Below, one piece after another: positions 1-64,000 of a stretch of 64,000 nucleotides of DNA (the stretch's first letter is position 1; each line of letters begins with the position of its first letter). Source of the stretch: an uncultured Enterobacteriaceae bacterium (GTDB lineage Bacteria; Pseudomonadota; Gammaproteobacteria; Ga0077536); contig CAZFZX010000001.1 of NCBI GenBank assembly GCA_964523765.1, positions 28,332 to 92,331 on the forward strand, in the 5' to 3' direction. Made by a program: the position numbers and the translations under genes. Under the pieces are notes generated by a model. That model ran no database searches, was not told the origin of the DNA, and saw only the letters and a list, made by a program, of their open reading frames with translations.

Positions 1-510
1 GGAAAAAGGGAACTCCTGGAAGCACTGCCACCGTATCAAGGCGGGGGCGAAATGATCAAAGAAGTCCGATTTGACGGAACCGAATACAACGACGTTCCCT
101 ACAAGTTCGAGGCTGGGACGCCGCACATAGCAGGCGCTATTGGCTTGGGCGCGGCACTCGATTATGTCAGCGCGATCGATTTTCCCGGCGCCATCAAATA
201 CGAACACGATTTGCTGGACTACGCGACCCGCCGGATCGGTGAAATCGAGGGGGCGCGTATCATAGGCACGGCGGAAGAAAAGGTCGCGGTGCTGTCGTTC
301 GTCGTGGATCAGATTCACCCGCACGACCTAGGTCTCCTCTTGGATAATCAAGGCATCGCTGTGCGAACCGGTCATCATTGCGCAATGCCCGTGATGCAGC
401 ATTTTGGTATCCCCGGAACGGTTCGCGCGTCCCTATCGATTTATAATACCGAAGAAGACGTCGATCGCTTTGTTGATGCCGCCGCCAAAGCGAAGATGAT
501 GCTTGCTTGA
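1..510 (+). CDS. sufS: cysteine desulfurase SufS, C-terminal part (5' end outside window)
   Basis: Reading frame is open from base 1. It carries the ...LPPYQGGGEMI... and RTGHHCA motifs typical of group II (SufS) cysteine desulfurases. It ends at the TGA at 508-510. Confidence 0.85.
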   Translation, partial: GKRELLEALPPYQGGGEMIKEVRFDGTEYNDVPYKFEAGTPHIAGAIGLGAALDYVSAIDFPGAIKYEHDLLDYATRRIGEIEGARIIGTAEEKVAVLSFVVDQIHPHDLGLLLDNQGIAVRTGHHCAMPVMQHFGIPGTVRASLSIYNTEEDVDRFVDAAAKAKMMLA

Positions 511-586
511 ATACCAAATACATAAGCGTAAACATGGGATACTCAGCGGCTTCGCTTAGCGGTACACGCATACACCCCCTCCCTGT

Positions 587-613
587 CCCTCCCCCTCGAT
601 TTGAGGGGGAGGG
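587..613. other. perfect 11-bp GC-rich hairpin between sufS and the SufT-like gene
   Basis: CCCTCCCCCTC-GATTT-GAGGGGGAGGG, preceded by a C-rich tract and with no T-run after it. Confidence 0.5.
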
Positions 614-675
614 AACCTTACCGCAGCCCAGAGTGTTTCATTTTTCGGCACATCTATTTAGCTATTGAGTTGAAG

Positions 676-1239
676 ATGAATAACCCGCAAGATTTCAATA
701 ATCCGATCACGCTCCTTCGGGATTGCGAGGCAGTCCTCATTCCCGAGGGTTCTCCGGTTACCCTGACGAAAGGTACGGCGGTCTACGTCACGCAGGCGCT
801 GGGTGGTTCAGTGACCGTGAACGTTAACGGTAATCTCGCGAGGATTCCACCGCGAAACGTTGATGCGATCGGCCTCGAGGTCGAAACCCTGCCCGCCGAT
901 GCGGTCGCGGCGAGTGGCGATGGAACCATCGACGAAGCCTTGCTCTGGGAGCAGCTTCGCACCTGCTACGATCCCGAGATCCCAATTAATATTGTTGAAC
1001 TGGGATTGATCTATCGTTGCGAAGTATATCCAATCGAAGGTGGCGGCAACCGGGTGGATATCGATATGACCCTGACCGCGCCAGGTTGCGGTATGGGACC
1101 GTTCCTGGTCGATGACGTTGAACACAAACTCGCACTGATCCCGAACGTTTCGGAGGTCAAGGTGGAGTTGGTTTTCGACCCGATGTGGAATCCGGAAATG
1201 ATGTCGGACGCCGCGAGATTGCAGACCGGTTTGTACTGA
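676..1239 (+). CDS. SufT-like DUF59 (MIP18 family) Fe-S cluster assembly protein
   Basis: C-terminal DUF59 signature (CYDPEIPINIVELGLIY ... TLTAPGCGMG) directly downstream of sufS. The first ATG giving a sensible N-terminus (MNNPQDF) is at 676; the track ORF starts further upstream at 601. Confidence 0.6.
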   Translation: MNNPQDFNNPITLLRDCEAVLIPEGSPVTLTKGTAVYVTQALGGSVTVNVNGNLARIPPRNVDAIGLEVETLPADAVAASGDGTIDEALLWEQLRTCYDPEIPINIVELGLIYRCEVYPIEGGGNRVDIDMTLTAPGCGMGPFLVDDVEHKLALIPNVSEVKVELVFDPMWNPEMMSDAARLQTGLY

Positions 1240-1458
1240 CGCGTCCTATCCCCCGCAACGACGACCGAACCCGGGGGGCCGCGGAAAGCTGTTGTGCCGT
1301 CCTGCGTTCCCTAGCCCGCATATTTCACGAAGGCGGTTTCGAAACGGTTTACGACCTCTTTTCATCAAACGCTTAGTGTCATTATCGGACCGATGCCAAC
1401 GGAACGGTTTGTACCTGAACGGTTTCAGGAAAAATTTGACTGTGAATCTTGAACAAAT

Positions 1459-1494
1459 CCCCTCCAACCATAGCTACGGCTATGCTTGGAGGGG
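1459..1494. other. 16-bp stem / 4-nt loop hairpin in the SufT-ndk spacer
   Basis: CCCCTCCAACCATAGC-TACG-GCTATGCTTGGAGGGG (1 mismatch). Not followed by a T-run on the plus strand. Confidence 0.5.
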
Positions 1495-1617
1495 ATCTGT
1501 CCAACCTTCCGGGCCAGATTTCCCCTGAACACCGTTCCCTTCATGAATTATGCGGGCGAGGGTTCCCGCCGAGCTTCAACCGCGTCGGCCATGAGTGCTT
1601 TTCGCCGCCGCAACCCC

Positions 1618-1623
1618 TATAAT
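1618..1623 (+). promoter_or_regulatory. candidate -10 hexamer (TATAAT) of an ndk promoter
   Basis: Perfect TATAAT lies 51 bp upstream of the ndk ATG, but the -35 region (GTGCTT) is poor. AGGAG SD at 1660-1664. Confidence 0.4.
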
Positions 1624-1673
1624 ACCGCTGATTTTTCAATGCCTTATGAATCTATCTCAGGAGCGAAGTCCGA

Positions 1674-2099
1674 ATGCCTACGGAACGAACCCTTTCCATC
1701 GTAAAACCCAACGCGGTAGCCGCGAACAATATCGGCGCGATCCTAGCGAAACTAGAGGACGCGGGACTCGAAATCGTGGCTGCCAAGATGGTGCACCTGT
1801 CCCGCGATCGAGCCGAAGAATTTTACGGCGTGCATCGCGATCGGCCGTTTTTCGGTGAGCTCGTGGATTTCATGACCTCCGGTCCGGTCATGGTGCAGGT
1901 GCTCGAAGGTGAAAACGCGATAAGGGTAAACCGCGACGTCATGGGGGCGACCAACCCGGCAGAGGCGGCGCCGGGCACGATCCGAGCCGAATACGCCAAA
2001 GACCTTACTGAAAATGCGGTACACGGATCCGACGGGGCGGAAACGGCGGCAGCCGAAATCTCTTTTTTCTTCGACGAGAATGCCCTCTGTTCGCGTTGA
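1674..2099 (+). CDS. ndk: nucleoside diphosphate kinase
   Basis: 141 aa starting [15 protein letters not shown] with the NAVHGSD active-site His motif. AGGAG SD lies 8 nt upstream of the ATG. Confidence 0.95.
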
Positions 2100-2107
2100 A
2101 TTTGACG

Positions 2108-3205
2108 ATGAACCCAGCCACCACGAATCTCAGCAATCTCGACATCAAGGGTCTTGAGCATTTTATGGCGCGCCTCGGAGAACGTCCCTACCGCACGTCT
2201 CAGATCATGAAGTGGATACACCAATTCGGTGTCGTCAATTTCGATGACATGACGAATTTGAGCAAGTCCTTTCGCGAACGATTATCTGCGGAAACTGAGA
2301 TCCGCTTTCCGGATGTAATCGACACGCACGAATCTGCCGACGGTACGATCAAGTGGTTGCTGGGGGTTGGTTCGGGAAATTGCGTGGAGACGGTTTTCAT
2401 TCCGGAAAATGATCGCGGAACCTTATGCGTGTCGTCACAGATCGGCTGCCCGCTCGATTGCCGCTTTTGCGCGACCGCGACTCAAGGTTTCAATCGCAAT
2501 TTGCACATTAGCGAAATCATCGGCCAGGTATGGTTGGCGGCGCGAAAACTTGGCCAGACGCCCAAAACTAACCGTCGGATCAGTAACGTCGTAATGATGG
2601 GGATGGGCGAACCGCTCTTGAACTTCGACAACGTGATCGGCGCGATCAAGCTGATGATGGACGACCACGCGTATAATCTCGCGCGTAAACGAGTAACCCT
2701 CTCTACGGCCGGCTACGTTCCTGGAATACACAAACTGCGCGAAACGTGCCCGGTGAGTTTGGCCGTCTCGCTGCACGCACCGAACGACGACCTTCGTGAC
2801 ACACTGGTACCGATTAACAAGACCTACCCATTGAGTTCTCTAATGGACGCGTGCAAGCAATATGCACAAACCAACCCTCACGACCAAATCACTTTCGAAT
2901 ACGTGATGTTGAAGGGCGTTAACGACAGTGTTTATCTTGCCAGAGATCTCGTTCGCGTGTTGCAAGGGATCCCTGCGAAAGTAAACTTGATCCCGTTTAA
3001 TCGGTTCGAGGGAACGCGATTCGAATGTTCGCTCCGTGAAACAATCGACGCTTTTCGGGACCAGCTGGTGCGGTCGGGGATCGTCACCATCACCCGCAAA
3101 ACTCGTGGCGACGATATCGCTGCGGCGTGCGGCCAGTTGATTGGGAGAGTGCAGGCGAAAAGTGCGCGACGCCGTACTGAAAGTAGTTTGGAGAAATCAA
3201 AATGA
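2108..3205 (+). CDS. rlmN: 23S rRNA m2A2503 / tRNA m2A37 methyltransferase RlmN (radical SAM)
   Basis: [10 protein letters not shown] radical-SAM cysteine motif, ...MKWIHQF N-terminal region and GMGEPLLN motif. The first ATG is at 2108; the track ORF starts at the TTG at 2096, which overlaps the ndk stop. Confidence 0.9.
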
Positions 3206-3972
3206 CCCGGAAAGTAACGCGCGCTGGCATCTTCGTGCTAGCCGCCATTTTCACGGCGGGGTGCGCATCGACGTCAAAGGTCGAGAAAAAAACACCCGAA
3301 GATCGGGAGAAGGTCGCCGATATCAATACGCAACTCGCCATCGAGTATATGCGAGACGGCAATAACGAACTCGCATTAAAAAAGTTGGACAGAGCGATCG
3401 AGATGGATCCGGATCACGCTCCAGCTTATAGCGCGAAAGGACTGCTTTACAATCGCGTCGGGGATTTTGAGAAAGCGGATAGAAATTTCCGCAAAGCGAT
3501 ACGGCTCGATCCAACTAACTCGTCGATATTGAATAACTACGGTCAGGTACTGTGCCAAAACCAGCAGTACGAAAAAGGGCAGGAAATGTTTCTAAAGGCC
3601 AATGAAAACCCCCTCTATCGCACTCCGGAGATCGCCCTGAGCAATGCCGGTACTTGCGCGATGGAGGCGGGGGACGTCAACACGGCCGAAAAGCATTATC
3701 GGGAGGCTTTGGCTGTCAACCCGCGCATCGCGCCCACGCTGCTACAAATGTCCGTGCTTAGCCACGACCTTGGCCGCTATCTGCCGGCTCGCGCCTATTT
3801 GCAGCGTTATCTGGAGGTCGGAAACCATAACGCGAAGAGCCTTTGGCTCGGCATACGAATTGAGCGCGAATTGGGCGACAAAGATGCACTGGCAAGCTAC
3901 TCCCTGCAATTGGAGAAGGGATTTCCCGATACGGAAGAAGCCCGCCTGCTGTTGGAGTCAAAAGAGAACTGA
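3202..3972 (+). CDS. pilW: TPR-repeat lipoprotein, type IV pilus biogenesis/stability protein PilW (PilF) family
   Basis: Lipobox [11 protein letters not shown] followed by several TPR repeats. It sits at the conserved position ndk-rlmN-pilW-rodZ and overlaps the rlmN stop by 4 bp. Confidence 0.75.
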
Positions 3973-4868
3973 TGACGTCCGTAAACGCCGACGCCGGGAT
4001 ATCCACGCTTGATTCGGCGAACTCGCCCGGACGGCTGATCGCCGCGGCACGGGAGTCGAAGTCGATCGGTTCAGCCGACTTGGCTGCGCGGCTACGGCTC
4101 GACGGAAAGATAATCAAAGCACTTGAAAGAGACGACTTCGAGAATTTGCCGTCGCCGACGTTCATCAAAGGTTACATTCGCTCGATTTCGAAGGAGCTCG
4201 GTGTCGATGCGGATCCGATCTTAGAAGCATACGCGGCTCACGGGTCGATCGAGCCGGCTGCGCTTGCCGATTTTTCTTCGCGGGTACCGGAGCAGGTCGG
4301 GATCGATAGCACGATCGTAAAGGTCGTCACCTACGCCCTATCGGCGACGCTAGTCGTTTTGATCGTTTTGTGGTGGCGATCGACCTATCAAAACGGGGGC
4401 ACGACGACGCCTGATGAACTGGAGAAGGTCACCGCTGATCTAGGAAAAGCGGCGCCGCTCCCCTACGCCTATGAAGTGGTAGAACACGATAACAAAGGAT
4501 GGCGCGTCGCCCCGCCCGCCGGGCGTTCTGCGGCCGAGACGGTGGTGCCGGCCGAAATGCCCGCAAACGAAGAGGACCCTCTACTGGTGGCCCGAGCTGG
4601 CGTCGGCGTTCTCCATATTGCTACAGACAGCAAGGCGTGGGTCGAGGTATATAACGGCGCCGGCGACAAACTCTACTATGATATGGTCAGAGTAGACGCC
4701 GCAATCGAAATAACGGGGCACACGGTTTATCGGCTGATCGTCGGCAACTCGGGGTCCGTCACGATACGGCTGAATGGCGACAGCGTCGACCTTGAGCCGC
4801 ACTCATTCCAGGGTGTCGCGCGTCTGGAACTCGAAAGCCCACCGCGAGACGGCCGCTCCGCGCGATGA
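3972..4868 (+). CDS. rodZ: cytoskeleton protein RodZ (HTH + transmembrane segment + C-terminal domain)
   Basis: N-terminal XRE-like HTH (SIGSADLAARLRLDGKIIKALE), a single TM helix (VVTYALSATLVVLIVLWW) and conserved position. Its stop overlaps the hisS start (ATGA). Confidence 0.8.
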   Translation: MTSVNADAGISTLDSANSPGRLIAAARESKSIGSADLAARLRLDGKIIKALERDDFENLPSPTFIKGYIRSISKELGVDADPILEAYAAHGSIEPAALADFSSRVPEQVGIDSTIVKVVTYALSATLVVLIVLWWRSTYQNGGTTTPDELEKVTADLGKAAPLPYAYEVVEHDNKGWRVAPPAGRSAAETVVPAEMPANEEDPLLVARAGVGVLHIATDSKAWVEVYNGAGDKLYYDMVRVDAAIEITGHTVYRLIVGNSGSVTIRLNGDSVDLEPHSFQGVARLELESPPRDGRSAR

Positions 4869-6160
4869 AACTCCAATCCATTAAAGGGATGAATGATATC
4901 GTCCCGCCGATTACTGGTGCCTGGCAGCGAGCCGAAGAATCGCTTCGCGCGATCCTGGACAGCTACGGATACCGCGAGATCCGCCTACCGGTGATGGAGA
5001 ATACCGCCGTCTTCGCGCGCTCCATCGGTGACGTGACGGATATCGTACAAAAGGAAATGTACACGTTTGAGGATCGAAACGGCGACAGCCTAACGCTGCG
5101 CCCCGAGGGAACCGCCGGCTGCGTGCGGGCAGTTCTCCAAAACGGGCTAGTACATCAGCAGTTCCGAAAGCTTTGGTATACGGGACCGATGTTCCGACAC
5201 GAGCGGCCGCAAAAAGGTCGCTCTCGCCAATTCCACCAGATCGGCGTCGAAGTATTCGATATGCCGGGCCCGGACATCGACGCAGAGCTGATAATGATGA
5301 CGGCTCGAATGTGGGCGGCGCTCGAAGTGACAGATCTTCGACTCGAACTCAACACGCTCGGGACAATGGAAAGCCGTGCGAAATACCGAGAAGTCTTGCT
5401 CCGTTACTTTTCCGCCAACCGAGACCAACTGGATCAGGACAGTTTAGTGCGGCTCGACCGTAACCCGATGCGAATACTCGACAGCAAGAATCCGTCGCTT
5501 GCTGACGTAATCCGGGATGCTCCGGTACTTGAGCAGTATTTGGACGGCCCTTCGCGGGCACATTTCGATCGCTTATGCGAAATCTTGACCCGGGCGGGAG
5601 TCGAATTTCAGCTCAACCCACGTCTCGTCCGAGGCCTCGACTACTATTCCAACACCGTTTTCGAATGGGTGACCGAACGGCTAGGCGCTCAGGGAACGGT
5701 CTGCGCCGGCGGCCGATATGACGGGTTGGTCGAGTTATTGGGCGGTAAGTCGACACCCGCGATCGGTTTCGCTATGGGTCTGGAACGACTCATAGAGCTA
5801 GCCTGGAAGCGGCTTGACGAAGCGGATGACCCAGGCGCAGACGTTTACATTATCTCTACTCACGCCGACTATTGTGTGGACGTTTTGCTCTTGGCCGAGT
5901 CGATTCGGAACGCCATGGGTAATCGGCGTGTGTTGTGCCATTTCGGTGGCGGAAGTATGAAGTCGCAAATGAAAAAGGCGGATCGCGCCGGCGCACAACT
6001 CGCGTTGATCATCGGCGAACGGGAACATCTCGACGGGACTGTGACGATTAAACCCCTGCGCGGCCAAAGCGACCAAGTTACCGTGGCGCGCGACACAGGC
6101 GTCACCACCGTATGCGATTTGCTCTCGGCTCAGCACGGGAACGGTCGGATCACGGTCTGA
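4865..6160 (+). CDS. hisS: histidine--tRNA ligase
   Basis: MKLQSIKGMNDIVP...YGYREIRLPV class II aaRS motifs; 431 aa. Confidence 0.95.
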   Translation: MKLQSIKGMNDIVPPITGAWQRAEESLRAILDSYGYREIRLPVMENTAVFARSIGDVTDIVQKEMYTFEDRNGDSLTLRPEGTAGCVRAVLQNGLVHQQFRKLWYTGPMFRHERPQKGRSRQFHQIGVEVFDMPGPDIDAELIMMTARMWAALEVTDLRLELNTLGTMESRAKYREVLLRYFSANRDQLDQDSLVRLDRNPMRILDSKNPSLADVIRDAPVLEQYLDGPSRAHFDRLCEILTRAGVEFQLNPRLVRGLDYYSNTVFEWVTERLGAQGTVCAGGRYDGLVELLGGKSTPAIGFAMGLERLIELAWKRLDEADDPGADVYIISTHADYCVDVLLLAESIRNAMGNRRVLCHFGGGSMKSQMKKADRAGAQLALIIGEREHLDGTVTIKPLRGQSDQVTVARDTGVTTVCDLLSAQHGNGRITV

Positions 6161-6447
6161 ATCGGTTCCATGCGGTGGGCCGCTAGCGGCTAATGAGCCG
6201 AGACTTCTGGCGAACTTTATGGGACGGGGACGGACAAATCTGGAGGCAGAACTGCAGTTCGTGGAACCGTCAGAGGTTCCCGGCATCGTGAGATTCCGGG
6301 TCGAGAGCATTGTCCGCTATAATGCCGCGCTTCGCGCCGGACGGAGCGAACGCTCGCTGGCCGATCGCGAATCCGAGCGCGGGAACCACGACGCCGAGCC
6401 GAAAACCTTGACCGCGAGCGGCGCATGAAACAGATACCGGGCGCGTC

Positions 6448-7110
6448 GTGTTGCGGATCGACGGGAGATTGAATTTGGACGCATATACGACAGAGCAAGA
6501 ACAGCTCGAACAGATCAAGAAATGGTGGAACGAAAACGGTAAAGCCATCGTGCTCGGCCTGGCGCTCGGCCTCGGGGGCTTGTTCGGTTATCGCTATTGG
6601 GAGGCGGCTCGACTCGCCGACGGCCAGAGCGCTTCTATAAATTACGAGCATCTGCTCGGGATCGCCGCGGCCGGAGCTAGCGACGAAGCTACCGCCGCCG
6701 GTGAGGCCATCATAGACGCTTATCCGAAGAGTACCTACGCAAAACTGAGCGCGCTGGTGCTAGCGAAACTTGCGGTGGACGTAAGAAACATCGAGGAAGC
6801 TAAAAAGCGACTGCAGTGGGTCATCGATCACTCCCAGGCGGGAAAGATCAAACCCGTCGCGCAAGCCCGACTGGCCCAACTACTGCTGGCCGAGGGAAAA
6901 ACCGACGATGCCGCCGCGCTTATCACGCAGATCGACTCTACACATGCCCTTCAATTCGCCGAGCTTCGCGGCGACCTGCACGCGGCCCAGAAAGAGCGCG
7001 AGAAAGCGCGCGCTTTGTACAGCCAGGCATTAGCTGAAGTTCGCGAGCGCGGCGGTAACGGGCAAAGCATCGAACTCAAGCTCGACAATCTGAACGTGAC
7101 TACGCGCTGA
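6448..7110 (+). CDS. yfgM: YfgM-like TPR membrane protein (ancillary SecYEG translocon subunit family)
   Basis: N-terminal KKWWNENGKAIVLGLALGLGGLFGYRYW TM segment typical of YfgM/UPF0070. Conserved position between hisS and bamB. The start codon is uncertain (GTG/TTG region 6448-6480). Confidence 0.7.
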   Translation: MLRIDGRLNLDAYTTEQEQLEQIKKWWNENGKAIVLGLALGLGGLFGYRYWEAARLADGQSASINYEHLLGIAAAGASDEATAAGEAIIDAYPKSTYAKLSALVLAKLAVDVRNIEEAKKRLQWVIDHSQAGKIKPVAQARLAQLLLAEGKTDDAAALITQIDSTHALQFAELRGDLHAAQKEREKARALYSQALAEVRERGGNGQSIELKLDNLNVTTR

Positions 7111-7122
7111 CGTCGCAGTTTC

Positions 7123-8307
7123 ATGAAATCGTTACGCGTAACTCTTGCGCTAGCCGCGCTTGGACTCGGTGCCTGCACAGCCGTGACCTCGGTCACGGAT
7201 TCTGTTAGCGACCTCGTTGCGGGAGAACAAGACAATTCGATTCCGCCAACCGAACTGATCAAGTTCGAACCAACCATCGACGTGCAAAAAATCTGGTCCG
7301 GACGGTTCGGTAAAGGTGTCGACAACCTCTTTATTCAACTGATTCCAGCGCCCTACAAAGAGGCCATATACACTGCTGACCGCGACGGTCGCATGATAGC
7401 GCTGAGCGCCGCGACGGGAGAGGAGCTATGGACCGAGCGCGGCAAGAAGCTGCGGATCTCGGGGGGACCGGGCGCCGGCGACGGACTCGTATTCGCGGGA
7501 ACCTCCGATGCCGAAGTCGTGGCGCGAGATGCCGAATCCGGTGAAGAAAAGTGGATCGTGCAGGTGTCGAGTGAGGTGCTCGCGCCGCCGCGCGCTGCGG
7601 GTGGCACTGTCGTTGTTCGGACCGGCGACGGAAAATTGTTCGGTCTGGATTCCGAAACCGGCAAGAGGAAGTGGGTATACGATCGAACGATCCCTGTACT
7701 GACTTTACGGGGGACTAGCGCGCCGGTCATTTACGGTGGGATCGTTATCGCGGGATTCGATAACGGAAGGCTTGTAGCCCTCGATTTAGCGACCGGGAAA
7801 CAGGAATGGGAAACGCGCCTAGCCGTACCGACCGGGCGGTCGGACCTCGAACGTATGGTCGACGTAGACGCAGAACCGACCATTGCCGATGACACGGCCT
7901 ATGTCGCTAGTTTTCAGGCGAACGTCGCGGCCGTATCCATTGTCAACGGGCAGTTAGAATGGACGCGCAAGATCTCTTCCTACTCGAATTTGGCCGTCGA
8001 CGAATCCCGGGTCTACGTGACCGACGAACTTGGAAACGTCTGGGCACTCGACCGCGACACGGGGACGTCAATTTGGAAGCAGGAAGGACTGAAGGCACGC
8101 CGAGTGACCGGGCCTGCCGTCGTCGGTGATTATGTGGTAGTCGGCGATTTTGAAGGATATTTGCACTGGATAGACCGTGAGACCGGGGATTTTGTCCATC
8201 GTCTTCGTCTCGACGACGAACGCATTCTGGTTCCGTGCCGCAGAATCGATGACATATTGCTGGCGTTCAGTTCATCCGGGGTTCTAGCCGCATTCAGGCC
8301 TGAATAG
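7123..8307 (+). CDS. bamB: outer membrane protein assembly factor BamB (PQQ-like beta-propeller lipoprotein)
   Basis: Lipobox ALGLGACT, repeated PQQ-like WG/DG blades, and a position immediately upstream of der. Confidence 0.9.
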   Translation: MKSLRVTLALAALGLGACTAVTSVTDSVSDLVAGEQDNSIPPTELIKFEPTIDVQKIWSGRFGKGVDNLFIQLIPAPYKEAIYTADRDGRMIALSAATGEELWTERGKKLRISGGPGAGDGLVFAGTSDAEVVARDAESGEEKWIVQVSSEVLAPPRAAGGTVVVRTGDGKLFGLDSETGKRKWVYDRTIPVLTLRGTSAPVIYGGIVIAGFDNGRLVALDLATGKQEWETRLAVPTGRSDLERMVDVDAEPTIADDTAYVASFQANVAAVSIVNGQLEWTRKISSYSNLAVDESRVYVTDELGNVWALDRDTGTSIWKQEGLKARRVTGPAVVGDYVVVGDFEGYLHWIDRETGDFVHRLRLDDERILVPCRRIDDILLAFSSSGVLAAFRPE

Positions 8308-8334
8308 AAGACTCCGCACCCCGCTCGGCCGCTT

Positions 8335-8500
8335 CTAGTGTGCTGTCCCACAATAAACTTCAATAAGTCGCGCCGGATTTTTTGTCACTGGCAAGGCGCG
8401 AGGACGACGCGTAGCGGGCTCTACACGAGGACGAGTAACGCAGCCAGGGGCGAAAAAGACCAGCGAATTATGAACGTTTATTGTGGGACAGGGCACTAGT
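8335..8500. repeat. 166-bp segment bounded by a 24-bp inverted repeat (2 mismatches) in the bamB-der spacer
   Basis: CTAGTGTGCTGTCCCACAATAAAC (8335-8358) versus GTTTATTGTGGGACAGGGCACTAG (8476-8499). A 16-bp core, CTGTCCCACAATAAAC / GTTTATTGTGGGACAG, is a perfect reverse complement. Confidence 0.7.
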
Positions 8501-8513
8501 AACAGCGACTTCA

Positions 8514-9923
8514 ATGGACGGTTATACCAAACCTGTGCTCGCCATCCTGGGACGACCCAACGTCGGGAAATCAACCCTTTTCAACCGACTAACCAAGACT
8601 CGCGACGCTCTCGTCGCCGATGTACCGGGCGTTACGCGCGACGTCAATGTGGGTGTCGGTAGAGTCGGCGACGCCGCTTATCTCGTCGCTGACACGGGCG
8701 GTATTGATAATGCCGCTAAAGGAAACATCGGCGCCCAGGTTACCGAACAGACGCTCAACACGCTAGCCGAATGCGATGCGTTGTTATTGGTGGTCGACGC
8801 TAGGGACGGCCTGAGCGGCGAGGACGAAGCTATCGGCGAAGCCATCAGAAAAATGAGTATCCCAGTTTACCTCGTCGTAAATAAGGTCGACGACGAGAAC
8901 TTGGAACTCGCCAGTGTCGAATTCAACAGGATGGGACTCGGCGAGCCTATCCTCATCGCGGCGCTCTCGGGCAAAGGCGTACACGACCTGATTGCACGCG
9001 TGACCTCAGGTTGGGTAACCGAGGAAGCCCACCCGCTGGACGCCGAAGGAACCCGTATCCGCGTCGCGATCGTCGGCCGGCCGAACGTTGGGAAGTCCAC
9101 GCTCGTTAATCGCATGATCGGCGAAGAGAGAATGATAACAGCCGACTTCCCGGGCACCACGCGCGACAGCGTGGCCATCGACTTCGACCGTCGCGGGCAG
9201 CGCTTCAAGCTGATAGATACCGCAGGGTTGCGCCGTCGTAGCAGGGTCAGCGATACGGTCGAAAAATTTAGTGCCGTAAAAGCATTGCAAGCCATCGATT
9301 TGGCCGCCGTGATCGTCCTCGTGCTCGATGCGCAAGACGCCGTTACTGACCAAGACGCACACTTGTTGGGCCTAGTTCTCGAAAGTGGGCGTTCGGTAGT
9401 CATTGCGGTAAACAAGTGGGACGGGCTTAGCCAGGAAAAGCGCGACCAGATACGGCGCGAACTCGATCGCAAGCTAAAATTCATCGAGTACGCCGAACGC
9501 ACTTTCATTTCGGCATTGCACGGTACCGCCGTTGGCACGCTATTTGCGAATATCGAAAAAGCCTGGCGGTCGTCTCAGCTTACGGTCAGGACAAACATCG
9601 TCACGGAGATCCTTCAAAGCGCCGTTGCGGCGCATCCGCCTCCTCTTATTCGCGGCCGGCGGGTGAAACTTCGATACGCTCATTTTGGCGGCCGGAACCC
9701 ACCGACCATCGTCATTCATGGGAATCAGACGAAATCGCTACCGGCCGCGTACCAGCGCTACCTGGAGAACTTTTTTCGAAAGGCCTTCAAGCTCGTTGGA
9801 ACGCCCGTTCGCATGGAATTCAAACAGGGCGGTAACCCCTATGCCGACAAGCGCAACCCGCTGACGCCGAGACAAGTAAAGCGAAAGCGCCGAATGATGA
9901 AACACGTCAAACAGCGGCATTGA
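8514..9923 (+). CDS. der: ribosome biogenesis GTPase Der (EngA), tandem GTPase domains
   Basis: Two G domains (GRPNVGKST ... DTGG and GRPNVGKSTLVN ... DTAG) and a KH-like C-terminus. The first ATG (MDGYTKPVLAILGRPNVGKS) is at 8514; the track ORF starts at a TTG at 8481. Confidence 0.95.
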   Translation: MDGYTKPVLAILGRPNVGKSTLFNRLTKTRDALVADVPGVTRDVNVGVGRVGDAAYLVADTGGIDNAAKGNIGAQVTEQTLNTLAECDALLLVVDARDGLSGEDEAIGEAIRKMSIPVYLVVNKVDDENLELASVEFNRMGLGEPILIAALSGKGVHDLIARVTSGWVTEEAHPLDAEGTRIRVAIVGRPNVGKSTLVNRMIGEERMITADFPGTTRDSVAIDFDRRGQRFKLIDTAGLRRRSRVSDTVEKFSAVKALQAIDLAAVIVLVLDAQDAVTDQDAHLLGLVLESGRSVVIAVNKWDGLSQEKRDQIRRELDRKLKFIEYAERTFISALHGTAVGTLFANIEKAWRSSQLTVRTNIVTEILQSAVAAHPPPLIRGRRVKLRYAHFGGRNPPTIVIHGNQTKSLPAAYQRYLENFFRKAFKLVGTPVRMEFKQGGNPYADKRNPLTPRQVKRKRRMMKHVKQRH

Positions 9924-10164
9924 AATGAAGGCCGGGAAACTCGGTTTGCGACATTTTCGGGAATAAGTCTCGCAGATTTTCGGCCTGGTTCTCGACGTTC
10001 GGATTCGACATGGATCTCAGCCGCATACTGCAGGCTAGATAGCTATTCCAAATTGTCGATCAATTTCGGAATAAGGACCGGCGCTCGTGCATCGTCACCG
10101 TGACCCGCGCAACCGCTGATTCGGCGGATCCACAAGTGACGCCGACACTTTTTTATGAAACACG

Positions 10165-10929
10165 CTATAGGGTCGTCCAATCCGTAACACGGTCTTGGGG
10201 TGCCAGACCCCAGTTGACGCCCGTACCATTCAGTGAGGACCGCAACGCCGCGTTAACGAGTTTCGTACTGTTCGCACGTTTGCTGATATGGGCCGCGAAC
10301 ACGTAGCGCAAACGCTTCGACAAGAGCCTTTCCAAAAGCCCCCCTGCTTGCCGATTATTGAAATGCCCAAGCCGTCCAGCGATACGCGTTTTCACCGAAT
10401 CCGGGTACTCACAGTCGGACAGCAGCGCCAGGTCGTGATTGAATTCCAAAATCAGTGCATCGCAATCTGAAAAGTGCTGATGAATGTGGCGCGTTTCGTC
10501 GCCCAGATCCGTAAGAATACCGAGTCGCGCATCGTCGTATTGAACGACGAATTGGCACGGCTCCTTCGCGTCGTGGGGAACCGGAGCCGGTAACAAAGTA
10601 AGCGCATCCACGCAAAACGACTCGTGCGGTGAAACTTCGCGGATCTCGACCTCACGTTCGTTATCGAACGATGACCCGTAACGGGTCCCCCGTGTCATGT
10701 AGACTGGAAGGCGGTATCGTCTAGCGAGAGCGCCGACACCGCCAATATGATCGCCGTGCTCGTGGGTCACCACGATCGCGGCCAGACGCGACAGGTCGAA
10801 CGTCAGTTCCGCCGCGCGTTGCTGCAGGCGCCGCACCGATAAACCACAGTCGATGAGCACGGAGGTTCCTTCGGCTTCGACGACAGTCGCGTTCCCGCTG
10901 CTGCCGCTCGCAAGTACCGCAAACCGCAC
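10165..10929 (-). CDS. MBL-fold metallo-hydrolase
   Basis: THEHGDH (HxHxDH) metal-binding motif; 254 aa; same strand as and downstream of bamC. Confidence 0.8.
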   Translation of the reverse strand: MRFAVLASGSSGNATVVEAEGTSVLIDCGLSVRRLQQRAAELTFDLSRLAAIVVTHEHGDHIGGVGALARRYRLPVYMTRGTRYGSSFDNEREVEIREVSPHESFCVDALTLLPAPVPHDAKEPCQFVVQYDDARLGILTDLGDETRHIHQHFSDCDALILEFNHDLALLSDCEYPDSVKTRIAGRLGHFNNRQAGGLLERLLSKRLRYVFAAHISKRANSTKLVNAALRSSLNGTGVNWGLAPQDRVTDWTTL

Positions 10930-11050
10930 GACAGGCCGTCCCTAGCCGGCCGGGTTACACGGAGCGGACGCGTCCATCGCCCATGATGTCCGGCTTGTTG
11001 TGCGGTCGCTGAGTGCCCGTGCTCCGATCCCCGGGTAGATCCGATACGCG

Positions 11051-12127
11051 TCAAAGTATCTCGGCATTGAGTTCCTGATTCAAACGACTCAATAGTTCCG
11101 CGGCTAAGTCACCCGTCTCCCACTTACCGTCGCGGTTTAACACCACAACCTCGGTTTTGTCGCCAACCCCGGTCAGGCTGAGCTGAAATTGAGTATTGTC
11201 TCCACCCCAAAATTTGAGCTTCGACCAAACACCTTTCTTTTGCTTGGCCCCGGCGTTGGACAAACGGACAAAATACAACCCCCGGTCGCGATCCTCCTGC
11301 TCGACCTCGATGCCGGCGCGGTTGAGGGCGGAGGCCGTACTCTTCCACGCGGCAACAAATTCTTCCGCTACCGTCAAGTACACCTTACCGCCGCCGGCGC
11401 TAACCAGCTCAGCACGTTGCGGACCAGCGTCCGCCTGCTCTCTTACTCCGGGCTCAGGAGTTCCTGATTCGCTCTTAGCGATTCCGCTTTCTGCTATGCC
11501 GCCGAGTTGCTCCTGGATACGTTCGACGACCTTCCTCTCGAGCCCGGCGTCGCGCGGGCGCGTCTGCCACACCAGTTTGTCGCCCTGCGAAACGAGTTCT
11601 TCGCCGCGATGAGATACATACAGCAGCGTAGTTCCCGGTTCCTGCCCCGGTTCGGCGAAGATCTTGAACTTATCCCGTACCAACTCATCTTGATTTTCAT
11701 TCCACGCGGTTTCGATCACCCCGAGTTCTTCATCGTCCAACTCCAGGTCGTAGCCCAGGCGCTCCCAAAACTCTCGGAGGCGCGGCCAGATCTGCACGGT
11801 TACGCCCTCTACCGCCAAGATGTGTTCATTTTCCAGCAGCTTGATGGCGCTTGAACCCGAACGTTCCAACTCCTGTTCACGCTTGCGCTCCGCGGCCCGT
11901 TCCTGGAACGTCGAATACGTTGCAGTTTCTCCCCCTGACGGAATTGCGAGGCGATCTTGAATCGCTTCGACCGTCAGATCGGGAGGGACCTCGAGATCAG
12001 GCAGACTTTTGCTTTTCTTATATTCCGTCCGCTTATCGGGCAAGACTTGATCGAATTTCGGCATGATTTTGGCGCAGCCGGCCAATACCACCAACGATAG
12101 CAGACTCGCGAGACAGGTCTTCAACAT
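11051..12127 (-). CDS. bamC: outer membrane protein assembly factor BamC (NlpB) lipoprotein
   Basis: Signal peptide with lipobox (MLKTCLASLLSLVVLAGCA) and classical dapA-bamC adjacency. Start chosen at the internal Met (12127), preceded by AGGT. The track ORF extends to 12166. Confidence 0.7.
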   Translation of the reverse strand: MLKTCLASLLSLVVLAGCAKIMPKFDQVLPDKRTEYKKSKSLPDLEVPPDLTVEAIQDRLAIPSGGETATYSTFQERAAERKREQELERSGSSAIKLLENEHILAVEGVTVQIWPRLREFWERLGYDLELDDEELGVIETAWNENQDELVRDKFKIFAEPGQEPGTTLLYVSHRGEELVSQGDKLVWQTRPRDAGLERKVVERIQEQLGGIAESGIAKSESGTPEPGVREQADAGPQRAELVSAGGGKVYLTVAEEFVAAWKSTASALNRAGIEVEQEDRDRGLYFVRLSNAGAKQKKGVWSKLKFWGGDNTQFQLSLTGVGDKTEVVVLNRDGKWETGDLAAELLSRLNQELNAEIL

Positions 12128-12175
12128 ACCTACGTGACCTCTGAATAGGTGACTAAACACGCCCATTATCTAGCA

Positions 12176-13084
12176 TTAACCTCCCGGATCGTGTTCGATG
12201 CCGGCGTGGGTCAGCGCCTTGCTTACCCGGTGCTGTCCGGCAGAGGATAACCAAGTCATCGGTAACCTGATACCGATGTCGGCCAGACCCATAGCGTGAA
12301 CGCCCCACTTAACAGGTATGGGGTTGGATTCGCAAAAAAGTTCCCGGTGCAGCGGCGCAACGTGGGCGTCGATTTCCTGTGCGAGCTTACCGTCGCCGCC
12401 GAGGGCCGCGCGGCATAATTCACGCATGGTCTCGGGCGCGACATTTGCGGTCACAGATATCACGCCGTCACCGCCGGCCATCATGAACTCACGCCCGGTC
12501 GCGTCGTCACCGCTCAATAGCACGAAATCGTCTCCGCACCCAGCGCGCAGCTGAGCGACTCGATCGACCTCCCCAGTTGCTTCCTTAACGCCGATAATGT
12601 TACCTATTTGCGCCAGACGGGCGATCGTGTCGGGCAACATATCGCAAGCCGTTCGGCCCGGCACGTTGTAGAGGATCTGTGGAATATCGACAGCCTCTGC
12701 GATAACTTTATGATGCTGATAAAGGCCTTCCTGAGTCGGCTTATTGTAATAAGGCGTTACCAGCAGACATGCGTCGGCGCCCGCGTGACGCGCGCGTTCG
12801 GTGAGGTGAATCGCTTCGGTCGTCGAATTCGCCCCCGTACCCGCGATAACCGGGATCCGGCCATCGATATGAGCCACGACTCGGCGGATCGCCTCGCAAT
12901 GTTCTTCTGCACTGAGCGTTGCCGATTCGCCGGTCGTGCCAACGGCGACGATTGCGTCCGTCCCGTTGGCAACGTGAAAGTCCAGAAGACGCTCAAAACG
13001 GCTCCAATCGATAGACGCATCCGGCGAGATCCCGCCGCGCATCGGGGTAATCACTGCGACCATGCTGCCGGAAAAAGATGGCAT
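12176..13084 (-). CDS. dapA: 4-hydroxy-tetrahydrodipicolinate synthase
   Basis: SFSGSMVAVITPM N-terminus aligns with DapA (MFTGSIVAIVTPM), with the conserved TTGES and GVISVT motifs. GGAGAG SD precedes the ATG at 13084; the track ORF begins at 13105. Confidence 0.95.
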   Translation of the reverse strand: MPSFSGSMVAVITPMRGGISPDASIDWSRFERLLDFHVANGTDAIVAVGTTGESATLSAEEHCEAIRRVVAHIDGRIPVIAGTGANSTTEAIHLTERARHAGADACLLVTPYYNKPTQEGLYQHHKVIAEAVDIPQILYNVPGRTACDMLPDTIARLAQIGNIIGVKEATGEVDRVAQLRAGCGDDFVLLSGDDATGREFMMAGGDGVISVTANVAPETMRELCRAALGGDGKLAQEIDAHVAPLHRELFCESNPIPVKWGVHAMGLADIGIRLPMTWLSSAGQHRVSKALTHAGIEHDPGG

Positions 13085-13544
13085 CGGAACAACTCTCCAA
13101 AACAACAGAATATGGTAGCTTTCCGCGTCAGCTATGACAAGATGTCAAAAGGGCCCCGGGCCGGATATTTCTTGTCATTCTAATGGCACTTTGGCCTACC
13201 TTTTGAAGCGTGAGGACTATCCTGGGTTCTTGGCGGTAAGGCCGGTGAAACTTTGTCCCGAGCCGGCCCCCTCCCGCCGCGCCGGCTCGTTCAGCTTCGG
13301 CATCGCCGCCACTAGGACCCCGGACCCGGAGCGCCCGATACAAGCTGCCGGTCGTCGAGATGTATCGGACGCGCGAATGTGGCGGAAGCCAAAGATGGAG
13401 GGGCCGAGCGTCTGCGGTCCTCCTAGAATCTCCGGGCCGGTTCCCCGATTTTGCTTCCGCTACCAGCCTACCATGCTTGCGGATCGGCCTGATAAGCATG
13501 CACAATGAGTTCCACTCATAGGGGATTACCTGATCCGCCAAGTA

Positions 13545-14072
13545 ATGCAGAACTACGTTGCTATTTCCGCCGTCGGAACCAATCGCCCGGGACTTATCGA
13601 ACCTTTCATCAAAGCGGTCCGTGATTGCGGCTGTAGTGTGGTTGACAGTCGCATGACCGTTCTCGGAGATCGGTTCGCGATGATGATGTTGTTGTCCGGA
13701 ACGTGGGATGCGATCGCGAAGATCGAAAATCTGTTACCGCGCTTAGAAGAGCAGCTGGAAATTGCCACGGTCGCCCAACGTACCGCATCGCGCAAACGCG
13801 AAAGCAGTTTGATGCCGTATGCGGTGGAGGTCGTCGCGGTCGATCACGTCGGGATCGTTCACGAAATTGCACAATTTTTTTCTCAACGGGATATCAATAT
13901 CGAAGACTTGTACTCCGGAACCTACACAGCGGCGCATACCGGAACACCCATGTTCTCACTACACATGACTATCAGTGTACCGACCGATATTTCGATTGCC
14001 GCGCTGCGCGGAGAATTCATGGAATTTTGTGACCAGTTGAACCTCGATTCGATAATGGAACCGGTCAAATAG
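13545..14072 (+). CDS. gcvR: glycine cleavage system transcriptional repressor GcvR (tandem ACT domains)
   Basis: Two ACT-like halves (ISAVGTNRPGLIEPF...; VEVVAVDHVGIVHEIAQFF...). The gcvR-dapA-bamC arrangement is conserved in enterobacteria and pseudomonads. Confidence 0.8.
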   Translation: MQNYVAISAVGTNRPGLIEPFIKAVRDCGCSVVDSRMTVLGDRFAMMMLLSGTWDAIAKIENLLPRLEEQLEIATVAQRTASRKRESSLMPYAVEVVAVDHVGIVHEIAQFFSQRDINIEDLYSGTYTAAHTGTPMFSLHMTISVPTDISIAALRGEFMEFCDQLNLDSIMEPVK

Positions 14073-14117
14073 TCGGGCCCGCCGGCCCCGGACACCTCGT
14101 CGCTGAGATTTTCGATA

Positions 14118-15518
14118 TTGACCCCGCACAAGCGTATCTTCGTGCTGGACACTAACGTGTTAATCCACGATCCGTCAGCCATCTTTCGCTTCAAAGAACA
14201 CGACATCTTCATTCCGATGATGGTACTTGAAGAGTTGGACGCGGCGAAGAGTGGCACATCAGAATTCGCGCGCAACGCCCGCCAGGTAAGCCGACTCCTA
14301 GACGAATTGATTGACACAGGCGACCGTAACGCAATCGAGGCCGGTTTAGAGTTACCCGCCGTCAACGATGGAAGCTCCGATCAGGCGCCCGGCGGGCGCC
14401 TGTATCTACAAACATCGGTATTCGATCCCTCGCGACTGCCGGACGCTTTGCCCGGGAATACGCCGGATAACAGTATTCTTTCCACCGCGCTCGGGTTAAC
14501 CGGTAGCCGCAACGATGCGGCCGTGACGCTGGTCTCCAAGGATATTAACTTGCGTATCAAAGCGCGCATTACCGGAATCCCTGCAGAAGACTATTACAAC
14601 GACAAAGTGCTGGACGACGTCGACTTGTTGTATACGGGAACGCGCGAGTTCGATTCTGATTCGTTGACCCGGGAGCGATTCGATGCCGGCTGCTGGAAGG
14701 AAGGAGAAAGGACTTTCTACACCGTAGACGGGGAGCAAAATGGCGACAGGTTCCCCAATGAGTGCCTGTATAGTACGACAAACGACCTGGAGCTCATCGT
14801 CAAGAAGCGACCGGATGAGAAACAGGTTTTCGAGCAAGCGACTGATTTCAGGCATGATAGCCACGCCGTTTGGGGTATAACGGCAAGAAACCTGGAGCAA
14901 AATTTCGCGCTCAATTTGCTGATGGATCCGGAGGTGGAATTCGTCTCCTTGAGCGGCGTTGCGGGCACCGGCAAAACATTGTTGGCATTAGCCGCGGGCC
15001 TCGCACAATCGATAGAAAGCAAACACTATTGCGAAATCGTCATGACCCGCGAGACGATTTCGGTCGGGGAAGATATCGGATATTTGCCGGGCACCGAAGA
15101 GGAGAAAATGACTCCGTGGATGGGTGCTTTGCTAGACAACTTGGAAGTATTGGCCGACACCGCGGAGGGTGGCGAATGGGGAAGGGCGGCAACCTCAGAT
15201 TTTCTGCAGAACCGGATCAAGATCCGATCTTTGAGTTTCATGCGCGGCCGAACATTCCTCAACCGCTATATCATTATCGACGAAGCTCAAAATCTAACGG
15301 CCAAGCAGATGCGTACTTTGATTACGCGAGCCGGATCGGGATCGAAAATTGTGTGTCTCGGCAATATCGCCCAGATTGACACGCCGTATCTCAGCGAGAC
15401 AACGTCGGGCTTAACCTACGTGGTGGACCGCTTTCGCGGCTGGGAACACAGCGGGCATGTGACTCTAACGCGGGGAGAGCGGTCGCGTCTCGCGGATTAC
15501 GCGACGAATAATCTATAA
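14118..15518 (+). CDS. PhoH2-type protein: N-terminal PIN-domain nuclease fused to PhoH-like P-loop ATPase (YlaK family)
   Basis: N-terminus IFVLDTNVLIHDP...MVLEELD (PIN acidic residues). C-terminal Walker A GVAGTGKT and Walker B IIIDEAQNL. Apparent TTG start. Confidence 0.85.
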   Translation: MTPHKRIFVLDTNVLIHDPSAIFRFKEHDIFIPMMVLEELDAAKSGTSEFARNARQVSRLLDELIDTGDRNAIEAGLELPAVNDGSSDQAPGGRLYLQTSVFDPSRLPDALPGNTPDNSILSTALGLTGSRNDAAVTLVSKDINLRIKARITGIPAEDYYNDKVLDDVDLLYTGTREFDSDSLTRERFDAGCWKEGERTFYTVDGEQNGDRFPNECLYSTTNDLELIVKKRPDEKQVFEQATDFRHDSHAVWGITARNLEQNFALNLLMDPEVEFVSLSGVAGTGKTLLALAAGLAQSIESKHYCEIVMTRETISVGEDIGYLPGTEEEKMTPWMGALLDNLEVLADTAEGGEWGRAATSDFLQNRIKIRSLSFMRGRTFLNRYIIIDEAQNLTAKQMRTLITRAGSGSKIVCLGNIAQIDTPYLSETTSGLTYVVDRFRGWEHSGHVTLTRGERSRLADYATNNL

Positions 15519-15548
15519 AGCACACGACCTCGCCGACTATGACGAAGT

Positions 15549-16631
15549 TCATTCGGGGCTCGGCAGCGGCTGAGTATGCACGTCGCTTGTGCGCGGCCAG
15601 GCGTTCAACAGAGACTTCACCAGCGTCGCGAGCGGTATTGCGAAAAACACACCCCAGAACCCCCACAGACCTCCGAAGACCAGTACCGCGACGATGATTG
15701 CGACCGGGTGGAGATTGACGACATCGGAAAAAAGCAACGGCACCAACAGATTACCATCCAATGCCTGGACGATACCGTAGGTCACTATGATCCAGACAAA
15801 ATCGTTTCCCCAACCCAACTGTATATACCCGGCGACGGCGACCGGCAGGGTAACGACGGCGGCCCCTAGGTACGGGACGATCACGGACAATCCGACGAGC
15901 ACCCCGAGCAGCGGCGCATAGGATAAACCGAGAAACGAAAACGCCGCATAGGTGACGCTGCCGACGATGAAGATCTCATAGACCTTCCCGCGTACGTAGT
16001 TGCCGATCTGGTCGTCCATCTCCGCCCATACCCGTTCGAGAACGCCGCGCTCCCGTGGTAGAAACCCGGTGATCCAGGCGACCAGCTGGTCTTTGTCTTT
16101 GAGGAAAAAGAAAACCAGGACCGGGCCCAGGATCAGATAGATGAACACCGTTATGAGCGCCGGTATCGACGCGAGCGATACCGATAGAAAGCTCTGGCCC
16201 AGTCCGCTGATCCCCGAGCGGATCGCGCCGATCACGTTATCGATCTGGGCGGCGGTAATGATATTCGGATAGATTTCCGGCAGCCGCAGCAGCAAAGCTC
16301 TGCCCTCGTTGATCATTCGCGGCAATTCCTGAACGAAGTTGGTAAGCTGCCGAGAAAGGATGGGCATCAACCCTAGCAGCAAAAATATCAGCACTGCGAG
16401 AAACGCGGTGAAAACAATCGCAACGGCAAGCAGGCGTGGAATTCTGCGCCGTTGCAGTTCATTCACCGTCCCTTCGAGTAAATACGCGATGATGACTGCG
16501 GCAAGCGCAGGCGCCAGCATATGGCCGAAAAACACCACCACTCCGGCACTTAGAAGCAGCAGCAAGACAAGCAACACCGCCTGCGGGTGCGATAAATAGC
16601 GCCGATACCAAGTACTGACTATGTCGAACAT
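15549..16631 (-). CDS. AI-2E family transporter (PerM/YdiK-like)
   Basis: 360 aa polytopic membrane protein whose helix pattern and conserved segments match the AI-2E family. Confidence 0.8.
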   Translation of the reverse strand: MFDIVSTWYRRYLSHPQAVLLVLLLLLSAGVVVFFGHMLAPALAAVIIAYLLEGTVNELQRRRIPRLLAVAIVFTAFLAVLIFLLLGLMPILSRQLTNFVQELPRMINEGRALLLRLPEIYPNIITAAQIDNVIGAIRSGISGLGQSFLSVSLASIPALITVFIYLILGPVLVFFFLKDKDQLVAWITGFLPRERGVLERVWAEMDDQIGNYVRGKVYEIFIVGSVTYAAFSFLGLSYAPLLGVLVGLSVIVPYLGAAVVTLPVAVAGYIQLGWGNDFVWIIVTYGIVQALDGNLLVPLLFSDVVNLHPVAIIVAVLVFGGLWGFWGVFFAIPLATLVKSLLNAWPRTSDVHTQPLPSPE

Positions 16632-17102
16632 TGTGCGACGGTGAGTTAACGGCTAAAGCCAAATGAATCAGTTCGGAGTATATCGTTCGGTCCGCACGCA
16701 TCACAACAAATCCCCAACGATGGTTCACGCCCACGATTCCTCTGAAAATCCGCCCACTTTTCGGGCCGGTCGTCAGGCCGCCTGCGCGATTGATCGGGCC
16801 GCGCGGAGATTTTGTGCCTGAGGCCCGCGCAGCGCGTCTTTCTCAGGTCGAAAGCTAGCGCCTCAGTTCGAGAGATAACCAAGGATGGGTCGTGCCAATC
16901 GCGAGCGGGACCGGCACCGTCGGAAAATGGCAGACGATTTTTGCCGCATTCTCAGTCGCAACCCGTCGCGGAGGCCGCTAAACAGGCCAGAGATTAATTG
17001 CAACCTCCTGATCCAGCTCAAATAATCGGTGCGCTCCGGTACTGCATCGCGAGCGCATAGTAGCTAGACTACTTACCTGCCGAAGAACGTTGGGACCGGC
17101 CC

Positions 17103-18647
17103 TTGCGTCAGATTGCTCATTTATTGCTCGACGAATCTCTCCAGTTAGGTGACGCCTGCGCAATGGCCCGCTCTTCGCTCGATGCGCGGACTGAAATCGC
17201 CCTAACCGGCAACCGGTACTATCTGGATACGCCGGATCGACACCTACTGCATCAAAACCAGGTATTCGAATGCGATGTCGAGAACGGGGAGGTCGTGCTG
17301 GCGCTACGTTGCGCAGAGAAGCTGCTCGCGGGCCCGGTCCGGCAACGAACGATGCCCGCTTCCACAGTCGAAGTCGTCGATTTCGACCTGCGGCGAAGGC
17401 TGAACGGTGACGCTAACTCGACGGCACTGATCGTCGCCGACAATCGACCCGTTCGGTATGAGCTGATGCGCGTTCGAAATGAGCACGGCAAAACGATTGC
17501 GTGGCTTTATCTGGAACAATTCGATCCGGGTTTAAGCGGCGAGCATCGCCCACCGGTCGCGGTACGGATCGTGGCCTTTCGCGGTTACTTCAAGGAGTCC
17601 CGTAAAGCGGTGCACATTTTGCGCGCGAAACTGCCGGATTATGTTTTGCCGACCGAGGGCATAGTAGCGGGGCCGGACCGCGCCTTTGCGTTATTACCTG
17701 AACCGCTGGCCGTTCAAAAATCGCGGCTTTCGCGCAATATATCGATAGCCGATGGCGTCACCGCGATCCTGACCGACAACTTCCGTGTGATGGTGACCAG
17801 AGAACAGGGGATCGAAGCCGACCTTGATATCGAGTTTCTGCACGACTTTCGCATTGCGCTACGACGGATCCGGTCAATTTTCGGTGCGTTTGGCGCGGTT
17901 TTTGCCGCGGAGATCGGTCCACTTTTGAAACCAAACCTACGTTGGCTGAATCGCCTAACAGGAACTCGTCGTGATCTCGATGTCTATCTCGACCACTTTC
18001 CGGAAATAGTCCATTCCGCCTCCCCGGCGAACCGTACCCCACTGCAGCAAATATGCGAATTTGTCGCTACCGAACGCCGACTAGAACAAGACAGACTCGT
18101 TAAAGCACTGAACAGCGATCGGTACGCGAAGTTCAAGCGAGACTGGTCTCGTTTCTTGAGCGCGCCGACCATCGCTCCGGCCGCTGCGAATAGAGGGATA
18201 ATGAAATCGTCTGGTGCTTCCATTTGGAAAACCTATAAGCGGATCCGGAAGCAGATTTGCTCTCCGGATATAACGCACGAGATCGACGAGCTGCATACGT
18301 TGAGAAAGGACTGCAAGAAACTGCGTTACCAGGTCGAAGCTTTCGCGCCAATTTATCCGAAAACGCCGCTGACCAATGCGGTGGGCGAACTGAAGCACCT
18401 CCAAGATATACTCGGCGCAGTCTGCGATAATTCGGTACAGCAGCGATTTCTGCTCCGGCGCCAGAGCCACATTCTCCAACGCGTCCGTGATGCGGAGCGG
18501 TTCGAAAAATTGCTGGACGGAGTGCTCGAAGACTATGCTGCTAGGGAACGCCGAATGCTGCGCACAATCCGCAAGAACCTAGACCGTTTCGCGAGTAAAA
18601 AGGTCACGGAAACTTACCGAAAACTGTTCGAGTTTCGAACTCGATGA
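17103..18647 (+). CDS. YgiF-like protein with degenerate CYTH (triphosphate tunnel) N-domain and C-terminal CHAD domain
   Basis: NRYYLDTPD matches the CYTH YYETPD motif of YgiF. C-terminal half carries CHAD signatures (HDFRIALRRIRS..., LRKDCKKLRYQVEAF..., LKHLQDILG). The N-terminal ExExK motif is degenerate (TEIALTG). Confidence 0.7.
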   Translation: MRQIAHLLLDESLQLGDACAMARSSLDARTEIALTGNRYYLDTPDRHLLHQNQVFECDVENGEVVLALRCAEKLLAGPVRQRTMPASTVEVVDFDLRRRLNGDANSTALIVADNRPVRYELMRVRNEHGKTIAWLYLEQFDPGLSGEHRPPVAVRIVAFRGYFKESRKAVHILRAKLPDYVLPTEGIVAGPDRAFALLPEPLAVQKSRLSRNISIADGVTAILTDNFRVMVTREQGIEADLDIEFLHDFRIALRRIRSIFGAFGAVFAAEIGPLLKPNLRWLNRLTGTRRDLDVYLDHFPEIVHSASPANRTPLQQICEFVATERRLEQDRLVKALNSDRYAKFKRDWSRFLSAPTIAPAAANRGIMKSSGASIWKTYKRIRKQICSPDITHEIDELHTLRKDCKKLRYQVEAFAPIYPKTPLTNAVGELKHLQDILGAVCDNSVQQRFLLRRQSHILQRVRDAERFEKLLDGVLEDYAARERRMLRTIRKNLDRFASKKVTETYRKLFEFRTR

Positions 18648-19423
18648 AGATATTCGCGACGTATAACATTAAAGGGGGCGTAGGCAAGACTGCGGCGGCG
18701 GTAAATCTCTCCTATCTCTCCGGGCAAAGCGGGTTCAGGACGCTGGTTTGGGACCTCGATGCTCAAGGCGCCGCCACTTTTTACTTTCGGGTTCGACCTC
18801 ATCTGAAGGGCGGCGGCGAACGCCTGATTCGGCGCAAGCGTAACCTGCCGAAAGCTATCCGGGCGACTGACTACCATAACCTCGACTTGATACCCTCGGA
18901 TTTCTCGTTACGCAACCTCGATCTGAAACTCGCAGGCACTAAAGCCCCCGAGGATCGTTTGGACAAGCTCCTAGGCGGCGTCAAGGATGATTATGACATC
19001 GCTATGCTGGACTGTGCGCCTTCGATCTCGTTGGTCTCCGAAAACGTCATCCACATGGCGGATTGGCTGTTGATCCCCTTGATACCGACACAATTGTCGC
19101 TGCGCGCATATGGCCAATTGCGGGAATTCTTTGTATCCGAGGGGCACAATACCGAACGTCTAATGCCGTTTTTCTCGATGGTCGACAAAAGAAGGCGTCT
19201 ACATAAGACGCTTATCGTCGAATTCGCGGCACAACATCCGGAGTTGCTGCAAACCTATATCCCTTACTTGAGCCAGATCGAACAAATGGGCGTGCACCGC
19301 GCCCCGGTGGGAGTTTTCGCCGGCAAGGGAGCCGGCGGCAGGGCATTCGCAGGTTTGTGGCAGACCATAATGAACCGGACGAATCTCGCGCCCGAACCCG
19401 TGGTTTCGGCGCCCCATGAGTGA
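18644..19423 (+). CDS. ParA/MinD-family deviant Walker-A ATPase (orphan, no ParB)
   Basis: KGGVGKT deviant Walker A with signature Lys, DLDAQG and DCAPS motifs. Its start overlaps the CHAD gene stop (ATGA) and its end overlaps the queG start by 8 bp. Confidence 0.85.
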   Translation: MKIFATYNIKGGVGKTAAAVNLSYLSGQSGFRTLVWDLDAQGAATFYFRVRPHLKGGGERLIRRKRNLPKAIRATDYHNLDLIPSDFSLRNLDLKLAGTKAPEDRLDKLLGGVKDDYDIAMLDCAPSISLVSENVIHMADWLLIPLIPTQLSLRAYGQLREFFVSEGHNTERLMPFFSMVDKRRRLHKTLIVEFAAQHPELLQTYIPYLSQIEQMGVHRAPVGVFAGKGAGGRAFAGLWQTIMNRTNLAPEPVVSAPHE

Positions 19424-20522
19424 AACTCGGCAGCATCACCCCGAACTACATCGACCCGAAGAATTAGTCGCGAAAATTCGCTGCTGGGGGCGCGAGCTGG
19501 GTTTTCAGCGGGTCGGGATCGCCGGTATCGAATTGGAGGAGGACGGGCGGCGTCTACAGCGATGGTTGTCACGGGGGCGACACGGCGAAATGGCGTACAT
19601 GATTAAGCATGGGACCAAACGCTCCCGGCCGGGCGAACTGATACCGGGGACGGTATCGGTAATCTCCGCGAGAATGAATTACCTTACTGATACCGTCGCC
19701 GAGGCCGAGAAAATCCTCCAAGATCCATGTACTGCTTATATATCGCGCTACGCGTTGGGACGCGATTATCATAAGTTGATGCGGGCACGGCTACAGAAGC
19801 TGGCGCAGAAAATCAGTGCCGATATCGGTGCTTTCGGCTACCGCGTGTTTTCCGACAGCGCGCCGGTATTGGAACGCGGTCTTGCGCGCGAGGCCGGTCT
19901 CGGCTGGATCGGGAAACACGGCAATCTTATCAGCCGAAATGACGGGTCGTGGTTTTTCCTCAGTGAAATCTATACCGATCTGCCCTTACCGCCCGACCGC
20001 GCGTTCGACGGTAACCATTGTGGTAGCTGTACCGCGTGCCTGGACATCTGCCCGACGCAGGCCATTGTCGCTCCCTATGAAGTGGATGCACGACGCTGTA
20101 TTTCGTATCTAACGATCGAATACCGTGGTGCCATACCGGTTGAATACCGGCCGCTTATCGGGAATCGAATTTTCGGCTGTGACGACTGTCAGATCGTTTG
20201 CCCTTGGAATCGCTTCGCCAAGATAAGCTCCGAGACGGATTTCGCGCCGCGATCCGGGCTCGACTCGAGTGCGCTCCTCGATCTATTTGCGTGGACCGAA
20301 GCGGAGTTTCGCAAACGTACGGAAGGATCGGCTATCCGGCGGATCACCTATCGGCAATGGCAGCGTAATCTCGCTATATCGCTCGGCAATGCGCCCGCGT
20401 CGACGACTGTTCGCAATACCTTGGGAAAAGCTTCAGTCGCCGCGACGCCCTTGGTCGCGGAACATATTCAATGGGCACTTCGGCGACAGTCAGAAAAACT
20501 CGAAACCCATGAAGAAACGTAG
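19416..20522 (+). CDS. queG: epoxyqueuosine reductase QueG (4Fe-4S, cobalamin-dependent)
   Basis: CGSCTACLDICPT and CDDCQIVCPWN ferredoxin-like cysteine motifs; overall similarity to QueG/YjeS; 368 aa. Confidence 0.9.
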   Translation: MSETRQHHPELHRPEELVAKIRCWGRELGFQRVGIAGIELEEDGRRLQRWLSRGRHGEMAYMIKHGTKRSRPGELIPGTVSVISARMNYLTDTVAEAEKILQDPCTAYISRYALGRDYHKLMRARLQKLAQKISADIGAFGYRVFSDSAPVLERGLAREAGLGWIGKHGNLISRNDGSWFFLSEIYTDLPLPPDRAFDGNHCGSCTACLDICPTQAIVAPYEVDARRCISYLTIEYRGAIPVEYRPLIGNRIFGCDDCQIVCPWNRFAKISSETDFAPRSGLDSSALLDLFAWTEAEFRKRTEGSAIRRITYRQWQRNLAISLGNAPASTTVRNTLGKASVAATPLVAEHIQWALRRQSEKLETHEET

Positions 20523-20631
20523 ACACGATAGCGCGCACCCCGCCGACTCGTGGGCAATTCCATCGCGACAATGAGTAAAAACCCGTTTGCGCGACGATAC
20601 CTCTCTGCATGACCGAAGCGCCAGTAATCGA

Positions 20632-21354
20632 CTATCGAATACCCGTTTCGATGTGTTTTCGTAATTCCGGGCTTCGACCGACCGCCGGTCGCGCGTTCGT
20701 TACCTCATTGTCGCCGGTGAGCCAGGCCAGCAAAGGCTCCCAGGATTCCAGATCCACTTTTGCACGATGCCGGGGCAATTCGAATATCCCCTGCCCCAAT
20801 CCCGCGGCGTGCACGTAGGCCTGCGCGTCGCGCAAACTTGTTATGAACGGAATTTCGAGAGCTTTTAGAAAACGCAATAATGCTTGATATACACGAGTAT
20901 TCTTTTTGACGCGATTCGCGACCACACCGATGCGCCCATCCCGCGGTTTGATTTTCGCGCACAAGAGCAAGTCGCCGATGCAACGTGACGCCGCGTGGAT
21001 GTCGATTTCGGAGGGCAGTACCGGAATCACTACCGCGTGCGCATCACGGGTTATCTCTTGTAGGTCCTCCCGGGTAGCGCCCGCGGGCGTGTCGATAACA
21101 ATGTTGGTCGCGCCCCGCGTTGCATGGAGTTGCCAAGTGCGCGTCATTCTGGAGTTACGTTCGAAGGCCTTTACTAGCGCAATCGACGGCCGCTCCGGCG
21201 GCCGCGCGGCCACCCAGCGAGCGCTGGACGCCTGGCGATCGTAATCCATGAGGGCGACCCGGTTGCCGGCAATCGCGTAGTACGCCGCAACGTTCGTTGC
21301 AATAGTCGTTTTGCCCGATCCTCCTTTGGGATTCAATACTACGATCTTCTGCAT
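20632..21354 (-). CDS. second ParA-family ATPase (orphan; divergent DYDRQ motif)
   Basis: MQKIVVLNPKGGSGKTT deviant Walker A at the N-terminus, so the start was chosen at the internal Met (21354). The track ORF extends to 21411 with 19 extra residues and no SD. Convergent with queG and divergent from the fusion gene. Confidence 0.75.
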   Translation of the reverse strand: MQKIVVLNPKGGSGKTTIATNVAAYYAIAGNRVALMDYDRQASSARWVAARPPERPSIALVKAFERNSRMTRTWQLHATRGATNIVIDTPAGATREDLQEITRDAHAVVIPVLPSEIDIHAASRCIGDLLLCAKIKPRDGRIGVVANRVKKNTRVYQALLRFLKALEIPFITSLRDAQAYVHAAGLGQGIFELPRHRAKVDLESWEPLLAWLTGDNEVTNARPAVGRSPELRKHIETGIR

Positions 21355-21585
21355 GAGTTTAGGGGCCGTCTGGGTTGGGATCGGGGCTATCGCGTTACCC
21401 AAATTCTTCAATTACTGTTATCGTTCGGCGTAACTTTAACGCCGTTAGTCGGCCGCGAACAAGCCGTTACGTCGGTAATCATAGGTAATACGTCACAGCA
21501 CTGCGATGAGATTAGCGCTGCATCATTGCGAGGCAGAGGCGGCCAATGAACCTTTGTGGTCGATGGTTCGTCCGGAGATCGTCGT

Positions 21586-23907
21586 ATGGACGACACGTTT
21601 GATCTAAATCCGCAAACTTATGACTGGTGCGTCCGGGCGTTCGATCGCGTCAAGAAACTGCTTGGCGTGCGTATCAAGCTACACCATGAGCTAGGGCAAA
21701 TCGAACAAGGTGACGTGTTTCTGTTCAACCACTTCGCGCGGATGGAAACGTTTATTCCGCAATACTTGATCTACCAAGAAACCGGTTCTTTTTGCCGTTC
21801 GATCGCGGCTGGCGAATTCTTTAAGGGTAGCGATAGGTTTACTCAAGTCCTATATGATCTCGGCGCTGTACCCAGCGACCACCCCGACCTTATGCCCATG
21901 CTCGCGCGGGATGTTCTCAAGGGTCGAAAAATTGTGATCTTTCCCGAAGGCGGCATGGTGAAGGATCGCCAGGTTTTGGACGAGCAGGGCAAATACAGCA
22001 TCTACTCCCGGGCCAGCCGCGCCCGCCGGAAACATCATACGGGCGCGGCGCGGCTCGCGATTGGGTTGCAAATCATTAAGTTGCGGGTGCTCGACGAGCA
22101 TCGCCGCGGGAATCGGGAACTGCTTCGGTCATGGGCCGAGGCCCTGCACCTCCCGTCTCCGCAGGCGCTGCTTGAAAACGCGCGACGACCTGTGACTATC
22201 GTGCCGGCAAATATCACGTTTTATCCTCTGCGGATCAGTGACAATATTCTACGCCGAAGCGCGGAGCTCCTGCATGGGAGCCTCAGCCAGCGGGCGGTCG
22301 AAGAACTCATCGTCGAAGGCAATCTTTTTTTTAAAACGACCGACATGGACATCAGGCTCGGCGACGTCATCTGTCCGCTGGAATCCTGGGCGTGGTGGGA
22401 ACGAATGCTGGCCGATTATCTGGGGCGCAGCTTGAACGCCCCATCCGACATATTCGACGGCGACTACTTACGCGCGGAGATGGTCCGGCGTACCGCTGTA
22501 AAAGGGTTGCGAGCAAGTATCAGCCGCCTCCGCAACCGTTATATGCGCGACATCTACGATGAGATTACGGTAAACACGAGCCATCTCGCATCGAAGGCGA
22601 TCTTGAAAATGCTGGAAAGCGACAACGAAGGATTTTCGTTGGAAGAATTCAAGCACGTCATTTATCTGGCTATAAAGAAATTGCAAAGACACCGCGACGT
22701 CCATCTCCACCGAAGCATCTGCAACCCGACGGTTTATCGTGAACTGCTGAAGACCGAAACGCCGGAAATGACCCAGTTTCTCGAATCCGCAGTAAATGCA
22801 CAGTTGATCGAGCTGAAATCTACTGAAATTGTCTTCCTGGATAAACTCGCGGCCGACCACGAGTTCGATTCGGTGCGTTTGGAGAATCCGATCGAAGTCT
22901 ACGGCAATGAAGTTGAACCAATCCAGGAAGTAGATGCCGCGCTCGAAGCTGCTATAACCGAAGTCGGCTCGCTTACGCCGCGCGGTTACGCAAAGTTGAT
23001 CTACGACGACGAATTGATCGCGTTGGAGTGGGACAGAAATTTCTTTGACAAACCCGCTCATCAGGAGATTAACCGCCGAGAAACGGCAACCGCGGACGCC
23101 AGCCCCTTCTTACTGGAACCGGACCAGGGTTCGGAGGTGGGCGTATTGCTTGTGCACGGCTTTCTGGCGTCGCCAGCAGAAGTACGGAGCCTAGGGGACA
23201 AACTGCTCGGCGCCGGAATCACGGTTCTCGGCGTGCGGCTCAAGGGCCACGGTACGTCGCCTTGGGACCTAAGGGAGCGGAGCTGGCACGATTGGTTCGC
23301 CTCGGTAGAACACGGTTTGGAAATAATCGGGAGTCTGTGTGAACGTGTTTGCGTTGTGGGTTTCTCCACCGGCGGCGCGCTGGGCTTATTACTTTCCGCG
23401 CGCCGGACCGAACGGGTAGAGGCGGTCGCCTCGATATGCGCACCAATCAAATTCCGCAACAGAAATATGAGATTCGTCCCCTTGATGCACGGAGCCAATC
23501 GCGTCGTACGCTGGGTCTCGAAGTATGAAGGTTTGATGCCTTTTCGTCTCAACGAATCAGAGCACCCACACATTAACTATCGCAATATGCCCATCCGTAG
23601 CCTCTACGAATTAACGCGGCTGGTCGCACATCTAAAGGAAGAATTAGGCGCGGTTACCTGTCCCGTATGCATCGTCCAGTCCGCTGAGGACCGTGTCGTC
23701 GACCCGCACAGCGCAACGATTGCCTACGACCTCCTCCAAACCCAAGACAAGGAGATCCACTGGATCGAATCTGAGCGTCACGGGATCCTTAACGAGGATA
23801 TCGGCGGAACACACACGGTCTTACTCGATTTCGTCGAGCGAGTTGCCGCTCGGCACGTTCGGCGACACATCGACTCAAACGAGCCGACCGCCGGCAGCTA
23901 CGCCTAA
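21586..23907 (+). CDS. two-domain fusion: PlsC-like acyltransferase (HX4E + FPEGG motifs) N-terminus and YvaK/Est-type carboxylesterase (alpha/beta hydrolase) C-terminus
   Basis: N-terminus has LFNHFARME and IVIFPEGGMVKD (LPLAT motifs I/III). C-terminus has LVHGFLASP, KGHG, the GFSTGG nucleophile elbow, AEDRVVD and ERHG (Ser-Asp-His triad). GGAGA SD lies 8 nt before the ATG at 21586; a GTG at 21556 is also possible. Confidence 0.7.
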   Translation: MDDTFDLNPQTYDWCVRAFDRVKKLLGVRIKLHHELGQIEQGDVFLFNHFARMETFIPQYLIYQETGSFCRSIAAGEFFKGSDRFTQVLYDLGAVPSDHPDLMPMLARDVLKGRKIVIFPEGGMVKDRQVLDEQGKYSIYSRASRARRKHHTGAARLAIGLQIIKLRVLDEHRRGNRELLRSWAEALHLPSPQALLENARRPVTIVPANITFYPLRISDNILRRSAELLHGSLSQRAVEELIVEGNLFFKTTDMDIRLGDVICPLESWAWWERMLADYLGRSLNAPSDIFDGDYLRAEMVRRTAVKGLRASISRLRNRYMRDIYDEITVNTSHLASKAILKMLESDNEGFSLEEFKHVIYLAIKKLQRHRDVHLHRSICNPTVYRELLKTETPEMTQFLESAVNAQLIELKSTEIVFLDKLAADHEFDSVRLENPIEVYGNEVEPIQEVDAALEAAITEVGSLTPRGYAKLIYDDELIALEWDRNFFDKPAHQEINRRETATADASPFLLEPDQGSEVGVLLVHGFLASPAEVRSLGDKLLGAGITVLGVRLKGHGTSPWDLRERSWHDWFASVEHGLEIIGSLCERVCVVGFSTGGALGLLLSARRTERVEAVASICAPIKFRNRNMRFVPLMHGANRVVRWVSKYEGLMPFRLNESEHPHINYRNMPIRSLYELTRLVAHLKEELGAVTCPVCIVQSAEDRVVDPHSATIAYDLLQTQDKEIHWIESERHGILNEDIGGTHTVLLDFVERVAARHVRRHIDSNEPTAGSYA

Positions 23908-23944
23908 GTCCGGGAAGCTCCCAGCCCGATATTGCGTGAAGCGG

Positions 23945-24832
23945 TCACGGTACCGGCCGGGCCACCGCGGCCCCTGTTCGTTTGACGGTCGCGCCGGGCG
24001 CCATGCGCTTGAGCCATCCGCGAACCCGCTTTGCGACGAGCGCTTCGTACCCGAGAAAAGCGGGCCCGGCGCCATCGACTTCGAGCACTTCGACCGGTGT
24101 TACCCGCGCGCCGAGCCTTGCCATCCGCAACGATTGTAGCGACACCGCTCGCGCATCCCGGGTACCCGCGACGCCCAACACCGGAATATCCACCTCGTCT
24201 AACGGCGCGTCCCATGCGCCGAGTCCGACGAAGCCGGTAACGGTCGGCGGGACCTTCCCGGCGAAGTGACGAATGGCGATCGCCGCACCAGCCGCGTCGC
24301 CTATGATAACTACGTTTGCGATCCCCTGATTCGCCAGATAGTCGATTCCGGCGTCCAACCTCAAGCCCGCTCGTGCCGTGAGTTCGCCATCGTGGAGCGC
24401 AATGGTACGGGACTCGGGTATGGGTTGCTGAATCGAAAGCACGAACCAGCCGGCGGCCGCGGCGGTGCGAGCCAAGGTCTGGTGTAGGGGAAGGCCGTCG
24501 ACGATCGCCCCGATCGGGGCGTTGATAACGATGCCGCCTTGCGTGGCTGCGCCTGTCGCCGCCCGCAAGATAGCGAGAAATTTCTCTCCGGCGGCCTCGA
24601 TCCAGAGTATTTCGCCGCCCAACAGAGCAAACTCAAGTCGTTCTGCGAGCACCGCCTCGCGGGGATCCGCACCCTCCGCCGCCGCCTGCGCTCCAGGTAC
24701 CGCCTGCGTTTCGGAAGTGGCCTGCGTTTCGGGTGCGGCCGACGTCGCGCCACCGGCAGTGGGAACGGCGAGCGCGAGCGACACGGTGAGCGCCGCGACG
24801 GAAGAACGAGTGCCGAAGATACGTTTCATCAA
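23945..24832 (-). CDS. secreted hypothetical protein, weak alpha/beta-hydrolase-like segment
   Basis: N-terminal signal peptide (MMKRIFGTRSSVAALTVSLALAVPTAGGA) followed by an Ala/Gly/Thr-rich low-complexity stretch. VVIIGDAAGAAIA resembles a nucleophile elbow but has Ala where Ser would be. Family assignment uncertain. Confidence 0.45.
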   Translation of the reverse strand: MMKRIFGTRSSVAALTVSLALAVPTAGGATSAAPETQATSETQAVPGAQAAAEGADPREAVLAERLEFALLGGEILWIEAAGEKFLAILRAATGAATQGGIVINAPIGAIVDGLPLHQTLARTAAAAGWFVLSIQQPIPESRTIALHDGELTARAGLRLDAGIDYLANQGIANVVIIGDAAGAAIAIRHFAGKVPPTVTGFVGLGAWDAPLDEVDIPVLGVAGTRDARAVSLQSLRMARLGARVTPVEVLEVDGAGPAFLGYEALVAKRVRGWLKRMAPGATVKRTGAAVARPVP

Positions 24833-25052
24833 TACCTATAGCGGCAGCGCAGCCGAACCCCGTAGCTTGTCGTCGCTTCATACCGCGGGTACGGACGCTG
24901 GGTCGCGATCGGCTACACCGGGAAACCGCGCGGCGTAGGCGCAGCCGATCGACAGAATCGGTCTGGAAGCAGCCGACCCGCGTGCAGATCGAGTAGTGAT
25001 GCGGTACAGTTGCCGCCCTTCGCACAAGACCCTGCACCGGCGCCCACTTCGC

Positions 25053-25733
25053 ATGAAACAAAATGACGTCATCGCACCATCCATTCTGTCGGCAGACTTC
25101 GCTCAGCTCGGTGCCGAAGTGGACTCTGTCGTAAACGCGGGCGCGAGTTTCATCCATTTCGATGTGATGGATAACCACTACGTGCCGAACCTGACGGTCG
25201 GTCCTCTCGTCTGTGCCGCGCTCCGGCGACACGGCGTTACGGTAGACATCGACGTCCACTTAATGGTCAAACCGGTCGACCGGCTGGTAGGCGATTTTGC
25301 CGACGCCGGCGCCACCTATATCACGTTCCACCCTGAAGCGAGCGAGCATATCGATCGCACCCTACAGTTGATAACCGCTGCCGGTTGTAAGTGCGGCCTG
25401 GTCTTCAATCCCGCGACATCGCTGGACTACCTCGACTACATTCTGGACAAGATCGACATGATCCTGATCATGTCCGTCAACCCGGGCTTCGGCGGGCAGT
25501 CTTTCATTTCGGGAGCGCTGGACAAATTGCGGCTCGCCAGGGCGCGCATCGACGGCGGCAACCGACCGATCCGTCTGGAGATCGACGGCGGCGTCAAAAT
25601 CGAGAACATCGGCGAAATAGCGGCCGCCGGCGCAGATACCTTCGTCGCCGGTTCAGCGATCTTCGGAAGCGACAATTATGCCGAAACGATCGCCGCTATG
25701 CGGGCTGAAATCAATAGATCCCGGTCCGTATGA
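25053..25733 (+). CDS. rpe: ribulose-phosphate 3-epimerase
   Basis: [20 protein letters not shown]...[15 protein letters not shown]...DGGV motifs. First sensible ATG is at 25053; the track ORF starts at 24996. Confidence 0.95.
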
Positions 25734-25809
25734 ACGGGCACGAGGATAACGCCGTTGTCGGTCTTGAAGCGACGCCGATCGACCGCACTGCCGATATCGG
25801 TATGCGCCG

Positions 25810-26403
25810 ATGATCCTAATGATCGACAATTACGATTCCTTTACCTACAACTTGGTGCAATATTGCGGTGAACTCGGGAAGGACGTCGAGGTCGTTCGTA
25901 ACGACGCCATAACGATAGAAAACATCCGCACGCAACGACCTGAAGCCATTATCATTTCGCCCGGACCCTGCACTCCGAACGAAGCCGGCATATCGATGGC
26001 CGTGGTCAGCCAACTCGCCCCACAGATCCCCATCCTCGGTGTTTGCCTGGGGCACCAAAGCATCGCGCAAGCCGTAGGGGGCCGCATTGTCCATGCCGGG
26101 CACGTCATGCATGGGAAAACCTCGAATATTTACCACCACGACTGTGATGTTTTTGCCGGACTCGATATGCCGTTCGTCGCGACCCGATATCATTCTCTCG
26201 TCGTCGACCGCGAAAGCCTGCCATCCTGTTTGCAGATCACTGCCTGGACTGAAACAAGCGAGGGCGAAGTCGAGGAAATCATGGGCCTGAGGCACGATAC
26301 GCTGCCCTTATACGGCGTTCAGTTCCACCCCGAGTCGATACTGACCGAAGGCGGTCACGATTTGCTCGCGAACTTTTTTTCGTTGGCGGCGGGCACGCAC
26401 TAG
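25810..26403 (+). CDS. trpG: anthranilate synthase component II / glutamine amidotransferase
   Basis: [19 protein letters not shown]-terminus, catalytic GVCLGHQ Cys and HPES His/Glu. Confidence 0.9.
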
Positions 26404-26417
26404 GCGAAGTGCGTCCG

Positions 26418-27440
26418 ATGGATATTCGAGCAGCAATCGCGCACGCCGTCGCCGGCAAAGACGTCGACTTCGACGACATGCTCGTAGTCGTGCGCGCAAT
26501 CATGTCAGGCGAGCCGACGGCAGCTCAAATAGCCGGCCTGTTGGTTGCGCTGCACATGAAGGGTGAGACGATCGATGAGGTTACCGCTGCAGCGACCGTG
26601 ATGCGGGAGCTGGCGACCCCTGTTTCGATTTCCGCGGCACCGCTGATCGATACGTGCGGCACCGGCGGAGATGCTACAAACACGTTCAACATTTCGACGG
26701 CGACCGCTTTTGTCGTTGCGGCTGCCGGAGGCTACGTCGCCAAACATGGCAATCGCTCGGTTTCGAGCTCTAGCGGGTCGGCGGACGTGCTCGAGCAGGC
26801 GGGCGCGCGAATCGATTTGGAGCCCGCCGAGGTCGCGCGCTCCATCGAGGAAACCGGGGTAGGCTTCATGTTCGCGCCGGCTCATCACGGTGCGACTCGC
26901 CACGCCGCTGGTCCTCGCCGTGAACTCGCGATCAGGACGCTATTCAACGTCCTCGGCCCACTCACCAACCCGGCCGGAGCTCCGCTGCAACTCGTCGGGG
27001 TATTCAACCGCGAATGGCAGACCAAGCTGATCGAAGTGCTCGCTCGCCTCGGCTCCGAGCGCGCTTTCGTTGTCCATGCGGACGACGGTCTGGACGAGAT
27101 CAGTATCGGCTCGAAAACTACTGTCGCCGAGCTTCGTGACGGGGCCATCCATTGGTTCGAGATCGACCCGGCGGAATATGGGTTCGAACAGCAGCCGATA
27201 TCCTCGGTAAGCGTCCGCGATGCCGGCCAGAGTCTAGCTATGATTGATTGCGTATTCCGCGGAGAACCGGGACCGGCGCGCGATATCGTAGCGTTGAATG
27301 CCGGCGCGGCCATTTACCTGTGTGGGCTCGAGGACACACTCGCCGATGGGATTGAACGGGCCCGCCACCTGCTGGCTAGTGGTGCGGCCGGCACGCGATT
27401 TGAGCGTTTCATCGATTTTACACAACGCTGCGGTCGCTAG
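26418..27440 (+). CDS. trpD: anthranilate phosphoribosyltransferase
   Basis: [18 protein letters not shown] glycine-rich PRPP loop, KHGNRSVSS motif and ~340 aa length. Start chosen at MDIRAAIAH. Confidence 0.95.
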
Positions 27441-27445
27441 AACCG

Positions 27446-28267
27446 ATGAACGACCGCGAATCCGTCAGTTCCCGTTCCTCGCCGGACATACTCGGCGAAA
27501 TCGTCAAACACAAGCACAATGAAGTCTCCGCGCGCTCGCGCAAAACGCCGCTCGCGGAACTCGAACGTCGCGCAAAACGCGCGCCCGAGTCGCGCGACTT
27601 CGTTGGTTCGATTCGACGTCGCATTGCTGCGGGCGATCCTGCCGTTATCGCAGAATGCAAAAGGGCGTCGCCGAGCAAAGGACTGATCCGTGATAGCTAT
27701 GAGCCCGAGCTCATTGCCCGGAGTTATGCGGCCGGCGGCGCTGCGTGCCTGTCCGTTCTCACCGACGAAAAATACTTTAGGGGCGGCGACGACCATCTAG
27801 TGGCCGCCCGATCCGCCTGCGAGTTGCCGGTACTGCGCAAAGATTTCGTGATAGATCCCTACCAGATCTATGAGGCTCGGGCGCTGGGCGCCGACTGCGT
27901 CTTGCTGATCGCGGCCTGCCTCGACGACGGAGCGATGCTGGAACTGGCCGAGGTAAGCATCGGGCTAGGCATGGACACGCTGATCGAAGTCCACGATGGT
28001 ACGGAGCTGGAACGCGCGCTGCGGTTGCGGACACCCTTGATCGGCGTTAACAACCGCGACCTACGACGCTTTGTCACCGATATCCAAACGACGATCGACC
28101 TCATGCGTGATATTCCCGGCGACCGGCTGGTCGTCACCGAGTCGGGTATCCGTACCCCAGACGACATCGAAAAACTTCGCGCCGCCGGCGTCGATGCGTT
28201 CCTGGTGGGCGAGGCTTTCATGCGCGCAACGGACCCCGGCGCGATGCTTAAGAAGCTATTTTTTTAA
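27446..28267 (+). CDS. trpC: indole-3-glycerol phosphate synthase
   Basis: [14 protein letters not shown]-terminus, [15 protein letters not shown] and IGVNNRDL motifs. Confidence 0.95.
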
Positions 28268-28318
28268 CTCGACCCGTTTTGGGCCGGACGCCGGCGCCCC
28301 GCCGGTTCTTATGGCGGG

Positions 28319-28777
28319 TCAGGTGCCGAAGACGTCGCTTGGCTCTTTGAAGGCCTTGAACTCCAGACAGTTACCGCTCGGGTCCTCGACAAAAAACGTC
28401 GCCTGCTCGCCCGCCTGACCCTTGAAGCGCACGTGCGGTTCCACCCGGAAATTTACGCCGATATAGGTCATGTGGTCGACCGCGCGATGCCAGTCCTCCC
28501 AATCCATGGTGAGGCCGAAATGGGGAACCGGGATATCGTGGCCTTCGATAGTATTCATTACCTCGGGGCCGCGATCCGGAACCAGGTGCGCGGTGATCTG
28601 ATAACCAAAGAAATTGAGGTCCATCCAAGATTCAGTACTCCGGCCTATCCGACAGCCGAGTACATCGACATAGAAATTCCTTGTCGTTTCGAGGTCGAGC
28701 ACGGCAAACGCCAAATAGAAGCTCGGCCTTCCCTGGAATTCTTCAAGCGGCCCGACACTGCTCATTTTATTGGCCAT
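28319..28777 (-). CDS. VOC (glyoxalase/bleomycin-resistance/dioxygenase) family protein
   Basis: 152 aa with a paired beta-alpha-beta-beta-beta module pattern and His/Glu metal ligands. Overlaps the upstream aldolase gene by 11 bp (operon). Confidence 0.75.
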   Translation of the reverse strand: MANKMSSVGPLEEFQGRPSFYLAFAVLDLETTRNFYVDVLGCRIGRSTESWMDLNFFGYQITAHLVPDRGPEVMNTIEGHDIPVPHFGLTMDWEDWHRAVDHMTYIGVNFRVEPHVRFKGQAGEQATFFVEDPSGNCLEFKAFKEPSDVFGT

Positions 28778-29417
28778 AGGTTTCGAATTTCTTCAGCACT
28801 TCTCGCATTTGTTGTTCATCCAGGATCACTGGGTCGCCTTGCTGCTTAGCGATGCAATACTGCTTTGCCAATTCTTCGACCTCGATCGCCAACCTTACGG
28901 CGGCGGTCGGCGTCGCACCCAGAGCTAACGCGCCGTGATTTGCGAGCAAACAAGCTCGTCGCCCGTTGAGCGCGGACACCGCGTGGTCCGATAGCTCCTG
29001 CGTTCCGAACGTAGCATAGGGCGCGCAGGGGATCGAATCACCACCCGCTATCGCGACCATATAGTGGAACGCGGGCAGGGACTTTCCCGTACACGCGAGC
29101 GCCGTCGCGTAGCTCGAGTGGGTATGGACGATCGCACGGATTTCCGGCCGGGCGCGGTAGATGCCCTGATGCATCCGCCATTCCGACGACGGCCGCGAGG
29201 TCGGCTCCGGCTCGGGGTTGCGAAGCGACATCGCGACGCACGATTCGATCGTCAACGCGCCCGGCAAAACGCCGGTAGGAGTGATCCAGTAATTTTCCGG
29301 GCCGGCGCGGCAGCTTGCGTTCCCTGCACTCCCGGTATTCAAACCCGCGGCATCGAGATATCGCATTGTCCGCACGAGCTCGGCCACCGGTTCGGCGTTG
29401 AGTTCAGTCGGTTTCAT
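28767..29417 (-). CDS. class II aldolase/adducin family protein (fuculose-phosphate aldolase / Ru5P-4-epimerase-like)
   Basis: LNTGSAGNASCR and AIVHTHSSYATALAC Zn-binding His motifs of class II aldolases. The start codon at 29417 directly abuts the terminal inverted repeat of the repeat element. Confidence 0.85.
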   Translation of the reverse strand: MKPTELNAEPVAELVRTMRYLDAAGLNTGSAGNASCRAGPENYWITPTGVLPGALTIESCVAMSLRNPEPEPTSRPSSEWRMHQGIYRARPEIRAIVHTHSSYATALACTGKSLPAFHYMVAIAGGDSIPCAPYATFGTQELSDHAVSALNGRRACLLANHGALALGATPTAAVRLAIEVEELAKQYCIAKQQGDPVILDEQQMREVLKKFETYGQ

Positions 29418-29571
29418 CTAAAGAATCTCTGATTCATTCTGAGACAGTCGAGTTGCGGCCCGAAACTGCTCAGGTCAAGGCGCGGCGCGGAGACGATAGC
29501 GCCGCAACGCGGACCTGGACGATTTTGGGCGCAAGGCGACATTCCATGAATTGATCAGAGGTTCCCTAAGA
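29418..29571. repeat. copy A of a MITE/REP-like element with ~30-bp terminal inverted repeats; it fills the entire ilvA-aldolase spacer
   Basis: Left end CTAAAGAATCTCTGATTCATTCTGAGACAGTCG and right end CGACATTCCATGAATTGATCAGAGGTTCCCTAAG are inverted repeats. An internal GTTGCGGC...GCCGCAAC stem is present. About 80-85% identical to the 46626-46796 copy. Confidence 0.8.
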
Positions 29572-31086
29572 CTAGCTCAGGAATAACTCGTAAGCGGGAT
29601 TATCGTGTTCTTCCACGTATTCCATGTTCAGATCGGCCAGAAACGCTTGGAATTCCGCACGATCGGCCGGCGGGATCTGGATCCCCATCAAGACGCGCCC
29701 GTAGGCGGCGCCGTGATTGCGATAATGGAACAAGCTGATATTCCAGCGCCCGCCGATCTGGGTCAAGAAATGCAATAACGCGCCCGGCCGTTCCGGAAAT
29801 TCGAACCGCAGCAGCCGCTCGTTCGATATCCCGCCGGCGTGCCCTCCAACCATGTAACGGACATGCATCTTAGCCAGCTCGTTCGCCGAAATGTCGATGA
29901 CCTTGAAACCTTTTTCCTCCAGATTCTCCATCAAGGCTGCTTTTTCGACGTCACCGTGCCGTAGTCGGATGCCCGCGAAGACCACTGCGTTGTCGTGATC
30001 GGAATATCGATAATTGAATTCAGTAATTGCGCGCGCTCCCAGCGCGTGGCAGAAGTGTCGAAAGCTGCCCGGCCGTTCCGGAATGGTGGTTGCGATCAGG
30101 GCCTCACGGTGCTCGCCGAGCGCCGCAAGCTCCGCGATGTGTCGCAACCGGTCGAAGTTCACATTAGCGCCACTGAAGATGGCGACCACGTCGAGTCCGG
30201 AGGCGGACTCCCGTTTCACCCATTGTTTCAGGCCGGCAAGCGCGAGCGCCCCCGCCGGTTCGGCGATCGCGCGAGTATCTTCGAAAATATCCTTAACGGC
30301 GGCACAGATTTCATCGATATTCACGGTAAGTATTTCGTCGACGCAACGCTCCGCGACTCGGAACGTTTCCTCTCCGACCTGCCGAACAGCAGCACCGTCA
30401 GCGAATATGCCGACGCGTTCGAGCGTCACTCGTTTGCCGGCCGCAAGCGCCGACTTCATACTCGCGGCTTCTTCGGCTTCGACCCCGATGATCCGGATCG
30501 ACGGCTCCAGTGCTTTGACATAGGCACCAATCCCGGCGATCAAACCGCCACCGCCGACCGGGACGAATATCGCGTCGATACGGCCCGGATGTTGGCGCAG
30601 GATTTCCATGCCCACGGTCCCCTGCCCGGCGATTACCAACGGGTGATCGTAGGGCGGAATGTAAGTCGAACCGGTTTTCTTGGCGATCACGTGCGCGTGT
30701 TCGCTCGCTTCATCGTAGGTGTTCCCGTGCAGGACGATATCCGCGCCCAGCCGCCGGACGGAAACAATCTTGATCTCAGGGGTAGTTTTCGGCATCACTA
30801 TCGTCGCGCCGACCTGCAACTTCGCAGCGGCCATGGCGACACCTTGTGCGTGATTGCCGGCCGACGCCGTAATTACGCCTTTTTCGCGCTCCGCCTGCGA
30901 AAGTCTTACCATTAGATTGTAGGCGCCGCGGATCTTGTAGGAGAAAACGGGCTGCATGTCCTCCCGCTTTATCCAAACGGCATTGTCAAGACGCCGGCTC
31001 AGCTCCGGAGCGGCCTCCAGCGGCGTTTCGCGGGCGATATCATAGACCGGAGCCTTGAGGATCATCTTTAGGTAATCGTCGAGCAT
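29572..31086 (-). CDS. ilvA: threonine dehydratase, biosynthetic (PLP enzyme with two ACT-like regulatory domains)
   Basis: PVFSYKIRGAYN PLP-lysine motif, GGGGLIAG loop, and a 504 aa length with a C-terminal regulatory domain duplication. Confidence 0.95.
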   Translation of the reverse strand: MLDDYLKMILKAPVYDIARETPLEAAPELSRRLDNAVWIKREDMQPVFSYKIRGAYNLMVRLSQAEREKGVITASAGNHAQGVAMAAAKLQVGATIVMPKTTPEIKIVSVRRLGADIVLHGNTYDEASEHAHVIAKKTGSTYIPPYDHPLVIAGQGTVGMEILRQHPGRIDAIFVPVGGGGLIAGIGAYVKALEPSIRIIGVEAEEAASMKSALAAGKRVTLERVGIFADGAAVRQVGEETFRVAERCVDEILTVNIDEICAAVKDIFEDTRAIAEPAGALALAGLKQWVKRESASGLDVVAIFSGANVNFDRLRHIAELAALGEHREALIATTIPERPGSFRHFCHALGARAITEFNYRYSDHDNAVVFAGIRLRHGDVEKAALMENLEEKGFKVIDISANELAKMHVRYMVGGHAGGISNERLLRFEFPERPGALLHFLTQIGGRWNISLFHYRNHGAAYGRVLMGIQIPPADRAEFQAFLADLNMEYVEEHDNPAYELFLS

Positions 31087-31159
31087 CCGTATAAGATACC
31101 ATTTAGCGCTATGGGCGGTATCCTCTATTGTCCAGCGAGATTAGTCAGGGTTATGAGGT

Positions 31160-31816
31160 ATGGATCAGAACGCGAAAAAGCAGGCGGCCGCGGAGGCCGC
31201 CATCAAACTCATTGAACTCGAAGGTTACATAGGTGTCGGTACCGGAAGCACGGCCGATTACTTCATCGATCTGCTGACTCAACACAAACATCAGATCGAA
31301 GGCGCGGTTGCCAGTTCCGAAGCCTCGGCCGCCCGGCTGAAAGCAAACGGGATCAGCGTGCTCGATCTCAACGGTGTCGGAGACCTCGCCGTTTACGTCG
31401 ACGGCGCGGACGAAGCCACCCATCACCGGCACCTGATTAAGGGCGGCGGTGGTGCGTTGACGCGCGAGAAAATCGTTGCGCAAGCTAGTACGTTATTTAT
31501 CTGTATCGTCGACGACTCGAAAGTCGTCGACCGCCTGGGGCGGTTTCCCCTACCGATCGAAGTAATACCCATGGCGCGGAGTTTTGTGGCGAGAGAAATG
31601 GTCAAATTGGGCGGCCGACCGGAACTTCGACACGGATTTACCACCGACAACGGCAATCAGATCATCGATGTCTACGACCTTGAAATCCGAGAACCCGTCG
31701 CCTTAGAAGAGACGATTAACCAGGTCCCGGGCGTAGTTACCAATGGTCTGTTCGCGCGGCGCGGCGCCGACATCGTCCTCGTCGGCGGTGACGAAGGCGT
31801 GAAACGGCTGGACTAG
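31160..31816 (+). CDS. rpiA: ribose-5-phosphate isomerase A
   Basis: [12 protein letters not shown] and DGADE motifs; 218 aa. Confidence 0.95.
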
Positions 31817-31837
31817 CGGCACTGTGCGGGCCCCCGA

Positions 31838-32650
31838 CTACGCAGTCCCCGAGCTCTGATCGCCCATCTCTTTCGGCTCGTCTTCGTCCTCTTCTTCCTT
31901 GATATACAGCTTGCATAGCGCGAGACCCACTTCAAACAGCAGCCACACCGGAACCGCTAACAATATTTGGGAGATTATGTCGGGCGGTGTCAGCAGCATT
32001 CCGAGCACGAACGATGCGACGATAATGTAGGGCCGTTTAGCCGCTAAGGCTTCGCGGGTCGTAATGCCGGTCCTTACGGCCAGATAAGTGGCGACGGGCA
32101 CTTCGAAGGCCGCACCGAACGCAAAGAATAGTTTCAAGACGAAATCCAGATACCGGCTGATATCGGTCATTACCGTGACGCCCTCTGGCGCGATCGCCGT
32201 GAAGAAACCGAACATCAGCGGAAAAACGACGTAGTAGGCAAAGGCAATGCCGAGATAGAACAATAGCGTGGTCGAAACGAGAACCGGAAGCGCAAGCTGT
32301 TGTTCATTACGATAAAGGCCCGGCGCAACGAACGCCCAGGCTTGATAAAAAATGTAGGGCGCGGAAATAAAAATCGCGACAAACAGGGTCAATTTGAAAG
32401 GAGCCAGGAATGGTGAAGCGACTTCCGTCGCAATCATCGTCGCCCCCGTTTCCGCCATGTGGTGCAACAATGGTTCCGCCAGCCAGAGGTACAAATCGTT
32501 GGCAAACGGCATGAGCACCAACAGCACGAGCAACACGCACAGAAGCGCAGCCATAATACGCTTGCGCAGTTCTCTCAGGTGGGAAACGAAGCTTTGTTCG
32601 CTACGATCAAGGCCGTCCGTTTCTTGCGCTGTTTCTTCCTCGGCGGACAT
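31838..32650 (-). CDS. tatC: twin-arginine translocase subunit TatC
   Basis: FVSHLRELRKRIM N-terminal motif, six predicted TM helices and the tatA-tatB-tatC order. Confidence 0.95.
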   Translation of the reverse strand: MSAEEETAQETDGLDRSEQSFVSHLRELRKRIMAALLCVLLVLLVLMPFANDLYLWLAEPLLHHMAETGATMIATEVASPFLAPFKLTLFVAIFISAPYIFYQAWAFVAPGLYRNEQQLALPVLVSTTLLFYLGIAFAYYVVFPLMFGFFTAIAPEGVTVMTDISRYLDFVLKLFFAFGAAFEVPVATYLAVRTGITTREALAAKRPYIIVASFVLGMLLTPPDIISQILLAVPVWLLFEVGLALCKLYIKEEEDEDEPKEMGDQSSGTA

Positions 32651-32661
32651 AGAGAATTCGT

Positions 32662-32952
32662 TTAGGAGCCGGCCTTGTCTTCCACCCGAATTTCATTCTC
32701 GATATCTATCGGTTCCTCGAGGGTTTTGGCGAAATCGTCCAGGGATTTCTTCGAAAAATCACTCTTGAAGTTCTCGATTTCCGAAAATTCCGCTTCTCGC
32801 TCCAAATCGTATTTGAGCTCGCGCATCGTCCGTTTCGCACGGCCGATCAGTTGCCCCGCCGTACGGGTCATAGCCGGTAGGCGATCCGGGCCGACGACGA
32901 CCAACGCGACGATTGCGATGAGGGAGACCTCCCAGAAGCCGACGTCAAACAC
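32662..32952 (-). CDS. tatB: twin-arginine translocase subunit TatB
   Basis: MFDVGFWEVSLIAIVALVVVGPDRLP N-terminus. Confidence 0.85.
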   Translation of the reverse strand: MFDVGFWEVSLIAIVALVVVGPDRLPAMTRTAGQLIGRAKRTMRELKYDLEREAEFSEIENFKSDFSKKSLDDFAKTLEEPIDIENEIRVEDKAGS

Positions 32953-32964
32953 CGCAGATTCCGC

Positions 32965-33186
32965 CTATACGTTCTCTTTTTCCGCTACGCTGGCGTCGCC
33001 TTCGATCACGCGCCCGGATTCTGCCTGGACGACGTCATCGGTGCCGTCTTCGCCGTCTTTCAATGCCTTCTTGAAGTCACGGATCCAACCTCCGACGTCG
33101 GTCCCGACATTGCGGATTTTCTTAGTCCCGAACACCAACATCACGATGACCAGGATGACGATAAGTTCCTTAATTCCGAACGACAT
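32965..33186 (-). CDS. tatA: twin-arginine translocase subunit TatA
   Basis: MSFGIKELIVILVIVMLVFGTKKIRNVG N-terminus; 73 aa. Confidence 0.9.
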   Translation of the reverse strand: MSFGIKELIVILVIVMLVFGTKKIRNVGTDVGGWIRDFKKALKDGEDGTDDVVQAESGRVIEGDASVAEKENV

Positions 33187-33223
33187 GCTCTGCCTCCAAG
33201 GGCGTAACTGCTAACCCAGACGC

Positions 33224-33547
33224 CTATTGTTGCTGACGCGAGGCCTTTTCCTCAAGCCCCGACTGCCCGAAACGGCGTTCCAGCTCCGACATCACACGGT
33301 CGGAGCTAATGCCTTTATAAGCCAATAAGACCAGGGAATGAAACCAAAGGTCCGCCGTTTCGCGAATAATCTGGTCCTGAGACCCCGCTTTTCCGGAAAT
33401 CACGAGCTCCGTGGCCTCTTCGCCGATTTTCTTCAAAATGTGATCGACACCGTCGGCATAAAGCCCGGCCACGTAGGATTGGCGCGGATCGGCCGTTTTC
33501 CGCTCCTCGAGAATGCGATAAAGTTCATCGATGATGTCCGCTGGCAT
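33224..33547 (-). CDS. hisE: phosphoribosyl-ATP pyrophosphatase
   Basis: 107 aa with LYRILEERK...YVAGLYADG...EEATELVI...ADLWFHSLVLL HisE motifs. Confidence 0.9.
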   Translation of the reverse strand: MPADIIDELYRILEERKTADPRQSYVAGLYADGVDHILKKIGEEATELVISGKAGSQDQIIRETADLWFHSLVLLAYKGISSDRVMSELERRFGQSGLEEKASRQQQ

Positions 33548-33564
33548 CAGTCTGCCTCCCTATG

Positions 33565-33954
33565 CTACGGCGTGCGACCGTAGATAGCCGCCGGGTCCTT
33601 GACGACCGGATCGGTGTTACTCCAGCTCTCGTCCTCGTATTTTCGGTAAAAACAGCTCTCCCTGCCGGTATGGCAAGCGATCCCGCCGACCTGCTCGACC
33701 AAAAGCAGGATCGCGTCGGCATCGCAGTCGATCCTCAGTTCGCGCAGACGCTGAACGTGTCCGGACTCCTCGCCTTTACGCCACAGCCGGCGTCGCGAGC
33801 GCGACCAGTAAACCGCCCGGTTCTCTGCCACGGTGGCTGCCAGTGCCTCACGATTCATCCAGGCAAGCGTCAACAGGCGACCGCTGTCGTAAGTTTGCGC
33901 TACCGCAGGAACTAAACCCTGCTCGTCCCACTTGATTTCGTCCAGCCAGCTCAT
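33565..33954 (-). CDS. hisI: phosphoribosyl-AMP cyclohydrolase
   Basis: [26 protein letters not shown]...[18 protein letters not shown] and cysteine motif CHTGRESCF. Confidence 0.9.
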
Positions 33955-34718
33955 AATCGAACTTCGATCCCGCTCTGCCGCATATGGGCTTTGGCCTCGG
34001 CCACCGTATGCTCACCGAAATGAAAGATACTCGCCGCAAGTACGGCGTCTGCGTGTCCTTGGCATACCCCGGCTGTCAAATGAGCCAGCGTCCCGACGCC
34101 GCCCGATGCGATCACCGGAATCGGCGTAGTATCGGCCACCGCGCGTATGAGTTCGATGTCGAAGCCATCACGGGTGCCGTCGCGGTCCATACTCGTCAGC
34201 AGGATCTCGCCGGCGCCGAGTTCGGCCATTCGGGAACACCACTGTACCGCATCGATTCCGGTCGGTTCGCGCCCGCCATGGGTGTATATTTCCCATGCGG
34301 GCGGCTCGACTTTGGTTCGTCGGGCGTCGACCGCGACGACGATACATTGCGCTCCGAACTTAGTTGCCGCCTCTCGCACGAATTCCGCGTTAGCCACCGC
34401 CGCGGTATTGATCGATACCTTGTCCGCGCCCGCGATCAATAATCGACGGATGTCTTCGATCGTCCGGACGCCACCGCCGACAGTCAGCGGAATGAATACC
34501 TGACTCGCGACTTCTTCGACCACGTTGGCCATGGTGTCTCGCCGCTCGTGGCTCGCGGTAATATCGAGAAACGTTATCTCGTCGGCGCCCTGTTCGTTGT
34601 AACGCTTGGCGACCTCAACCGGATCACCGGCATCCTTTATGTCGACAAAACGAATACCCTTGACCACTCGCCCCGCGTCTACGTCGAGGCAAGGGATCAC
34701 CCGCTTGGCCAGCGCCAT
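33951..34718 (-). CDS. hisF: imidazole glycerol phosphate synthase cyclase subunit
   Basis: [17 protein letters not shown]...VASGGVG motifs; overlaps hisI. Confidence 0.95.
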
Positions 34719-35467
34719 CAGTCGCCGCCTTGGCCACTTAACTGATCCGCCAGCGCTTGCGCTTCCGCTAAGTCGAGGGTTCCTTCATAGATAGCGCGCC
34801 CGGTTATCGCGGCTTGGACGCCCTCTGCTTCGACCGCACACAGCGCACGGATATCATCGAGGTTAGTCACCCCACCCGAGGCGATGACCGGTATCGCTAA
34901 TTCCTGGGCGAACGCAACGGTGGCCTCAATATTCAATCCGTCCATCATGCCGTCGCGGCTGATATCCGTAAAAACGATGGCCGCAACGCCATCCTTCTCG
35001 AAATGCTGAGCGAGATCAACCGCATCGTGCCGAGACAATTTCGACCAACCTTCGATGGCAACCTTCCCGTCGCGCACGTCCAAGCCGACGATGATATGCC
35101 CGGGAAACTCCAAGCACATGTCCGAAACGAAATGCGACGCCGTAACCGCCTTCGTCCCGAGGATCACGTAGCGTACCCCAGCGTCGAGGTATTCTTGAAT
35201 GCTGTCCTCGTCGCGTATGCCACCACCGATCTGAATGGGCAGGTCAGGAAACCGCTCGGCGATGTCGTGGACCACCGCGGAATTCACCGGTTTCCCCGTT
35301 GCCGCTCCATCCAGGTCAACGATATGCAGGCGCCTCGCGCCGGCTTCCACCCACTTTGCGGCGGTGGCGATCGGATCGTCCGAGTATACGGTATCGTCAT
35401 CCATGCGCCCTTGTTTGAGGCGGACGCACTGGCCATTTTTCAGATCAATTGCAGGGATCAACAACAT
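34718..35467 (-). CDS. hisA: 1-(5-phosphoribosyl)-5-[(5-phosphoribosylamino)methylideneamino]imidazole-4-carboxamide isomerase
   Basis: [17 protein letters not shown]...VIASGGV motifs. Confidence 0.95.
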
Positions 35468-35626
35468 GACTGCGAGCCTGTTGATTTCTCAGATTGCTTA
35501 GAAGTGGTCTTCGCGGGTGGACGAGGTTCAATTCATTCGTAGTTCGACTGTTGAAGTTTAGCACATACGAATTTCGATATCGTAAAGCTCTGGACCACCG
35601 GCCGTGCGGTAACCCCCCTAAGACGG

Positions 35627-38323
35627 TCAATGCGCCTCGTCCCAGTTGGCGCCCCGGCCCTCATCGACCACGAGCGGGACGGCCAGATCGGCGGCACCGA
35701 CCATCAGCTCGCGGATCCGCTCGGAGACGGTGAAAACGGCTTCCTCATCGACCTCAAACACCAACTCGTCGTGCACCTGCATGATCAATGTCGCGGGCAC
35801 CGATTCGTTTTCGATCCATGCATCGACCGCAATCATCGCGCGTTTGATGATGTCTGCGGCGGTACCTTGCATTGGTGCATTGATGGCCGTGCGCTCGGCA
35901 TATTGCCGTCGCTGTGCGTTACGGGCCTCGATCTCGGGCAAATACAATCGGCGACCAAAAATCGTTTCCACGAAACCTTGCTCTCGTGCCCGAACTTTGA
36001 TTTCGTCCATGAACGACTTCACACCCGGGTAACGGACAAAGTACAAATCGACGTATTCCTGCGCGGCAGCGCGGTCGATACCGAGTTGCCGCCCCAATCC
36101 GAATGCGGACATGCCGTAAATCAGACCAAAATTCACCGCTTTCGCCGCCCGGCGCTGTTCGCCGCTGACGGCGGTCGGGGCGACCCCGAGGATCTCTGCC
36201 GCCGTCGCACGATGCACATCGTCGCCGGCCCTGAAAGCCTCCAGTAAACGTTGGTCCTCGGACAAATGCGCCATGATCCTCAGTTCGATTTGGGAGTAAT
36301 CCGCGGCTACCAATACGCGCCCTGGCGGCGCTATGAAGGCATGTCGTATGCGTCGTCCCTCCGCGGTCCGGATCGGAATATTTTGAAGATTCGGATCCGA
36401 TGACGAGAGGCGGCCGGTAGCCGTAACGGCTTGGTGATAACTCGTATGAACTCGGCCGGTAAGTGAGGAGATCTCTAACGGCAGTTTGTCAGTGTACGTC
36501 GATTTCAACTTACTCAAAGCTCGGTGCTCCAAGATCAGTTTTGGCAGAGGGTAGTCGTCGGCGAGTTCAGCCAATACGGCCTCGGCGGTCGAAGGCTGGC
36601 CTTTGGGTGTTTTCGCCCTGACCGGGAGACCCATTTTTTGAAAAAGAATCGTCTGGATCTGCTTCGGAGAACCGATGTTGAATACCTCGCCGGCGCAATC
36701 GTGAGCCTCGGCTTCGAGTTCGTTCAACCGTAGCTCGAGTTCGCGGCTCTGGCTCGCCAGCATCTCCGCATCGACGAGCACCCCGCGGCGTTCTATTCGG
36801 GAAAGAACGGGCACCAAAGGCATTTCGATTTCACTGAAAACGCTCGCTAATGCCTTCTCTTGCTGCAATTTTGGCATCAATGTTCGGTGCAGACAGAGAC
36901 AAGCTTCGGCGTCTTCGCCGGCATAAGGCGCCGCTTGTTCGATCGCAACTTGATTGAATCCAATTTGCTTCGCACCTTTTCCGGCAACATCTTCGTAATG
37001 GATCGTGTTACGACCGAGGTGTTTGGATACGAGTGTGTCTAGATCGTGACGACTGCCGACACTGTTCAGGACGTAGGACTCAAGCATCGTGTCGTACTCA
37101 ATTCCGTTGAGTTCGATCCCATAGTTCTGTAAAATGTTGCGATCGTATTTCAGGTGGTGCCCAAGCTTCGGCTTTCTTGGGTTTTCGAGTAACGGCCGCA
37201 AACGTTCGAGCACCATGCTGCGATCGAGTTGCGCGGGTGCGCCCGGGTAATCATGGGCCACGGGTACATAAGCGGCCGCTCCCGGCGCGACCGAAAACGA
37301 TAGGCCCACGATCTCTGCCTCCATGTAATTCAGGCTTGTCGTCTCGGTGTCGAAAGCAAAATAGTCGGCGCTTTCCAACATCTGGAGCCAACGCGCCAAA
37401 TGAGCGTCGTCTAGCACCGTTTCGTAATTGATTTCGGCCCCGGTGGCGAACGCCGAACCTTCGTCGGACACGACATCCCCGAGTTGCTTCAGCCAGCTCT
37501 TGAATTCCAATTCACGGAACAATTCGAGAAGACGCTTTTCATCGCGGTTCTCCAGCCGTAAGTCTTGCGGCGCCACATCCAGGTCGATCTCGTCGATGAT
37601 GGTGACGAGGCGTTTATACAAGGAGAGGTCGTCGATACTGTCGCGCAGGTTCGCCCCGACCTTGCCGGGTATCGCGGCGGCGCCGGCAATGATGTGATCA
37701 AGGTCGTCGTATTCTTTCAGCCACTTTACGGCGGTCTTTGGGCCCACCTTATCGACACCCGGAATATTGTCGACTTTATCGCCGACGAGCGTCAGATAGT
37801 CGACCATTTGTTCCGGCCGGACCCCGAATTTCTGGACGACGCCTTCGACGTCGAGAACCGAGTGGTCCATCGTGTTGACGAGCCGGGTACGGCCGTCGAC
37901 CAGTTGCGCCATATCCTTATCACCGGTAGAGATGATCACCTCGATGTCGTCGGCCGCCGCCCGCCGGGCCAAGGTACCGATGACGTCATCGGCCTCGACC
38001 CGATCGACGATAAGAAGAGGATAACCAAGGGCCCTTACTATTTCGAGAATCGGCGGCACCTGAGCTCTGAGCGCGTCCGGCATCGGCGGCCTGTTAGCCT
38101 TGTAGGCCGGGTACCAATCGTTCCGTATCGTCTTCCCTTTGGGGTCGAACACGACGCCGAAAAGCTCCGGCTCGTACTCCTCATAGAGACTCCGCAGCAT
38201 CGCTATGACACCGTGGACTGCACCCGTCGGGAAGTCCTTGGAGTTCTTTAGCTCCGGCAAAGCATGAAAAGCCCGATAGAGGTACGACGAACCATCGACG
38301 AGAACCAGTTTTTTGCTACTCAT
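35627..38323 (-). CDS. polA: DNA polymerase I
   Basis: 5'-nuclease N-terminus (MSSKKLVLVDGSSYLYRAFHAL), 3'-5' exonuclease (FDTETTSL) and polymerase motifs (RRAAKAVNFGLIYG, QVHDELVFE). Start chosen at 38323; the track ORF extends to 38368. Confidence 0.95.
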   Translation of the reverse strand: MSSKKLVLVDGSSYLYRAFHALPELKNSKDFPTGAVHGVIAMLRSLYEEYEPELFGVVFDPKGKTIRNDWYPAYKANRPPMPDALRAQVPPILEIVRALGYPLLIVDRVEADDVIGTLARRAAADDIEVIISTGDKDMAQLVDGRTRLVNTMDHSVLDVEGVVQKFGVRPEQMVDYLTLVGDKVDNIPGVDKVGPKTAVKWLKEYDDLDHIIAGAAAIPGKVGANLRDSIDDLSLYKRLVTIIDEIDLDVAPQDLRLENRDEKRLLELFRELEFKSWLKQLGDVVSDEGSAFATGAEINYETVLDDAHLARWLQMLESADYFAFDTETTSLNYMEAEIVGLSFSVAPGAAAYVPVAHDYPGAPAQLDRSMVLERLRPLLENPRKPKLGHHLKYDRNILQNYGIELNGIEYDTMLESYVLNSVGSRHDLDTLVSKHLGRNTIHYEDVAGKGAKQIGFNQVAIEQAAPYAGEDAEACLCLHRTLMPKLQQEKALASVFSEIEMPLVPVLSRIERRGVLVDAEMLASQSRELELRLNELEAEAHDCAGEVFNIGSPKQIQTILFQKMGLPVRAKTPKGQPSTAEAVLAELADDYPLPKLILEHRALSKLKSTYTDKLPLEISSLTGRVHTSYHQAVTATGRLSSSDPNLQNIPIRTAEGRRIRHAFIAPPGRVLVAADYSQIELRIMAHLSEDQRLLEAFRAGDDVHRATAAEILGVAPTAVSGEQRRAAKAVNFGLIYGMSAFGLGRQLGIDRAAAQEYVDLYFVRYPGVKSFMDEIKVRAREQGFVETIFGRRLYLPEIEARNAQRRQYAERTAINAPMQGTAADIIKRAMIAVDAWIENESVPATLIMQVHDELVFEVDEEAVFTVSERIRELMVGAADLAVPLVVDEGRGANWDEAH

Positions 38324-38437
38324 AGTTAGAATCCGGCTGCCGGCGCCGGGACCGGCAGGAACTGGCAACGCATAAATGCTATGCTATTTCCCCGCTCGCG
38401 TTGCTAGCGATGTTGATGTAGATGTTGAGAAAAATAA

Positions 38438-38785
38438 ATGTTTCGTAACAGTTCCGCCATAGCATTATCGTGTTTGGTTTTTTTCGCCGCCAGACTCAGA
38501 GCCGAAGCGCCTTCCGGGCTTGAAGAACTCCCGGCGCCGCTGCCGCCGCCTGAACGCGTAGAACACGACGAGGGAATGGAACCGGAAGTAACCATTATCC
38601 AGCGCGAGGACGCGACGGTCGAAGAGTACCGCGTAAACGGCCAACTCTATATGGTCAAAATAACACCGGTCGTGGGCAAACCGTACTATTTCGTCGACCG
38701 CGACGGTGACGGACTCATGGAGTCGCGGATGAGCGACCTCTACAATCCGACGCGTGTGCCGCAATGGGTGATCTTTAGCTGGTAA
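38438..38785 (+). CDS. small secreted protein, DUF2782-like
   Basis: Signal peptide (MFRNSSAIALSCLVFFAARLRA). Conserved position between polA and thrB in pseudomonads. Confidence 0.5.
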   Translation: MFRNSSAIALSCLVFFAARLRAEAPSGLEELPAPLPPPERVEHDEGMEPEVTIIQREDATVEEYRVNGQLYMVKITPVVGKPYYFVDRDGDGLMESRMSDLYNPTRVPQWVIFSW

Positions 38786-38979
38786 GTTTTCGTCGACCGG
38801 GGGTGCGGCCAGAAGGGGTTTTTCTCACCCGGTCGAAACGCGCGAGTTTGTCCTTCGAGTTTCATCATGCGTATCCGTCTACACAAAGACGGGGCATCCA
38901 TCACTGCTGAAGAACTTGAACGTGACCGACCTGCCGGACCGCGTCCGATCGGAATACTAACGAGGGTCGGGAGTGAGCC

Positions 38980-39927
38980 ATGTCCGTCTACACCGACATC
39001 AGTGTTTCAGAACTTGACGGTTTCCTGCGTCGCTACTCCGTAGGCGCCCTGCGCGACTATGCGGAGATCACCGACGGGATCGAAAATACGAACTATTTTG
39101 TCACGACCGACGCGGGGCGGTTCGTCCTCACGCTTTTCGAGTCGACAACGGCGGAAGCACTTCCATATTGTCTGAGCCTGATGGCGTTCCTGGCCGAACG
39201 GGCCGTTCCATGCGCGCACCCGGTCGCGGACCGTGAGGGCCGATACCTGCAGGATTTCAAAGACAAGCCGGCCGCGCTGGTGCAGCGTCTGAACGGGGTC
39301 AGCGTCAAGCAACCGGACCGCGAACATTGCCGTATCCTTGGAGCCACAATCGGACGCATGCATCAGATCGCACAGGCCTACAGCGGGTCTCGCGAAAACG
39401 AACGCGGTGCCGTCTGGCGGGAGGCCACCGCGGCGCTGATTCGCGACCAATTGGGTCCGGAAGATAGGGCGACGCTCGATACCGAGATCGCATTTCAGCG
39501 GAACTTCAATTCGGGCATCCTGCCCCATGGCGTGATCCACGCGGATCTGTTTCGCGACAATGCTTTGTTCCAAGGTCACGCCTTGACCGGTTTAATCGAC
39601 TTGTATTACAGCCATACCGGACCGCTCATCTACGATTTGGCGGTCGCGGTGAGCGACTGGTGTTTCGGCGACGCGGGCCGCTTCGATACGACGGCTGCCC
39701 GCGCTATGGTCCAGGGATACACCCTCGAACGCCCGCTCGGTGTTGTCGAACGAGAGGCGTGGTTGGCGTGCCTGAGGGCCGCGGGCCTGCGCTTTTGGCT
39801 GTCGCGGCTGAAAGATCAGCAATTCCCGCGTGGCGGTGCGATCACGCATATCAAAGACCCGGAACCGTTCAAGGCGGTGATCGAAGCCTGCCACAGCAAC
39901 CCGAGTCAACTCGCTTCAATTTGGTGA
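38980..39927 (+). CDS. thrB: homoserine kinase, ThrB type II (aminoglycoside phosphotransferase fold)
   Basis: TDGIENTNYFVTTDAGRFVLTLFE and HADLFRDN (APH-like catalytic motif). GGGAG SD before the ATG. Confidence 0.85.
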   Translation: MSVYTDISVSELDGFLRRYSVGALRDYAEITDGIENTNYFVTTDAGRFVLTLFESTTAEALPYCLSLMAFLAERAVPCAHPVADREGRYLQDFKDKPAALVQRLNGVSVKQPDREHCRILGATIGRMHQIAQAYSGSRENERGAVWREATAALIRDQLGPEDRATLDTEIAFQRNFNSGILPHGVIHADLFRDNALFQGHALTGLIDLYYSHTGPLIYDLAVAVSDWCFGDAGRFDTTAARAMVQGYTLERPLGVVEREAWLACLRAAGLRFWLSRLKDQQFPRGGAITHIKDPEPFKAVIEACHSNPSQLASIW

Positions 39928-39959
39928 GAAATCCCGGCTAACGGGCTGGCAGGAAAAAA

Positions 39960-39985
39960 AAGGCCCTCTTGAAAGAGGGCCTTTT
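39960..39985. terminator. bidirectional rho-independent terminator between convergent thrB and the ompA-family gene
   Basis: AAAAAAAAGGCCCTCTTGAAAGAGGGCCTTTT: a 9-bp GC-rich stem with a 2-4 nt loop, flanked by an A-run on one side and a T-run on the other. Confidence 0.8.
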
Positions 39986-40010
39986 AAAGCTTCGTTTGGT
40001 TAACGTCGAG

Positions 40011-40745
40011 TTAGTTGTCTGTGACGACCAGATCTACCCTTCGGTTCTTGTACATGTTTTCGGCCGTGTCGTTCGGCGCCACCGGCGCGCTCTCGCCATA
40101 GCCGATGGCCGACAACCGATCGGGATCGATACCGTTGGCCGACAGATAAGCCGCGACAGCCTCCGCGCGACGCTGCGACAACTTCTGGTTATGGGCGTCG
40201 GAACCGCGGCTATCCGTATGTCCTTCAACACGAACGTGGACGCTCACATTATCGCTCAGAACCTTCACGGCGTTGTTTAAGATCCCTTCGGATTCAGCCT
40301 TGATCGTTGCCTTGTTGGTGTCGAAGTTTACGCCTTCCAGGCTCAAAATCGTCTCGCCAACTTCGGGGCATCCGACTGCGTTGACTTTGACTCCGGCCGG
40401 CGTCCCCGGGCATTCGTCGTTGGGGTCGATAACGCCGTCACCGTCGCTGTCTTTCGGTGGCTGGGGCTTCTTTGGCTTGGGCGCAGGCTTACGCGGCGCT
40501 GGAGGAGGCGCTGGCTCTTCTTCTCGACACAGGAACCAGGCGAGACCGGCTCCGAGCGCGGCACCCCCGGCGATGGCGCCGTCGTTGTCGTCACCGTTGA
40601 ACGCTCCGGCGGCAATTGCGCCGCCCGCAACCGCGCCCAAGATCGGACAAATAACTTCGCCGGGTTTGACATCTTGATTGGCGCAACCGGCCGCCAGGAC
40701 GGCGCTCAGCAGCACGGCTAAAATTCTTGCTATTCTGTTCATCAT
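40011..40745 (-). CDS. OmpA-family lipoprotein (Gly-rich segment, Pro-rich linker, DxDGDG calcium-binding-like motif, C-terminal OmpA peptidoglycan-binding domain)
   Basis: Lipobox LAAGCA. The OmpA_C domain carries TDSRGSDAHNQKLSQRRAEAV and NRRVDL motifs. Start at the ATGATG at 40745, preceded by GGGGA; the track ORF extends to 40907. Confidence 0.8.
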   Translation of the reverse strand: MMNRIARILAVLLSAVLAAGCANQDVKPGEVICPILGAVAGGAIAAGAFNGDDNDGAIAGGAALGAGLAWFLCREEEPAPPPAPRKPAPKPKKPQPPKDSDGDGVIDPNDECPGTPAGVKVNAVGCPEVGETILSLEGVNFDTNKATIKAESEGILNNAVKVLSDNVSVHVRVEGHTDSRGSDAHNQKLSQRRAEAVAAYLSANGIDPDRLSAIGYGESAPVAPNDTAENMYKNRRVDLVVTDN

Positions 40746-40884
40746 CGATTCCCCGATTAAAACAACACGAGACAACGCCCCCGATTGTTGCCCAAAAACA
40801 ACAAAAACGGACGTAATGCGTAGCATAGCACAGAATGCTCGCGAAAATGTAATGCGCGATTGGCGGCAATAACGCCACATTGCG

Positions 40885-42243
40885 TTACAGCAGAACCACA
40901 GTCGCAAGGCCGAGAAAAGCGAAGAAGCCGACGACGTCCGTTACCGTGGTGAGGACGACCCCGCCGGCCAGAGCCGGGTCGACGTTGATACGGCAAAGTA
41001 CCAGCGGGATCACGGCGCCCGAGAACGCAGCGACAACGAGATTGATGATGATAGCGGCGCCGATGACCACACCGAGCCAGACGTCGCCGAACCACAACCC
41101 TGCGATCACGGCGACGACGACCGCCCACAAAATGCCGTTTAGCGTGCCGATGGCGAGCTCCCGATAAAGCAGCAGCCGGGCATTGGCCGATCCGATCTGC
41201 CCGAGCGCGAGACCGCGGATAACGATCGTCAAAGTTTGACTACCCGCTACGCCGCCCATGCTGGCGACCACCGGCATCAGGATCGCGAGCGCGACGAGCT
41301 GCTCGATCGTGCCTTCGAAACGCCCAATGACCCACGCCGCTAGAAACGCGGTCCCCAAATTTATGGCGAGCCACGTCGACCGACGTCGGGTCGAATCAAC
41401 CACCGGCGCAAAGATATCTTCTTCTTCGTTCAAGCCGGCTGCCGACATGAACGAATGCGCGCTCTGTTCGCGAATGACGTCGACGACGTCATCAACGGTG
41501 ATCCGGCCAAGCAGGGAACCATCACCGTCGACAACCGCCGCCGAGAGCAGATCCCGCTGTTCGAACAGCAAGGCGACGCTCGCGGCGTCGGTATTTGCAG
41601 GAATACCGTCGGCATCGATTCGCATCAGATCACCGATATAGGCGTCAGGAAAAGCGGAAACCAATACCGCCAACGGGACCACGCCCAAATAGGTATTGCC
41701 GCGGTCGACAACCATCAAGCTATCGGTTTTTTCCGGGACCGCACCGAGTCGCCTCAAATAACGCAGGACAACCTCCACGTCGACGTCAGCCCGGACCGTT
41801 ACGACGTCGACATTCATCAGGCCGCCCGCTGTGTCTTCCGGATAGGAAAGTATCGACGCGATACGAACTCGATTCTGTTCGTCCATCGAGCGCAGCACTT
41901 CGTCTGCGCGAGACCCGGGTAGATCCTGGAGAATATCCGCCGCGTCGTCGGTATCGAGCGAGGCGGTCGCCGCCGCCACCTCGTGTGATTCCATGTTTTC
42001 GAGCAAAGCGGCGCGTACCATGTCGTTAGCCTCGGCAAGGACATCGCCCTCGACTTCGGCTTCGACGTGGACCCACAGTTCATCCCGAATCTCGCTGGGA
42101 AGCGATTCGAGCAAATCGGCTACTTCGGACGGGTGGAGACTCGCTAAAGCTTCACGAACGGCGAACAGATCATTCGCCTCGAGCGCTTCCTGGATGGAAA
42201 GCACCAATTCTTGATTACGACTGTTCTCTTCGGCGTAGCTCAT
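40885..42243 (-). CDS. mgtE: magnesium transporter MgtE (N-domain, tandem CBS, C-terminal TM domain)
   Basis: 452 aa with CBS pair and a C-terminal 5-TM domain carrying the conserved PxxxGxxxxxxxD-like segments. Confidence 0.9.
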   Translation of the reverse strand: MSYAEENSRNQELVLSIQEALEANDLFAVREALASLHPSEVADLLESLPSEIRDELWVHVEAEVEGDVLAEANDMVRAALLENMESHEVAAATASLDTDDAADILQDLPGSRADEVLRSMDEQNRVRIASILSYPEDTAGGLMNVDVVTVRADVDVEVVLRYLRRLGAVPEKTDSLMVVDRGNTYLGVVPLAVLVSAFPDAYIGDLMRIDADGIPANTDAASVALLFEQRDLLSAAVVDGDGSLLGRITVDDVVDVIREQSAHSFMSAAGLNEEEDIFAPVVDSTRRRSTWLAINLGTAFLAAWVIGRFEGTIEQLVALAILMPVVASMGGVAGSQTLTIVIRGLALGQIGSANARLLLYRELAIGTLNGILWAVVVAVIAGLWFGDVWLGVVIGAAIIINLVVAAFSGAVIPLVLCRINVDPALAGGVVLTTVTDVVGFFAFLGLATVVLL

Positions 42244-42704
42244 GTTGGAACCTTGGATACTACTTTCGAGGTGTCGATGGGCGATCTCGCCGCCAAAGGA
42301 ACTGTCCAGCCACGTGACAAGACGCCGATCCTCCCTGCCTCACATTGTTCGCACCCCATAAGGGCCTCGACATTGCGCGGGTCGACGCGTAGCCACGCTC
42401 GGTCCAGATGACGGCTATGGTATGCGGGCGATCCGGCCCGAAGAGTGTAGCAAAATTGCCATTGCCGCGGCTGCGCTAACGCGATTGTCGGGCGTAGTCA
42501 CCAGAAGCGGTCTCCAAATTATCCACGACGGCGCCGGGAGTCGTTTTTTCGCGATTCAAGGCGACACCGCCATGGTTGACCGGGTGTCAATGAGTGACGA
42601 ACAACGCCCTGGTGCAAAAAATGGCCCAGGGCCGCATGGGTTGTGCCCCCGGACAATTGTGGACGGCAACTCGACTGTCCCCGAATGAATCAGAGGTTCC
42701 CTAA
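42244..42704. repeat. copy C: long or composite, diverged member filling the ptsI-mgtE spacer
   Basis: Clear right terminus CGACTGTCCCCGAATGAATCAGAGGTTCCCTAA (42672-42704), whose CTA is the ptsI stop codon. TIR-like left end GTTGGAACCTTGGAT...GGTGTCG directly abuts the mgtE start codon. An internal segment CGATTCAAGGCGACACCGCCATGGTTGACC matches the element core GCGCAAGGCGACATTCCATGAATTGATC. Confidence 0.55.
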
Positions 42705-44428
42705 ACGAGTTCGGCGATCACTGTTTTGAATTCCTCGGGATCGGAAACACCCAACAATCGCCGCGCCGGCTCCGCCAGGTCCGCAGCCCGACTTTCTTTG
42801 ACGATGCCTTTGACTTCCAGTAGTAGCGATGGATGGACGCTAAATTGGCGCAATCCCAAACCCAAAAGCAACCTTGTGTAGCGAACATCGCCGGCCATCT
42901 CGCCGCACATAGCCACTGGGATCGCCGCCGCCTCGCCGGCGTCGATAGTAGTGGCAATTAGCCTCAATACCGCCGGATTGAGCGGATCGTACAAATAATT
43001 AACCGCATCGTTCACTCGATCGATTGCCATGGTGTACTGAATCAAATCGTTGGTCCCAATGGAGAAAAAATCCAAATAGCGCGCGAACGAATCGGCACAA
43101 ACCGCGGCGGCCGGGACTTCGATCATGCCCCCTATCGGCATAGTCGAGTCGAAAGCTATTTCGCGGCGTTCGAATTCGTTTTGTACGGTACGGATGTTTG
43201 CGACCACCTGCCGCGCTTCGTCCAGAGTCGAAAGCATCGGGATCATCAATCTCACCGGCCCAAGTGCAGAAGCCCTGATGATCGCCCGCAACTGGGGCCA
43301 ATAGAGGTTCGGCTCATTCAAAGACAAACGAATTGCCCGCAATCCCAGTGCCGGATTCGCGGGGAGCGGTCCAGCGCCGCCTTCAAAGTCCTTATCCGAT
43401 CCGAGATCGAGTGTCCGGATGGTCACCGGCATGCCGTCGAGCGCTTCGATCAACTCGCGGTAAGTCTGGAAATGCTCGTCCTCGTCCGGTTCGTCGTTCC
43501 TATTCATATACAGGAACTCTGTACGGTACAAACCGACGCCCGAGGCGCCGACATTTCGCGCGGCTTCAAAATCACCTGGGAGCTCGACATTAGCCAGGAG
43601 TTCCACGTGCTGGCCGTCCAATGTTACGGCCGCCGCGCCGCGCAATCGATCGAGGCTTTCGCGGTGACGCTGGTGTACTACCTGCTGCTCCCGGTAGTAC
43701 GATAGCGTTACGTCGTCCGGATTCCCAACCACGACGCCGTCGTTGGCATCGATCACCAGTAATTCGTTTTCGCTAACGTAGCGGCGGATCCCATGGGCTC
43801 CGACGATGCCCGGAATGCCGAGGCTGCGCGCCAGGATCGACATATGGGAAGTCGGTCCGCCATAGTCGGTAACGAAAGCGATGACACCATTACGTCGCAT
43901 GAGAACGGTATCGGCCGGCGCGAGGTCATCGGCGAGAACCACCATACCTTCGAGACGATCGCCCGGGAGCTCGTGCTTGAGCGGTGCATGATTGAGCAGG
44001 ATCCGCTGGATCCGCGCGACAACGTGATCGACATCGTCTTTGCGGGTACGCAGGTAAGCATCGTTCATTTCGTCGAACGCTTTTACCAGAGCGTTACGTT
44101 GCAGTTTGAGCGCCCATTCAGCGTTACAGTTCAGTTTCCTAATTAGCCGCTCCGCGTCAAACGTAAGCGCAGAGTCTTCGAGCATCAATAAATGGGTGTC
44201 TATAAACGCGGCTATGTCGGCGATCGTCGTCGTCGGGATATGCGCACGTACCGCCCGAAGATCGGTTTTCGCCTGCTGAACGGCATCTCTCAAGCGTGCG
44301 ATTTCCTCAACGATCGCTTCGCCGGGAATATGATATTTGTCTATTTCGAGGTCGGCGCGGTCGATAATATGCGCCCGACCGATCGCGATACCGTGCGAGA
44401 CGCCGACACCGTGGACGGTAAAGGTCAC
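42701..44428 (-). CDS. ptsI: phosphoenolpyruvate--protein phosphotransferase (PTS enzyme I, short form without GAF domain)
   Basis: 575 aa with the GGPTSHMSILARSLGIP phospho-His motif and a C-terminal PEP-utilizing domain. Stop overlaps the HPr gene start region. Confidence 0.9.
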   Translation of the reverse strand: MTFTVHGVGVSHGIAIGRAHIIDRADLEIDKYHIPGEAIVEEIARLRDAVQQAKTDLRAVRAHIPTTTIADIAAFIDTHLLMLEDSALTFDAERLIRKLNCNAEWALKLQRNALVKAFDEMNDAYLRTRKDDVDHVVARIQRILLNHAPLKHELPGDRLEGMVVLADDLAPADTVLMRRNGVIAFVTDYGGPTSHMSILARSLGIPGIVGAHGIRRYVSENELLVIDANDGVVVGNPDDVTLSYYREQQVVHQRHRESLDRLRGAAAVTLDGQHVELLANVELPGDFEAARNVGASGVGLYRTEFLYMNRNDEPDEDEHFQTYRELIEALDGMPVTIRTLDLGSDKDFEGGAGPLPANPALGLRAIRLSLNEPNLYWPQLRAIIRASALGPVRLMIPMLSTLDEARQVVANIRTVQNEFERREIAFDSTMPIGGMIEVPAAAVCADSFARYLDFFSIGTNDLIQYTMAIDRVNDAVNYLYDPLNPAVLRLIATTIDAGEAAAIPVAMCGEMAGDVRYTRLLLGLGLRQFSVHPSLLLEVKGIVKESRAADLAEPARRLLGVSDPEEFKTVIAELV

Positions 44429-44694
44429 TATTTTTCGCCGAATCCGTCGGCAACGAGCGTTACCAGGGCATCGAGCGCGGCTTCCTCGTCGGTACCATCG
44501 GTCGAAATCTCGATGATCACACCTTGCGCTGCGGCAAGCATCATAACGCCCATTATGCTTTTCCCGTTTATCTTTTTATCGCCCCGCGATACCTCTATCT
44601 GGCACGGGAACTGGCCGGCCGTTTGCACGAATTTGGCCGCCGCCCGCGCGTGCAGACCGAGCCGATTTACGATGGCGATTTCGCTTGTCTGCAT
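44428..44694 (-). CDS. HPr/NPr phosphocarrier protein
   Basis: 88 aa with the GLHARAA His-15 phosphorylation motif; lies between the rapZ and EI genes. Confidence 0.9.
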   Translation of the reverse strand: MQTSEIAIVNRLGLHARAAAKFVQTAGQFPCQIEVSRGDKKINGKSIMGVMMLAAAQGVIIEISTDGTDEEAALDALVTLVADGFGEK

Positions 44695-44829
44695 AGCATA
44701 TATGCTAATCGAGGATCAACGCCGAGAGAAATCGCCCGACCATCGACGCCGCGGCAGATTCCGCTAGCAGCGGTCGCGGTTCTTTGCCGAAATCTCTGAT
44801 CGTTAGGCACCGCCCGGGTTTGCCGGGGG

Positions 44830-45690
44830 TCAACTGTTGCGGTGGACGACCATTATCCGACGTCCCGTTTCGAAATGGGCCGCCACCCGCTCGGCTACGT
44901 ACACCGAACGATGCCGCCCGCCGGTGCAACCCATCGCGATGGTCAGGTAGCTACGATTGTCCGCTTCAAAGGCCGGGATCCAGCGCTCAAGGAAGGCGAC
45001 GATATCGCTTACCATCGTGCCTACTGTCGGTTCCGCCCGAAGAAAGTCCTGGATCGCCTGGTCTCGGCCGGATAATTCTCGCAGAGCCGGGTCCCAGTAC
45101 GGATTCGGTAAACAACGGAGATCGAACACGAAATCGGCGTCCGGCGGTACGCCATTTTTGTATCCGAACGAAGAGACCTGAAGGGACAAGGCGTCGGTCG
45201 ATCGGTGCGCTACGCGGTTTGCGATGAGCGCACGGAATTCGTGGACGTTGGTATGGGTCGTGTCGATGCGGAGATCGGCACGATCGGATAACGTCTCCAT
45301 CACGAAACGTTCTTGAGCAATCGCCTGACCTAATGGCTGCTCGCTGGACGATAATGGGTGCCTGCGTCTCGTTTCACTGAACCTATTGATCAAAGTTTGG
45401 TCGCTCGCTTCGATGTATATCAATTCGACATCGAACGCCATTTCGGACAGCGCCTCCAGAAACCCGGGAAACCGCGACAAATCAGCGGCCGGATTCCGAG
45501 CGTCGACCCCGACGGCGACTTGCGGATAACGTGGGACGTCGTCTTTTTCAACGAACTCGGCGAAGTTCATGAGCAACCCGGCGGGTAGATTATCGACGCA
45601 ATAGAAGCTAGCGTCCTCCAAGGCATGCAGCGCGATGGACTTACCCGCTCCCGATAATCCAGTAACGATAATAAAACGACGGCGGTTCAT
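44830..45690 (-). CDS. rapZ: RNase adapter protein RapZ
   Basis: IVTGLSGAGKSIALHALEDASFYCVDNLP Walker A N-terminus and conserved position in the rpoN cluster. Confidence 0.9.
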   Translation of the reverse strand: MNRRRFIIVTGLSGAGKSIALHALEDASFYCVDNLPAGLLMNFAEFVEKDDVPRYPQVAVGVDARNPAADLSRFPGFLEALSEMAFDVELIYIEASDQTLINRFSETRRRHPLSSSEQPLGQAIAQERFVMETLSDRADLRIDTTHTNVHEFRALIANRVAHRSTDALSLQVSSFGYKNGVPPDADFVFDLRCLPNPYWDPALRELSGRDQAIQDFLRAEPTVGTMVSDIVAFLERWIPAFEADNRSYLTIAMGCTGGRHRSVYVAERVAAHFETGRRIMVVHRNS

Positions 45691-46148
45691 ACGTTCGCCG
45701 GGGTCTCGGCGAGTAACGAGTGGATTTTCTGGGTCGACGTCAATTCGCGCAATTTACCGACCAGCGATTCGTCGGCGAGCGATTCGGCGAGATTCGCCAA
45801 CATCGCTAAATGTTCATCGTTAGTGTTCTTGGGTACGAAAAGCGCGAAGAACAAGTCCACGGCTTCGCCGTCGATTGCGTCGAAGTCCAATGCGGTTTCG
45901 GTCCTCAAAAACGCGCCCATCATCGCCGATAGGTGGTCGATACGTCCGTGCGGAATCGCTATTCCCCTACCGAGACCGGTACTTCCCAGTCGTTCACGTA
46001 CGACCAGCCCATCGAATGCCTGGGCGGCCGTCAACTCGAGCGTATCGGCTGCCGCGAGCCTGGCTAAATGCTCCAATACTGCCTTTTTGCTATTGGCCTG
46101 AACGCCGATCGCGATACGCGCCGGCGTCAATATATCGGCTATCTTCAC
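45687..46148 (-). CDS. ptsN: PTS IIA-Ntr
   Basis: 153 aa EIIA(Fru/Ntr) fold with GIAIPHG His motif; overlaps rapZ by 4 bp. Confidence 0.9.
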   Translation of the reverse strand: MKIADILTPARIAIGVQANSKKAVLEHLARLAAADTLELTAAQAFDGLVVRERLGSTGLGRGIAIPHGRIDHLSAMMGAFLRTETALDFDAIDGEAVDLFFALFVPKNTNDEHLAMLANLAESLADESLVGKLRELTSTQKIHSLLAETPANV

Positions 46149-46163
46149 ATCGCCCGCCCGTTT

Positions 46164-46493
46164 CTAGTCGCCTCCTTGTTGCTGTTTCATACCACCGTGT
46201 CGTTTGTGATGGTCGGTGACCTTTTCCTTGTGCTTGCGTACCTGCCGGTCTAGCTTATCGATCATAGCGTCGATCGCCGCGTACATGTCCTCATGTTCGC
46301 TCGCCGCATGAATTCTGCTCCCACTGATTTGCAGGGTCGTTTCCGCCTTATGTCTTTGCTTCTCTACGTCCAAAACGACGTGTGCGTCGATTACTTGATC
46401 AAAATGCCGTTTCACCCGCACCATCTTGGTGTTGATGTACTCTTTCAACGATTCCGAAATTTCGACGTGATGTCCGGATATACTGAGTCGCAT
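46164..46493 (-). CDS. hpf: ribosome hibernation promoting factor (sigma-54 modulation protein)
   Basis: MRLSISGHHVEISESLKEY aligns with HPF N-termini. GGAGG SD lies 5 nt before the ATG at 46493; the track ORF extends to 46565. Confidence 0.9.
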   Translation of the reverse strand: MRLSISGHHVEISESLKEYINTKMVRVKRHFDQVIDAHVVLDVEKQRHKAETTLQISGSRIHAASEHEDMYAAIDAMIDKLDRQVRKHKEKVTDHHKRHGGMKQQQGGD

Positions 46494-46625
46494 TGCAGCC
46501 TCCGCTACTGATTTTGAAGCGGTCGAAACTACTCGCGCCGCTCCTGGATCCAAATTATAGGGCATCTCTATTAAAAGCTATCTAATGGCCCGGAATCGTA
46601 CTGATGCGACGCGGCAAATATACGA

Positions 46626-46796
46626 ATTAGGGGTTTCTTATTCACTCTGGGACGGTCGGGTTGCCGGCTAAAATTGTTCAGGTCAAAGCGCGGCGCGCAG
46701 GTAATAGCCCCAGGACTATTGGCAAGCGCCGCAACGCAGACCGGGCGATTTTAGGCGCAAGGCGAGCTTCCATGAATTGATCAGAGGTTCCTTAGG
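46626..46796. repeat. copy B of the same TIR-bounded element (rpoN-hpf spacer)
   Basis: Aligns end to end with copy A, with a ~19-bp internal insertion. Right terminus ...CCATGAATTGATCAGAGGTTCCTTAGG. Confidence 0.8.
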
Positions 46797-46834
46797 TCAC
46801 TCGGAGCCTGTAAACGGTTAAGCGAAGGCGAAAG

Positions 46835-48325
46835 TCAACGGAGTTGCTTGCGCTCGTTCGAGGGCGGGATCCGCATCGCTTCCCGATACTTGGCAACGGT
46901 CCTGCGAGCCACCTTCACGCCCTGATCGGACAACAACGTCGCTATCTTATTGTCGCTTAGCGGTTTCTGCGTATTCTCGGCCGAAATGAGTTTCTTAATG
47001 ACCGCCCGGATCGCGGTGGAAGATGCTTCGCCACCGAGGGTCGTGCCGACGTGACTGGAGAAGAAGTATTTGAGTTCGTAAAGGCCGCGGGGTGAGTGCA
47101 TGTACTTGCGTGTGGTGACGCGCGAAATAGTCGATTCATGCATACCCAGTACTTCCGCGATATCGTGCAGTACCAAAGGCTTCATTGCTTCTTCGCCGTG
47201 TTCCAAGAACGCCTGCTGCCGTTCTACAATCGCCGTGGCAACCCGCAGTAGCGTTTCGCTACGGCTTTGCAAGCTCTTGATAAACCATTTTGCTTCCTGC
47301 AGATGAGACTTCAAGGAACTGTTGTCCGGACTGTTGTCTGCGCGTCGGACCATGCTAGCGTAGTAGGGATTCACCCTGATTTGGGGTACCGAGTCCGAAT
47401 TCAGCTCGACTTTCCAGCGGCCCTTCTCCTTACGTACGTACACGTCGGGAATAACGTACTCCGGGGGTTTCCCGTTGAACGGGGATCCGGGACGAGGATT
47501 CATGGATTGAATCAAGTCGAGAATGAGCCGTAACTCGTCCTGCGATACTTTTAACCGCCGCATCACCTGAGAGTAGTCGCGTGACCCCAACACCTCCAGG
47601 TGGTCGGCGCAGACCAGTTTCGCCTCTTTCAGCCACAACGTCGAAGAATCAAGCTGTCCGAGCTGCAGCAACAGACATTCGCCCAGATCGCGCGCTGCGA
47701 CCCCGGACGGGTCGAGACCCTGCACCTGCTTTAGGACGGCGGCCGCTTCGTCCTCTTCTATTTGCGTTTCATCCTGCTCGTTGACGGTTTCGCACACGGC
47801 GTCCAAATCAGATTCCAGATATCCGTCATCGTTAAGCATGTCGATAATCGCGAAAGCGATCGCCCGATCGGATTCGGTCAATGACAGCAAATTCAGTTGC
47901 CACAAGAGGTGATCACGCAACGTTTCTTCGGCGCTACGAACGTTTTCAAATTCGGTCTGAATGCCGCTACCCGTACCGATGCCCTGGCCGGTGCCTGGAG
48001 GCGCAGCGCTATCGTAGATTTCGTCCCAGTCGGTATCGACCGGCAGATCTTGGGGGATATCCTCAGTAGTGCTTTCGACGACGTCGCTTTCGCCGCCCTC
48101 ATCAGCAAATTCCGCTTCCTCTTTCTCGGGCGAGGTTTCTTCGGCCTGTTCGCCGTCCGGACTTGCGCTATCCTCGTCCAGCTCCAGCATCATGTTCGAG
48201 TCCAGCGCGTCCTGCACTTCCACGCCCAATTCAAGCGATGACAATTGCAGCAGCCTTATCGCCTGCTGCAATTGGGGTGTCATCGTCAGGTGCTGTCCTA
48301 ACTTGAGCTGGATGGACTGCTTCAT
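46835..48325 (-). CDS. rpoN: RNA polymerase sigma-54 factor
   Basis: N-terminal Gln/Leu-rich region I, acidic region, C-terminal HTH and RpoN box (ARRTVAKYRE). Confidence 0.95.
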   Translation of the reverse strand: MKQSIQLKLGQHLTMTPQLQQAIRLLQLSSLELGVEVQDALDSNMMLELDEDSASPDGEQAEETSPEKEEAEFADEGGESDVVESTTEDIPQDLPVDTDWDEIYDSAAPPGTGQGIGTGSGIQTEFENVRSAEETLRDHLLWQLNLLSLTESDRAIAFAIIDMLNDDGYLESDLDAVCETVNEQDETQIEEDEAAAVLKQVQGLDPSGVAARDLGECLLLQLGQLDSSTLWLKEAKLVCADHLEVLGSRDYSQVMRRLKVSQDELRLILDLIQSMNPRPGSPFNGKPPEYVIPDVYVRKEKGRWKVELNSDSVPQIRVNPYYASMVRRADNSPDNSSLKSHLQEAKWFIKSLQSRSETLLRVATAIVERQQAFLEHGEEAMKPLVLHDIAEVLGMHESTISRVTTRKYMHSPRGLYELKYFFSSHVGTTLGGEASSTAIRAVIKKLISAENTQKPLSDNKIATLLSDQGVKVARRTVAKYREAMRIPPSNERKQLR

Positions 48326-48527
48326 AGTAAATACTTAATCGGCCGGTTGAGCCTTATCTTTTGCCCGAATTGGTCAAGTATCCTTCAAACCAGGAGCTTA
48401 TAGTTTAACTCATAATCCACCGGCAACACCGGGCAATGATTAAATATTGTTAGACTCGACACACGGCAGGATTCGGAACATTAGTTGGCGGGGGAGAAAG
48501 AAGCAAAGCCGGCAGCCCTGTAATGAT

Positions 48528-49253
48528 TCAAAGTGTAAAATTATCTCCTAAGTAGACTTCACGCACGTGTTCGTCGACGAGGATCTGATCGGAGGTTCCT
48601 TCTGCGATTATCCGGCCTTCGTTGACGATGTACGCGCGATCGCAGATCCCAAGCGTCTCCCGGACGTTGTGATCGGTAATCAAAACACCGATCCCGAGCT
48701 GGCTTAGATGTTGAATTATTCGTTGAATGTCGCCGACTGAAATCGGATCTACGCCGGCGAAGGGTTCATCCAGAAGGACGAATTGGGGCTGGTTGGCCAA
48801 CGCCCGGGCAATTTCCACGCGCCGCCGTTCTCCTCCGGATAACGACATGCCGAGGTTGTCCTCGACGTGCTTGATATGAAATTCCTGTAACAGTGCCTGG
48901 AGACGCCGGTCTCTCTGATCTCGCGTCAGATCAGGGACAATTTCGAGCACGGCTGCAATATTCTGCTCGACGGTCAGCTTTCGAAATATGGAAGCCTCTT
49001 GTGGTAAATAGCCCAGTCCCCGACGAGCGCGCAAATCCATCGGCAGCCGCGTCAGATCTTCCTTGTTCAGGTAAATGGAGCCCCCTTCGCCGGCTACCAA
49101 GCCCACGATCATGTAGAAACTGGTCGTCTTACCGGCTCCGTTGGGGCCGAGCAGGCCGATCACCTCGCCGCTATTGACTGTCAGGCTGACATCCTGCACG
49201 ACCTGACGAGACTTGTAGGCTTTGGATAGGTGCCTGACCGCAAGGACGCTCAA
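48528..49253 (-). CDS. lptB: LPS export ABC transporter ATP-binding protein
   Basis: GPNGAGKTT Walker [16 protein letters not shown] signature, and position upstream of rpoN. Confidence 0.95.
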
Positions 49254-49328
49254 CGTATTTCTCCGGCCTCGACTAAGCCCATTTCAATAAGATGAACATA
49301 CTCAGATGACAATCGGCGCGTCCGGGAA

Positions 49329-49874
49329 CTAATCGGCAGTTCCTTTCGCTTTCGGTTTCTTCGGCGGGATAATCACACGCACGCGACCACGTTTCTGGGG
49401 CTGTCGTTTCGTCCCCGTCGTCTTTGGTACGGCGCGGGCCGTGATGACGCTTTTCGCAGTATCGTAGTTTATGCGATCGCCTTCGAATAGGCGCTTGCCC
49501 TGCGTAAGGCGGGCCTTCTGGATTAAATGCAAGAGGCTTTTTTGCGCGTGGTATTCGATCAATAGCGCTTCACCTTCGACGTCTTCACCGTCGTCAGGTG
49601 TCTGTTTAAAATAAGCAGGCCGCCCTTCGATGTATACGTCACGCAGATCGCGATCTTCGGAAAAATTGACTTTCAGTTTATCGCCGGTCATTTTTATCGA
49701 TCCCTGGATCACGATTACGTTACCGACATAGATGGTTTTACCCTCCTGATCGTCCAGTTCGGCGAAGTCGGCCTGTATTTCTATGGGTTGCTGGGAATCG
49801 GTGGCCAAGGCAGCTAGGTCTGCCGCCAACACGATACCGATCAGTAATACGCTAGATCTGAGGATTAACTTCAT
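49329..49874 (-). CDS. lptA: LPS transport periplasmic protein LptA
   Basis: Signal peptide MKLILRSSVLLIGIVLAA and OstA-like beta-jellyroll. Start chosen at the internal Met 49874; the track ORF extends to 49994. Confidence 0.85.
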   Translation of the reverse strand: MKLILRSSVLLIGIVLAADLAALATDSQQPIEIQADFAELDDQEGKTIYVGNVIVIQGSIKMTGDKLKVNFSEDRDLRDVYIEGRPAYFKQTPDDGEDVEGEALLIEYHAQKSLLHLIQKARLTQGKRLFEGDRINYDTAKSVITARAVPKTTGTKRQPQKRGRVRVIIPPKKPKAKGTAD

Positions 49875-50421
49875 GGCGGCTTCGTACCTGTTGCAGCAAC
49901 TCCAATCGATCGTGAGCGAAATTGGCGCGCATTCCGATCGTCTTCGTAACCGTAGTTTCGCTAGTAATCGTAGCCGGATCATCCGTTTCCGCATACTGTT
50001 CCTTGGGTAACACCCGCAATTCCGAAGTAATGACTTCGAATTCGCGGCGGCCGGCTTCGTCCTGTCTCCAGATTTCTACTTCGCCGTGCAGCAATACGAC
50101 CTCGCTGCCCGAACCTACCCAGCCGTTCTCCGCAACGACGTACCACGGCTCCGAATTGCCATTGTAGATTTCCATGCGCGGTCTGGACAGTTCTGTCGAA
50201 TCATCGTCAGGATAGTGCGTCACCAAGTCAGCATACAGCACATTTTTGAGCGCGCCGGTCTCGTCGAGAGTATTTCGCACCATGTCCTCGATGTAGTAGT
50301 CCGGCTCGTGCACGCTCGGGGGCGACACGCCGTCGTCATCTTCGTCAAGCTGCTGCCACACCCAGAAAGTAAGAGCGCCGAGTACGATGAAGAAAACGGC
50401 GGTCGCCCCTGAGCTAGTCAT
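49852..50421 (-). CDS. lptC: LPS export system protein LptC
   Basis: Single N-terminal TM anchor and position between kdsC and lptA. Confidence 0.8.
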   Translation of the reverse strand: MTSSGATAVFFIVLGALTFWVWQQLDEDDDGVSPPSVHEPDYYIEDMVRNTLDETGALKNVLYADLVTHYPDDDSTELSRPRMEIYNGNSEPWYVVAENGWVGSGSEVVLLHGEVEIWRQDEAGRREFEVITSELRVLPKEQYAETDDPATITSETTVTKTIGMRANFAHDRLELLQQVRSRHEVNPQI

Positions 50422-50977
50422 CGTCCACCAGATGCTGCGAGCGAGACTCGAAACGCGCGATCTGAGCGTCGAGTTTATCCTGCGCGGTCAAAATCAATTC
50501 GCATACCTCTCTGACAGCGCCAGCGCCTCCGCTCACGGTCGTCACGTACGCAGCGTGATCGTGCAACCGCCAATGGGCATCGGCAACGGCGATTGGCAGC
50601 CCAACCCGTATCATGATCGGAATATCCGGGAGATCGTCGCCCACGTAGCAAATGGCGGTCGGGTCGATCTCGAGTTCTGCCAGCAACAAATCCAATGTTG
50701 CCGATTTATCGGTTTGACCCTGAAAAACGTGCTCAATTCCCAATTGAGCCATCCGCTCGGCGACGACGGGCGATTCGCGGCCCGTTATAATCGCCAACAC
50801 GATACCGCTGTCGCGAAGCATAACCAGACCGTGGCCATCGCGGACGTGGAAATTCTTGAACTCCTGGCCGTCCGGCCCGAGCACTAAACGGCCATCGGTC
50901 AACACGCCGTCGACGTCGAATATCGCGAGCCTGATCCGCGATGCAAGGGTCAGAATACGTGCGCTGTGCTCTATCAC
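50414..50977 (-). CDS. kdsC: 3-deoxy-D-manno-octulosonate 8-phosphate phosphatase
   Basis: HAD-family motif FDVDGVLTDG...GDDLPD; follows kdsD. Confidence 0.85.
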   Translation of the reverse strand: MIEHSARILTLASRIRLAIFDVDGVLTDGRLVLGPDGQEFKNFHVRDGHGLVMLRDSGIVLAIITGRESPVVAERMAQLGIEHVFQGQTDKSATLDLLLAELEIDPTAICYVGDDLPDIPIMIRVGLPIAVADAHWRLHDHAAYVTTVSGGAGAVREVCELILTAQDKLDAQIARFESRSQHLVDDD

Positions 50978-51978
50978 TAAAATACACGCGATCGGAGCAG
51001 ATCGTGCATGTTCAGAACGCCCACCAACCGCTTTTCGTCGTCCACCGCGAGCAACGCGTTGATTTTTCGATCTTGCATGATCCGGAGCGCTTCGGCGGCA
51101 AGTATGTCGGCGGCTACCATCGTGCAGTCCGGGGTCATGACCGAATCGATCGGCGTCGAGGTGATGTCGAATTTCTGGTCGATGACCCGGCGTAAATCGC
51201 CGTCGGTGAATATACCCAAAACGCGCCCTTCGGAATCGATGATCGCCGTCATACCCAGACCCTTACGGGTCATCTCTACCAGCGCTTCACCGACGGCAGA
51301 ATCCGGTCCGACGGTAGGCATCCCGGCGCCGGTGTGAATGAGGTCACTGATCTTGAGCAACAACCTCCTTCCCAAAGCGCCGCCCGGGTGCGAGCGCGCG
51401 AAATCCTCCTCCGTAAACCCGCGAGCCTGCAACATGGCTATCGCGAGCGCATCGCCCATCGCAAGGGCGGCGGTCGTACTAGAAGTGGGCGCCAAGCCGA
51501 GCGGGCAGGCTTCTTCGCCGACCGCTACGTTTACGTGAACGGTCGCCTGTTTAGCCAGACTGGAATTCGGGTTTCCCGTCATCGCTACTAGAGGAATACC
51601 CAAGCGGCTAATCAGCGGGATCAAAACCACCAATTCGTCCGTCTCACCGGAATTGGACAATGCCAGCACGACGTCGTTTTTGGTAATCATGCCCATGTCA
51701 CCGTGACTCGCTTCGCCAGGGTGCACGAAAAACGCCGGTGAGCCGGTACTTGCCAAGGTCGCTGCAATCTTGCCGCCGATATGCCCCGATTTTCCCATTC
51801 CGAGAACAATGATACGGCCGCGGCAGGCCAGCATGCACTCGGCGGCCCGGGAAAATGACTCGTCAATCTGCCCAATCAGGTCGCCGATTGCGCGTGACTC
51901 CACCTCGAGCACCGCGCGACCGAGAGCGAGCAGGCGGCCGGAATCGGGACTGGAGGCGCTGGATCCGGGCGTACTCAT
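50977..51978 (-). CDS. kdsD: arabinose-5-phosphate isomerase (SIS + tandem CBS)
   Basis: LGMGKSGHIG SIS motif and a C-terminal CBS pair; 333 aa. Confidence 0.9.
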   Translation of the reverse strand: MSTPGSSASSPDSGRLLALGRAVLEVESRAIGDLIGQIDESFSRAAECMLACRGRIIVLGMGKSGHIGGKIAATLASTGSPAFFVHPGEASHGDMGMITKNDVVLALSNSGETDELVVLIPLISRLGIPLVAMTGNPNSSLAKQATVHVNVAVGEEACPLGLAPTSSTTAALAMGDALAIAMLQARGFTEEDFARSHPGGALGRRLLLKISDLIHTGAGMPTVGPDSAVGEALVEMTRKGLGMTAIIDSEGRVLGIFTDGDLRRVIDQKFDITSTPIDSVMTPDCTMVAADILAAEALRIMQDRKINALLAVDDEKRLVGVLNMHDLLRSRVF

Positions 51979-52006
51979 GCGACCCTATGCGAAAGCGATC
52001 GAAACG

Positions 52007-52969
52007 TTAGCTCGTGACATACAACAACCATTGATAGGCGGTAAACGCCAACAAAAACCCGGTTCCCTCGAGTCGGCTGATGCGCCCGTCTCGACCCCAT
52101 CCCGACGCGGCCGCGACCAGCAAAATACTCAGACCAACCATTACCGGAAAGTCGCGTGACATCACCGCCGGCGACAATACACTTGGATGCAATAATGCCG
52201 GTACCGCCATCACGCCCAGAACGTTAAACATATTGGACCCGATCACGTTACCGAGCGCAATCTCAGGCTCACCCTTCAATGCGCTTGCGACGGAGGCCGC
52301 CAACTCGGGCAGGCTGGTGCCAATAGCGACTATCGTTAGACCGATCACCAGATCGCTGACCCCGAAGTGCGTTGCGACCGCGACCGCGCCGTCTACCAGC
52401 GCGTTGGATCCCAACAGTAGCATCCCAAGACCTATCCCGAGCCGGCTAAGCGCGCGAAACGTGGTCATCCGCGCCGCCAAGTGCTGCTCCATTTCCTGGC
52501 TCAAAGGATCGCGCGCCTTGCCGCTCTTGCCTAGCAGCGTTGTCGCGGCCATCAGTATGGCCAGACCGAGAAGAAGCACGGCACCGTCGTCGACGCTGAG
52601 TTCACCGTCCCAGCACAACAGCAACGAGAGCGAAATACAGGCAAACATACCGGGGAATTCACGCACTAACACTCGGGAACGTACCTCTAGCGGCAATATC
52701 ACGGCCGTAGCTCCGATCACAAGCCCGATATTGGCGATGTTCGACCCGATTGCGTTGCCGATCGCGATCGACGGGTTCCCGTCCAGGGATGCTACGCCGG
52801 CGACGAGCATCTCGGGCGCAGAGGTTGCGAAACCTACGACCGTAAGCCCGACCAATAGCGGTGGGATCCCGCAGTTACGGGCGGTAGCAGCGGCGCCTTC
52901 GACGAAACGGTCGGCGCCGAAGGTGAGCAAGCCGAGACCGATGATAATGGCAAGATAAGATTCGATCAT
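52007..52969 (-). CDS. calcium/sodium:proton antiporter, CaCA family (YrbG-like)
   Basis: Two internal alpha-repeats (GNAIGSNIANIGLV / GNVIGSNMFNVLGV); 320 aa, 10 TM. Confidence 0.85.
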   Translation of the reverse strand: MIESYLAIIIGLGLLTFGADRFVEGAAATARNCGIPPLLVGLTVVGFATSAPEMLVAGVASLDGNPSIAIGNAIGSNIANIGLVIGATAVILPLEVRSRVLVREFPGMFACISLSLLLCWDGELSVDDGAVLLLGLAILMAATTLLGKSGKARDPLSQEMEQHLAARMTTFRALSRLGIGLGMLLLGSNALVDGAVAVATHFGVSDLVIGLTIVAIGTSLPELAASVASALKGEPEIALGNVIGSNMFNVLGVMAVPALLHPSVLSPAVMSRDFPVMVGLSILLVAAASGWGRDGRISRLEGTGFLLAFTAYQWLLYVTS

Positions 52970-53052
52970 GGATTTGGAACCGGGAAACCAGCTCCAATAT
53001 GCCAGAATCGTGCGACCATATACAAAGGCTGCCGGCGCCGCTGGCCAAGCGT

Positions 53053-53058
53053 TATAAT
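53053..53058 (+). promoter_or_regulatory. candidate -10 hexamer (TATAAT) upstream of the murU-like gene
   Basis: Perfect TATAAT lies 36 bp upstream of the ATG at 53095, in the divergent spacer with the CaCA antiporter gene. The -35 region is weak. Confidence 0.35.
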
Positions 53059-53094
53059 CCGACCATCGAGGCTCGAAGGTTTCATAAACGTCCT

Positions 53095-53778
53095 ATGCGC
53101 GCGATGATTCTCGCGGCCGGGCGCGGCGAACGGATGGGGCAGCTCACCGCGCGCGTCCCAAAACCCCTTCTTACGGTCGCCGGAAAGCCGATGATCGTGC
53201 GCCACGTCGAACGACTGCGGGATGCGGGCGTTGTCGAACTCGTGATCAATCTCGCCTATCGGGGTGAGCAGATCCGGGCGCTGTTGGGGGACGGGCGTCT
53301 TTTCGGCGTCAAGATCGAATACTCACCAGAGCCAAACGGGGCGCTGGAAACCGGCGGCGGTATTGCGGCGGCGTTGAAATTGCTCGGGACCGGGCCGTTT
53401 GTCGTCGTCAACAGTGATATCTGGACCGACTTCGATTTCTCCGTGTTGGGCGCGCCGAAGGGCGACGCGCACCTCGTTCTCGTCCCGAACCCTGCGCACA
53501 ACCGCAGCGGCGATTTCTCGTTTAGAGACGGCAAAATCGTGGGCAACGGCGGCGCTACGGCGACTTTCGCAGGAATTGGGGTCTATCGACAGGCGTTGTT
53601 CGCGACGACGCGCCGGCCAAAGTTTGCCCTCGCTCCATTGCTACGCGAGGCCGTTGCCCTGGGCCGGGTGACCGCCGAACTGTATCGGGGCCTTTGGTTG
53701 GATGTCGGCACGCCCAAAAGGTTAATGATCGCAAACGAACTTGCTGCAACGCAGCAATTCTCTGAAAAGCCTGTATAA
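53095..53778 (+). CDS. nucleotidyltransferase, MurU-like (N-acetylmuramate alpha-1-phosphate uridylyltransferase family)
   Basis: MRAMILAAGRGERMGQLT...PKPLL sugar-1-P NTP-transferase N-motif. TATAAT lies 36 bp upstream of the ATG at 53095; the track ORF starts at 52999. Confidence 0.7.
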   Translation: MRAMILAAGRGERMGQLTARVPKPLLTVAGKPMIVRHVERLRDAGVVELVINLAYRGEQIRALLGDGRLFGVKIEYSPEPNGALETGGGIAAALKLLGTGPFVVVNSDIWTDFDFSVLGAPKGDAHLVLVPNPAHNRSGDFSFRDGKIVGNGGATATFAGIGVYRQALFATTRRPKFALAPLLREAVALGRVTAELYRGLWLDVGTPKRLMIANELAATQQFSEKPV

Positions 53779-53965
53779 TGCAACCTGAGTGATGGACGAT
53801 ATCGGCGCCGGCGCGGCTATACCTTACCGCCCGTTTACGATAGCTTCCGTACCTTGAATTGCCGGCCGAAAGACCACGTGAAGATGGCGCCCAACAATCT
53901 CGAATCGGGTCGGCAGAGCCCCGTTTATACGGGTTTCTAACGCTAAAGACGCTGCAATTTGCCAG

Positions 53966-56089
53966 ATGGACTACGATCCTTGTTGGGCGGGTCGACTGTG
54001 GCTGCGGTGCGCTGCGAGCGCATTGATCAGCTGTCTGCTTCCGTGTTCGTTTACTTTCGCTGCCGAGCTGGGCCTCGAGGCGACCACGCCGAGTCTTCCG
54101 CTATCGACACTGGAGACGTCGGACCGACGTGTTCTCCGAGTGATTAGATTCAACCACAATGCGGCGCCCGACACACGTCGCGAAGTCGCCGTCCAAACGA
54201 GGATGATCCGGGATTTTGCTGACTCGGCAGACCTAGAGATCAAATGGGTCGACGTATTTCGCTCGACCGAAGCTTTGCAGAAACTACTCGGCGGCGAGGG
54301 CGACCTGAGTATCGGCGCGGTTCCTATCGATCATCATATGGACGCGCGGCTCAGCGCTTCGATGCCGATCGCATTGCAGCGTTTTCGGGTCATCGGTCGG
54401 GACGACGAATCGTCGGAAAACCCGCTCGAACTCGCCGGCCGGCGCCTCGCGGTCAAGATGTCCTCCCCGATGTGGCCGTACCTCGAGCGGCTCCGCGCGG
54501 TCGTGGCAGACTTACGGTTAGAGGTTCTTCCGAACGAGTTACATCGCGACGAAATACTGCAAATGCTCAGTGACGGACTCTACGATGCCGCTTTGATTGC
54601 AGTTGAGGTCGGCGACGAACCGACCGCCGATTTCCCCCGACTAAAAACGCTGTTCGACCTGACGGGGCTAGAGCCCGTGTCGTGGTTCGCGCGCCGGGAT
54701 AACGCCCTGTTAGTCGATGCCATTAACGAATTCATCAAGCGTTTTCACACCGCCTACCATAATCCGAACCCCTCGGTAAGAACATTCGCCGACATCAAGC
54801 AACAAGGCGTACTGCGGATAATCACGCGACTCGACGGGCGCAATTATTTTCTCAACCACGGTCAACCGGCAGGGTTCGAATTGGGGCTGGCGCGACGCTT
54901 TGCCGACCGGCACGGTTTGCGCCTGGAAGTCTTGGTCGGGCGCAGTGACGATGAGATCCTGCGGTGGTTGAGCAGTGGCGCCGGCGATATCGTAACCACC
55001 AGAATTGGCACTCATAAAGTTCACGGCGAGCCGGCATTTTCAATGTCCCGCGAGTATCGTCATGACGCTCTAGTGCTTGTCACCTCCTCGGAAAACCCAA
55101 TCCGCTCTAGCGCCGATCTGCGCGGTAAAACCGTTGCCGGCTATGCCGGGTCATTGGAGTTAGCGGCGCTCGAGGACATCTTGAGTGGCGCAGGAACAGT
55201 GATTAGCGTCGACCGGCAAGTCTCGATGACCTTGCTGTTCGAACGCGTAGCAGCGGGTGAGGTTGACGCCGCCGTAATTGAAGCGCACCGTCTCGAAGCC
55301 GGATCGGTGACGCACGACAAGCTGGTTGTCGGCATGTCCATCCCGAACCCGTACCGCTATCGGTGGACGCTACGCGCCGAGGACGGGCCGTTGGTTGAAG
55401 CGGTCGAGGAATTCATCCAAACCGAATACCGCGACGAAACCTACAACGTTCTCGAACGACGCTACGTGCAGGCGAGACAAGTCGCAAAATATCGTTTTGA
55501 TGACATCTCGCCATTTGACGACCTGCTGCAAACCTATGCCGATCGCTATGGTTTCGACTGGCGGCTGATCGCGGCCCAAATGTACCAGGAAAGCCATTTT
55601 GATCCGAAAGCGGTATCGGTCGCAGGTGCCGTGGGGTTAATGCAATTGATGCCGGCAACCGCCGAATCTCTTGGGTTTTCAGACCCTGCAGACCCCGAGG
55701 TCGGCATCCACGCCGGCATCAAATACCTTGATCGTCTGCGGGACCGGTTCGACCGCCACATCCCGATGAACGAAAGAACTTGGTTGGCGCTTGCTGCCTA
55801 CAACATCGGTTACGATCGGGTCCGGCGCGCCCGAATACTGGCTCGCGAGGCAGGGTTGAATCCGGATAAATGGTTCGACAATGTCGAAATGGCGATGCTG
55901 CGGATGACGCGAGTCGGTTCGATTAAGGCGGCCGGCTGCAGATGCGGGCAAGCTATCGTATACGTCCGCGCAATTCGATCGCTTTACTCCGCCTACCGTA
56001 ATCTGGTACCCGCGGCGAAAACGCCGCGGTCCTCATCGTGGCCGCACGCGCCGAGAGTATCCCGGCTGACAACAGGGAATGCCGGTTAG
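53966..56089 (+). CDS. mltF: membrane-bound lytic murein transglycosylase F (tandem solute-binding-like domains + C-terminal SLT domain)
   Basis: Signal peptide. C-terminal SLT motifs ([31 protein letters not shown] ... YNIGYDRV). Confidence 0.85.
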
Positions 56090-56754
56090 TCCGAGTACCT
56101 GGTCGGGTCATCGACCTCTGCGGCCGCGAACCCCTGCCGGCGCAGGCGGCACGCTTCACACTCGCCGCAGGCCCGGCCGGCGGTGTCGGCTTGGTAGCAG
56201 GACACCGTGACCGCATATTCGACCCCGAGGCTGGTCCCGAGCGCGATGATATCCGCTTTGCTCATCCGTATTAGGGGGGCGTGAACAGTGACTGGATTCC
56301 CCTCGATCCCGGCTTTGGTCGCGACCCGCGCCAAAGCTTGAAATGCAGCGATAAACTCTGGCCGGCAATCCGGATAGCCAGAAAAATCGACGGCGTTCAC
56401 GCCGATAAAGATGTGACCCGCCGCCACGACTTCCGCCCAACCGAGCGCTATCGACAGCATCACCGTATTCCTCGCGGGTACATAAGTAACGGGGATCCCC
56501 GGACTTGGTTTAGTCGGGACCGAGAGCTTCACGTCGGTTAACGCCGAACCGCCGAATTGATCGTAGTCGATGTGCACAACGCGGTGCTCGACCGCGCCGT
56601 AGCGACGCGCTAACGTTCCGGCGGCGGCCAACTCGGCGGCGTGCCGCTGACCGTAGTCGATGGTCAAGGCGAAACAGTCATAGTTCTGCTTCCGTGCCGA
56701 CGCTAAAACGGTTGCGGAATCAAGCCCACCTGAAAGTAAAACGATTGCGCGCAT
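56086..56754 (-). CDS. queC: 7-cyano-7-deazaguanine synthase
   Basis: [13 protein letters not shown]-loop and the C-terminal Zn cysteine motif CGECEAC. Confidence 0.95.
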
Positions 56755-56767
56755 GAAGGGCTAGCCC

Positions 56768-57415
56768 CTAGCGGCCGCGTTCATCGCCCCAGAGATATTT
56801 GTGGAGCTGAATTTGCAGACGCACGGGCAAACGATCGGCCAAGATCCACTCGCCGAGCGTACGCGCCTGCAAATCTTCGTAGTTGGGGGAAAAAAGCAGG
56901 CGGCGATGTTCCGCTAAGCCGCGTTCGGCGATCGCGGATTTTGCCCATTCATAATCGTCCCGATCCGAGATCACGAATTTGATCTCGTCGTTCGGTCCGA
57001 GATGCGTGAGATTCTCATAATGATTGCGGTGGTGCTCACCAGAAGAAGGCGTTTTCAAATCCATTACTTTGCGTACTCGCCGGTCGACATCAGCTATGGA
57101 CGTAGTTCCACTCGTCTCCAGTGAAACTGCGTAACCACTATTGCAAAATGCTTCGAGGAGCGCGGTGCATTGAGCCTGAGCCAAAGGTTCTCCACCGGTG
57201 ACCGTCACGCGACCCACACCGAGGTTGGCGACCTCGTCGAGAATGTCGCCGACCGACATTTCGCGCCCGCCGCTAAACGCATAAGAAGTGTCGCAGTAAT
57301 TGCAGCGCAACGGGCAGCCGGTAAGACGGACAAACACGGTCGGCAAACCCACTGTGGTCGACTCTCCTTGAATCGAAAGGAAAATCTCTGTTATGCGCAA
57401 CACCTTAGCCTGCAA
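56768..57415 (-). CDS. queE: 7-carboxy-7-deazaguanine synthase (radical SAM)
   Basis: EIFLSIQGES and CPLRCNYCDT motifs. Confidence 0.9.
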   Translation of the reverse strand: MQAKVLRITEIFLSIQGESTTVGLPTVFVRLTGCPLRCNYCDTSYAFSGGREMSVGDILDEVANLGVGRVTVTGGEPLAQAQCTALLEAFCNSGYAVSLETSGTTSIADVDRRVRKVMDLKTPSSGEHHRNHYENLTHLGPNDEIKFVISDRDDYEWAKSAIAERGLAEHRRLLFSPNYEDLQARTLGEWILADRLPVRLQIQLHKYLWGDERGR

Positions 57416-57462
57416 ATGGTGCCGATCGGTGGCGAGCTTGCGCCGGTCGGCGCGACATGAGC

Positions 57463-58452
57463 TTAACGAGCCGGGTTCTCAGCGAGAATGCGCTGGATCC
57501 GCTCCTCCGCCAAGCGTGCCGCCGTAGTTCCCCCATACCGATTGCGCAAATCTTCAAGCATCGCCCGCGCCTGGTCGACCTCTCCCAATTCGTGGAAACT
57601 GTAGCCGATTTTGAGCATAGCGTGTGACTGCTTCTTGCTCGCCGGATAATGATCGATCAACTTTCGATATTCCACGATAGCCGGTTCGAATTGCCGTTTC
57701 ACGTAATGCGTTTCGCCGAGCCAATACTGCGCGTTGTCGGCATATTGGCTTTCGGGGTATTGCTGGAGAAATTCCGTGAACGCGGTAATGGAACCGTCGT
57801 ACTGACCGGCTTTGAGCAGGTTAAAAGCGTCCCGGTAGGCTGCTTCGGATTCTTCATTGTCGATCATCGGACCGGTCGGCGCGATCGACGGCAGCGCGGG
57901 CGCCACGACGGTCGATGCCGGGCGCGACGCTTCGGCCCCCGTATCCACTCCCGCTACGTGGTCATCTGACCCGCCCTCAAGGCCGCCGGCCTGGGGTTGG
58001 GGTTCGACCTGCAAAGAAGACGATTGAGGCGCCGGCGTTCCTGCCACGGTCTCGACTTCGCCCGTATTCAACGTCGTAAGGGGCGGCGCCGCGGCGGTGC
58101 CCGGCGATATTTCGGCAAAACTACCGCTCTGACGTTCGACTCTCTGCATGCGTTGGTCGAGATCTACGTAGGTATCCCGCTGAGTCTTTCGCAGCTGCTC
58201 GATGGTGTACGCCTGCTCTTCGATTTGGCCTCGCAACCGCTGCACTTCCTCCTGCAGGGTTTCAAGTTGCTGCAGCAAATCCACCAAACCACGACCTTCG
58301 AGCAAACGTTCGAGTTTCGCCACGCGCGCCGCGATATTCGCTTCGTTGCTCGCGGCCGGAAGTGAACTACTGAAAACGACGGCCGCCGCAAAAATTGCAC
58401 TGACGACGACGCCACGCTGCGTGCTCGGAACGCGCATCAAACGGTCCTCCAC
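57463..58452 (-). CDS. cpoB: Tol-Pal system protein CpoB/YbgF (coiled coil + TPR)
   Basis: Signal peptide, coiled-coil region (LQQLETLQEEVQRLRGQIEEQ) and C-terminal TPRs. Position after pal. Confidence 0.85.
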   Translation of the reverse strand: MEDRLMRVPSTQRGVVVSAIFAAAVVFSSSLPAASNEANIAARVAKLERLLEGRGLVDLLQQLETLQEEVQRLRGQIEEQAYTIEQLRKTQRDTYVDLDQRMQRVERQSGSFAEISPGTAAAPPLTTLNTGEVETVAGTPAPQSSSLQVEPQPQAGGLEGGSDDHVAGVDTGAEASRPASTVVAPALPSIAPTGPMIDNEESEAAYRDAFNLLKAGQYDGSITAFTEFLQQYPESQYADNAQYWLGETHYVKRQFEPAIVEYRKLIDHYPASKKQSHAMLKIGYSFHELGEVDQARAMLEDLRNRYGGTTAARLAEERIQRILAENPAR

Positions 58453-58456
58453 ATGA

Positions 58457-59017
58457 TCAATAAAGGATCTCTACGCGCCTATTTAGCGCGTAGGATTCCT
58501 CATCGTGGCCTTCTGTCGCCGGGCGCTCCTCGCCGTAACTCACGGCTCTAATCTGCCCCGCCGAAGCGCCTAGCAATACCAACTGCTTACGTACGCCCAA
58601 GGCTCTTCTTTCACCGAGCGCAAGATTATATTCACGCGACCCGCGTTCGTCCGCATGCCCCTCCAAGGAGATTTCAACACCCGGGTTCCCGGCCAGGTAG
58701 GCCGCGTGCGCCTCTATTGTGCCGCGAAACTCTTCTCGTACCGTGCTCTGATCATAGTCGAAATAAATGACCCGAACGGAAAGCGGTCCGTCCGGATCAT
58801 TGGGATCGCCGAGAGCGCTGCTCGACAAGGGATCGACATCTTCCAAGCCCTGGGTTCGAGCCGCCGAATCAATAGCGTCCATTTCATCGCTCGATATTCC
58901 ACGGTCCTCGACTGAAGCGCGAGTTGCATCTGAATCTTTCGTCTTGGACCCTCCGCAGCCCACGATCAGAAGGGCGAGTAACGCCACCGGGATCCACTTT
59001 AAGCTCGCCATTGTCAT
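58457..59017 (-). CDS. pal: peptidoglycan-associated lipoprotein
   Basis: Lipobox LIVGCGG and an OmpA-like domain (EGHADERGSREYNLALGERRA). Confidence 0.9.
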   Translation of the reverse strand: MTMASLKWIPVALLALLIVGCGGSKTKDSDATRASVEDRGISSDEMDAIDSAARTQGLEDVDPLSSSALGDPNDPDGPLSVRVIYFDYDQSTVREEFRGTIEAHAAYLAGNPGVEISLEGHADERGSREYNLALGERRALGVRKQLVLLGASAGQIRAVSYGEERPATEGHDEESYALNRRVEILY

Positions 59018-59116
59018 GTCGCTCTCCTTTACGCTCGATTGATCATTTGCGGTCGTGAATGCACAAACTCGCGGATGCCGGCTGGGGACTCCACGGGTCG
59101 CGGGCGCGCTCGGCTG

Positions 59117-60430
59117 CTATTTTCGTATCGGCCCCCATGCCGGTTCGCGCACTTCGCCTTTTTGCAGGGCCAAACGCTGGCGCACTCGCCCATCGACCGA
59201 AACCGCGGCCAATTCGGCTCCGGTTTTGCCCATTGTCGCATAAATTATCATCGCGCCGTTCGGCGCGAAGCTTGGCGATTCGTCGAGGCGCGCGTCGGTC
59301 AATATATCGAAATGATCCTTCTCCAGATCAACTAATGCGATGCGATAACCCTTGTCGCCGCCGTTGACCACGGCCATCAAACTGCCGTCCGGCGACAGGC
59401 TGGCCCGCGAATTGTAGTTTCCCATGTTGAACGTCTGGCGCTCGGGCTTTCCTCCGCCAACAGCGAGACGATAGATTTGGGGGCCGCCGCCGCGGTCCGA
59501 GGTAAACATGATGTGGCGCCCATCCGGTGTCCAGCGGGCTTCGGTGTCGATTGCCGGGTGGGTCGTTAGCCGCCGCTTCTTGCCAGTGCTCAAATCCAGT
59601 ACGTAAATATCGGGATTACCGTCGAGCGAGCGCGTAAGAGCCAGACGGCGGCCGTCAGGAGAAAAGGCAGGAGAACTGTTGATGCCACGACCCGCCGCTA
59701 CTTTTTCCCGTTGCCCGGTTCGTATATTTTGGACGTAGACGGCCGAGTTTCGCTCCTCGAAGGATACATAGGCCAGTCGGTCGCCCAGCGGCGACCAATC
59801 GGGCGACAACAGCGGCTCGCGTGACTCCAGGATCGTACGTGCATTATGGCCGTCCGAATCGGCAATCTGCAGTTGGTAACGGGTTTGGTTTTTACCAAGT
59901 TTCTCAACGGTAACGTAGGCAATCCGCGTCGCGAACGCTCCTTTCATCTTAAGAATCGCCTCGAAGATAATATCGCTGATATGGTGCGCCGTTAAACGGA
60001 GGTTCGCGATATTCGTCGGGATCCGAAACCCGGCGAGCTGTTTCGCCGTAATCACGTCGATGACGCGGAACTCGACTGCGAAAAGCGCCTCGCCGATTTG
60101 TTTGACTTGTCCGACCACCAGGTTATCCATTCCCAGTAAACGCCAATCCTTGAAATTGATTTCGGCGAAGGATCCCGGCCGCGACGGCAGATCGGCGGCT
60201 GGCATCGGTAGGAACCGCCCGCTGCGTCGCAAATCTGCGGAAACGACCGCGCTCACGTCCTCCGGCGGAACGACTTCAGCCTGCCAATCGAACGGCACGA
60301 TAGCGATGGGCAGCGCACTCTCGATACCCTGAGTGATCCGGATTTCCAACAATTCGCGAGATTGCGCGGGCATCGCTACGGCGGCGAATATCAAAATGAT
60401 GGATAACAAAAGTATGCTGAACAATTTCAC
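59117..60430 (-). CDS. tolB: Tol-Pal system beta-propeller protein TolB
   Basis: Signal peptide plus an N-domain and a 6-bladed propeller with repeated SP(A/D)WSPDG motifs. Confidence 0.95.
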   Translation of the reverse strand: MKLFSILLLSIILIFAAVAMPAQSRELLEIRITQGIESALPIAIVPFDWQAEVVPPEDVSAVVSADLRRSGRFLPMPAADLPSRPGSFAEINFKDWRLLGMDNLVVGQVKQIGEALFAVEFRVIDVITAKQLAGFRIPTNIANLRLTAHHISDIIFEAILKMKGAFATRIAYVTVEKLGKNQTRYQLQIADSDGHNARTILESREPLLSPDWSPLGDRLAYVSFEERNSAVYVQNIRTGQREKVAAGRGINSSPAFSPDGRRLALTRSLDGNPDIYVLDLSTGKKRRLTTHPAIDTEARWTPDGRHIMFTSDRGGGPQIYRLAVGGGKPERQTFNMGNYNSRASLSPDGSLMAVVNGGDKGYRIALVDLEKDHFDILTDARLDESPSFAPNGAMIIYATMGKTGAELAAVSVDGRVRQRLALQKGEVREPAWGPIRK

Positions 60431-60433
60431 GAA

Positions 60434-61273
60434 TTACTGCTCCGGATCGAAAACGAATATTATTTCACGCATGCGTTGAAACAGCCGCGGATCAGACGGT
60501 ATAGGCAACGGTGCGGCTTTACGCAAAGCATTCTCCGCCTGCCGATCGAAAGCCGCGTTTCCGCTGGATTGAGTCACCTGCGCGTCCACGACCTCTCCGC
60601 CGGGAATGATACGTACGTATAGCGTGCAGTTGAGTCCGTCTTCAAGGTCAGGGTAGATAAAAACACTGGCTACTTTCGTTCTTATGGCCTCTATGTAACG
60701 AGCGATCTCGGCGTCGTCGGTGCGCCGTTGTTCCTCGACCTCATTTTCTTTCTCCTCATTAGCGAGCGCTTCGCGCAGCGCTTCCACCTCTTGACGCGCC
60801 TTTTGCTCTTCGAGTTTCCTTAAGTTCTCGGCGAGCCGCCGCTTTTCTTCCTCCGCTTTGCGCTTGTCTTCTTGGGCCTTTTCCCGCGCCCGCTCTTCTT
60901 TCCGTTCGCGCTCGGCAAGGCGCAATTTTTCCCTCTCCAATTTTTTCTTTTCCGCCGCGATTCTTCGTTTTTGTTCGACCTGCGCTTTCTTCAATTCTTT
61001 CAGCTTCTGCTCTTCGGCGCGCCGCTTCTTTTGAGCTTCCGCAGCCTTCTTTTCGGCCTCCCGCCGCTTCTGGTCCTCGGCGTCTTTGAGCCGGCGTGCT
61101 TCTTCCTCGATCGCTCTTTGATCCACGACACGGGCTTTCACAATCGGTGTCACGACCGCCGGGGCGGGATCAGATTGAGACTTCATGTCCGTGGTTGTAA
61201 CAAGTACCAACACGACGATCGCGTGCAACACGAGCGCGTAGGCGAACGCGCGTGATTTTCCGATTCGACCCAT
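60434..61273 (-). CDS. tolA: Tol-Pal system protein TolA
   Basis: N-terminal TM anchor, a long Lys/Glu/Ala-rich helical domain II and a conserved C-terminal domain. Confidence 0.85.
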   Translation of the reverse strand: MGRIGKSRAFAYALVLHAIVVLVLVTTTDMKSQSDPAPAVVTPIVKARVVDQRAIEEEARRLKDAEDQKRREAEKKAAEAQKKRRAEEQKLKELKKAQVEQKRRIAAEKKKLEREKLRLAERERKEERAREKAQEDKRKAEEEKRRLAENLRKLEEQKARQEVEALREALANEEKENEVEEQRRTDDAEIARYIEAIRTKVASVFIYPDLEDGLNCTLYVRIIPGGEVVDAQVTQSSGNAAFDRQAENALRKAAPLPIPSDPRLFQRMREIIFVFDPEQ

Positions 61274-61485
61274 TACCGTGCAGGCCCGCGAAAAACCTTC
61301 ATGACGCGCCGGTTCTCACGCTGCAACAGGCGCTGGTTTTCGGCGCCGCATGCGCGTCGCTTGGCGCCCCGGGTCCACGGTACGAATTCTGCTTGATTTG
61401 CCGGCGCTTATTGCAGGGCGGCGTACTGCCATAGTCAGATTTCCAATAGTCCTTCCGGATTCCGGACAAATATCCCGCCCGATTG

Positions 61486-61654
61486 CCCAGGGGAACCTCC
61501 GATTTATTCGTGGAACGTCGCCTCGCGCCCAAAACCTTTCAGTCTGCGTTGCGTGGCGGCCTATAGTCATAGTCATTACCCCCGCGCCCCGCCTCGGCCT
61601 GAACGATTTTGGCCGGTAAATCGACTGTCCAAGAACAAATCACGGGTTCCTTAG
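61486..61654. repeat. copy D of the element, inverted relative to A-C (tolR-tolA spacer inside the tolQRAB operon)
   Basis: CCCAGGGGAACCTCCGATTTATTCGTGGAACGTCGCC ... CGACTGTCCAAGAACAAATCACGGGTTCCTTAG aligns over its whole length with the reverse complement of copy A. The terminal CCTTAG contains the tolR TAA stop codon. Confidence 0.75.
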
Positions 61655-62076
61655 TTCTCCGGGGGCTCCGTGACGAGACCGACACTCTCCACCCCGGCGC
61701 CTTGCAACATTGCCATCGCGGCTACGACTCGACCGTAAGGGACGCCGCGATCACCTTTGATCAAAAACTGAATGTCGGGACGATATTTCAATAGGCCGGC
61801 GACGCGCTTGGCCAGCGTCTGATCATCGACCGCTTCGTTGGGGTCGTCTCCATAGTCGATATAAACGGCGCCGCCGGCATCGACGGTGACCATCACGGGC
61901 TCCTGTTGCGACGGCGGAATCACTTCTGAGGGTGCCTGCGGCAGGTCAATCTTGACACCTTGGGTGATCAAAGGCGCCGTGATCATGAAAATGATCAGCA
62001 ATACCAACATCACGTCGATATACGGTACCACGTTGATCTCCGCCATCAAGCGAGCGCGTGAACGTCGATATTTCAT
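61651..62076 (-). CDS. tolR: Tol-Pal system protein TolR (ExbD family)
   Basis: EINVVPYIDVMLVLLIIFM TM motif; 141 aa. The TAA stop lies inside the repeat-element terminus. Confidence 0.9.
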   Translation of the reverse strand: MKYRRSRARLMAEINVVPYIDVMLVLLIIFMITAPLITQGVKIDLPQAPSEVIPPSQQEPVMVTVDAGGAVYIDYGDDPNEAVDDQTLAKRVAGLLKYRPDIQFLIKGDRGVPYGRVVAAMAMLQGAGVESVGLVTEPPEN

Positions 62077-62083
62077 CGGCCGC

Positions 62084-62779
62084 TCAAGCGTGCGCCTGCC
62101 GTTGCAATATCGCGGAGAATTCTTCCAGGAAGATTTCGTAGCTAGCGTAAAGCCGATCGATCTCGCTCGAAAAACGATTGTAGCCGATGACCGCCGGGAT
62201 GGCCGCGAACAAACCCATAGCCGTTGCCACCAGTGCCTCGGAGATCCCGGGCGCCACCATGGCCAGGGTTGCTTGATGCACGTTCCCCAAAGCCTGAAAC
62301 GAATTCATGATCCCCCATACCGTGCCGAACAAACCGACGTAGGGGCTCACCGAACCAACTGTTGCGAGTATCGGCAGGTTTGCTTCGAGCACCTCCAGCT
62401 GCCGGCTCACGGCGATCCGCATCGCGCGTTGGGTACCGTCGAGGACCGCGGCCGCGTCAAAACCTTCGCGGTTGTGCAAGCGGGCATATTCCTTGAACCC
62501 CGCTTCGAAAATCTTCTCCATTCCGTCGGCCGTCCCCCGTTTTCCGGTCACCCGGTTGAACAGCGCGGTGAGATCTTCGGCCGCCCTGAACTGGTCTTCG
62601 AAAAGCCGCGCCTCGCGTTTCGACGAGCGTAGTTCGCGGCGCTTAATGAATATCAGGGTCCATGAGGCCACCGATGCGACCAGCAAGACGATCATGACCA
62701 ACTTGACGAGGAAACTAGCCCCGATGATCAGGCTCGTGATCGACAGATCAGCATGCATTGCATACCTCCATATAGACAT
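62084..62779 (-). CDS. tolQ: Tol-Pal system protein TolQ (MotA/ExbB family)
   Basis: 231 aa with 3 TM helices and a conserved C-terminal ...GLFAAIPAVIGYN segment. Confidence 0.95.
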   Translation of the reverse strand: MSIWRYAMHADLSITSLIIGASFLVKLVMIVLLVASVASWTLIFIKRRELRSSKREARLFEDQFRAAEDLTALFNRVTGKRGTADGMEKIFEAGFKEYARLHNREGFDAAAVLDGTQRAMRIAVSRQLEVLEANLPILATVGSVSPYVGLFGTVWGIMNSFQALGNVHQATLAMVAPGISEALVATAMGLFAAIPAVIGYNRFSSEIDRLYASYEIFLEEFSAILQRQAHA

Positions 62780-63170
62780 CGGGCGGCATCGCGGTCGGCC
62801 TCATGCTGTACACTTGTACGCATCCGACCTTCACGGTAGCCAGGCTGAGTAGTTCATCGGCGGCGACGACTCTTTGTTCAAACTCGAGGCTGGCTCGGCC
62901 GTGGCGCAATACGCGCGAGACGACGGCAATTTCATCATTGAATCGCGCCGGCCGAAGGTAATCTATGGAAATCCTTCGGACAACAAACGCGATGCCAGCA
63001 TCCGCGCCGAGCTTGTCCTGCTCGTAGCCTATCCGCCTCAACCATTCGGTGCGCGCGCGCTCCATGAACCTCAGATAGTTGGCGTGGTATACGATCCCCG
63101 CGGCGTCGGTATCCTCGTAGTAGACCCTTATCGGCCAGCTGAATTCCCGCAACCCGCTTTCGAGCGCCAT
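62748..63170 (-). CDS. ybgC: Tol-Pal-associated acyl-CoA thioesterase (hotdog fold)
   Basis: FSWPIRVYYEDTDAAGIVYHANY 4HBT motif; overlaps tolQ. Confidence 0.85.
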   Translation of the reverse strand: MALESGLREFSWPIRVYYEDTDAAGIVYHANYLRFMERARTEWLRRIGYEQDKLGADAGIAFVVRRISIDYLRPARFNDEIAVVSRVLRHGRASLEFEQRVVAADELLSLATVKVGCVQVYSMRPTAMPPDVYMEVCNAC

Positions 63171-63172
63171 AT

Positions 63173-64000
63173 TCAGTCTGCCGCCCCGGACGGATCGAAC
63201 AAGTCCTGGACGGCCGAGTCTCCGACCGGCGGCGCGATACCAAAATGTGTCCAGGCGGTGCGGGTAGCCATTCTTCCTCGCGGCGTGCGCATGAGAAAGC
63301 CCTGCTGGATCAGATATGGCTCGAGTACGTCTTCGATCGTGCCGCGCTCTTCCCCGATCGCGGCGGCGATACTATCCACCCCGACCGGCCCGCCGTCGAA
63401 TTTCTGGATAACGGCCAGGAGCAACTTACGATCCATCATGTCGAACCCGTTGATGTCGACATTGAGCATGTCGAGCGCGCGCGCGGCAACATCCTCGGTG
63501 AGCTGTCCGTCTGCCTTTACTTCCGCGTAGTCTCTTGCGCGCCGGAGCAACCGGTTCGCGATCCGGGGGGTCCCGCGCGCCCTGCGCGCGATTTCCGTCG
63601 CACCACGAACGTCGATCGCGACATCGAGAATCTTCGCCGCGCGCAGCACTATCGTCGTCAGGTCTTCGGTCGAATAGAATTCCAGACGTTGAACGATACC
63701 GAAACGATCGCGTAGCGGTGAGGTCAACAGACCCGCTCGCGTCGTCGCGCCAACCAGCGTGAAAGACGGTAAATCGAGCTTTATCGCTCGCGCCGCGGGA
63801 CCTTCCCCGATCATGATGTCGAGCTGATAATCTTCCATCGCCGGATAAAGAATCTCTTCGACCACGGGGCTCAAGCGATGAATCTCGTCGATAAACAAAA
63901 CGTCGTGCGGTTCAAGATTCGTCAGTAAGGCGGCGAGGTCACCCGCTCGCTCGAGAACCGGCCCCGAAGTGTGCCGGAGATTGACCTGCAATTCGTTCGC
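63173..64000 (-). CDS. ruvB: Holliday junction branch migration helicase RuvB (C-terminal ~275 aa; N-terminus beyond window end)
   Basis: LFIDEIHRL (Walker B / sensor) and RTPRGR motifs. The reading frame stays open to position 64000. Confidence 0.95.

Follow-up and report, generated by a model that had tools for sequence, protein, structure and literature searches.

A conserved, overlapping gene pair proposed as a translationally coupled module linking polyphosphate to a ParA-type ATPase

Why should the gene for a polyphosphate (polyP)-binding protein overlap that for a ParA-type ATPase, and does the tRNA-modification gene that overlaps in turn with the ATPase gene belong to the same machinery? 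These questions are raised by a three-gene locus in the window, by which we mean the whole 64-kb stretch of DNA that was analysed. The features considered are as follows:

16998..17026, plus strand: weak sigma-70-like promoter match from a promoter scan, the only one upstream of the CHAD gene
17103-18647, plus strand: gene 1, open reading frame for a CYTH-fold/CHAD protein of 514 aa with a TTG start
17103..17642, plus strand: CYTH/TTM-fold domain without ExExK, residues 1-180, from the model, fold matches and column conservation
17715..18632, plus strand: long CHAD domain, residues 205-510, from the alignment to CtCHAD and the model
18644-19423, plus strand: gene 2, open reading frame for a ParA/MinD-family ATPase of 259 aa
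19416-20522, plus strand: gene 3, open reading frame for queG, 368 aa

ORF calls and the junction sequences confirmed the three open reading frames and the two overlaps described in the initial annotation. The stop codon of the CHAD gene and the start codon of the ATPase gene share a 4-bp ATGA (CGATGAAG at 18644-18647), and the end of the ATPase gene and the start of queG share an 8-bp ATGAGTGA overlap (CATGAGTGAAAC at 19416-19423). The TTG start of the CHAD gene is supported, because alignment column 1 is methionine in 59 of 61 aligned homologues, strand β1 is modelled by AlphaFold from residue 2 (pLDDT 87), and gene calling on further assemblies of this organism likewise gives a product of 514 aa. 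The surroundings are ordinary core chromosome (der, bamC, dapA, rpe, trpGDC), neither origin-proximal nor plasmid. The scan for sigma-70-like promoters gave 2 sites against 3.0 expected, so the single match upstream of the CHAD gene is not above chance. Neither a Pho-box-like repeat near the operon nor ppk, ppx or pst genes within the 64-kb window were found in searches for them, and both results count against a role in granule positioning.

The CHAD and ATPase genes stay together well beyond this lineage, the point on which the initial annotation had made its reading depend; adjacency was tested in both directions and stands at 89%, across several phyla. In the forward test, 85 loci were seeded by the ATPase and the upstream gene was called with an HMM of the CHAD family. 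The next gene upstream, in the same orientation, was a CHAD gene in 73 of them, or 73 of 82 informative loci, as the 12 negatives include three contigs that end too early. The reverse test started independently from the CHAD protein, with 80 metagenome loci: the ATPase gene lies directly downstream in 55 of the 62 with at least 800 bp of downstream sequence, and its 5' end is visible in 11 of the 18 with less. The pair occurs in Sedimenticolaceae, Methylococcales and Chromatiaceae (Gammaproteobacteria), in about 27 Actinomycetota, in Thalassobaculum (Alphaproteobacteria), Trichloromonas (Desulfuromonadota) and Electrothrix, and in one Acidobacteriota MAG. Cultured carriers are Methylotuvimicrobium buryatense 5G (L030), Methylomonas lenta, Sedimenticola selenatireducens (L020) and Thalassobaculum litoreum. 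The CHAD family itself comprises about 9,700 clusters at 50% identity (E ≤ 1e-30), a figure that may include CHAD proteins beyond this subfamily.

Among 65 non-redundant pairs from other genomes, 64 are spaced within 86 bp, 42 overlap by 4 bp and 4 overlap by 1 bp; the recurrence of the 4-bp overlap in 42 of 65 means that the gene overlaps are not due to chance. The pairwise identity matrices of the two proteins are also correlated (r = 0.87, Mantel p = 0.001), which is partly explained by shared phylogeny. Exceptions are found on both sides. The ATPase gene is intact beside queG without an adjoining CHAD gene in five close relatives from the lineage of the window (L001, L002, L006, L010 and L017), it lacks a CHAD gene in the Methylococcales loci L028, L029 and L062 and in the Chromatiaceae MAG L063, and 7 of the 62 metagenome CHAD loci lack the ATPase. 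Since loci with either gene alone exist, the dependence of the two genes on each other is not absolute, or else the partner is encoded elsewhere.

Gene 3 does not share this conservation. It is, as first annotated, a bona fide queG (tRNA epoxyqueuosine reductase), scoring 474.6 bits with the NCBIfam equivalog TIGR00276, whose cut-off is 200, and carrying the Pfam domains QueG_DUF1730 and Fer4_16, a double 4Fe-4S domain. The idea of a three-gene operon acting as one functional unit had to be given up, because queG follows the ATPase gene in just 15 of 85 loci, all from the single gammaproteobacterial lineage to which the window belongs and all sharing the dapA-to-rpe synteny; outside that lineage other genes lie downstream of the ATPase. 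queG is a lineage-specific neighbour outside the conserved module, co-transcribed here through local synteny only.

The 514-aa protein consists of a degenerate CYTH/TTM fold (residues 1-180), a low-confidence linker (184-203) and a long CHAD domain (205-510), and was modelled by AlphaFold with a pLDDT of 89.3 overall and mostly above 85 in the N-terminal domain. Pfam CHAD (PF05235) matches residues 221-450 with E 1e-51 and 176.5 bits against a cut-off of 25.6. The closest solved relative is CtCHAD of Chlorobium tepidum (Q8KE09; 6qv7, 6qva and 3e0s), with a PDB profile match of E 9e-101 over profile positions 203-515; in Foldseek the TM score to 6qv7 is 0.88, and 0.88-0.90 over about 310 residues for structures with and without polyP. 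Both proteins have the fold of two four-helix bundles around a central pore that marks the long CHAD type. The crystallised part of Q8KE09 covers residues 208-522 of about 522 aa, so length and layout match those of the window protein, although identity is only 28-30%. According to PMC6537752, CHAD domains bind polyP but no nucleic acids, and proteins that carry them localise to polyP granules. We mapped the CtCHAD polyP-binding residues, validated by mutagenesis (PMC6537752), through an ungapped HMMER alignment to 6qv7/3e0s, using that study's mutants and its construct numbering (208-522). Seven of eight are kept: H247, R250, R254, R290, R408, Y409 and K431 correspond in order to H253, R256, R260, R296, R418, Y419 and K441, and the eighth, R438, is replaced by G428. 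Most of the matched residues are invariant columns in the CHAD-family alignment. These data bear out the initial assignment of a polyP-binding module, and the window protein, which keeps seven of the eight binding residues, would be expected to localise to granules.

The name YgiF-like does not fit this protein. E. coli YgiF (5a60) likewise has a TTM fold followed by CHAD, and Foldseek aligns the two over 477 columns with E 2e-9. However, no sequence similarity is detectable, the window CHAD is of the long, pore-containing Chlorobium type, and YgiF is an active enzyme with ExExK and a short CHAD without a pore (PMC6537752). Its gene neighbours in E. coli are glnE and ygiM rather than a ParA gene.

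The claim of a CYTH half stood as regards the fold, and not as regards the sequence. The N-terminal domain forms an eight-stranded β-barrel tunnel in the AlphaFold model and matches thiamine triphosphatase, class IV (CyaB-type) adenylate cyclases and SaTTM in Foldseek, with probability 1.0 for 3bhd, 5a64, 3n10, 2fjt, 7ns9 and 5a60 and TM scores of about 0.5-0.57. Searches of the window protein with Pfam, with PDB phmmer and profiles, and with hhalign against E. coli YgiF detected no CYTH domain, and Pfam CYTH was found in just 1 of 64 family members (E 0.002). The ExExK motif was correctly called degenerate and wrongly placed: TEIALTG (residues 30-36) lies in strand β2, and the motif would fall in β1 (RQIAHLLL, residues 2-9), a strand that is non-acidic and variable across the family by column conservation. 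The family positions that we matched by eye to the R-x-R strand of YgiF are not basic. The residues that are conserved are D42, T43, D45, L48, P85, R97, L109, K130, G161 and Y162. Furthermore, a canonical CYTH domain coexists with this domain, fused to it in P0364 and encoded by a gene of its own in L175. From the missing ExExK, the single Pfam hit and the co-occurring canonical CYTH, we infer that the N-terminal domain has probably lost catalysis and is not an enzyme.

In the ATPase the deviant Walker A motif reads N8-I-K10-G-G-V-G-K15-T16. K10, G11, V13, G14, K15 and T16 are invariant in 29 homologues, with G12 conserved in at least 90%; D37 and D39 (Walker A'), D123 (Walker B) and the FSMVD-R183 motif are invariant as well. 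Pfam AAA_31 (E 2e-33, 116 bits) and CbiA (44 bits) exceed their cut-offs, whereas Pfam 'ParA', which describes the NUBPL iron-transfer NTPase, falls below its own with 18 bits. The nearest solved structures are 8ray_B, a 'ParA family protein' (E 7e-31), and Soj (1wcv, 6iub); McdA (6non, 6noo) is matched by profile at E of about 6e-12 and is thus more distant than Soj (E 1e-22 to 7e-31). None of the NCBIfam models reached its cut-off (ParA_partition, 63.6 bits against 180). Gene 2 encodes an intact ParA/MinD ATPase that lies outside any curated family. R183 aligns with the DNA-binding arginine R189 of B. subtilis Soj, and non-specific DNA binding by the ATPase would be predicted; no amphipathic C-terminal helix was obvious by eye. 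The ATPase was rightly termed an orphan, as the genes called in the flanking 10 kb, upstream and downstream, include none with a ParB-family domain in three assemblies of this organism. Another orphan ParA-like gene, distinct from gene 2, is found on the minus strand at 20632-21411, and some homologues of the ATPase are labelled 'BcsQ' by source databases.

The neighbours of the pair in other genomes also point to polyP. Among genome loci and metagenome loci (80 of the latter), PPK1 is encoded beside it at 5 and 13, PstS or PstCA at 10 and 6, and a SixA-like phosphatase at 6 and 17, respectively. The most specific recurring neighbour is ppk1, in many cases the gene just before that for the CHAD protein; the SixA-like phosphohistidine phosphatase gene often follows the ATPase gene, overlapping it in L125 and L131, for example. 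The majority of pair loci have no ppk1 within 4-5 kb. In the literature searched, the only description of parA with CYTH-CHAD and ppk1 genes is that of Acidithiobacillus, in which a folD-ppk-parA-CYTH/CHAD cluster is conserved across the genus (PMC6416229, PMC10892726). By its published description it resembles the window pair in having parA next to a CYTH-CHAD gene. Its authors read it as an adenylate cyclase under polyP regulation plus a ParA for chromosome partitioning, or related it to copper resistance (PMC6416229, PMC10892726). The statement that such a pair is characterised nowhere needs amending to that extent, since the cluster is drawn in both papers, and holds in that neither proposes granule positioning.

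We propose that the pair is a conserved, translationally coupled module linking polyP to a ParA-type ATPase, and we judge the chances to be even that genes 1 and 2 form a ParA-type system that uses the CHAD protein as its cargo adaptor and positions or segregates polyP granules. The 514-aa protein would coat the granules through its long CHAD domain, and ATP-bound dimers of the ATPase would bind the nucleoid non-specifically. Contact between the granule-bound CHAD protein and the ATPase would stimulate ATP hydrolysis and so generate a local depletion zone. The granules would then climb the ATPase gradient and repel one another, leading to even spacing and equal inheritance, an outcome akin to that of McdAB with carboxysomes or ParABS with plasmids. 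The TTM-fold domain, its catalysis apparently lost, could provide the ATPase-contact surface or bind polyP ends. Characterised partners of ParA/MinD ATPases contact and stimulate them through a positively charged, disordered N-terminus (PMC10241942). The CHAD protein differs in this respect: it opens with β1, the sole disordered stretch in the model is the interdomain linker, and no conserved basic N-terminal peptide is seen in the family, columns 2-12 being variable and not basic. In other bacteria, deletion of a CHAD protein reportedly did not substantially disrupt granule formation (PMC13556221).

The module could instead organise polyP synthesis, with the ATPase acting as an assembly or localisation factor like BcsQ, FlhG or MipZ that recruits or regulates PPK1 or nucleates granules at defined sites, and the CHAD protein serving as scaffold. 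The frequent position of ppk1 just 5' of the CHAD gene and the BcsQ label of some homologues would suit this arrangement, and the SixA-like gene after the ATPase gene may point to control of an enzyme that works through a phospho-histidine intermediate. We nevertheless consider it unlikely, since most pair loci lack a nearby ppk1, the window has none, and the invariant arginine that aligns with Soj R189 is more in keeping with an ATPase using the nucleoid as its matrix than with an enzyme chaperone. We see very little probability in the view, taken in PMC6416229, that the CYTH-CHAD protein has enzymatic activity, as a triphosphatase, a polyP-regulated polyphosphatase or a class IV adenylate cyclase ('ACAci'), and that the parA-like gene is an incidental one for chromosome partition or cell division. 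The modelled CYTH fold is compatible with it, YgiF, whose domains come in the same order, has polyphosphatase activity that is enhanced by CHAD (PMC6537752), and active-site residues are stated to be conserved in the Acidithiobacillus proteins (PMC6416229). Against this, 63 of 64 members give no Pfam CYTH match, and an additional canonical CYTH, fused or next door, would be redundant were the domain active. Strand β1 lacks ExExK, and the positions matched by eye to the R-x-R strand are not basic. Nor do 89% adjacency and 4-bp overlaps across phyla look incidental, and the ATPase scores under every curated partition-family cut-off and has no ParB.

Less probable still is a module for DNA segregation or nucleoid organisation, in which the CHAD protein replaces ParB or polyP forms a bridge to DNA. 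Small chromosomal Soj/ParA proteins are the type nearest to the ATPase, PMC11894788 discusses condensates of polyP, DNA and protein, and one family member, P0375, carries an N-terminal helix-hairpin-helix DNA-binding motif; however, that fusion is a single case, and CHAD domains did not bind nucleic acids (PMC6537752). The locus is also core chromosome and neither origin-proximal nor plasmid. We find it barely credible that all three genes act together, with the ATPase and the CHAD protein serving queuosine/tRNA modification or the delivery of Fe-S clusters or cobalamin to QueG. Some P-loop relatives, Mrp/NBP35, do deliver Fe-S clusters, overlapping or abutting starts like the 8-bp overlap found here recur in relatives, and the ATPase-queG arrangement persists where the CHAD gene is lost. 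Yet queG follows the ATPase gene within one syntenic lineage and is replaced by other genes elsewhere, and the NUBPL-type Pfam match is sub-cut-off.

Granule positioning by the pair would have both precedents and departures among known systems. As in McdA/McdB and other ParA/MinD cargo systems, a small ParB-less ParA-type ATPase, whose deviant Walker A and catalytic aspartates are intact, is encoded beside a putative binder of cytoplasmic, nucleoid-associated, non-DNA cargo. Unlike in McdA/McdB, the cargo would be an inorganic polymer granule and the putative adaptor a folded TTM-CHAD protein of about 520 aa; unlike in ParABS, no ParB gene was called within 10 kb and the ParA_partition score is sub-cut-off. 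In Pseudomonas aeruginosa, AlgP is responsible for the even spacing of nucleoid-associated polyP granules (PMC9239181); it is a histone H1-like DNA-binding protein without an ATPase system, unrelated in sequence and lineage-restricted. The literature searched contained no instance of polyP as cargo of a ParA/MinD ATPase and no description of a ParA-type polyP granule positioning system. Outside AlgP in Pseudomonas, the placement mechanism is described as undefined both in PMC11894788, a review from 2025, and in PMC13556221, a paper of 2026 in mBio; the latter, from a ParA/MinD laboratory, explicitly notes ParA-like granule spacing without a known ParA.

The CHAD-ATPase pair is the first concrete, genetically testable candidate for the spacing machinery of bacterial polyP granules. 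Somewhat short of an even chance, in our estimate, is the broader possibility that it represents a widespread, dedicated ParA-type partition system for these granules and the first case of active positioning of an inorganic-polymer condensate, with an adaptor built from a dead TTM and a long CHAD in place of the canonical basic N-terminal peptide, and with a ppk1 / TTM*-CHAD / parA / sixA 'polyP organelle' operon in many genomes. If true, positioning by the pair would assign a role to the so far unexplained N-terminal half of the crystallised CtCHAD protein and call for revising the annotation of such CYTH-CHAD proteins as 'adenylate cyclase', and the ParA/MinD family would gain both a new cargo and a new type of adaptor.

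The three genes that the initial annotation had grouped as an operon are real, same-strand overlapping ORFs, and their coordinates and junction sequences agree with that description; the points we corrected lie elsewhere.

17103-18647, + strand: gene 1, the CHAD gene, a 514-aa ORF with a TTG start
18644-19423, + strand: gene 2, the ParA-like ATPase gene, a 259-aa ORF
19416-20522, + strand: gene 3, queG, a 368-aa ORF

The first two genes overlap by 4 bp at an ATGA junction and the last two by 8 bp (ATGAGTGA); no terminator-like site of note was found between the three. Pfam assigns residues 221-450 of the gene 1 product to CHAD (E 1e-51), gene 2 to AAA_31/CbiA and gene 3 to QueG_DUF1730 plus Fer4_16, and gene 3 scores 474.6 bits on the NCBIfam QueG equivalog model (cut-off 200). 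The window comes from the core chromosome of an uncultured gammaproteobacterium, with der, bamC, dapA, an ACT-domain gene, PIN-PhoH and an AI-2E-family (perM-like) gene on the 5' flank and rpe and trpGDC on the 3' flank. Neither a Pho box nor other promoter signs of phosphate regulation were found above chance near the operon, and the 64-kb window holds no ppk, pst, sixA or further CHAD gene and only one further ParA-like gene.

This second, different orphan ParA-like gene (20632-21411, - strand; 20632-21354, 240 aa, in other assemblies) is convergent with queG and scores 126.6 bits on NCBIfam ParA_partition, for which the cut-off is 180. Homologues of ~232 aa occur widely, and two distant genomes (L172, L173) have them between FKBP/HU/yggT/proC and PpnN without a ParB-like partner; a search for a conserved partner revealed none. 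The ortholog in locus L001 is split into two ORFs. Beyond it, at 21556-23907 (+ strand), a gene that is syntenic throughout the relatives of the window lineage encodes a 783-aa protein whose N-terminal region resembles an acyltransferase (Pfam Acyltransferase, 22.6 bits, slightly below cut-off) and whose C-terminal part is an alpha/beta-hydrolase (Hydrolase_4).

Conservation of the CHAD-ParA pair was assessed from both sides. A genome scan seeded with the ATPase returned >595 relatives; the forward set of 85 loci combines the 80 top-ranking ones (48-62% identity) with four found by look-up and the window itself. In 73 of these a CHAD-family HMM found a CHAD gene directly 5' of the ATPase gene and in the same orientation, 67 of the matches being full length. 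Among the best 80 of >595, the pair occurs in Gammaproteobacteria, ~27 Actinomycetota, Thalassobaculum (two loci) and Trichloromonas; look-ups added Electrothrix and an Acidobacteriota MAG. Cultured carriers include Methylotuvimicrobium buryatense 5G (L030), which is genetically tractable, and Sedimenticola selenatireducens. In the reverse direction, a metagenome scan seeded with the CHAD protein alone gave 80 loci. Where 800 bp or more of downstream sequence is available (62 loci), the ATPase gene follows directly 3' on the same strand in 55; the other 18 are truncated, and in 11 of them its 5' end is visible. Loci L005-L171 together hold about 130 pairs. The genes overlap by 4 bp in 42 of 65 non-redundant pairs and by 1 bp in four, and 64 lie within 86 bp of each other. 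Pairwise identities of the two proteins are correlated (r = 0.87, Mantel p = 0.001), which partly reflects shared phylogeny; the CHAD protein is the faster evolving (mean identity 35% vs 57% for the ATPase). No ParA-CHAD gene fusion of the Rosetta-stone kind was seen; where family members are extended, the added domain is CYTH or HhH. The antisense 'families' of Actinomycetota with high GC content (clusters 2 and 18) were greedy longest-ORF artefacts and were discarded.

The 12 CHAD-negative forward loci include three truncated contigs (L011, L041, L053), a Chromatiaceae MAG (L063) and three Methylococcales loci (L028, L029, L062) in which the ATPase gene stands alone, with prfB-lysS on one side and dtd on the other. 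Five more belong to the window's own queG lineage (L001, L002, L006, L010, L017). In these relatives of window 16632-19423 the CHAD gene is cleanly gone from the syntenic slot, and the ATPases are intact, 53-77% identical to the window's, and abut or overlap queG. In an Actinomycetota MAG (L052, 3425-5004) the CHAD gene 5' of the ATPase gene lies in three frame-shifted pieces, because it is a pseudogene or because the long-read assembly is in error. Early on, three neighbourhood look-ups had pointed to ParA-queG as the conserved unit with CHAD as an accessory, a view overturned by the 80-locus scan.

No CYTH domain was found in the gene 1 product by Pfam, NCBIfam, phmmer against the PDB, profile searches or hhalign against E. 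coli YgiF. An AlphaFold model built from an alignment of 64 homologues (pLDDT 89.3) has a β-rich domain (residues 1-180), a disordered linker (184-203) and an all-helical domain (205-510). The linker, with a motif AL.AAGR.PGDYSSK that is semi-conserved across the wider family, is the sole flexible element of the model. In Foldseek searches the whole chain matched YgiF (E 2e-9 over 477 columns), the N-terminal domain matched thiamine triphosphatases, CyaB-type cyclases and an archaeal TTM protein (each at probability 1.0), and the helical half matched the Chlorobium tepidum CHAD crystal structures (TM 0.88-0.90). The predicted architecture is therefore CYTH-CHAD at the level of fold only; the earlier label survives the fold search, but no sequence method recovers the CYTH part. 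The catalytic ExExK motif of this fold sits on strand β1. In the gene 1 product β1 reads RQIAHLLL (residues 2-9), not ExExK, and these columns vary across the CHAD-protein family; the TEIALTG stretch formerly taken for the motif falls in β2. Only one of 64 family members has a Pfam CYTH match, and a weak one. We refer to this degenerate domain as TTM*. Two extended proteins carry a further domain before the TTM*-CHAD module: P0364 (L176, 53-2275) a canonical, Pfam-detectable CYTH domain, and P0375 (L175, 714-2765) an HHH_5 helix-hairpin-helix DNA-binding motif. At both loci the next gene is ParA-like and overlaps by 4 bp, and at L175 a canonical CYTH also occurs as a gene of its own, upstream and in the opposite orientation. 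As canonical CYTH coexists with it, fused or in an adjoining gene, the degenerate domain does not take the place of an active CYTH.

The CHAD domain of gene 1 is of the long, pore-containing type. The crystallised C. tepidum fragment, CtCHAD, spans residues 208-522 of Q8KE09 (PMC6537752), so its parent protein matches the gene 1 product in size and layout. The often-cited 'stand-alone' structure (PDB 6qv7/3e0s) is a fragment of this ~522-aa protein, whose N-terminal half appears never to have been characterised; for the window homologue, the prediction there is a degenerate TTM domain. CtCHAD mutations that weaken polyphosphate (polyP) binding include H253, R256, R260, R296, R418, Y419 and K441 (PMC6537752). 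An ungapped alignment places H247, R250, R254, R290, R408, Y409 and K431 of the gene 1 product at these positions, mostly invariant in the family; the sole non-conserved binding residue is R438, which is G428 here.

Gene 2 encodes an intact ParA/MinD ATPase, with the signature lysine K10, Walker A K15-T16, D37/D39 and D123 invariant in 29 homologues. Among solved structures, small Soj/ParA proteins come closest (8ray_B, E 7e-31; 1wcv and 6iub, ~1e-22), whereas McdA structures are further away (E ~6e-12), and no curated NCBIfam model matched at its cut-off. The invariant R183, in the motif FSMVD-R, aligns with the DNA-binding residue R189 of B. subtilis Soj. No ParB domain was called within 10 kb of gene 2.

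Clustering of flanking ORFs, followed by annotation of cluster representatives, identified recurrent neighbours that link the pair to polyP metabolism.

Recurrent neighbours of the CHAD-ParA pair
PPK1: 5 genome loci (L015, L023, L025, L031, L057); 13 of 80 metagenome loci, mostly directly 5' of the CHAD gene
PstS and/or PstCA: 10 genome loci; 6 of 80 metagenome loci
SixA-like histidine phosphatase: 6 genome loci; 17 of 80 metagenome loci, at times overlapping the ATPase gene 3' end

At one CHAD locus PPK1 occupies the place of the ATPase. These recurrent neighbours give a recurrent order ppk1, TTM*-CHAD, parA-like, sixA-like. SixA-like genes (Pfam His_Phos_1) near ppk1/CHAD/ParA clusters include L125 5957-6466, L131 5846-6439 and L082 2037-2558, among others. 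Because PPK1 acts via a phospho-histidine intermediate, the SixA-like phosphatase may regulate polyP synthesis.

ParA/MinD ATPases place their cargos through a partner protein that is bound to the cargo and encoded by a neighbouring gene (PMC10241942, PMC11407121). CHAD domains have affinity for polyP but not for nucleic acids, and CHAD proteins coat granules in vivo (PMC6537752 and work cited therein). The simplest synthesis, which we hold with middling confidence, is that a ParA-type Brownian ratchet would act on polyP granules, with the CHAD protein as adaptor on the granule and the nucleoid as matrix for the ATPase. The adaptor role is weakened by a difference from known partners, which usually have a disordered basic N-terminus, whereas the gene 1 product has no such peptide. 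Granule positioning is also weakened because some genomes have the ATPase without an adjoining CHAD gene, and because CHAD deletions in other bacteria reportedly have mild effects (PMC13556221). The proposal in the initial annotation of a polyP-granule positioning module holds in part: its genomic basis is far stronger than could be known then, while its function is still something we infer.

That the pair organises PPK1 or granule assembly is a possibility we consider unlikely. The published reading of the CYTH-CHAD protein as an adenylate cyclase, 'ACAci', is very doubtful, as the catalytic residues are missing. A variant of DNA segregation seems highly improbable. A queG-related role is barely credible, and queG lies 3' of the ATPase gene at only 15 of the 85 forward loci, all with the window's dapA-to-rpe synteny.

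Two papers on Acidithiobacillus depict a conserved folD-ppk-parA-CYTH/CHAD cluster, in which parA is labelled as a gene for the partition of chromosomes or plasmids (PMC6416229, PMC10892726). In freely accessible full texts, searched for CHAD/phosin together with ParA and for ParA-like positioning of polyP granules, and in ParA/MinD reviews, no account of such a system appeared. Relative to ParA/MinD positioning systems, we rate the cargo and the adaptor architecture as new for the function we infer. With the CHAD-ParA pair in hand, a long-standing question can be approached by knocking out two genes in organisms available in culture.

Follow-up and report, generated by a model that had tools for sequence, protein, structure and literature searches.

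The window, by which we mean the whole 64-kb stretch of DNA analysed here, carries copies of a short repeat that constitutes an undescribed family of a thoroughly known kind, namely the bacterial MITEs, and is of the IS5 type. The element is mobile, and we consider it likely that it is a roughly 170-bp MITE which is moved by an IS5-family DDE transposase, inserts at YTAR sequences and persists as a passenger in operon spacers. A preliminary description of the same DNA had already read the repeat as a MITE, and this reading was borne out by its dispersal at dozens of unrelated intergenic loci, its terminal inverted repeats, its target-site duplication and an empty orthologous ilvA|aldolase spacer.

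Three full-length homologues were detected in the window by nhmmer (E 1e-46 to 1e-53), all of them non-coding and about 150-170 bp in size, and a 29-nt degenerate pattern of the terminus matched the window six times, compared to 0.00 matches expected from dinucleotide shuffles. The full-length copies, followed by the partial and doubtful ones, are listed here:

29418-29569, plus strand: copy A, with the core at 29422-29565 and CTAA direct repeats at 29418-29421 and 29566-29569
46627-46795, plus strand: copy B, in the rpoN|hpf spacer, with TTAG repeats at 46627-46630 and 46792-46795
61488-61654, minus strand: copy C, inverted, between tolR and tolA; the minus strand carries the canonical form
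42648-42704, minus strand: isolated terminus of about 55 nt, an inverted canonical left arm
42244-42280, no strand assigned: doubtful second terminus beside the mgtE start codon, GTTGGAACCTTGGAT, with 10/15 matches to the terminus
about 6232-6283, plus strand: degenerate right-terminus remnant with the exact 12-mer TCAGAGGTTCCC, in the spacer after the ORF at 4865-6160

Copy A takes up the entire spacer between ilvA (stop codon at 29572-29574) and the aldolase gene (ATG ending at 29417), is 81.8% identical to the family consensus and has a 19-nt internal deletion. Its left end CTAAAGAATCTCTGATTCATTCTGAGACAGTCG, its right end CGACATTCCATGAATTGATCAGAGGTTCCCTAAG and its internal stem GTTGCGGC...GCCGCAAC were all found where the preliminary description had placed them. 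Copy B, with 86% identity to the consensus, has a degenerate left terminus that reads GGGGTTTCTTAT instead of GGAACCTCTGAT. Copy C is 77.6% identical to the consensus and is kept in 6/6 same-species contigs shown; its flank TTAG (61651-61654) includes the tolR stop codon (TAA, 61651-61653), and the opposite flank is degenerate (CAGG). The genes around the insertions, as named previously, agreed with Pfam: ilvA|class II aldolase, rpoN|hpf, tolR|tolA and ptsI|mgtE; the minus strand encodes all of them.

At least four copies had been counted before, the fourth being a longer and diverged one at 42244-42704. Copies A, B and C stood as full-length elements, but the fourth had to be rejected as a long copy, as its homology is limited to the right 55 nt (42648-42704). 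This fragment is 92-96% identical to the canonical arms over 51 nt, and its flank CTAA (42701-42704) includes the ptsI stop codon (TAG, 42701-42703). The interior of 42244-42704 did not align to the spacers of the relatives L068, L069, L072 and L073. At 42244-42280, nhmmer gave no match, and the local alignment scored 14 where shuffles averaged 12 and 22% of them reached at least the same score. The remnant at 6232-6283 is 62% identical over 52 nt (family D1), with an nhmmer E of 0.02 and 15.2 bits.

Outside the window, 60 stretches of JGI/WGS metagenome contigs matched the strict terminus pattern, most of them from one assembly (PVBE01) and none of them overlapping the window. An nhmmer search of these loci recovered 39 different copies of full length (about 170 bp), no two of them in the same context and all with 71-99% identity to the consensus, so that the further copies anticipated beyond the window do exist at unrelated intergenic sites. 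Each of the 39 copies lies between genes, which may be co-directional, convergent or divergent. The consensus has a length of 170 bp including the flanking repeats and a G+C content of 55%, with stop codons in five of the six frames and one frame open. Inverted repeats are present as previously proposed; they are not restricted to some 30 bp at the termini, however, since pairing spans nearly the whole element, which is thus an imperfect palindrome over almost its full length. As the window copies are only 78-86% identical to the consensus, we regard them as old. The density of copies, one per 13-21 kb in the window and about one extra copy per 54 kb in the metagenome loci, implies by extrapolation copy numbers on the order of 100 per genome. 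Some copies are mini-variants with internal deletions, in which the termini lie about 53-94 bp apart (59-100 nt when the flanks are included), and others have inserted back to back; the window also contains a second, unrelated palindromic repeat family (1376-1560), all of which fits the usual picture of a MITE-rich genome.

The mobility of the element is evident from the comparison of filled and empty sites. In the nearest relatives (L175, L177 and L178), whose aldolases show 73% and 67% amino-acid identity and which include a MAG with an 84% identical RapZ, the empty site reads ...CTGAGC TAA GCTTAG ATG..., with 6 nt between the ilvA stop codon and the aldolase ATG. The filled site of the window, in contrast, reads ...CTGAGC TAG TC TTAG[GGAACCTC...144 nt...CAGAGATTCT]TTAG ATG..., the element running from GGAACC to GATTCT (GGAACC...GATTCT) with TTAG on both sides. 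The length of the relatives' spacer had been foretold from the filled site before the comparison. The rpoN|hpf spacer of the window measures 341 nt (46494-46834), compared to about 100-120 nt from the end of rpoN to the start of the hpf match in the relatives L068 and L069, where no match to the element was found. No copy was present in the 50.7 kb of sister-lineage DNA examined. Because of the dispersed copies at unrelated sites and the empty orthologous ilvA|aldolase site, we conclude that the element is mobile.

These comparisons also bear on the idea that the repeats are conserved operon-specific regulatory RNAs, or palindromes of the REP/RAYT type that are handled as single-stranded hairpins. 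The palindrome does extend over the full length of the element and the same strand folds better in every copy, as if it were a single-strand substrate. Ancient regulatory structures had been expected to be conserved in the same spacers of distant relatives, but the opposite was found in the relatives examined, the orthologous spacers being empty or much shorter, and the same element lies at dozens of unrelated loci. Its sharp termini, the 4-bp direct repeat and the match to IS5-like insertion sequences speak against this idea as well, as does the lack of a match in Rfam. REP elements are about 20-40 nt in length and are not known to make a target duplication. The empty site and the dispersal essentially refute both versions, and we give them next to no chance of being correct.

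The ends of the element read Y-T-A-R|GGAACCTCTGA, with conservation ending exactly outside YTAR, and both ends read GGAACCTCTGAT... inward, as terminal inverted repeats. We compiled a flank profile from 38 aligned copies, i.e. 76 termini, in which four bases precede GGAACC. Position -4 was C in 48 and T in 26 termini, position -3 was T in 74/76, position -2 was A in 68/76, and position -1 was A in 35 and G in 41, while positions -5 and further out were random. YTAR is a near-palindrome, and a TA duplication with element ends R...Y is compatible with it. The left and the right 4-mer were identical in 15 of 29 copies versus 7.9 under permutation (p=0.003), with agreement of the pyrimidine (Y1=Y2) in 24/29 and of the purine (R1=R2) in 20/29 copies; the 4-mers differed in the other 14/29, which may reflect decay or may point against a 4-bp duplication. 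Since duplication of TA only predicts no such match, the matching 4-mers argue for a 4-bp YTAR duplication and subsequent decay. Judged by these flanks, the target-site duplication is the 4-bp YTAR typical of IS5, which duplicates 5'-YTAR-3' (PMC5009759), and not the TA of Correia/IS630 elements. The Correia-like type originally proposed for the repeat was thus replaced by an IS5-like one, with its 4-bp YTAR duplication and GGAAC... ends.

Our own initial reading, drawn from the TA flanks, was that of an IS630/Tc1-mariner-type MITE comparable to Correia or RUP. In this model, an element RGGAACC...GGTTCCY would insert at TA, favouring YTAR/CTAG sites, and duplicate TA only. TA is indeed the most invariant flanking dinucleotide, the empty site fits a 2-bp duplication equally well, the target being TTAG, and most described bacterial MITEs end in TA (PMC2229807). 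In the TA-only model, however, the target provides the outer base of each 4-mer and the element the inner one, and a correlation of the kind seen in the 4-mer comparison is then not expected. Moreover, every insertion sequence detected with these termini codes for an InsH-like protein of the IS5 family, and no IS630-type transposase was seen. The 4-mer test and the IS5-like remnants with the same ends led us to downgrade the IS630 reading, which we now regard as improbable.

The remnants in question derive from an IS5-family insertion sequence whose ends read YTAR|GGAACYTCTGAAYAAG and which encoded an InsH-like transposase, and they lie on contigs that also carry copies of the MITE. On L014, L016, L035, L055 and L062, the IS end YTAR|GGAACTTCTGAATAAGTCATCGA (also YTAR|GGAACTTCTGAATAAGTCATCGATC...) is followed by an ORF starting with MSKQLTLGEGFEKYAKTTRRGQFLNEMDSIIPW, and on L055 and L062 the IS end directly abuts a MITE copy, with the YTAR common to both, which indicates that one genome harbours both the IS and the MITE. 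Other remnants begin with TTAG|GGAGCTTCTGAACAAG, CTAG|GGAACCTCTGCAAAAG or TTAA|GGAACCTCTGCAAAAG, and a 726-bp internal-deletion derivative (L180, 2439-3164) has the ends GGAACTTCTGAATAAG and GGAATCTCTGAACAAC with the flanks CTAG and CTAA. In tblastn searches with E. coli InsH (IS5), the remnants showed 45-48% identity to the N-terminal residues 1-64/69 and 40% identity over 113 C-terminal residues, with E values ranging overall from 1e-14 to 1e-17. Many of the transposase fragments are labelled 'IS5 family transposase' by their sources or carry PF05598. None of the remnants is assigned to the window's own species.

No intact transposase gene with these ends was found, all 55 protein matches being shorter than 100 aa, and the four IS loci inspected are truncated or decayed copies. 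The MITE and the IS have the outer 11-12 nt in common (GGAACCTCTGA-T), after which the MITE continues with TTCATTC and the IS with ATAAGTC; for the L073-type MITE, 20/22 positions match the IS end (manual count). The lack of an intact transposase, the restriction of the common sequence to the outer 11-12 nt and the lack of a remnant assigned to the window's species count against the explanation as an IS5-type MITE. Two candidates were discarded during these searches, namely an autonomous partner beside the solo termini, where the ORFs are ordinary genes, and a weak InsH match on L018, which is DnaE.

From the shared termini, we infer that the mobilising enzyme is an IS5-family transposase. Such a DDE transposase would recognise the shared outer bases GGAACYTCTGA, cut and paste the element and insert it at 5'-YTAR-3', thereby duplicating those four bases. 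As YTAR includes TAA and TAG after a pyrimidine, the outer duplicated TAR would stay with the upstream gene. When the element lands in a stop codon of the form Y-TAA or Y-TAG, the stop is therefore restored and the protein unchanged, and insertions of this kind would survive selection. At 14/74 termini, the terminal TAR doubles as the stop of an ORF with 100 codons or more, compared to 3 and 2 in the other frames (p=4e-4), and within the window such an overlap exists for tolR and ptsI. The tight fit of the copies between operon genes calls for no more than purifying selection in combination with the preference for YTAR.

From the gene layout, the elements would be co-transcribed with their neighbours, and they had been proposed to fold into long hairpins at the RNA level. 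On the mRNA strand, the predicted folds agree with this proposal for copy A (-70 kcal/mol, z -7.4) and copy C (-74.7 kcal/mol, z -4.8), but not for copy B (-49 kcal/mol, z -1.3), which folds no better than its shuffles. The consensus hairpin comprises 64 pairs, and 92.3% of the cells are paired versus 31-45% in slid controls. Compensatory changes affect 14 pairs, with 59 cells changed on both sides, and 0/500 shuffles reached the observed number of both-side changes, the percentage paired or the covariation score. Most of the both-side changes represent a few events that separate subfamilies. The canonical strand folds more stably than its complement in 39/39 copies, with means of -85 versus -72 kcal/mol. 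Relative to the upstream gene, the orientation of the copies was not significantly biased (9 same-sense versus 14 antisense copies, p=0.40), and the split at the stop-codon junctions showed no bias either (6 versus 7). Since the strand asymmetry is unrelated to the direction of transcription, it does not speak for selection at the RNA level. Neither a sigma-70-like promoter nor an intrinsic terminator was found in or around copies A-C. The outward-facing end (...CAGAGGTTCCYTAR) contains a GAGG about 8 nt before the junction, mutated to GAGA in copy A, and five copies sit 0-11 nt upstream of a candidate start codon.

These properties raise the question of co-option, i.e. of a MITE whose hairpin now acts as an intercistronic RNA module (an RNase III/E site, a stabiliser or an attenuator) and which supplies a Shine-Dalgarno-like GAGG. 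The very stable predicted hairpins with their uniform strand preference, the pairing kept at 92% of cells together with the compensatory changes, the folding of copies A and C in spite of their age, the presence of copies in every same-species contig recovered and the five copies close to candidate start codons would all agree with such a role, for which ERIC, YPAL and Correia elements are precedents, their hairpins having been shown to affect mRNA processing (PMC2229807, PMC3184786). Yet a module acting on the transcript is at odds with the balanced orientations, the poor fold of copy B, the mutated putative Shine-Dalgarno motif of copy A, the lack of promoter-like or terminator-like sites and the occurrence of copies in divergent, convergent and co-directional contexts alike. 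The compensatory changes, in turn, are few and subfamily-wide, and arm-to-arm correction could produce them. Overall, we consider co-option of the element unlikely.

The compensatory changes deep in the stem go beyond what the binding of the ends by a transposase needs and were counted against the explanation as an IS5-type MITE; they hint that the hairpin as such is constrained or that one arm is corrected by the other. A bolder version of co-option would see in the element a retained 'plug-in intercistronic spacer', which regenerates the stop codon, forms a hairpin with a stem of about 75 bp, offers an outward GAGG and so re-tunes the translation and mRNA decay of its neighbours. In that event, genes would be uncoupled or re-tuned at ilvA|aldolase and tolR|tolA, and selection on the RNA would account for the G·U strand asymmetry (39/39) and for the compensatory changes in the stem; we give this version only a slim chance. 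As passengers of the IS5 type, the elements are most likely neutral or close to it, and their long hairpin may have an incidental effect on the processing or stability of the mRNA.

IS5-family-derived bacterial MITEs are known, namely BrickBuilt, MITE293 and MITE700 of P. gingivalis and ATR (ISNme1) of Neisseria (PMC4596501). Like the new family, they are short, non-coding and multicopy, their TIRs match IS5-family ISs of the same genomes, and their parent was assigned by TIR identity alone (PMC4596501). ISNme1, however, has the termini GAGACCTTTGCAAAA compared to GGAACCTCTGA... in the new family, and BrickBuilt shows irregular duplications and an internal minisatellite instead of a full-length palindrome and a clean 4-bp YTAR duplication. 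They also differ in host, that of the new family being an uncultured gammaproteobacterium. IS5 of E. coli (IS5A, insH) has the same 4-bp 5'-YTAR-3' target and duplication, and its ends, GGAAGGTGCGAAYAAG, resemble those of the candidate parent IS in the initial GGAA and in the subsequent ...GAAYAAG; its InsH is 40-48% identical to the surviving protein parts of the candidate parent. In contrast to the MITE, which lacks a transposase, it is autonomous and 1195 bp long, and 9/16 of the first terminal bases match between the two (manual count).

The Correia/NEMIS elements of Neisseria are comparable in being MITEs of 100-155 bp with long TIRs and mostly intergenic locations, which are co-transcribed and whose predicted long RNA hairpins are cleaved by RNase III (PMC2229807). 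As described, they differ in that they duplicate TA, end in TA, contain an IHF site and carry promoter elements within the TIRs, whereas the new family has a YTAR duplication, no detected sigma-70-like promoter and an unrelated host. Among the repeats of enterobacteria, ERIC/IRU (127 bp) and YPAL/RU-2 (168 bp) are close to the new family in size; they, too, are imperfect palindromes, occupy operon spacers and are co-transcribed with their neighbours. ERIC elements have TA ends and an orientation-dependent effect on mRNA stability, whereas no orientation effect is evident in the new family, which is also without a match in the E. coli genomes that carry ERIC; YPAL differs in its internal repeats and variable duplications of 3-26 bp. 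Of the bacterial MITEs whose parent IS was assigned via TIR similarity, RUP of S. pneumoniae, mobilised by IS630-Spn1, is the best documented. It tends to insert beside or into other ISs, just as copies of the new family abut IS ends on L055 and L062, but belongs to the IS630 family, duplicates TA, is 107 bp long and resides in a Gram-positive host.

The host of the new family is an uncultured gammaproteobacterium, for which proteins identical to those of the window were found only on metagenome/MAG contigs, with DNA identities of 99.7-100%. Contigs of the MAG GCA_030740575.1 and of the FUCH22 metagenomes belong to this species. No presence/absence polymorphism was seen within the species, as the contigs with identical TolR, MgtE, Hpf or aldolase have the same spacers. 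The RapZ proteins of the closest species representatives are 84%, 77% and 76% identical. A distant MAG, L073 (RapZ 59% identical), contains a related 172-bp element with the ends TTAGGGAACCTCTGAATAAGTCATGG in its hpf|ptsN spacer, so that the wider superfamily reaches beyond one species. The strict terminus pattern gave 0 matches in 185,579 GTDB species representatives and 0 matches in viral contigs. A blastn search with the consensus (11-nt words) against 5,426 complete E. coli genomes, which do carry ERIC, REP and IS5, returned nothing at E<=0.01, and the consensus was without a match in plasmids and phages. In Rfam, there was no match at the gathering score for the whole window and none at E<=1 for copy B or the near-consensus L022 copy, and a literature search for the terminus string led to unrelated primers only. 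The preliminary description had not recognised a described family in the repeat, in agreement with all of these searches.

Taken together, the analysis adds an undescribed MITE family, along with at least one sister family with the same ends, to a gammaproteobacterial lineage that is represented by metagenomes only. In practical terms, such repeats break short-read assemblies, inflate the apparent 'intergenic' length and can pass for regulatory RNAs, and they can serve as strain or lineage markers. The general understanding of MITEs is unchanged by these results. The family is a clean example of how the IS5-type YTAR target lets a transposon settle in tight essential operons without damage, and the stop-codon-regenerating geometry of its insertions is the one feature worth noting.

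The 170-bp consensus of the window's MITE family, obtained from the alignment of its copies (alignment A2), has one frame that is open across all 170 bp on the complementary strand. Despite this open frame, no MITE copies were found within genes. The G+C content of the family is 55%, like that of the host, in which it differs from MITEs as usually described, which are AT-rich. Internally deleted mini-variants were detected in the fetched metagenome and MAG loci (L handles); these keep the YTAR flanks, have about 53-94 bp between the termini, i.e. barely more than both arms, and have predicted folds of -24 to -50 kcal/mol:

L010 3317-3369, MITE mini-variant
L029 234-297, MITE mini-variant
L058 944-1007, MITE mini-variant
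L060 1829-1892, MITE mini-variant
L025 1851-1930, MITE mini-variant
L039 2155-2234, MITE mini-variant
L044 6951-7025, MITE mini-variant
L012 5104-5197, MITE mini-variant

In three loci (L055 1-340, L062 5181-5485 and L011 1-306), a MITE copy is inserted precisely where another element ends. This other element is either the IS5-like IS or a MITE of a second type, and the YTAR is common to both. The element end itself re-forms a preferred target. A related palindromic element was found in a more distant gammaproteobacterial MAG, and its ends (TTAGGGAACCTCTGAATAAGTCATGG) are closer to those of the IS5-like IS than are the ends of the window's family:

L073 5270-5441 (MAG contig CAXXLL010000003.1), 172-bp palindromic element in the hpf-ptsN spacer

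An inverted repeat and a possible short repeat were also noted in the window:

8328-8506, inverted repeat; the arms are 44 nt each, show 80% complementarity and are separated by 91 nt
42500-42543, 44-nt stretch within the ptsI-mgtE spacer

The former spans the end of the spacer that follows ORF 7123-8307, the start listed for ORF 8481-9923 falls within its right arm, and no further copies were found in any of the fetched loci. Sequences with 86-87% identity to the latter occur at L010 3706-3749 and at L025 1800-1830, in each case close to MITE mini-variants; the stretch may represent an additional short repeat. At gathering score, the whole 64 kb (window 1-64000) gave zero matches to Rfam families, including tRNA, rRNA, riboswitch and sRNA families, and none upstream of mgtE.

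With regard to the gene downstream of copy B, the mechanically called hpf ORF (133 aa, start 46565) is overlong; on identical contigs, the gene is called with 109 aa and a start at 46493. Since a TATAAT and an AGGAG are present between the two starts (46493-46565), hpf is probably served by a promoter and an RBS of its own, located downstream of copy B.

The window also carries a palindromic repeat of a second family, unrelated to the MITE, whose ends contain GGAACGGT…ACCGTTCC, and copies of which were found in metagenome loci:

Window 1376-1560, second palindromic repeat; arms 1424-1474 and 1479-1529, 76% complementary
L048 6654-6790, second-family copy
L062 5019-5154, second-family copy
L044 13283-13372, second-family copy
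L046 12174-12263, second-family copy with internal deletion

This repeat is probably a further MITE family, common to the window's host and the organism of the metagenome assembly PVBE01.

Follow-up and report, generated by a model that had tools for sequence, protein, structure and literature searches.

The tolR and tolA genes in the 64-kb stretch of DNA that was analysed here (the window) are separated by one copy, designated copy D, of a short repeated element, which is very probably (about 88%) an old non-autonomous MITE of the IS5 type whose overlap with the tolR stop codon is a by-product of the choice of a YTAR target. The stop codon belongs to the target duplication and is not a signal brought in by the element. 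The tolQ, tolR, tolA, tolB, and pal genes are all carried on the minus strand, and copy D lies among them as follows:

62084-62779, minus strand: tolQ
61651-62076, minus strand: tolR (141 aa, ExbD family)
61651-61654, minus strand: left target-site duplication of copy D (CTAA on the minus strand)
61492-61650, minus strand: core of MITE copy D (159 nt; nhmmer E=4e-54)
61616-61650, minus strand: left terminal inverted repeat of copy D (GGAACCCGTGATTTGTTCTTGGACAGTCG...)
61492-61526, plus strand: right terminal inverted repeat of copy D (the plus strand reads GGAACCTCCGATTTATTCGTGGAACGTCG...)
61274-61491, minus strand: rest of the tolR-tolA spacer (218 nt, unique)
60434-61273, minus strand: tolA (279 aa; ATG 61271-61273)
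59117-60430, minus strand: tolB
58457-59017, minus strand: pal

The preliminary description of this DNA, which was made from the sequence alone, had called the gap between tolR and tolA unusually long and had placed an element copy in it, and both statements were borne out. The spacing of 377 nt is the longest seen, as the median in 75 related species is 6 nt and the maximum 178 nt, and the profile search located copy D in the tolR-proximal part of the gap. The tolA start used for this measurement is the earliest one past an in-frame TGA, and the N-terminus that it gives (GKSRAF...) agrees with those of the relatives. In the six closest relatives, whose TolR proteins are 79-86% identical, the tolR-tolA spacers are 11, 11, 11, 29, 45, and 55 nt long, and none of the six has the MITE between the two genes. 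Nor was the element found, by a strict regular expression and the family profile, in 80 species-level tolR loci, which are mostly those of distant relatives. Within the same population, no empty tolR-tolA allele occurs among the examined contigs that encode an identical TolR and reach past tolR; all of these contigs carry the element, one of them (L087) just its first 33 nt. In L087 (2712-2877), the 33 nt of the element following the identical TolR give way to divergent sequence (CTTAGGAAACCTGTTCATAGCG...) and the contig end, and this contig comes either from a variant strain in which a solo inverted repeat is present or from chimeric assembly through the repeat; in addition, ybgC and tolQ are called on it at lengths unlike those on the other contigs.

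At the tolR end of copy D, the minus strand reads ...GAG AAC TAA GGAACCCGTGATTTGTTCTTGGACAGTCG..., in which the TAA occupies 61651-61653 and position 61654 completes the Asn codon with which tolR ends. The TAA had been described as part of the terminal repeat; it does flank the core directly, but it belongs to the CTAA duplication and is outside the inverted repeat. The closest relatives terminate tolR with CGT TAA in three cases (TTAA), with CGT TAG or CTT TAG in two (TTAG), and with AAC TGA in one. The stop codon therefore lies within a YTAR at the same position in five of the six, all of which are without the element there. The idea that the terminus of the element supplies the tolR stop is thus misleading, since the TAA is in the duplicated target and YTAR stops are also present in relatives, for tolR in these five and for ptsI in two. 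The identity of copy D to the family consensus is 81.5%, compared with approximately 92% for copies A and B described below, and copy D is therefore taken to be an older insertion.

An nhmmer profile built from the three best copies and run on the window detected three full copies, namely D (span of the match 61484-61654, E=4e-54), B (46628-46799, E=1e-53), and A (29418-29573, E=2e-47), as well as two partial ones, C (42648-42702) and E (6115-6280). The four copies outside the tol cluster are:

29418-29569, plus strand: MITE copy A (CTAA 29418-29421, core 29422-29565, CTAA 29566-29569)
46627-46795, plus strand: MITE copy B (TTAG 46627-46630, core 46631-46791, TTAG 46792-46795)
42648-42704, minus strand: MITE copy C, truncated (TTAG duplication 42701-42704 and a left-type inverted repeat)
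6115-6280, plus strand: MITE copy E, degenerate (weak match, E=0.019)

Copy A is located between ilvA (TAG 29572-29574) and an aldolase gene (ATG 29415-29417), and copy B between rpoN and hpf, 39 nt from the rpoN TGA (46835-46837) and with no overlap with that stop. Copy E is near the hisS stop (6158-6160), on its downstream side, with the right inverted repeat alone still recognisable.

These copies belong to a much larger family. Scanning of the metagenome with the inverted-repeat pattern gave 60 loci, and subsequent use of the family profile gave 67 non-overlapping matches in them, of which 43 are full-length (39 distinct). The core is 144-164 bp long and near-palindromic throughout, with terminal inverted repeats of roughly 30-45 bp, in which GGAACCTCTGATTCATTCTGGGACAGTCG... 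pairs with ...CGACGTTCCATGAATTGATCAGAGGTTCC, and a match is likewise obtained between the profile and its own reverse strand (E=1e-12). The ends are sharp when aligned, with the core GGAACCTCTGATTCATTCTGGGACAGTCG ... CGACGTTCCATGAATTGATCAGAGGTTCC having YTAR (CTAA, CTAG, TTAG, or TTAA) on both sides, and the termini GGAACCTCTGATTC...GAGGTTCC are bordered by this tetranucleotide in duplicate. The element has no coding capacity, its only open reading frames being Arg-rich shadow frames. The intergenic location is near-strict, with only 1 of 49 elements in a called gene, and the elements are oriented without bias with respect to co-directional neighbour genes (7 sense, 8 antisense). In being shorter than ~300 bp, multi-copy, and non-coding, and in having terminal inverted repeats, a target duplication, and filled versus empty sites, the family has the properties by which bacterial MITEs are recognised. 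Searches of the whole window against Rfam gave zero matches at the gathering score, and the consensus gave matches at chance level only when it was compared by blastn with 72,556 plasmids.

Several related structures were also observed. Mini-variants of ~80-95 bp consist of little beyond two inverted repeats back to back and were located at:

5103-5197 of L102: mini-variant
1850-1930 of L116: mini-variant
2154-2235 of L130: mini-variant
11338-11418 of L151: mini-variant
944-1007 of L150: mini-variant

Another palindromic element with a related terminus (GGAACCTCTGAACAAGTCATGAC...) occupies positions 1-135 of L101 and adjoins a MITE copy, the CTAA being common to both; possibly it represents another MITE family that is moved by a transposase of the same type. 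In a relative whose TolR is 84% identical, the ruvA-ruvB spacer contains a weak profile match (L093 657-778, E=2.8e-5), and in L083-L086, from the same population, the ruvA-ruvB gap is also unusually long and contains a called 81-aa open reading frame without a Pfam match. Lone inverted repeats in L127, L136, and L152 have only housekeeping genes as neighbours. A parent IS beside them was therefore rejected, and they are regarded as solo or half elements.

The association of the elements with stop codons can be explained by the composition of the target. Whichever strand is read, any YTAR includes a TAA or a TAG, and because YTAR is duplicated on insertion, an insertion on a TAA or TAG stop preceded by a pyrimidine regenerates the stop. 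When genes were called with a codon-usage-scored gene caller, with YTAR sites in permissible space as controls, the stop of a called gene was found in the duplication of 12 of the 67 elements and at 111 of 753 control YTAR sites (14.8%; binomial p=0.49). The overlap with stops is thus the share expected from the available YTAR sites, and neither an additional preference for stops nor trimming is needed to account for it. Of the target preference for stop-proximal TTAG/CTAA sites that had been proposed, the insertion at, and duplication of, YTAR stood, while the preference for stop codons did not. The open reading frames ending in the duplication are real genes with native ends, because 8 of 10 have Pfam domains, several of which reach within ~15 residues of the C-terminus. 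Called starts located 0-6 nt from the duplication are found for 4 of the 67 elements, compared with 4.0% of the control sites (p=0.34). Insertions beside starts are tolerated and not enriched.

Copies A and C illustrate these relationships. As had been claimed, the aldolase ATG directly adjoins the CTAA at the left end of copy A, and this start codon is backed by homologues of 219-222 aa with 100% query coverage. The TTAG-ATG adjacency is ancestral, as it is also seen in a relative (L160). For copy C, it was correctly noted that the ptsI stop is located at the end of the element, the TAG (42701-42703) being situated in the flanking TTAG duplication; two relatives without the element there end ptsI with ACC TAA (CTAA) at the same codon position. 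The comparison of the ptsI-mgtE junction thus found the ptsI stop in a YTAR in the absence of the element, and on the other side it found a native mgtE leader and no element end. Copy C is confined to the ptsI side and does not reach mgtE, so the suggestion that its repeat and an AAGG adjoin the mgtE ATG proved to be wrong: this sequence is native and is kept in two relatives that are element-free at the junction (GATCCAAGGTTCCAA-ATG in L158 and L159, compared with TATCCAAGGTTCCAAC-ATG in the window). The terminal inverted repeat profile gave no match to the mgtE-proximal stretch even with a search space of 100 nt. The ptsI-mgtE spacer is naturally long in relatives (238-261 nt), and the possibility that copy C is a long variant of 462 bp extending up to mgtE was rejected, since the central and mgtE-proximal parts align with the ancestral spacer of the relatives. 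A block in this spacer (window 42444-42475, minus strand CGCAGCCGCGGCAATGGCAATTTTGCTACACT) is kept in L157 and L159 (CGCAGCCCCGG...GCAAATTTGCTACACT), and it may be a promoter or leader element of mgtE. In a complete relative genome (ctg125262, 3.46 Mb), the ptsI-mgtE spacer has an insertion with a Mu-like/rve transposase, and nadA is split by an insertion that includes a gene with a faint match to IS1-type transposases (the stretches concerned are L158 9137-11239 and L096 1263-5633). Mobile elements of different kinds have repeatedly landed at these intergenic and operon sites.

It could alternatively be argued that the element termini are adaptive translation signals and that the family is kept at gene boundaries for the stop codons and Shine-Dalgarno sequences provided by CAGAGGTTCC and YTAR. 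With the outward end ...CAGAGGTTCC-YTAR, an ATG adjoining the duplication obtains a GAGG at -12 to -9, as is the case for the aldolase gene at copy A, and a ribosome-binding role for the element end is possible. For the four starts located 0-6 nt from the duplication, any ribosome-binding site must be inside the element, and insertions adjacent to starts are not depleted relative to the control sites. However, the stops are in the duplicated target, where most element-free relatives already have TAA or TAG (five of six for tolR), and elements are enriched neither at stops nor at starts. Furthermore, a family maintained for such signals is difficult to reconcile with the lack of orientation bias and with the native origin of the mgtE AAGG, and at the tolR-tolA junction itself a distance of 218 nt separates the element end from the tolA ATG, to which it therefore cannot contribute a ribosome-binding site. 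We therefore consider this explanation unlikely. A more far-reaching proposal, to which we would likewise give long odds, is that the outward CAGAGGTTCC and YTAR constitute a portable stop and Shine-Dalgarno cassette and that, with it, the hairpin and the 218-nt spacer in the tol cluster rewired the expression of tolA. If this were true, the cassette would let the family colonise operon junctions nearly devoid of spacer, such as ilvA-aldolase and tolR-tolA, without polar damage, and the rewiring of tolA could occur, for instance, via RNase III processing or by uncoupling from the translation of tolR.

YTAR was found at 92 of 107 distinct element ends, and of the 27 copies that are flanked by it at both ends, 16 have the same tetranucleotide on the left and on the right. 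The left and right flanks are correlated at position 1 (Fisher p=3.7e-4) and at position 4 (p=0.021), and this co-variation indicates a 4-bp target duplication and not a duplication of TA. An empty site was also identified. In L160, the ilvA-aldolase junction reads ...cctgagc TAA gcTTAG ATG, with a spacer of 6 nt, while the window reads ...cctgagc TAG tc TTAG [element] TTAG ATG. Removal of copy A and one TTAG from the window gives ...cctgagc TAG tcTTAG ATG, in agreement with the single TTAG of L160. The comparison of this junction therefore showed that TTAG-ATG was already there without the element, although the ilvA stop is TAA in L160 and TAG in the window.

The same flanks could in principle have been produced by a MITE of the IS630/Tc1 type, which duplicates TA, if the outer Y and R reflected a target preference together with bases carried by the element. 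The IS630 target preference is CTAG, and ~40% of the copies have YTAR flanks that are not identical. Moreover, MITEs flanked by TA, such as Correia and RUP, are the commonest kind in bacteria (PMC2229807). On the other hand, a 2-bp duplication would not give rise to the co-variation of positions 1 and 4, the L160 empty site has one TTAG where the window has two, and the co-resident IS with matching ends encodes an IS5-family N-terminus. This alternative is consequently very unlikely. An origin from the IS701 family was rejected as well, because its published end consensus, ---YACT-Y--YR (PMC2266710), is not seen in the ends of the element (GGAACCTCTGAT), even though a 4-bp duplication would be compatible with it.

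To our knowledge, the IS5 of E. coli has no match to the inverted-repeat sequence of the MITE. The relationship to IS5 is instead suggested by the target, by the ends, and by an IS that is found on metagenome contigs bearing the MITE, though not in the window. It has been reported that IS5 duplicates a Py-T-A-Pu target (PMC5493358), and the MITE family has the 4-bp Py-T-A-Pu duplication (CTAG, CTAA, TTAG, TTAA) of IS5-derived elements as well as ends that start with GGAA, as in IS5 and IS5-derived MITEs. The IS is multi-copy, with the terminus GGAACTTCTGAATAAGTCATCGATCTG... (start GGAACTTCTGAATAAGTCATCG, GGAACTTCTGA...), and its end GGAACTTCTGAATAAGTCATCG... shares 10 of its first 11 nt, and 18 of 23 nt overall, with the MITE terminus. 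This end was found at six different sites, with a YTAR flank at each. Termini of the IS were noted at:

1-173 of L147: IS terminus
5347-5485 of L154: IS terminus
1-26 of L124: IS terminus
6110-6218 of L106: IS terminus
6014-6154 of L104: IS terminus
1-142 of L127: IS terminus

An open reading frame (MSKQLTLGEGFEKYAKTTRRGQFLNEMDSIIPWAEL) begins ~60 nt inside the IS end, and its 36-aa N-terminal fragment matches plasmid genes annotated as 'IS5 family transposase' (tblastn E=2e-5, 54% identity); no NCBIfam model was matched by this fragment, probably because it is too short. The family is accompanied by an IS whose terminus is closely related to its own and whose first open reading frame is like the N-termini of IS5-family transposases, and it differs from IS5 in being ~160 bp long and non-coding. 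The IS is seen through its terminal 60-170 nt at the ends of the stored stretches, in which neither its full length nor a DDE domain is present. It is plausible, from the similarity of the ends (18 of 23 nt) and the shared target, that this IS is the source of the transposase that mobilises the MITE. In three cases an IS terminus and a MITE end have the flanking YTAR in common, which suggests that regenerated duplications are re-used as targets.

The preliminary description had further suggested that the elements precisely fill intergenic space and that selection trims the insertions to gene boundaries. The first statement applies to copy A, and it does not apply to copies B, C, and D; trimming is not needed, because the precise fit of copy A results from the ancestral ilvA-aldolase spacer of 6 nt. 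The corresponding explanation, that larger insertions were trimmed back to gene boundaries by selection or deletion and now appear to fit precisely, might draw on the truncation of copy C, on the absence of a right duplication at copy D, and on the short variants of ~80-95 bp with their two inverted repeats back to back. It is nevertheless highly improbable, as copies A and B and ~40 others keep duplicated YTAR directly at the inverted repeats, which would not be expected after trimming, and as copies B, C, and D leave spacers unfilled.

Copy D fills 159 of the 377 nt, and sequence that is unique and unrelated to it makes up the remaining 218 nt. The right target duplication is missing, with CCTG at 61488-61491 where CTAA is expected, and no YTAR was found when the sequence of 61274-61491 was inspected by eye. 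By blastn, the 218 nt matched only themselves and contigs from the same population, and they showed no match to the MITE family profile. They were also not similar to the spacers of 45-55 nt found in the closest relatives, in which ...AATTGAAT.C.GG.CC-ATG is shared. A second element or other repeat was rejected as their source, because there is no copy elsewhere, no profile match, and no YTAR. Similarly, the GTAA at the tolA ATG was rejected as the right duplication, with an ancestral TAATG overlap, since there is no inverted repeat next to it. The 218 nt are accounted for by neither the element nor the ancestral spacer, and the loss of the right duplication together with this unique DNA means that at least one further event is needed at copy D.

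The RNA of copy D on the tol strand is predicted to fold into a single long hairpin (-74 kcal/mol, z=-5.15). This hairpin and the strictly intergenic location of the family (1 of 49 in a called gene) would be in keeping with a repeat of structural or regulatory function that was spread by recombination, for example a palindrome of the REP/BIME kind, a terminator, or a hairpin that stabilises mRNA. Such an origin is hardly tenable in the face of the target duplications and the empty site, the matching IS end, the lack of orientation bias, and the absence of a U-tract or terminator on the tol strand and of an Rfam match. An intrinsic terminator was rejected specifically, since no U-tract follows the copy D hairpin, the next sequence being CCUGGGCAAUCGG, and no terminator-like site was found on the minus strand from 61150 to 61750; no promoter-like site was found on the tol (minus) strand either. 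REP/BIME sequences, which are GC-rich palindromes of 20-40 nt without duplications, were rejected because of the ~160-bp length, the inverted repeats, and the duplications.

Families of similar size are known from other bacteria (PMC2229807, PMC3184786, PMC10969869). The Correia/NEMIS elements of Neisseria are hairpin MITEs of ~100-160 bp that are co-transcribed with neighbouring genes and in which signals for expression or target sites for RNase III can be present (PMC2229807, PMC10969869). They resemble the present family, which is known from sequence alone, in forming hairpins and in their intergenic and intra-operon positions, but they duplicate TA and are unrelated in sequence. ERIC/YPAL elements are likewise near-palindromic throughout (127-168 bp), intergenic, and transcribed within operons, but they have other target sites (YPAL duplications range from 3 to 26 bp), another host range, and no sequence similarity, as judged from the absence of an Rfam match. 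[quoted passage not shown]

Taken as an IS5-type MITE, copy D would have used as its target a CTAA to which the final tolR codon contributes its third base and the stop codon its TAA (AAC|TAA). The YTAR would have been duplicated on insertion, as with IS5, and one CTAA would have stayed on the tolR side, and therefore tolR would retain its stop and exact length, while the element would have displaced tolA from tolR. Mobilisation may have occurred in trans by the transposase of the co-resident IS. At very short operon junctions, the stop codon may often be the sole YTAR that is harmless to disrupt, and the overlap with stops would then reflect target choice combined with purifying selection against insertions inside genes. 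The hairpin would be transcribed by read-through as part of the tol mRNA; the tight translational coupling of tolR and tolA in the relatives would have been lost, and tolA might depend on its own weak initiation region.

Stops located 'inside' repeat ends can therefore be explained by a simple rule, the duplication of YTAR, and even operon junctions that are only a few bases long tolerate insertions. The elements very probably represent an abundant MITE family that had not been described before, with a candidate partner of the IS5 family, in Gammaproteobacteria of the sulfur-cycle type that are uncultured. For annotation, the lesson is that such repeats break assemblies and inflate intergenic gaps, and the 377-nt gap between tolR and tolA is accordingly best regarded as a secondary insertion and not as an inherited ancestral regulatory region.
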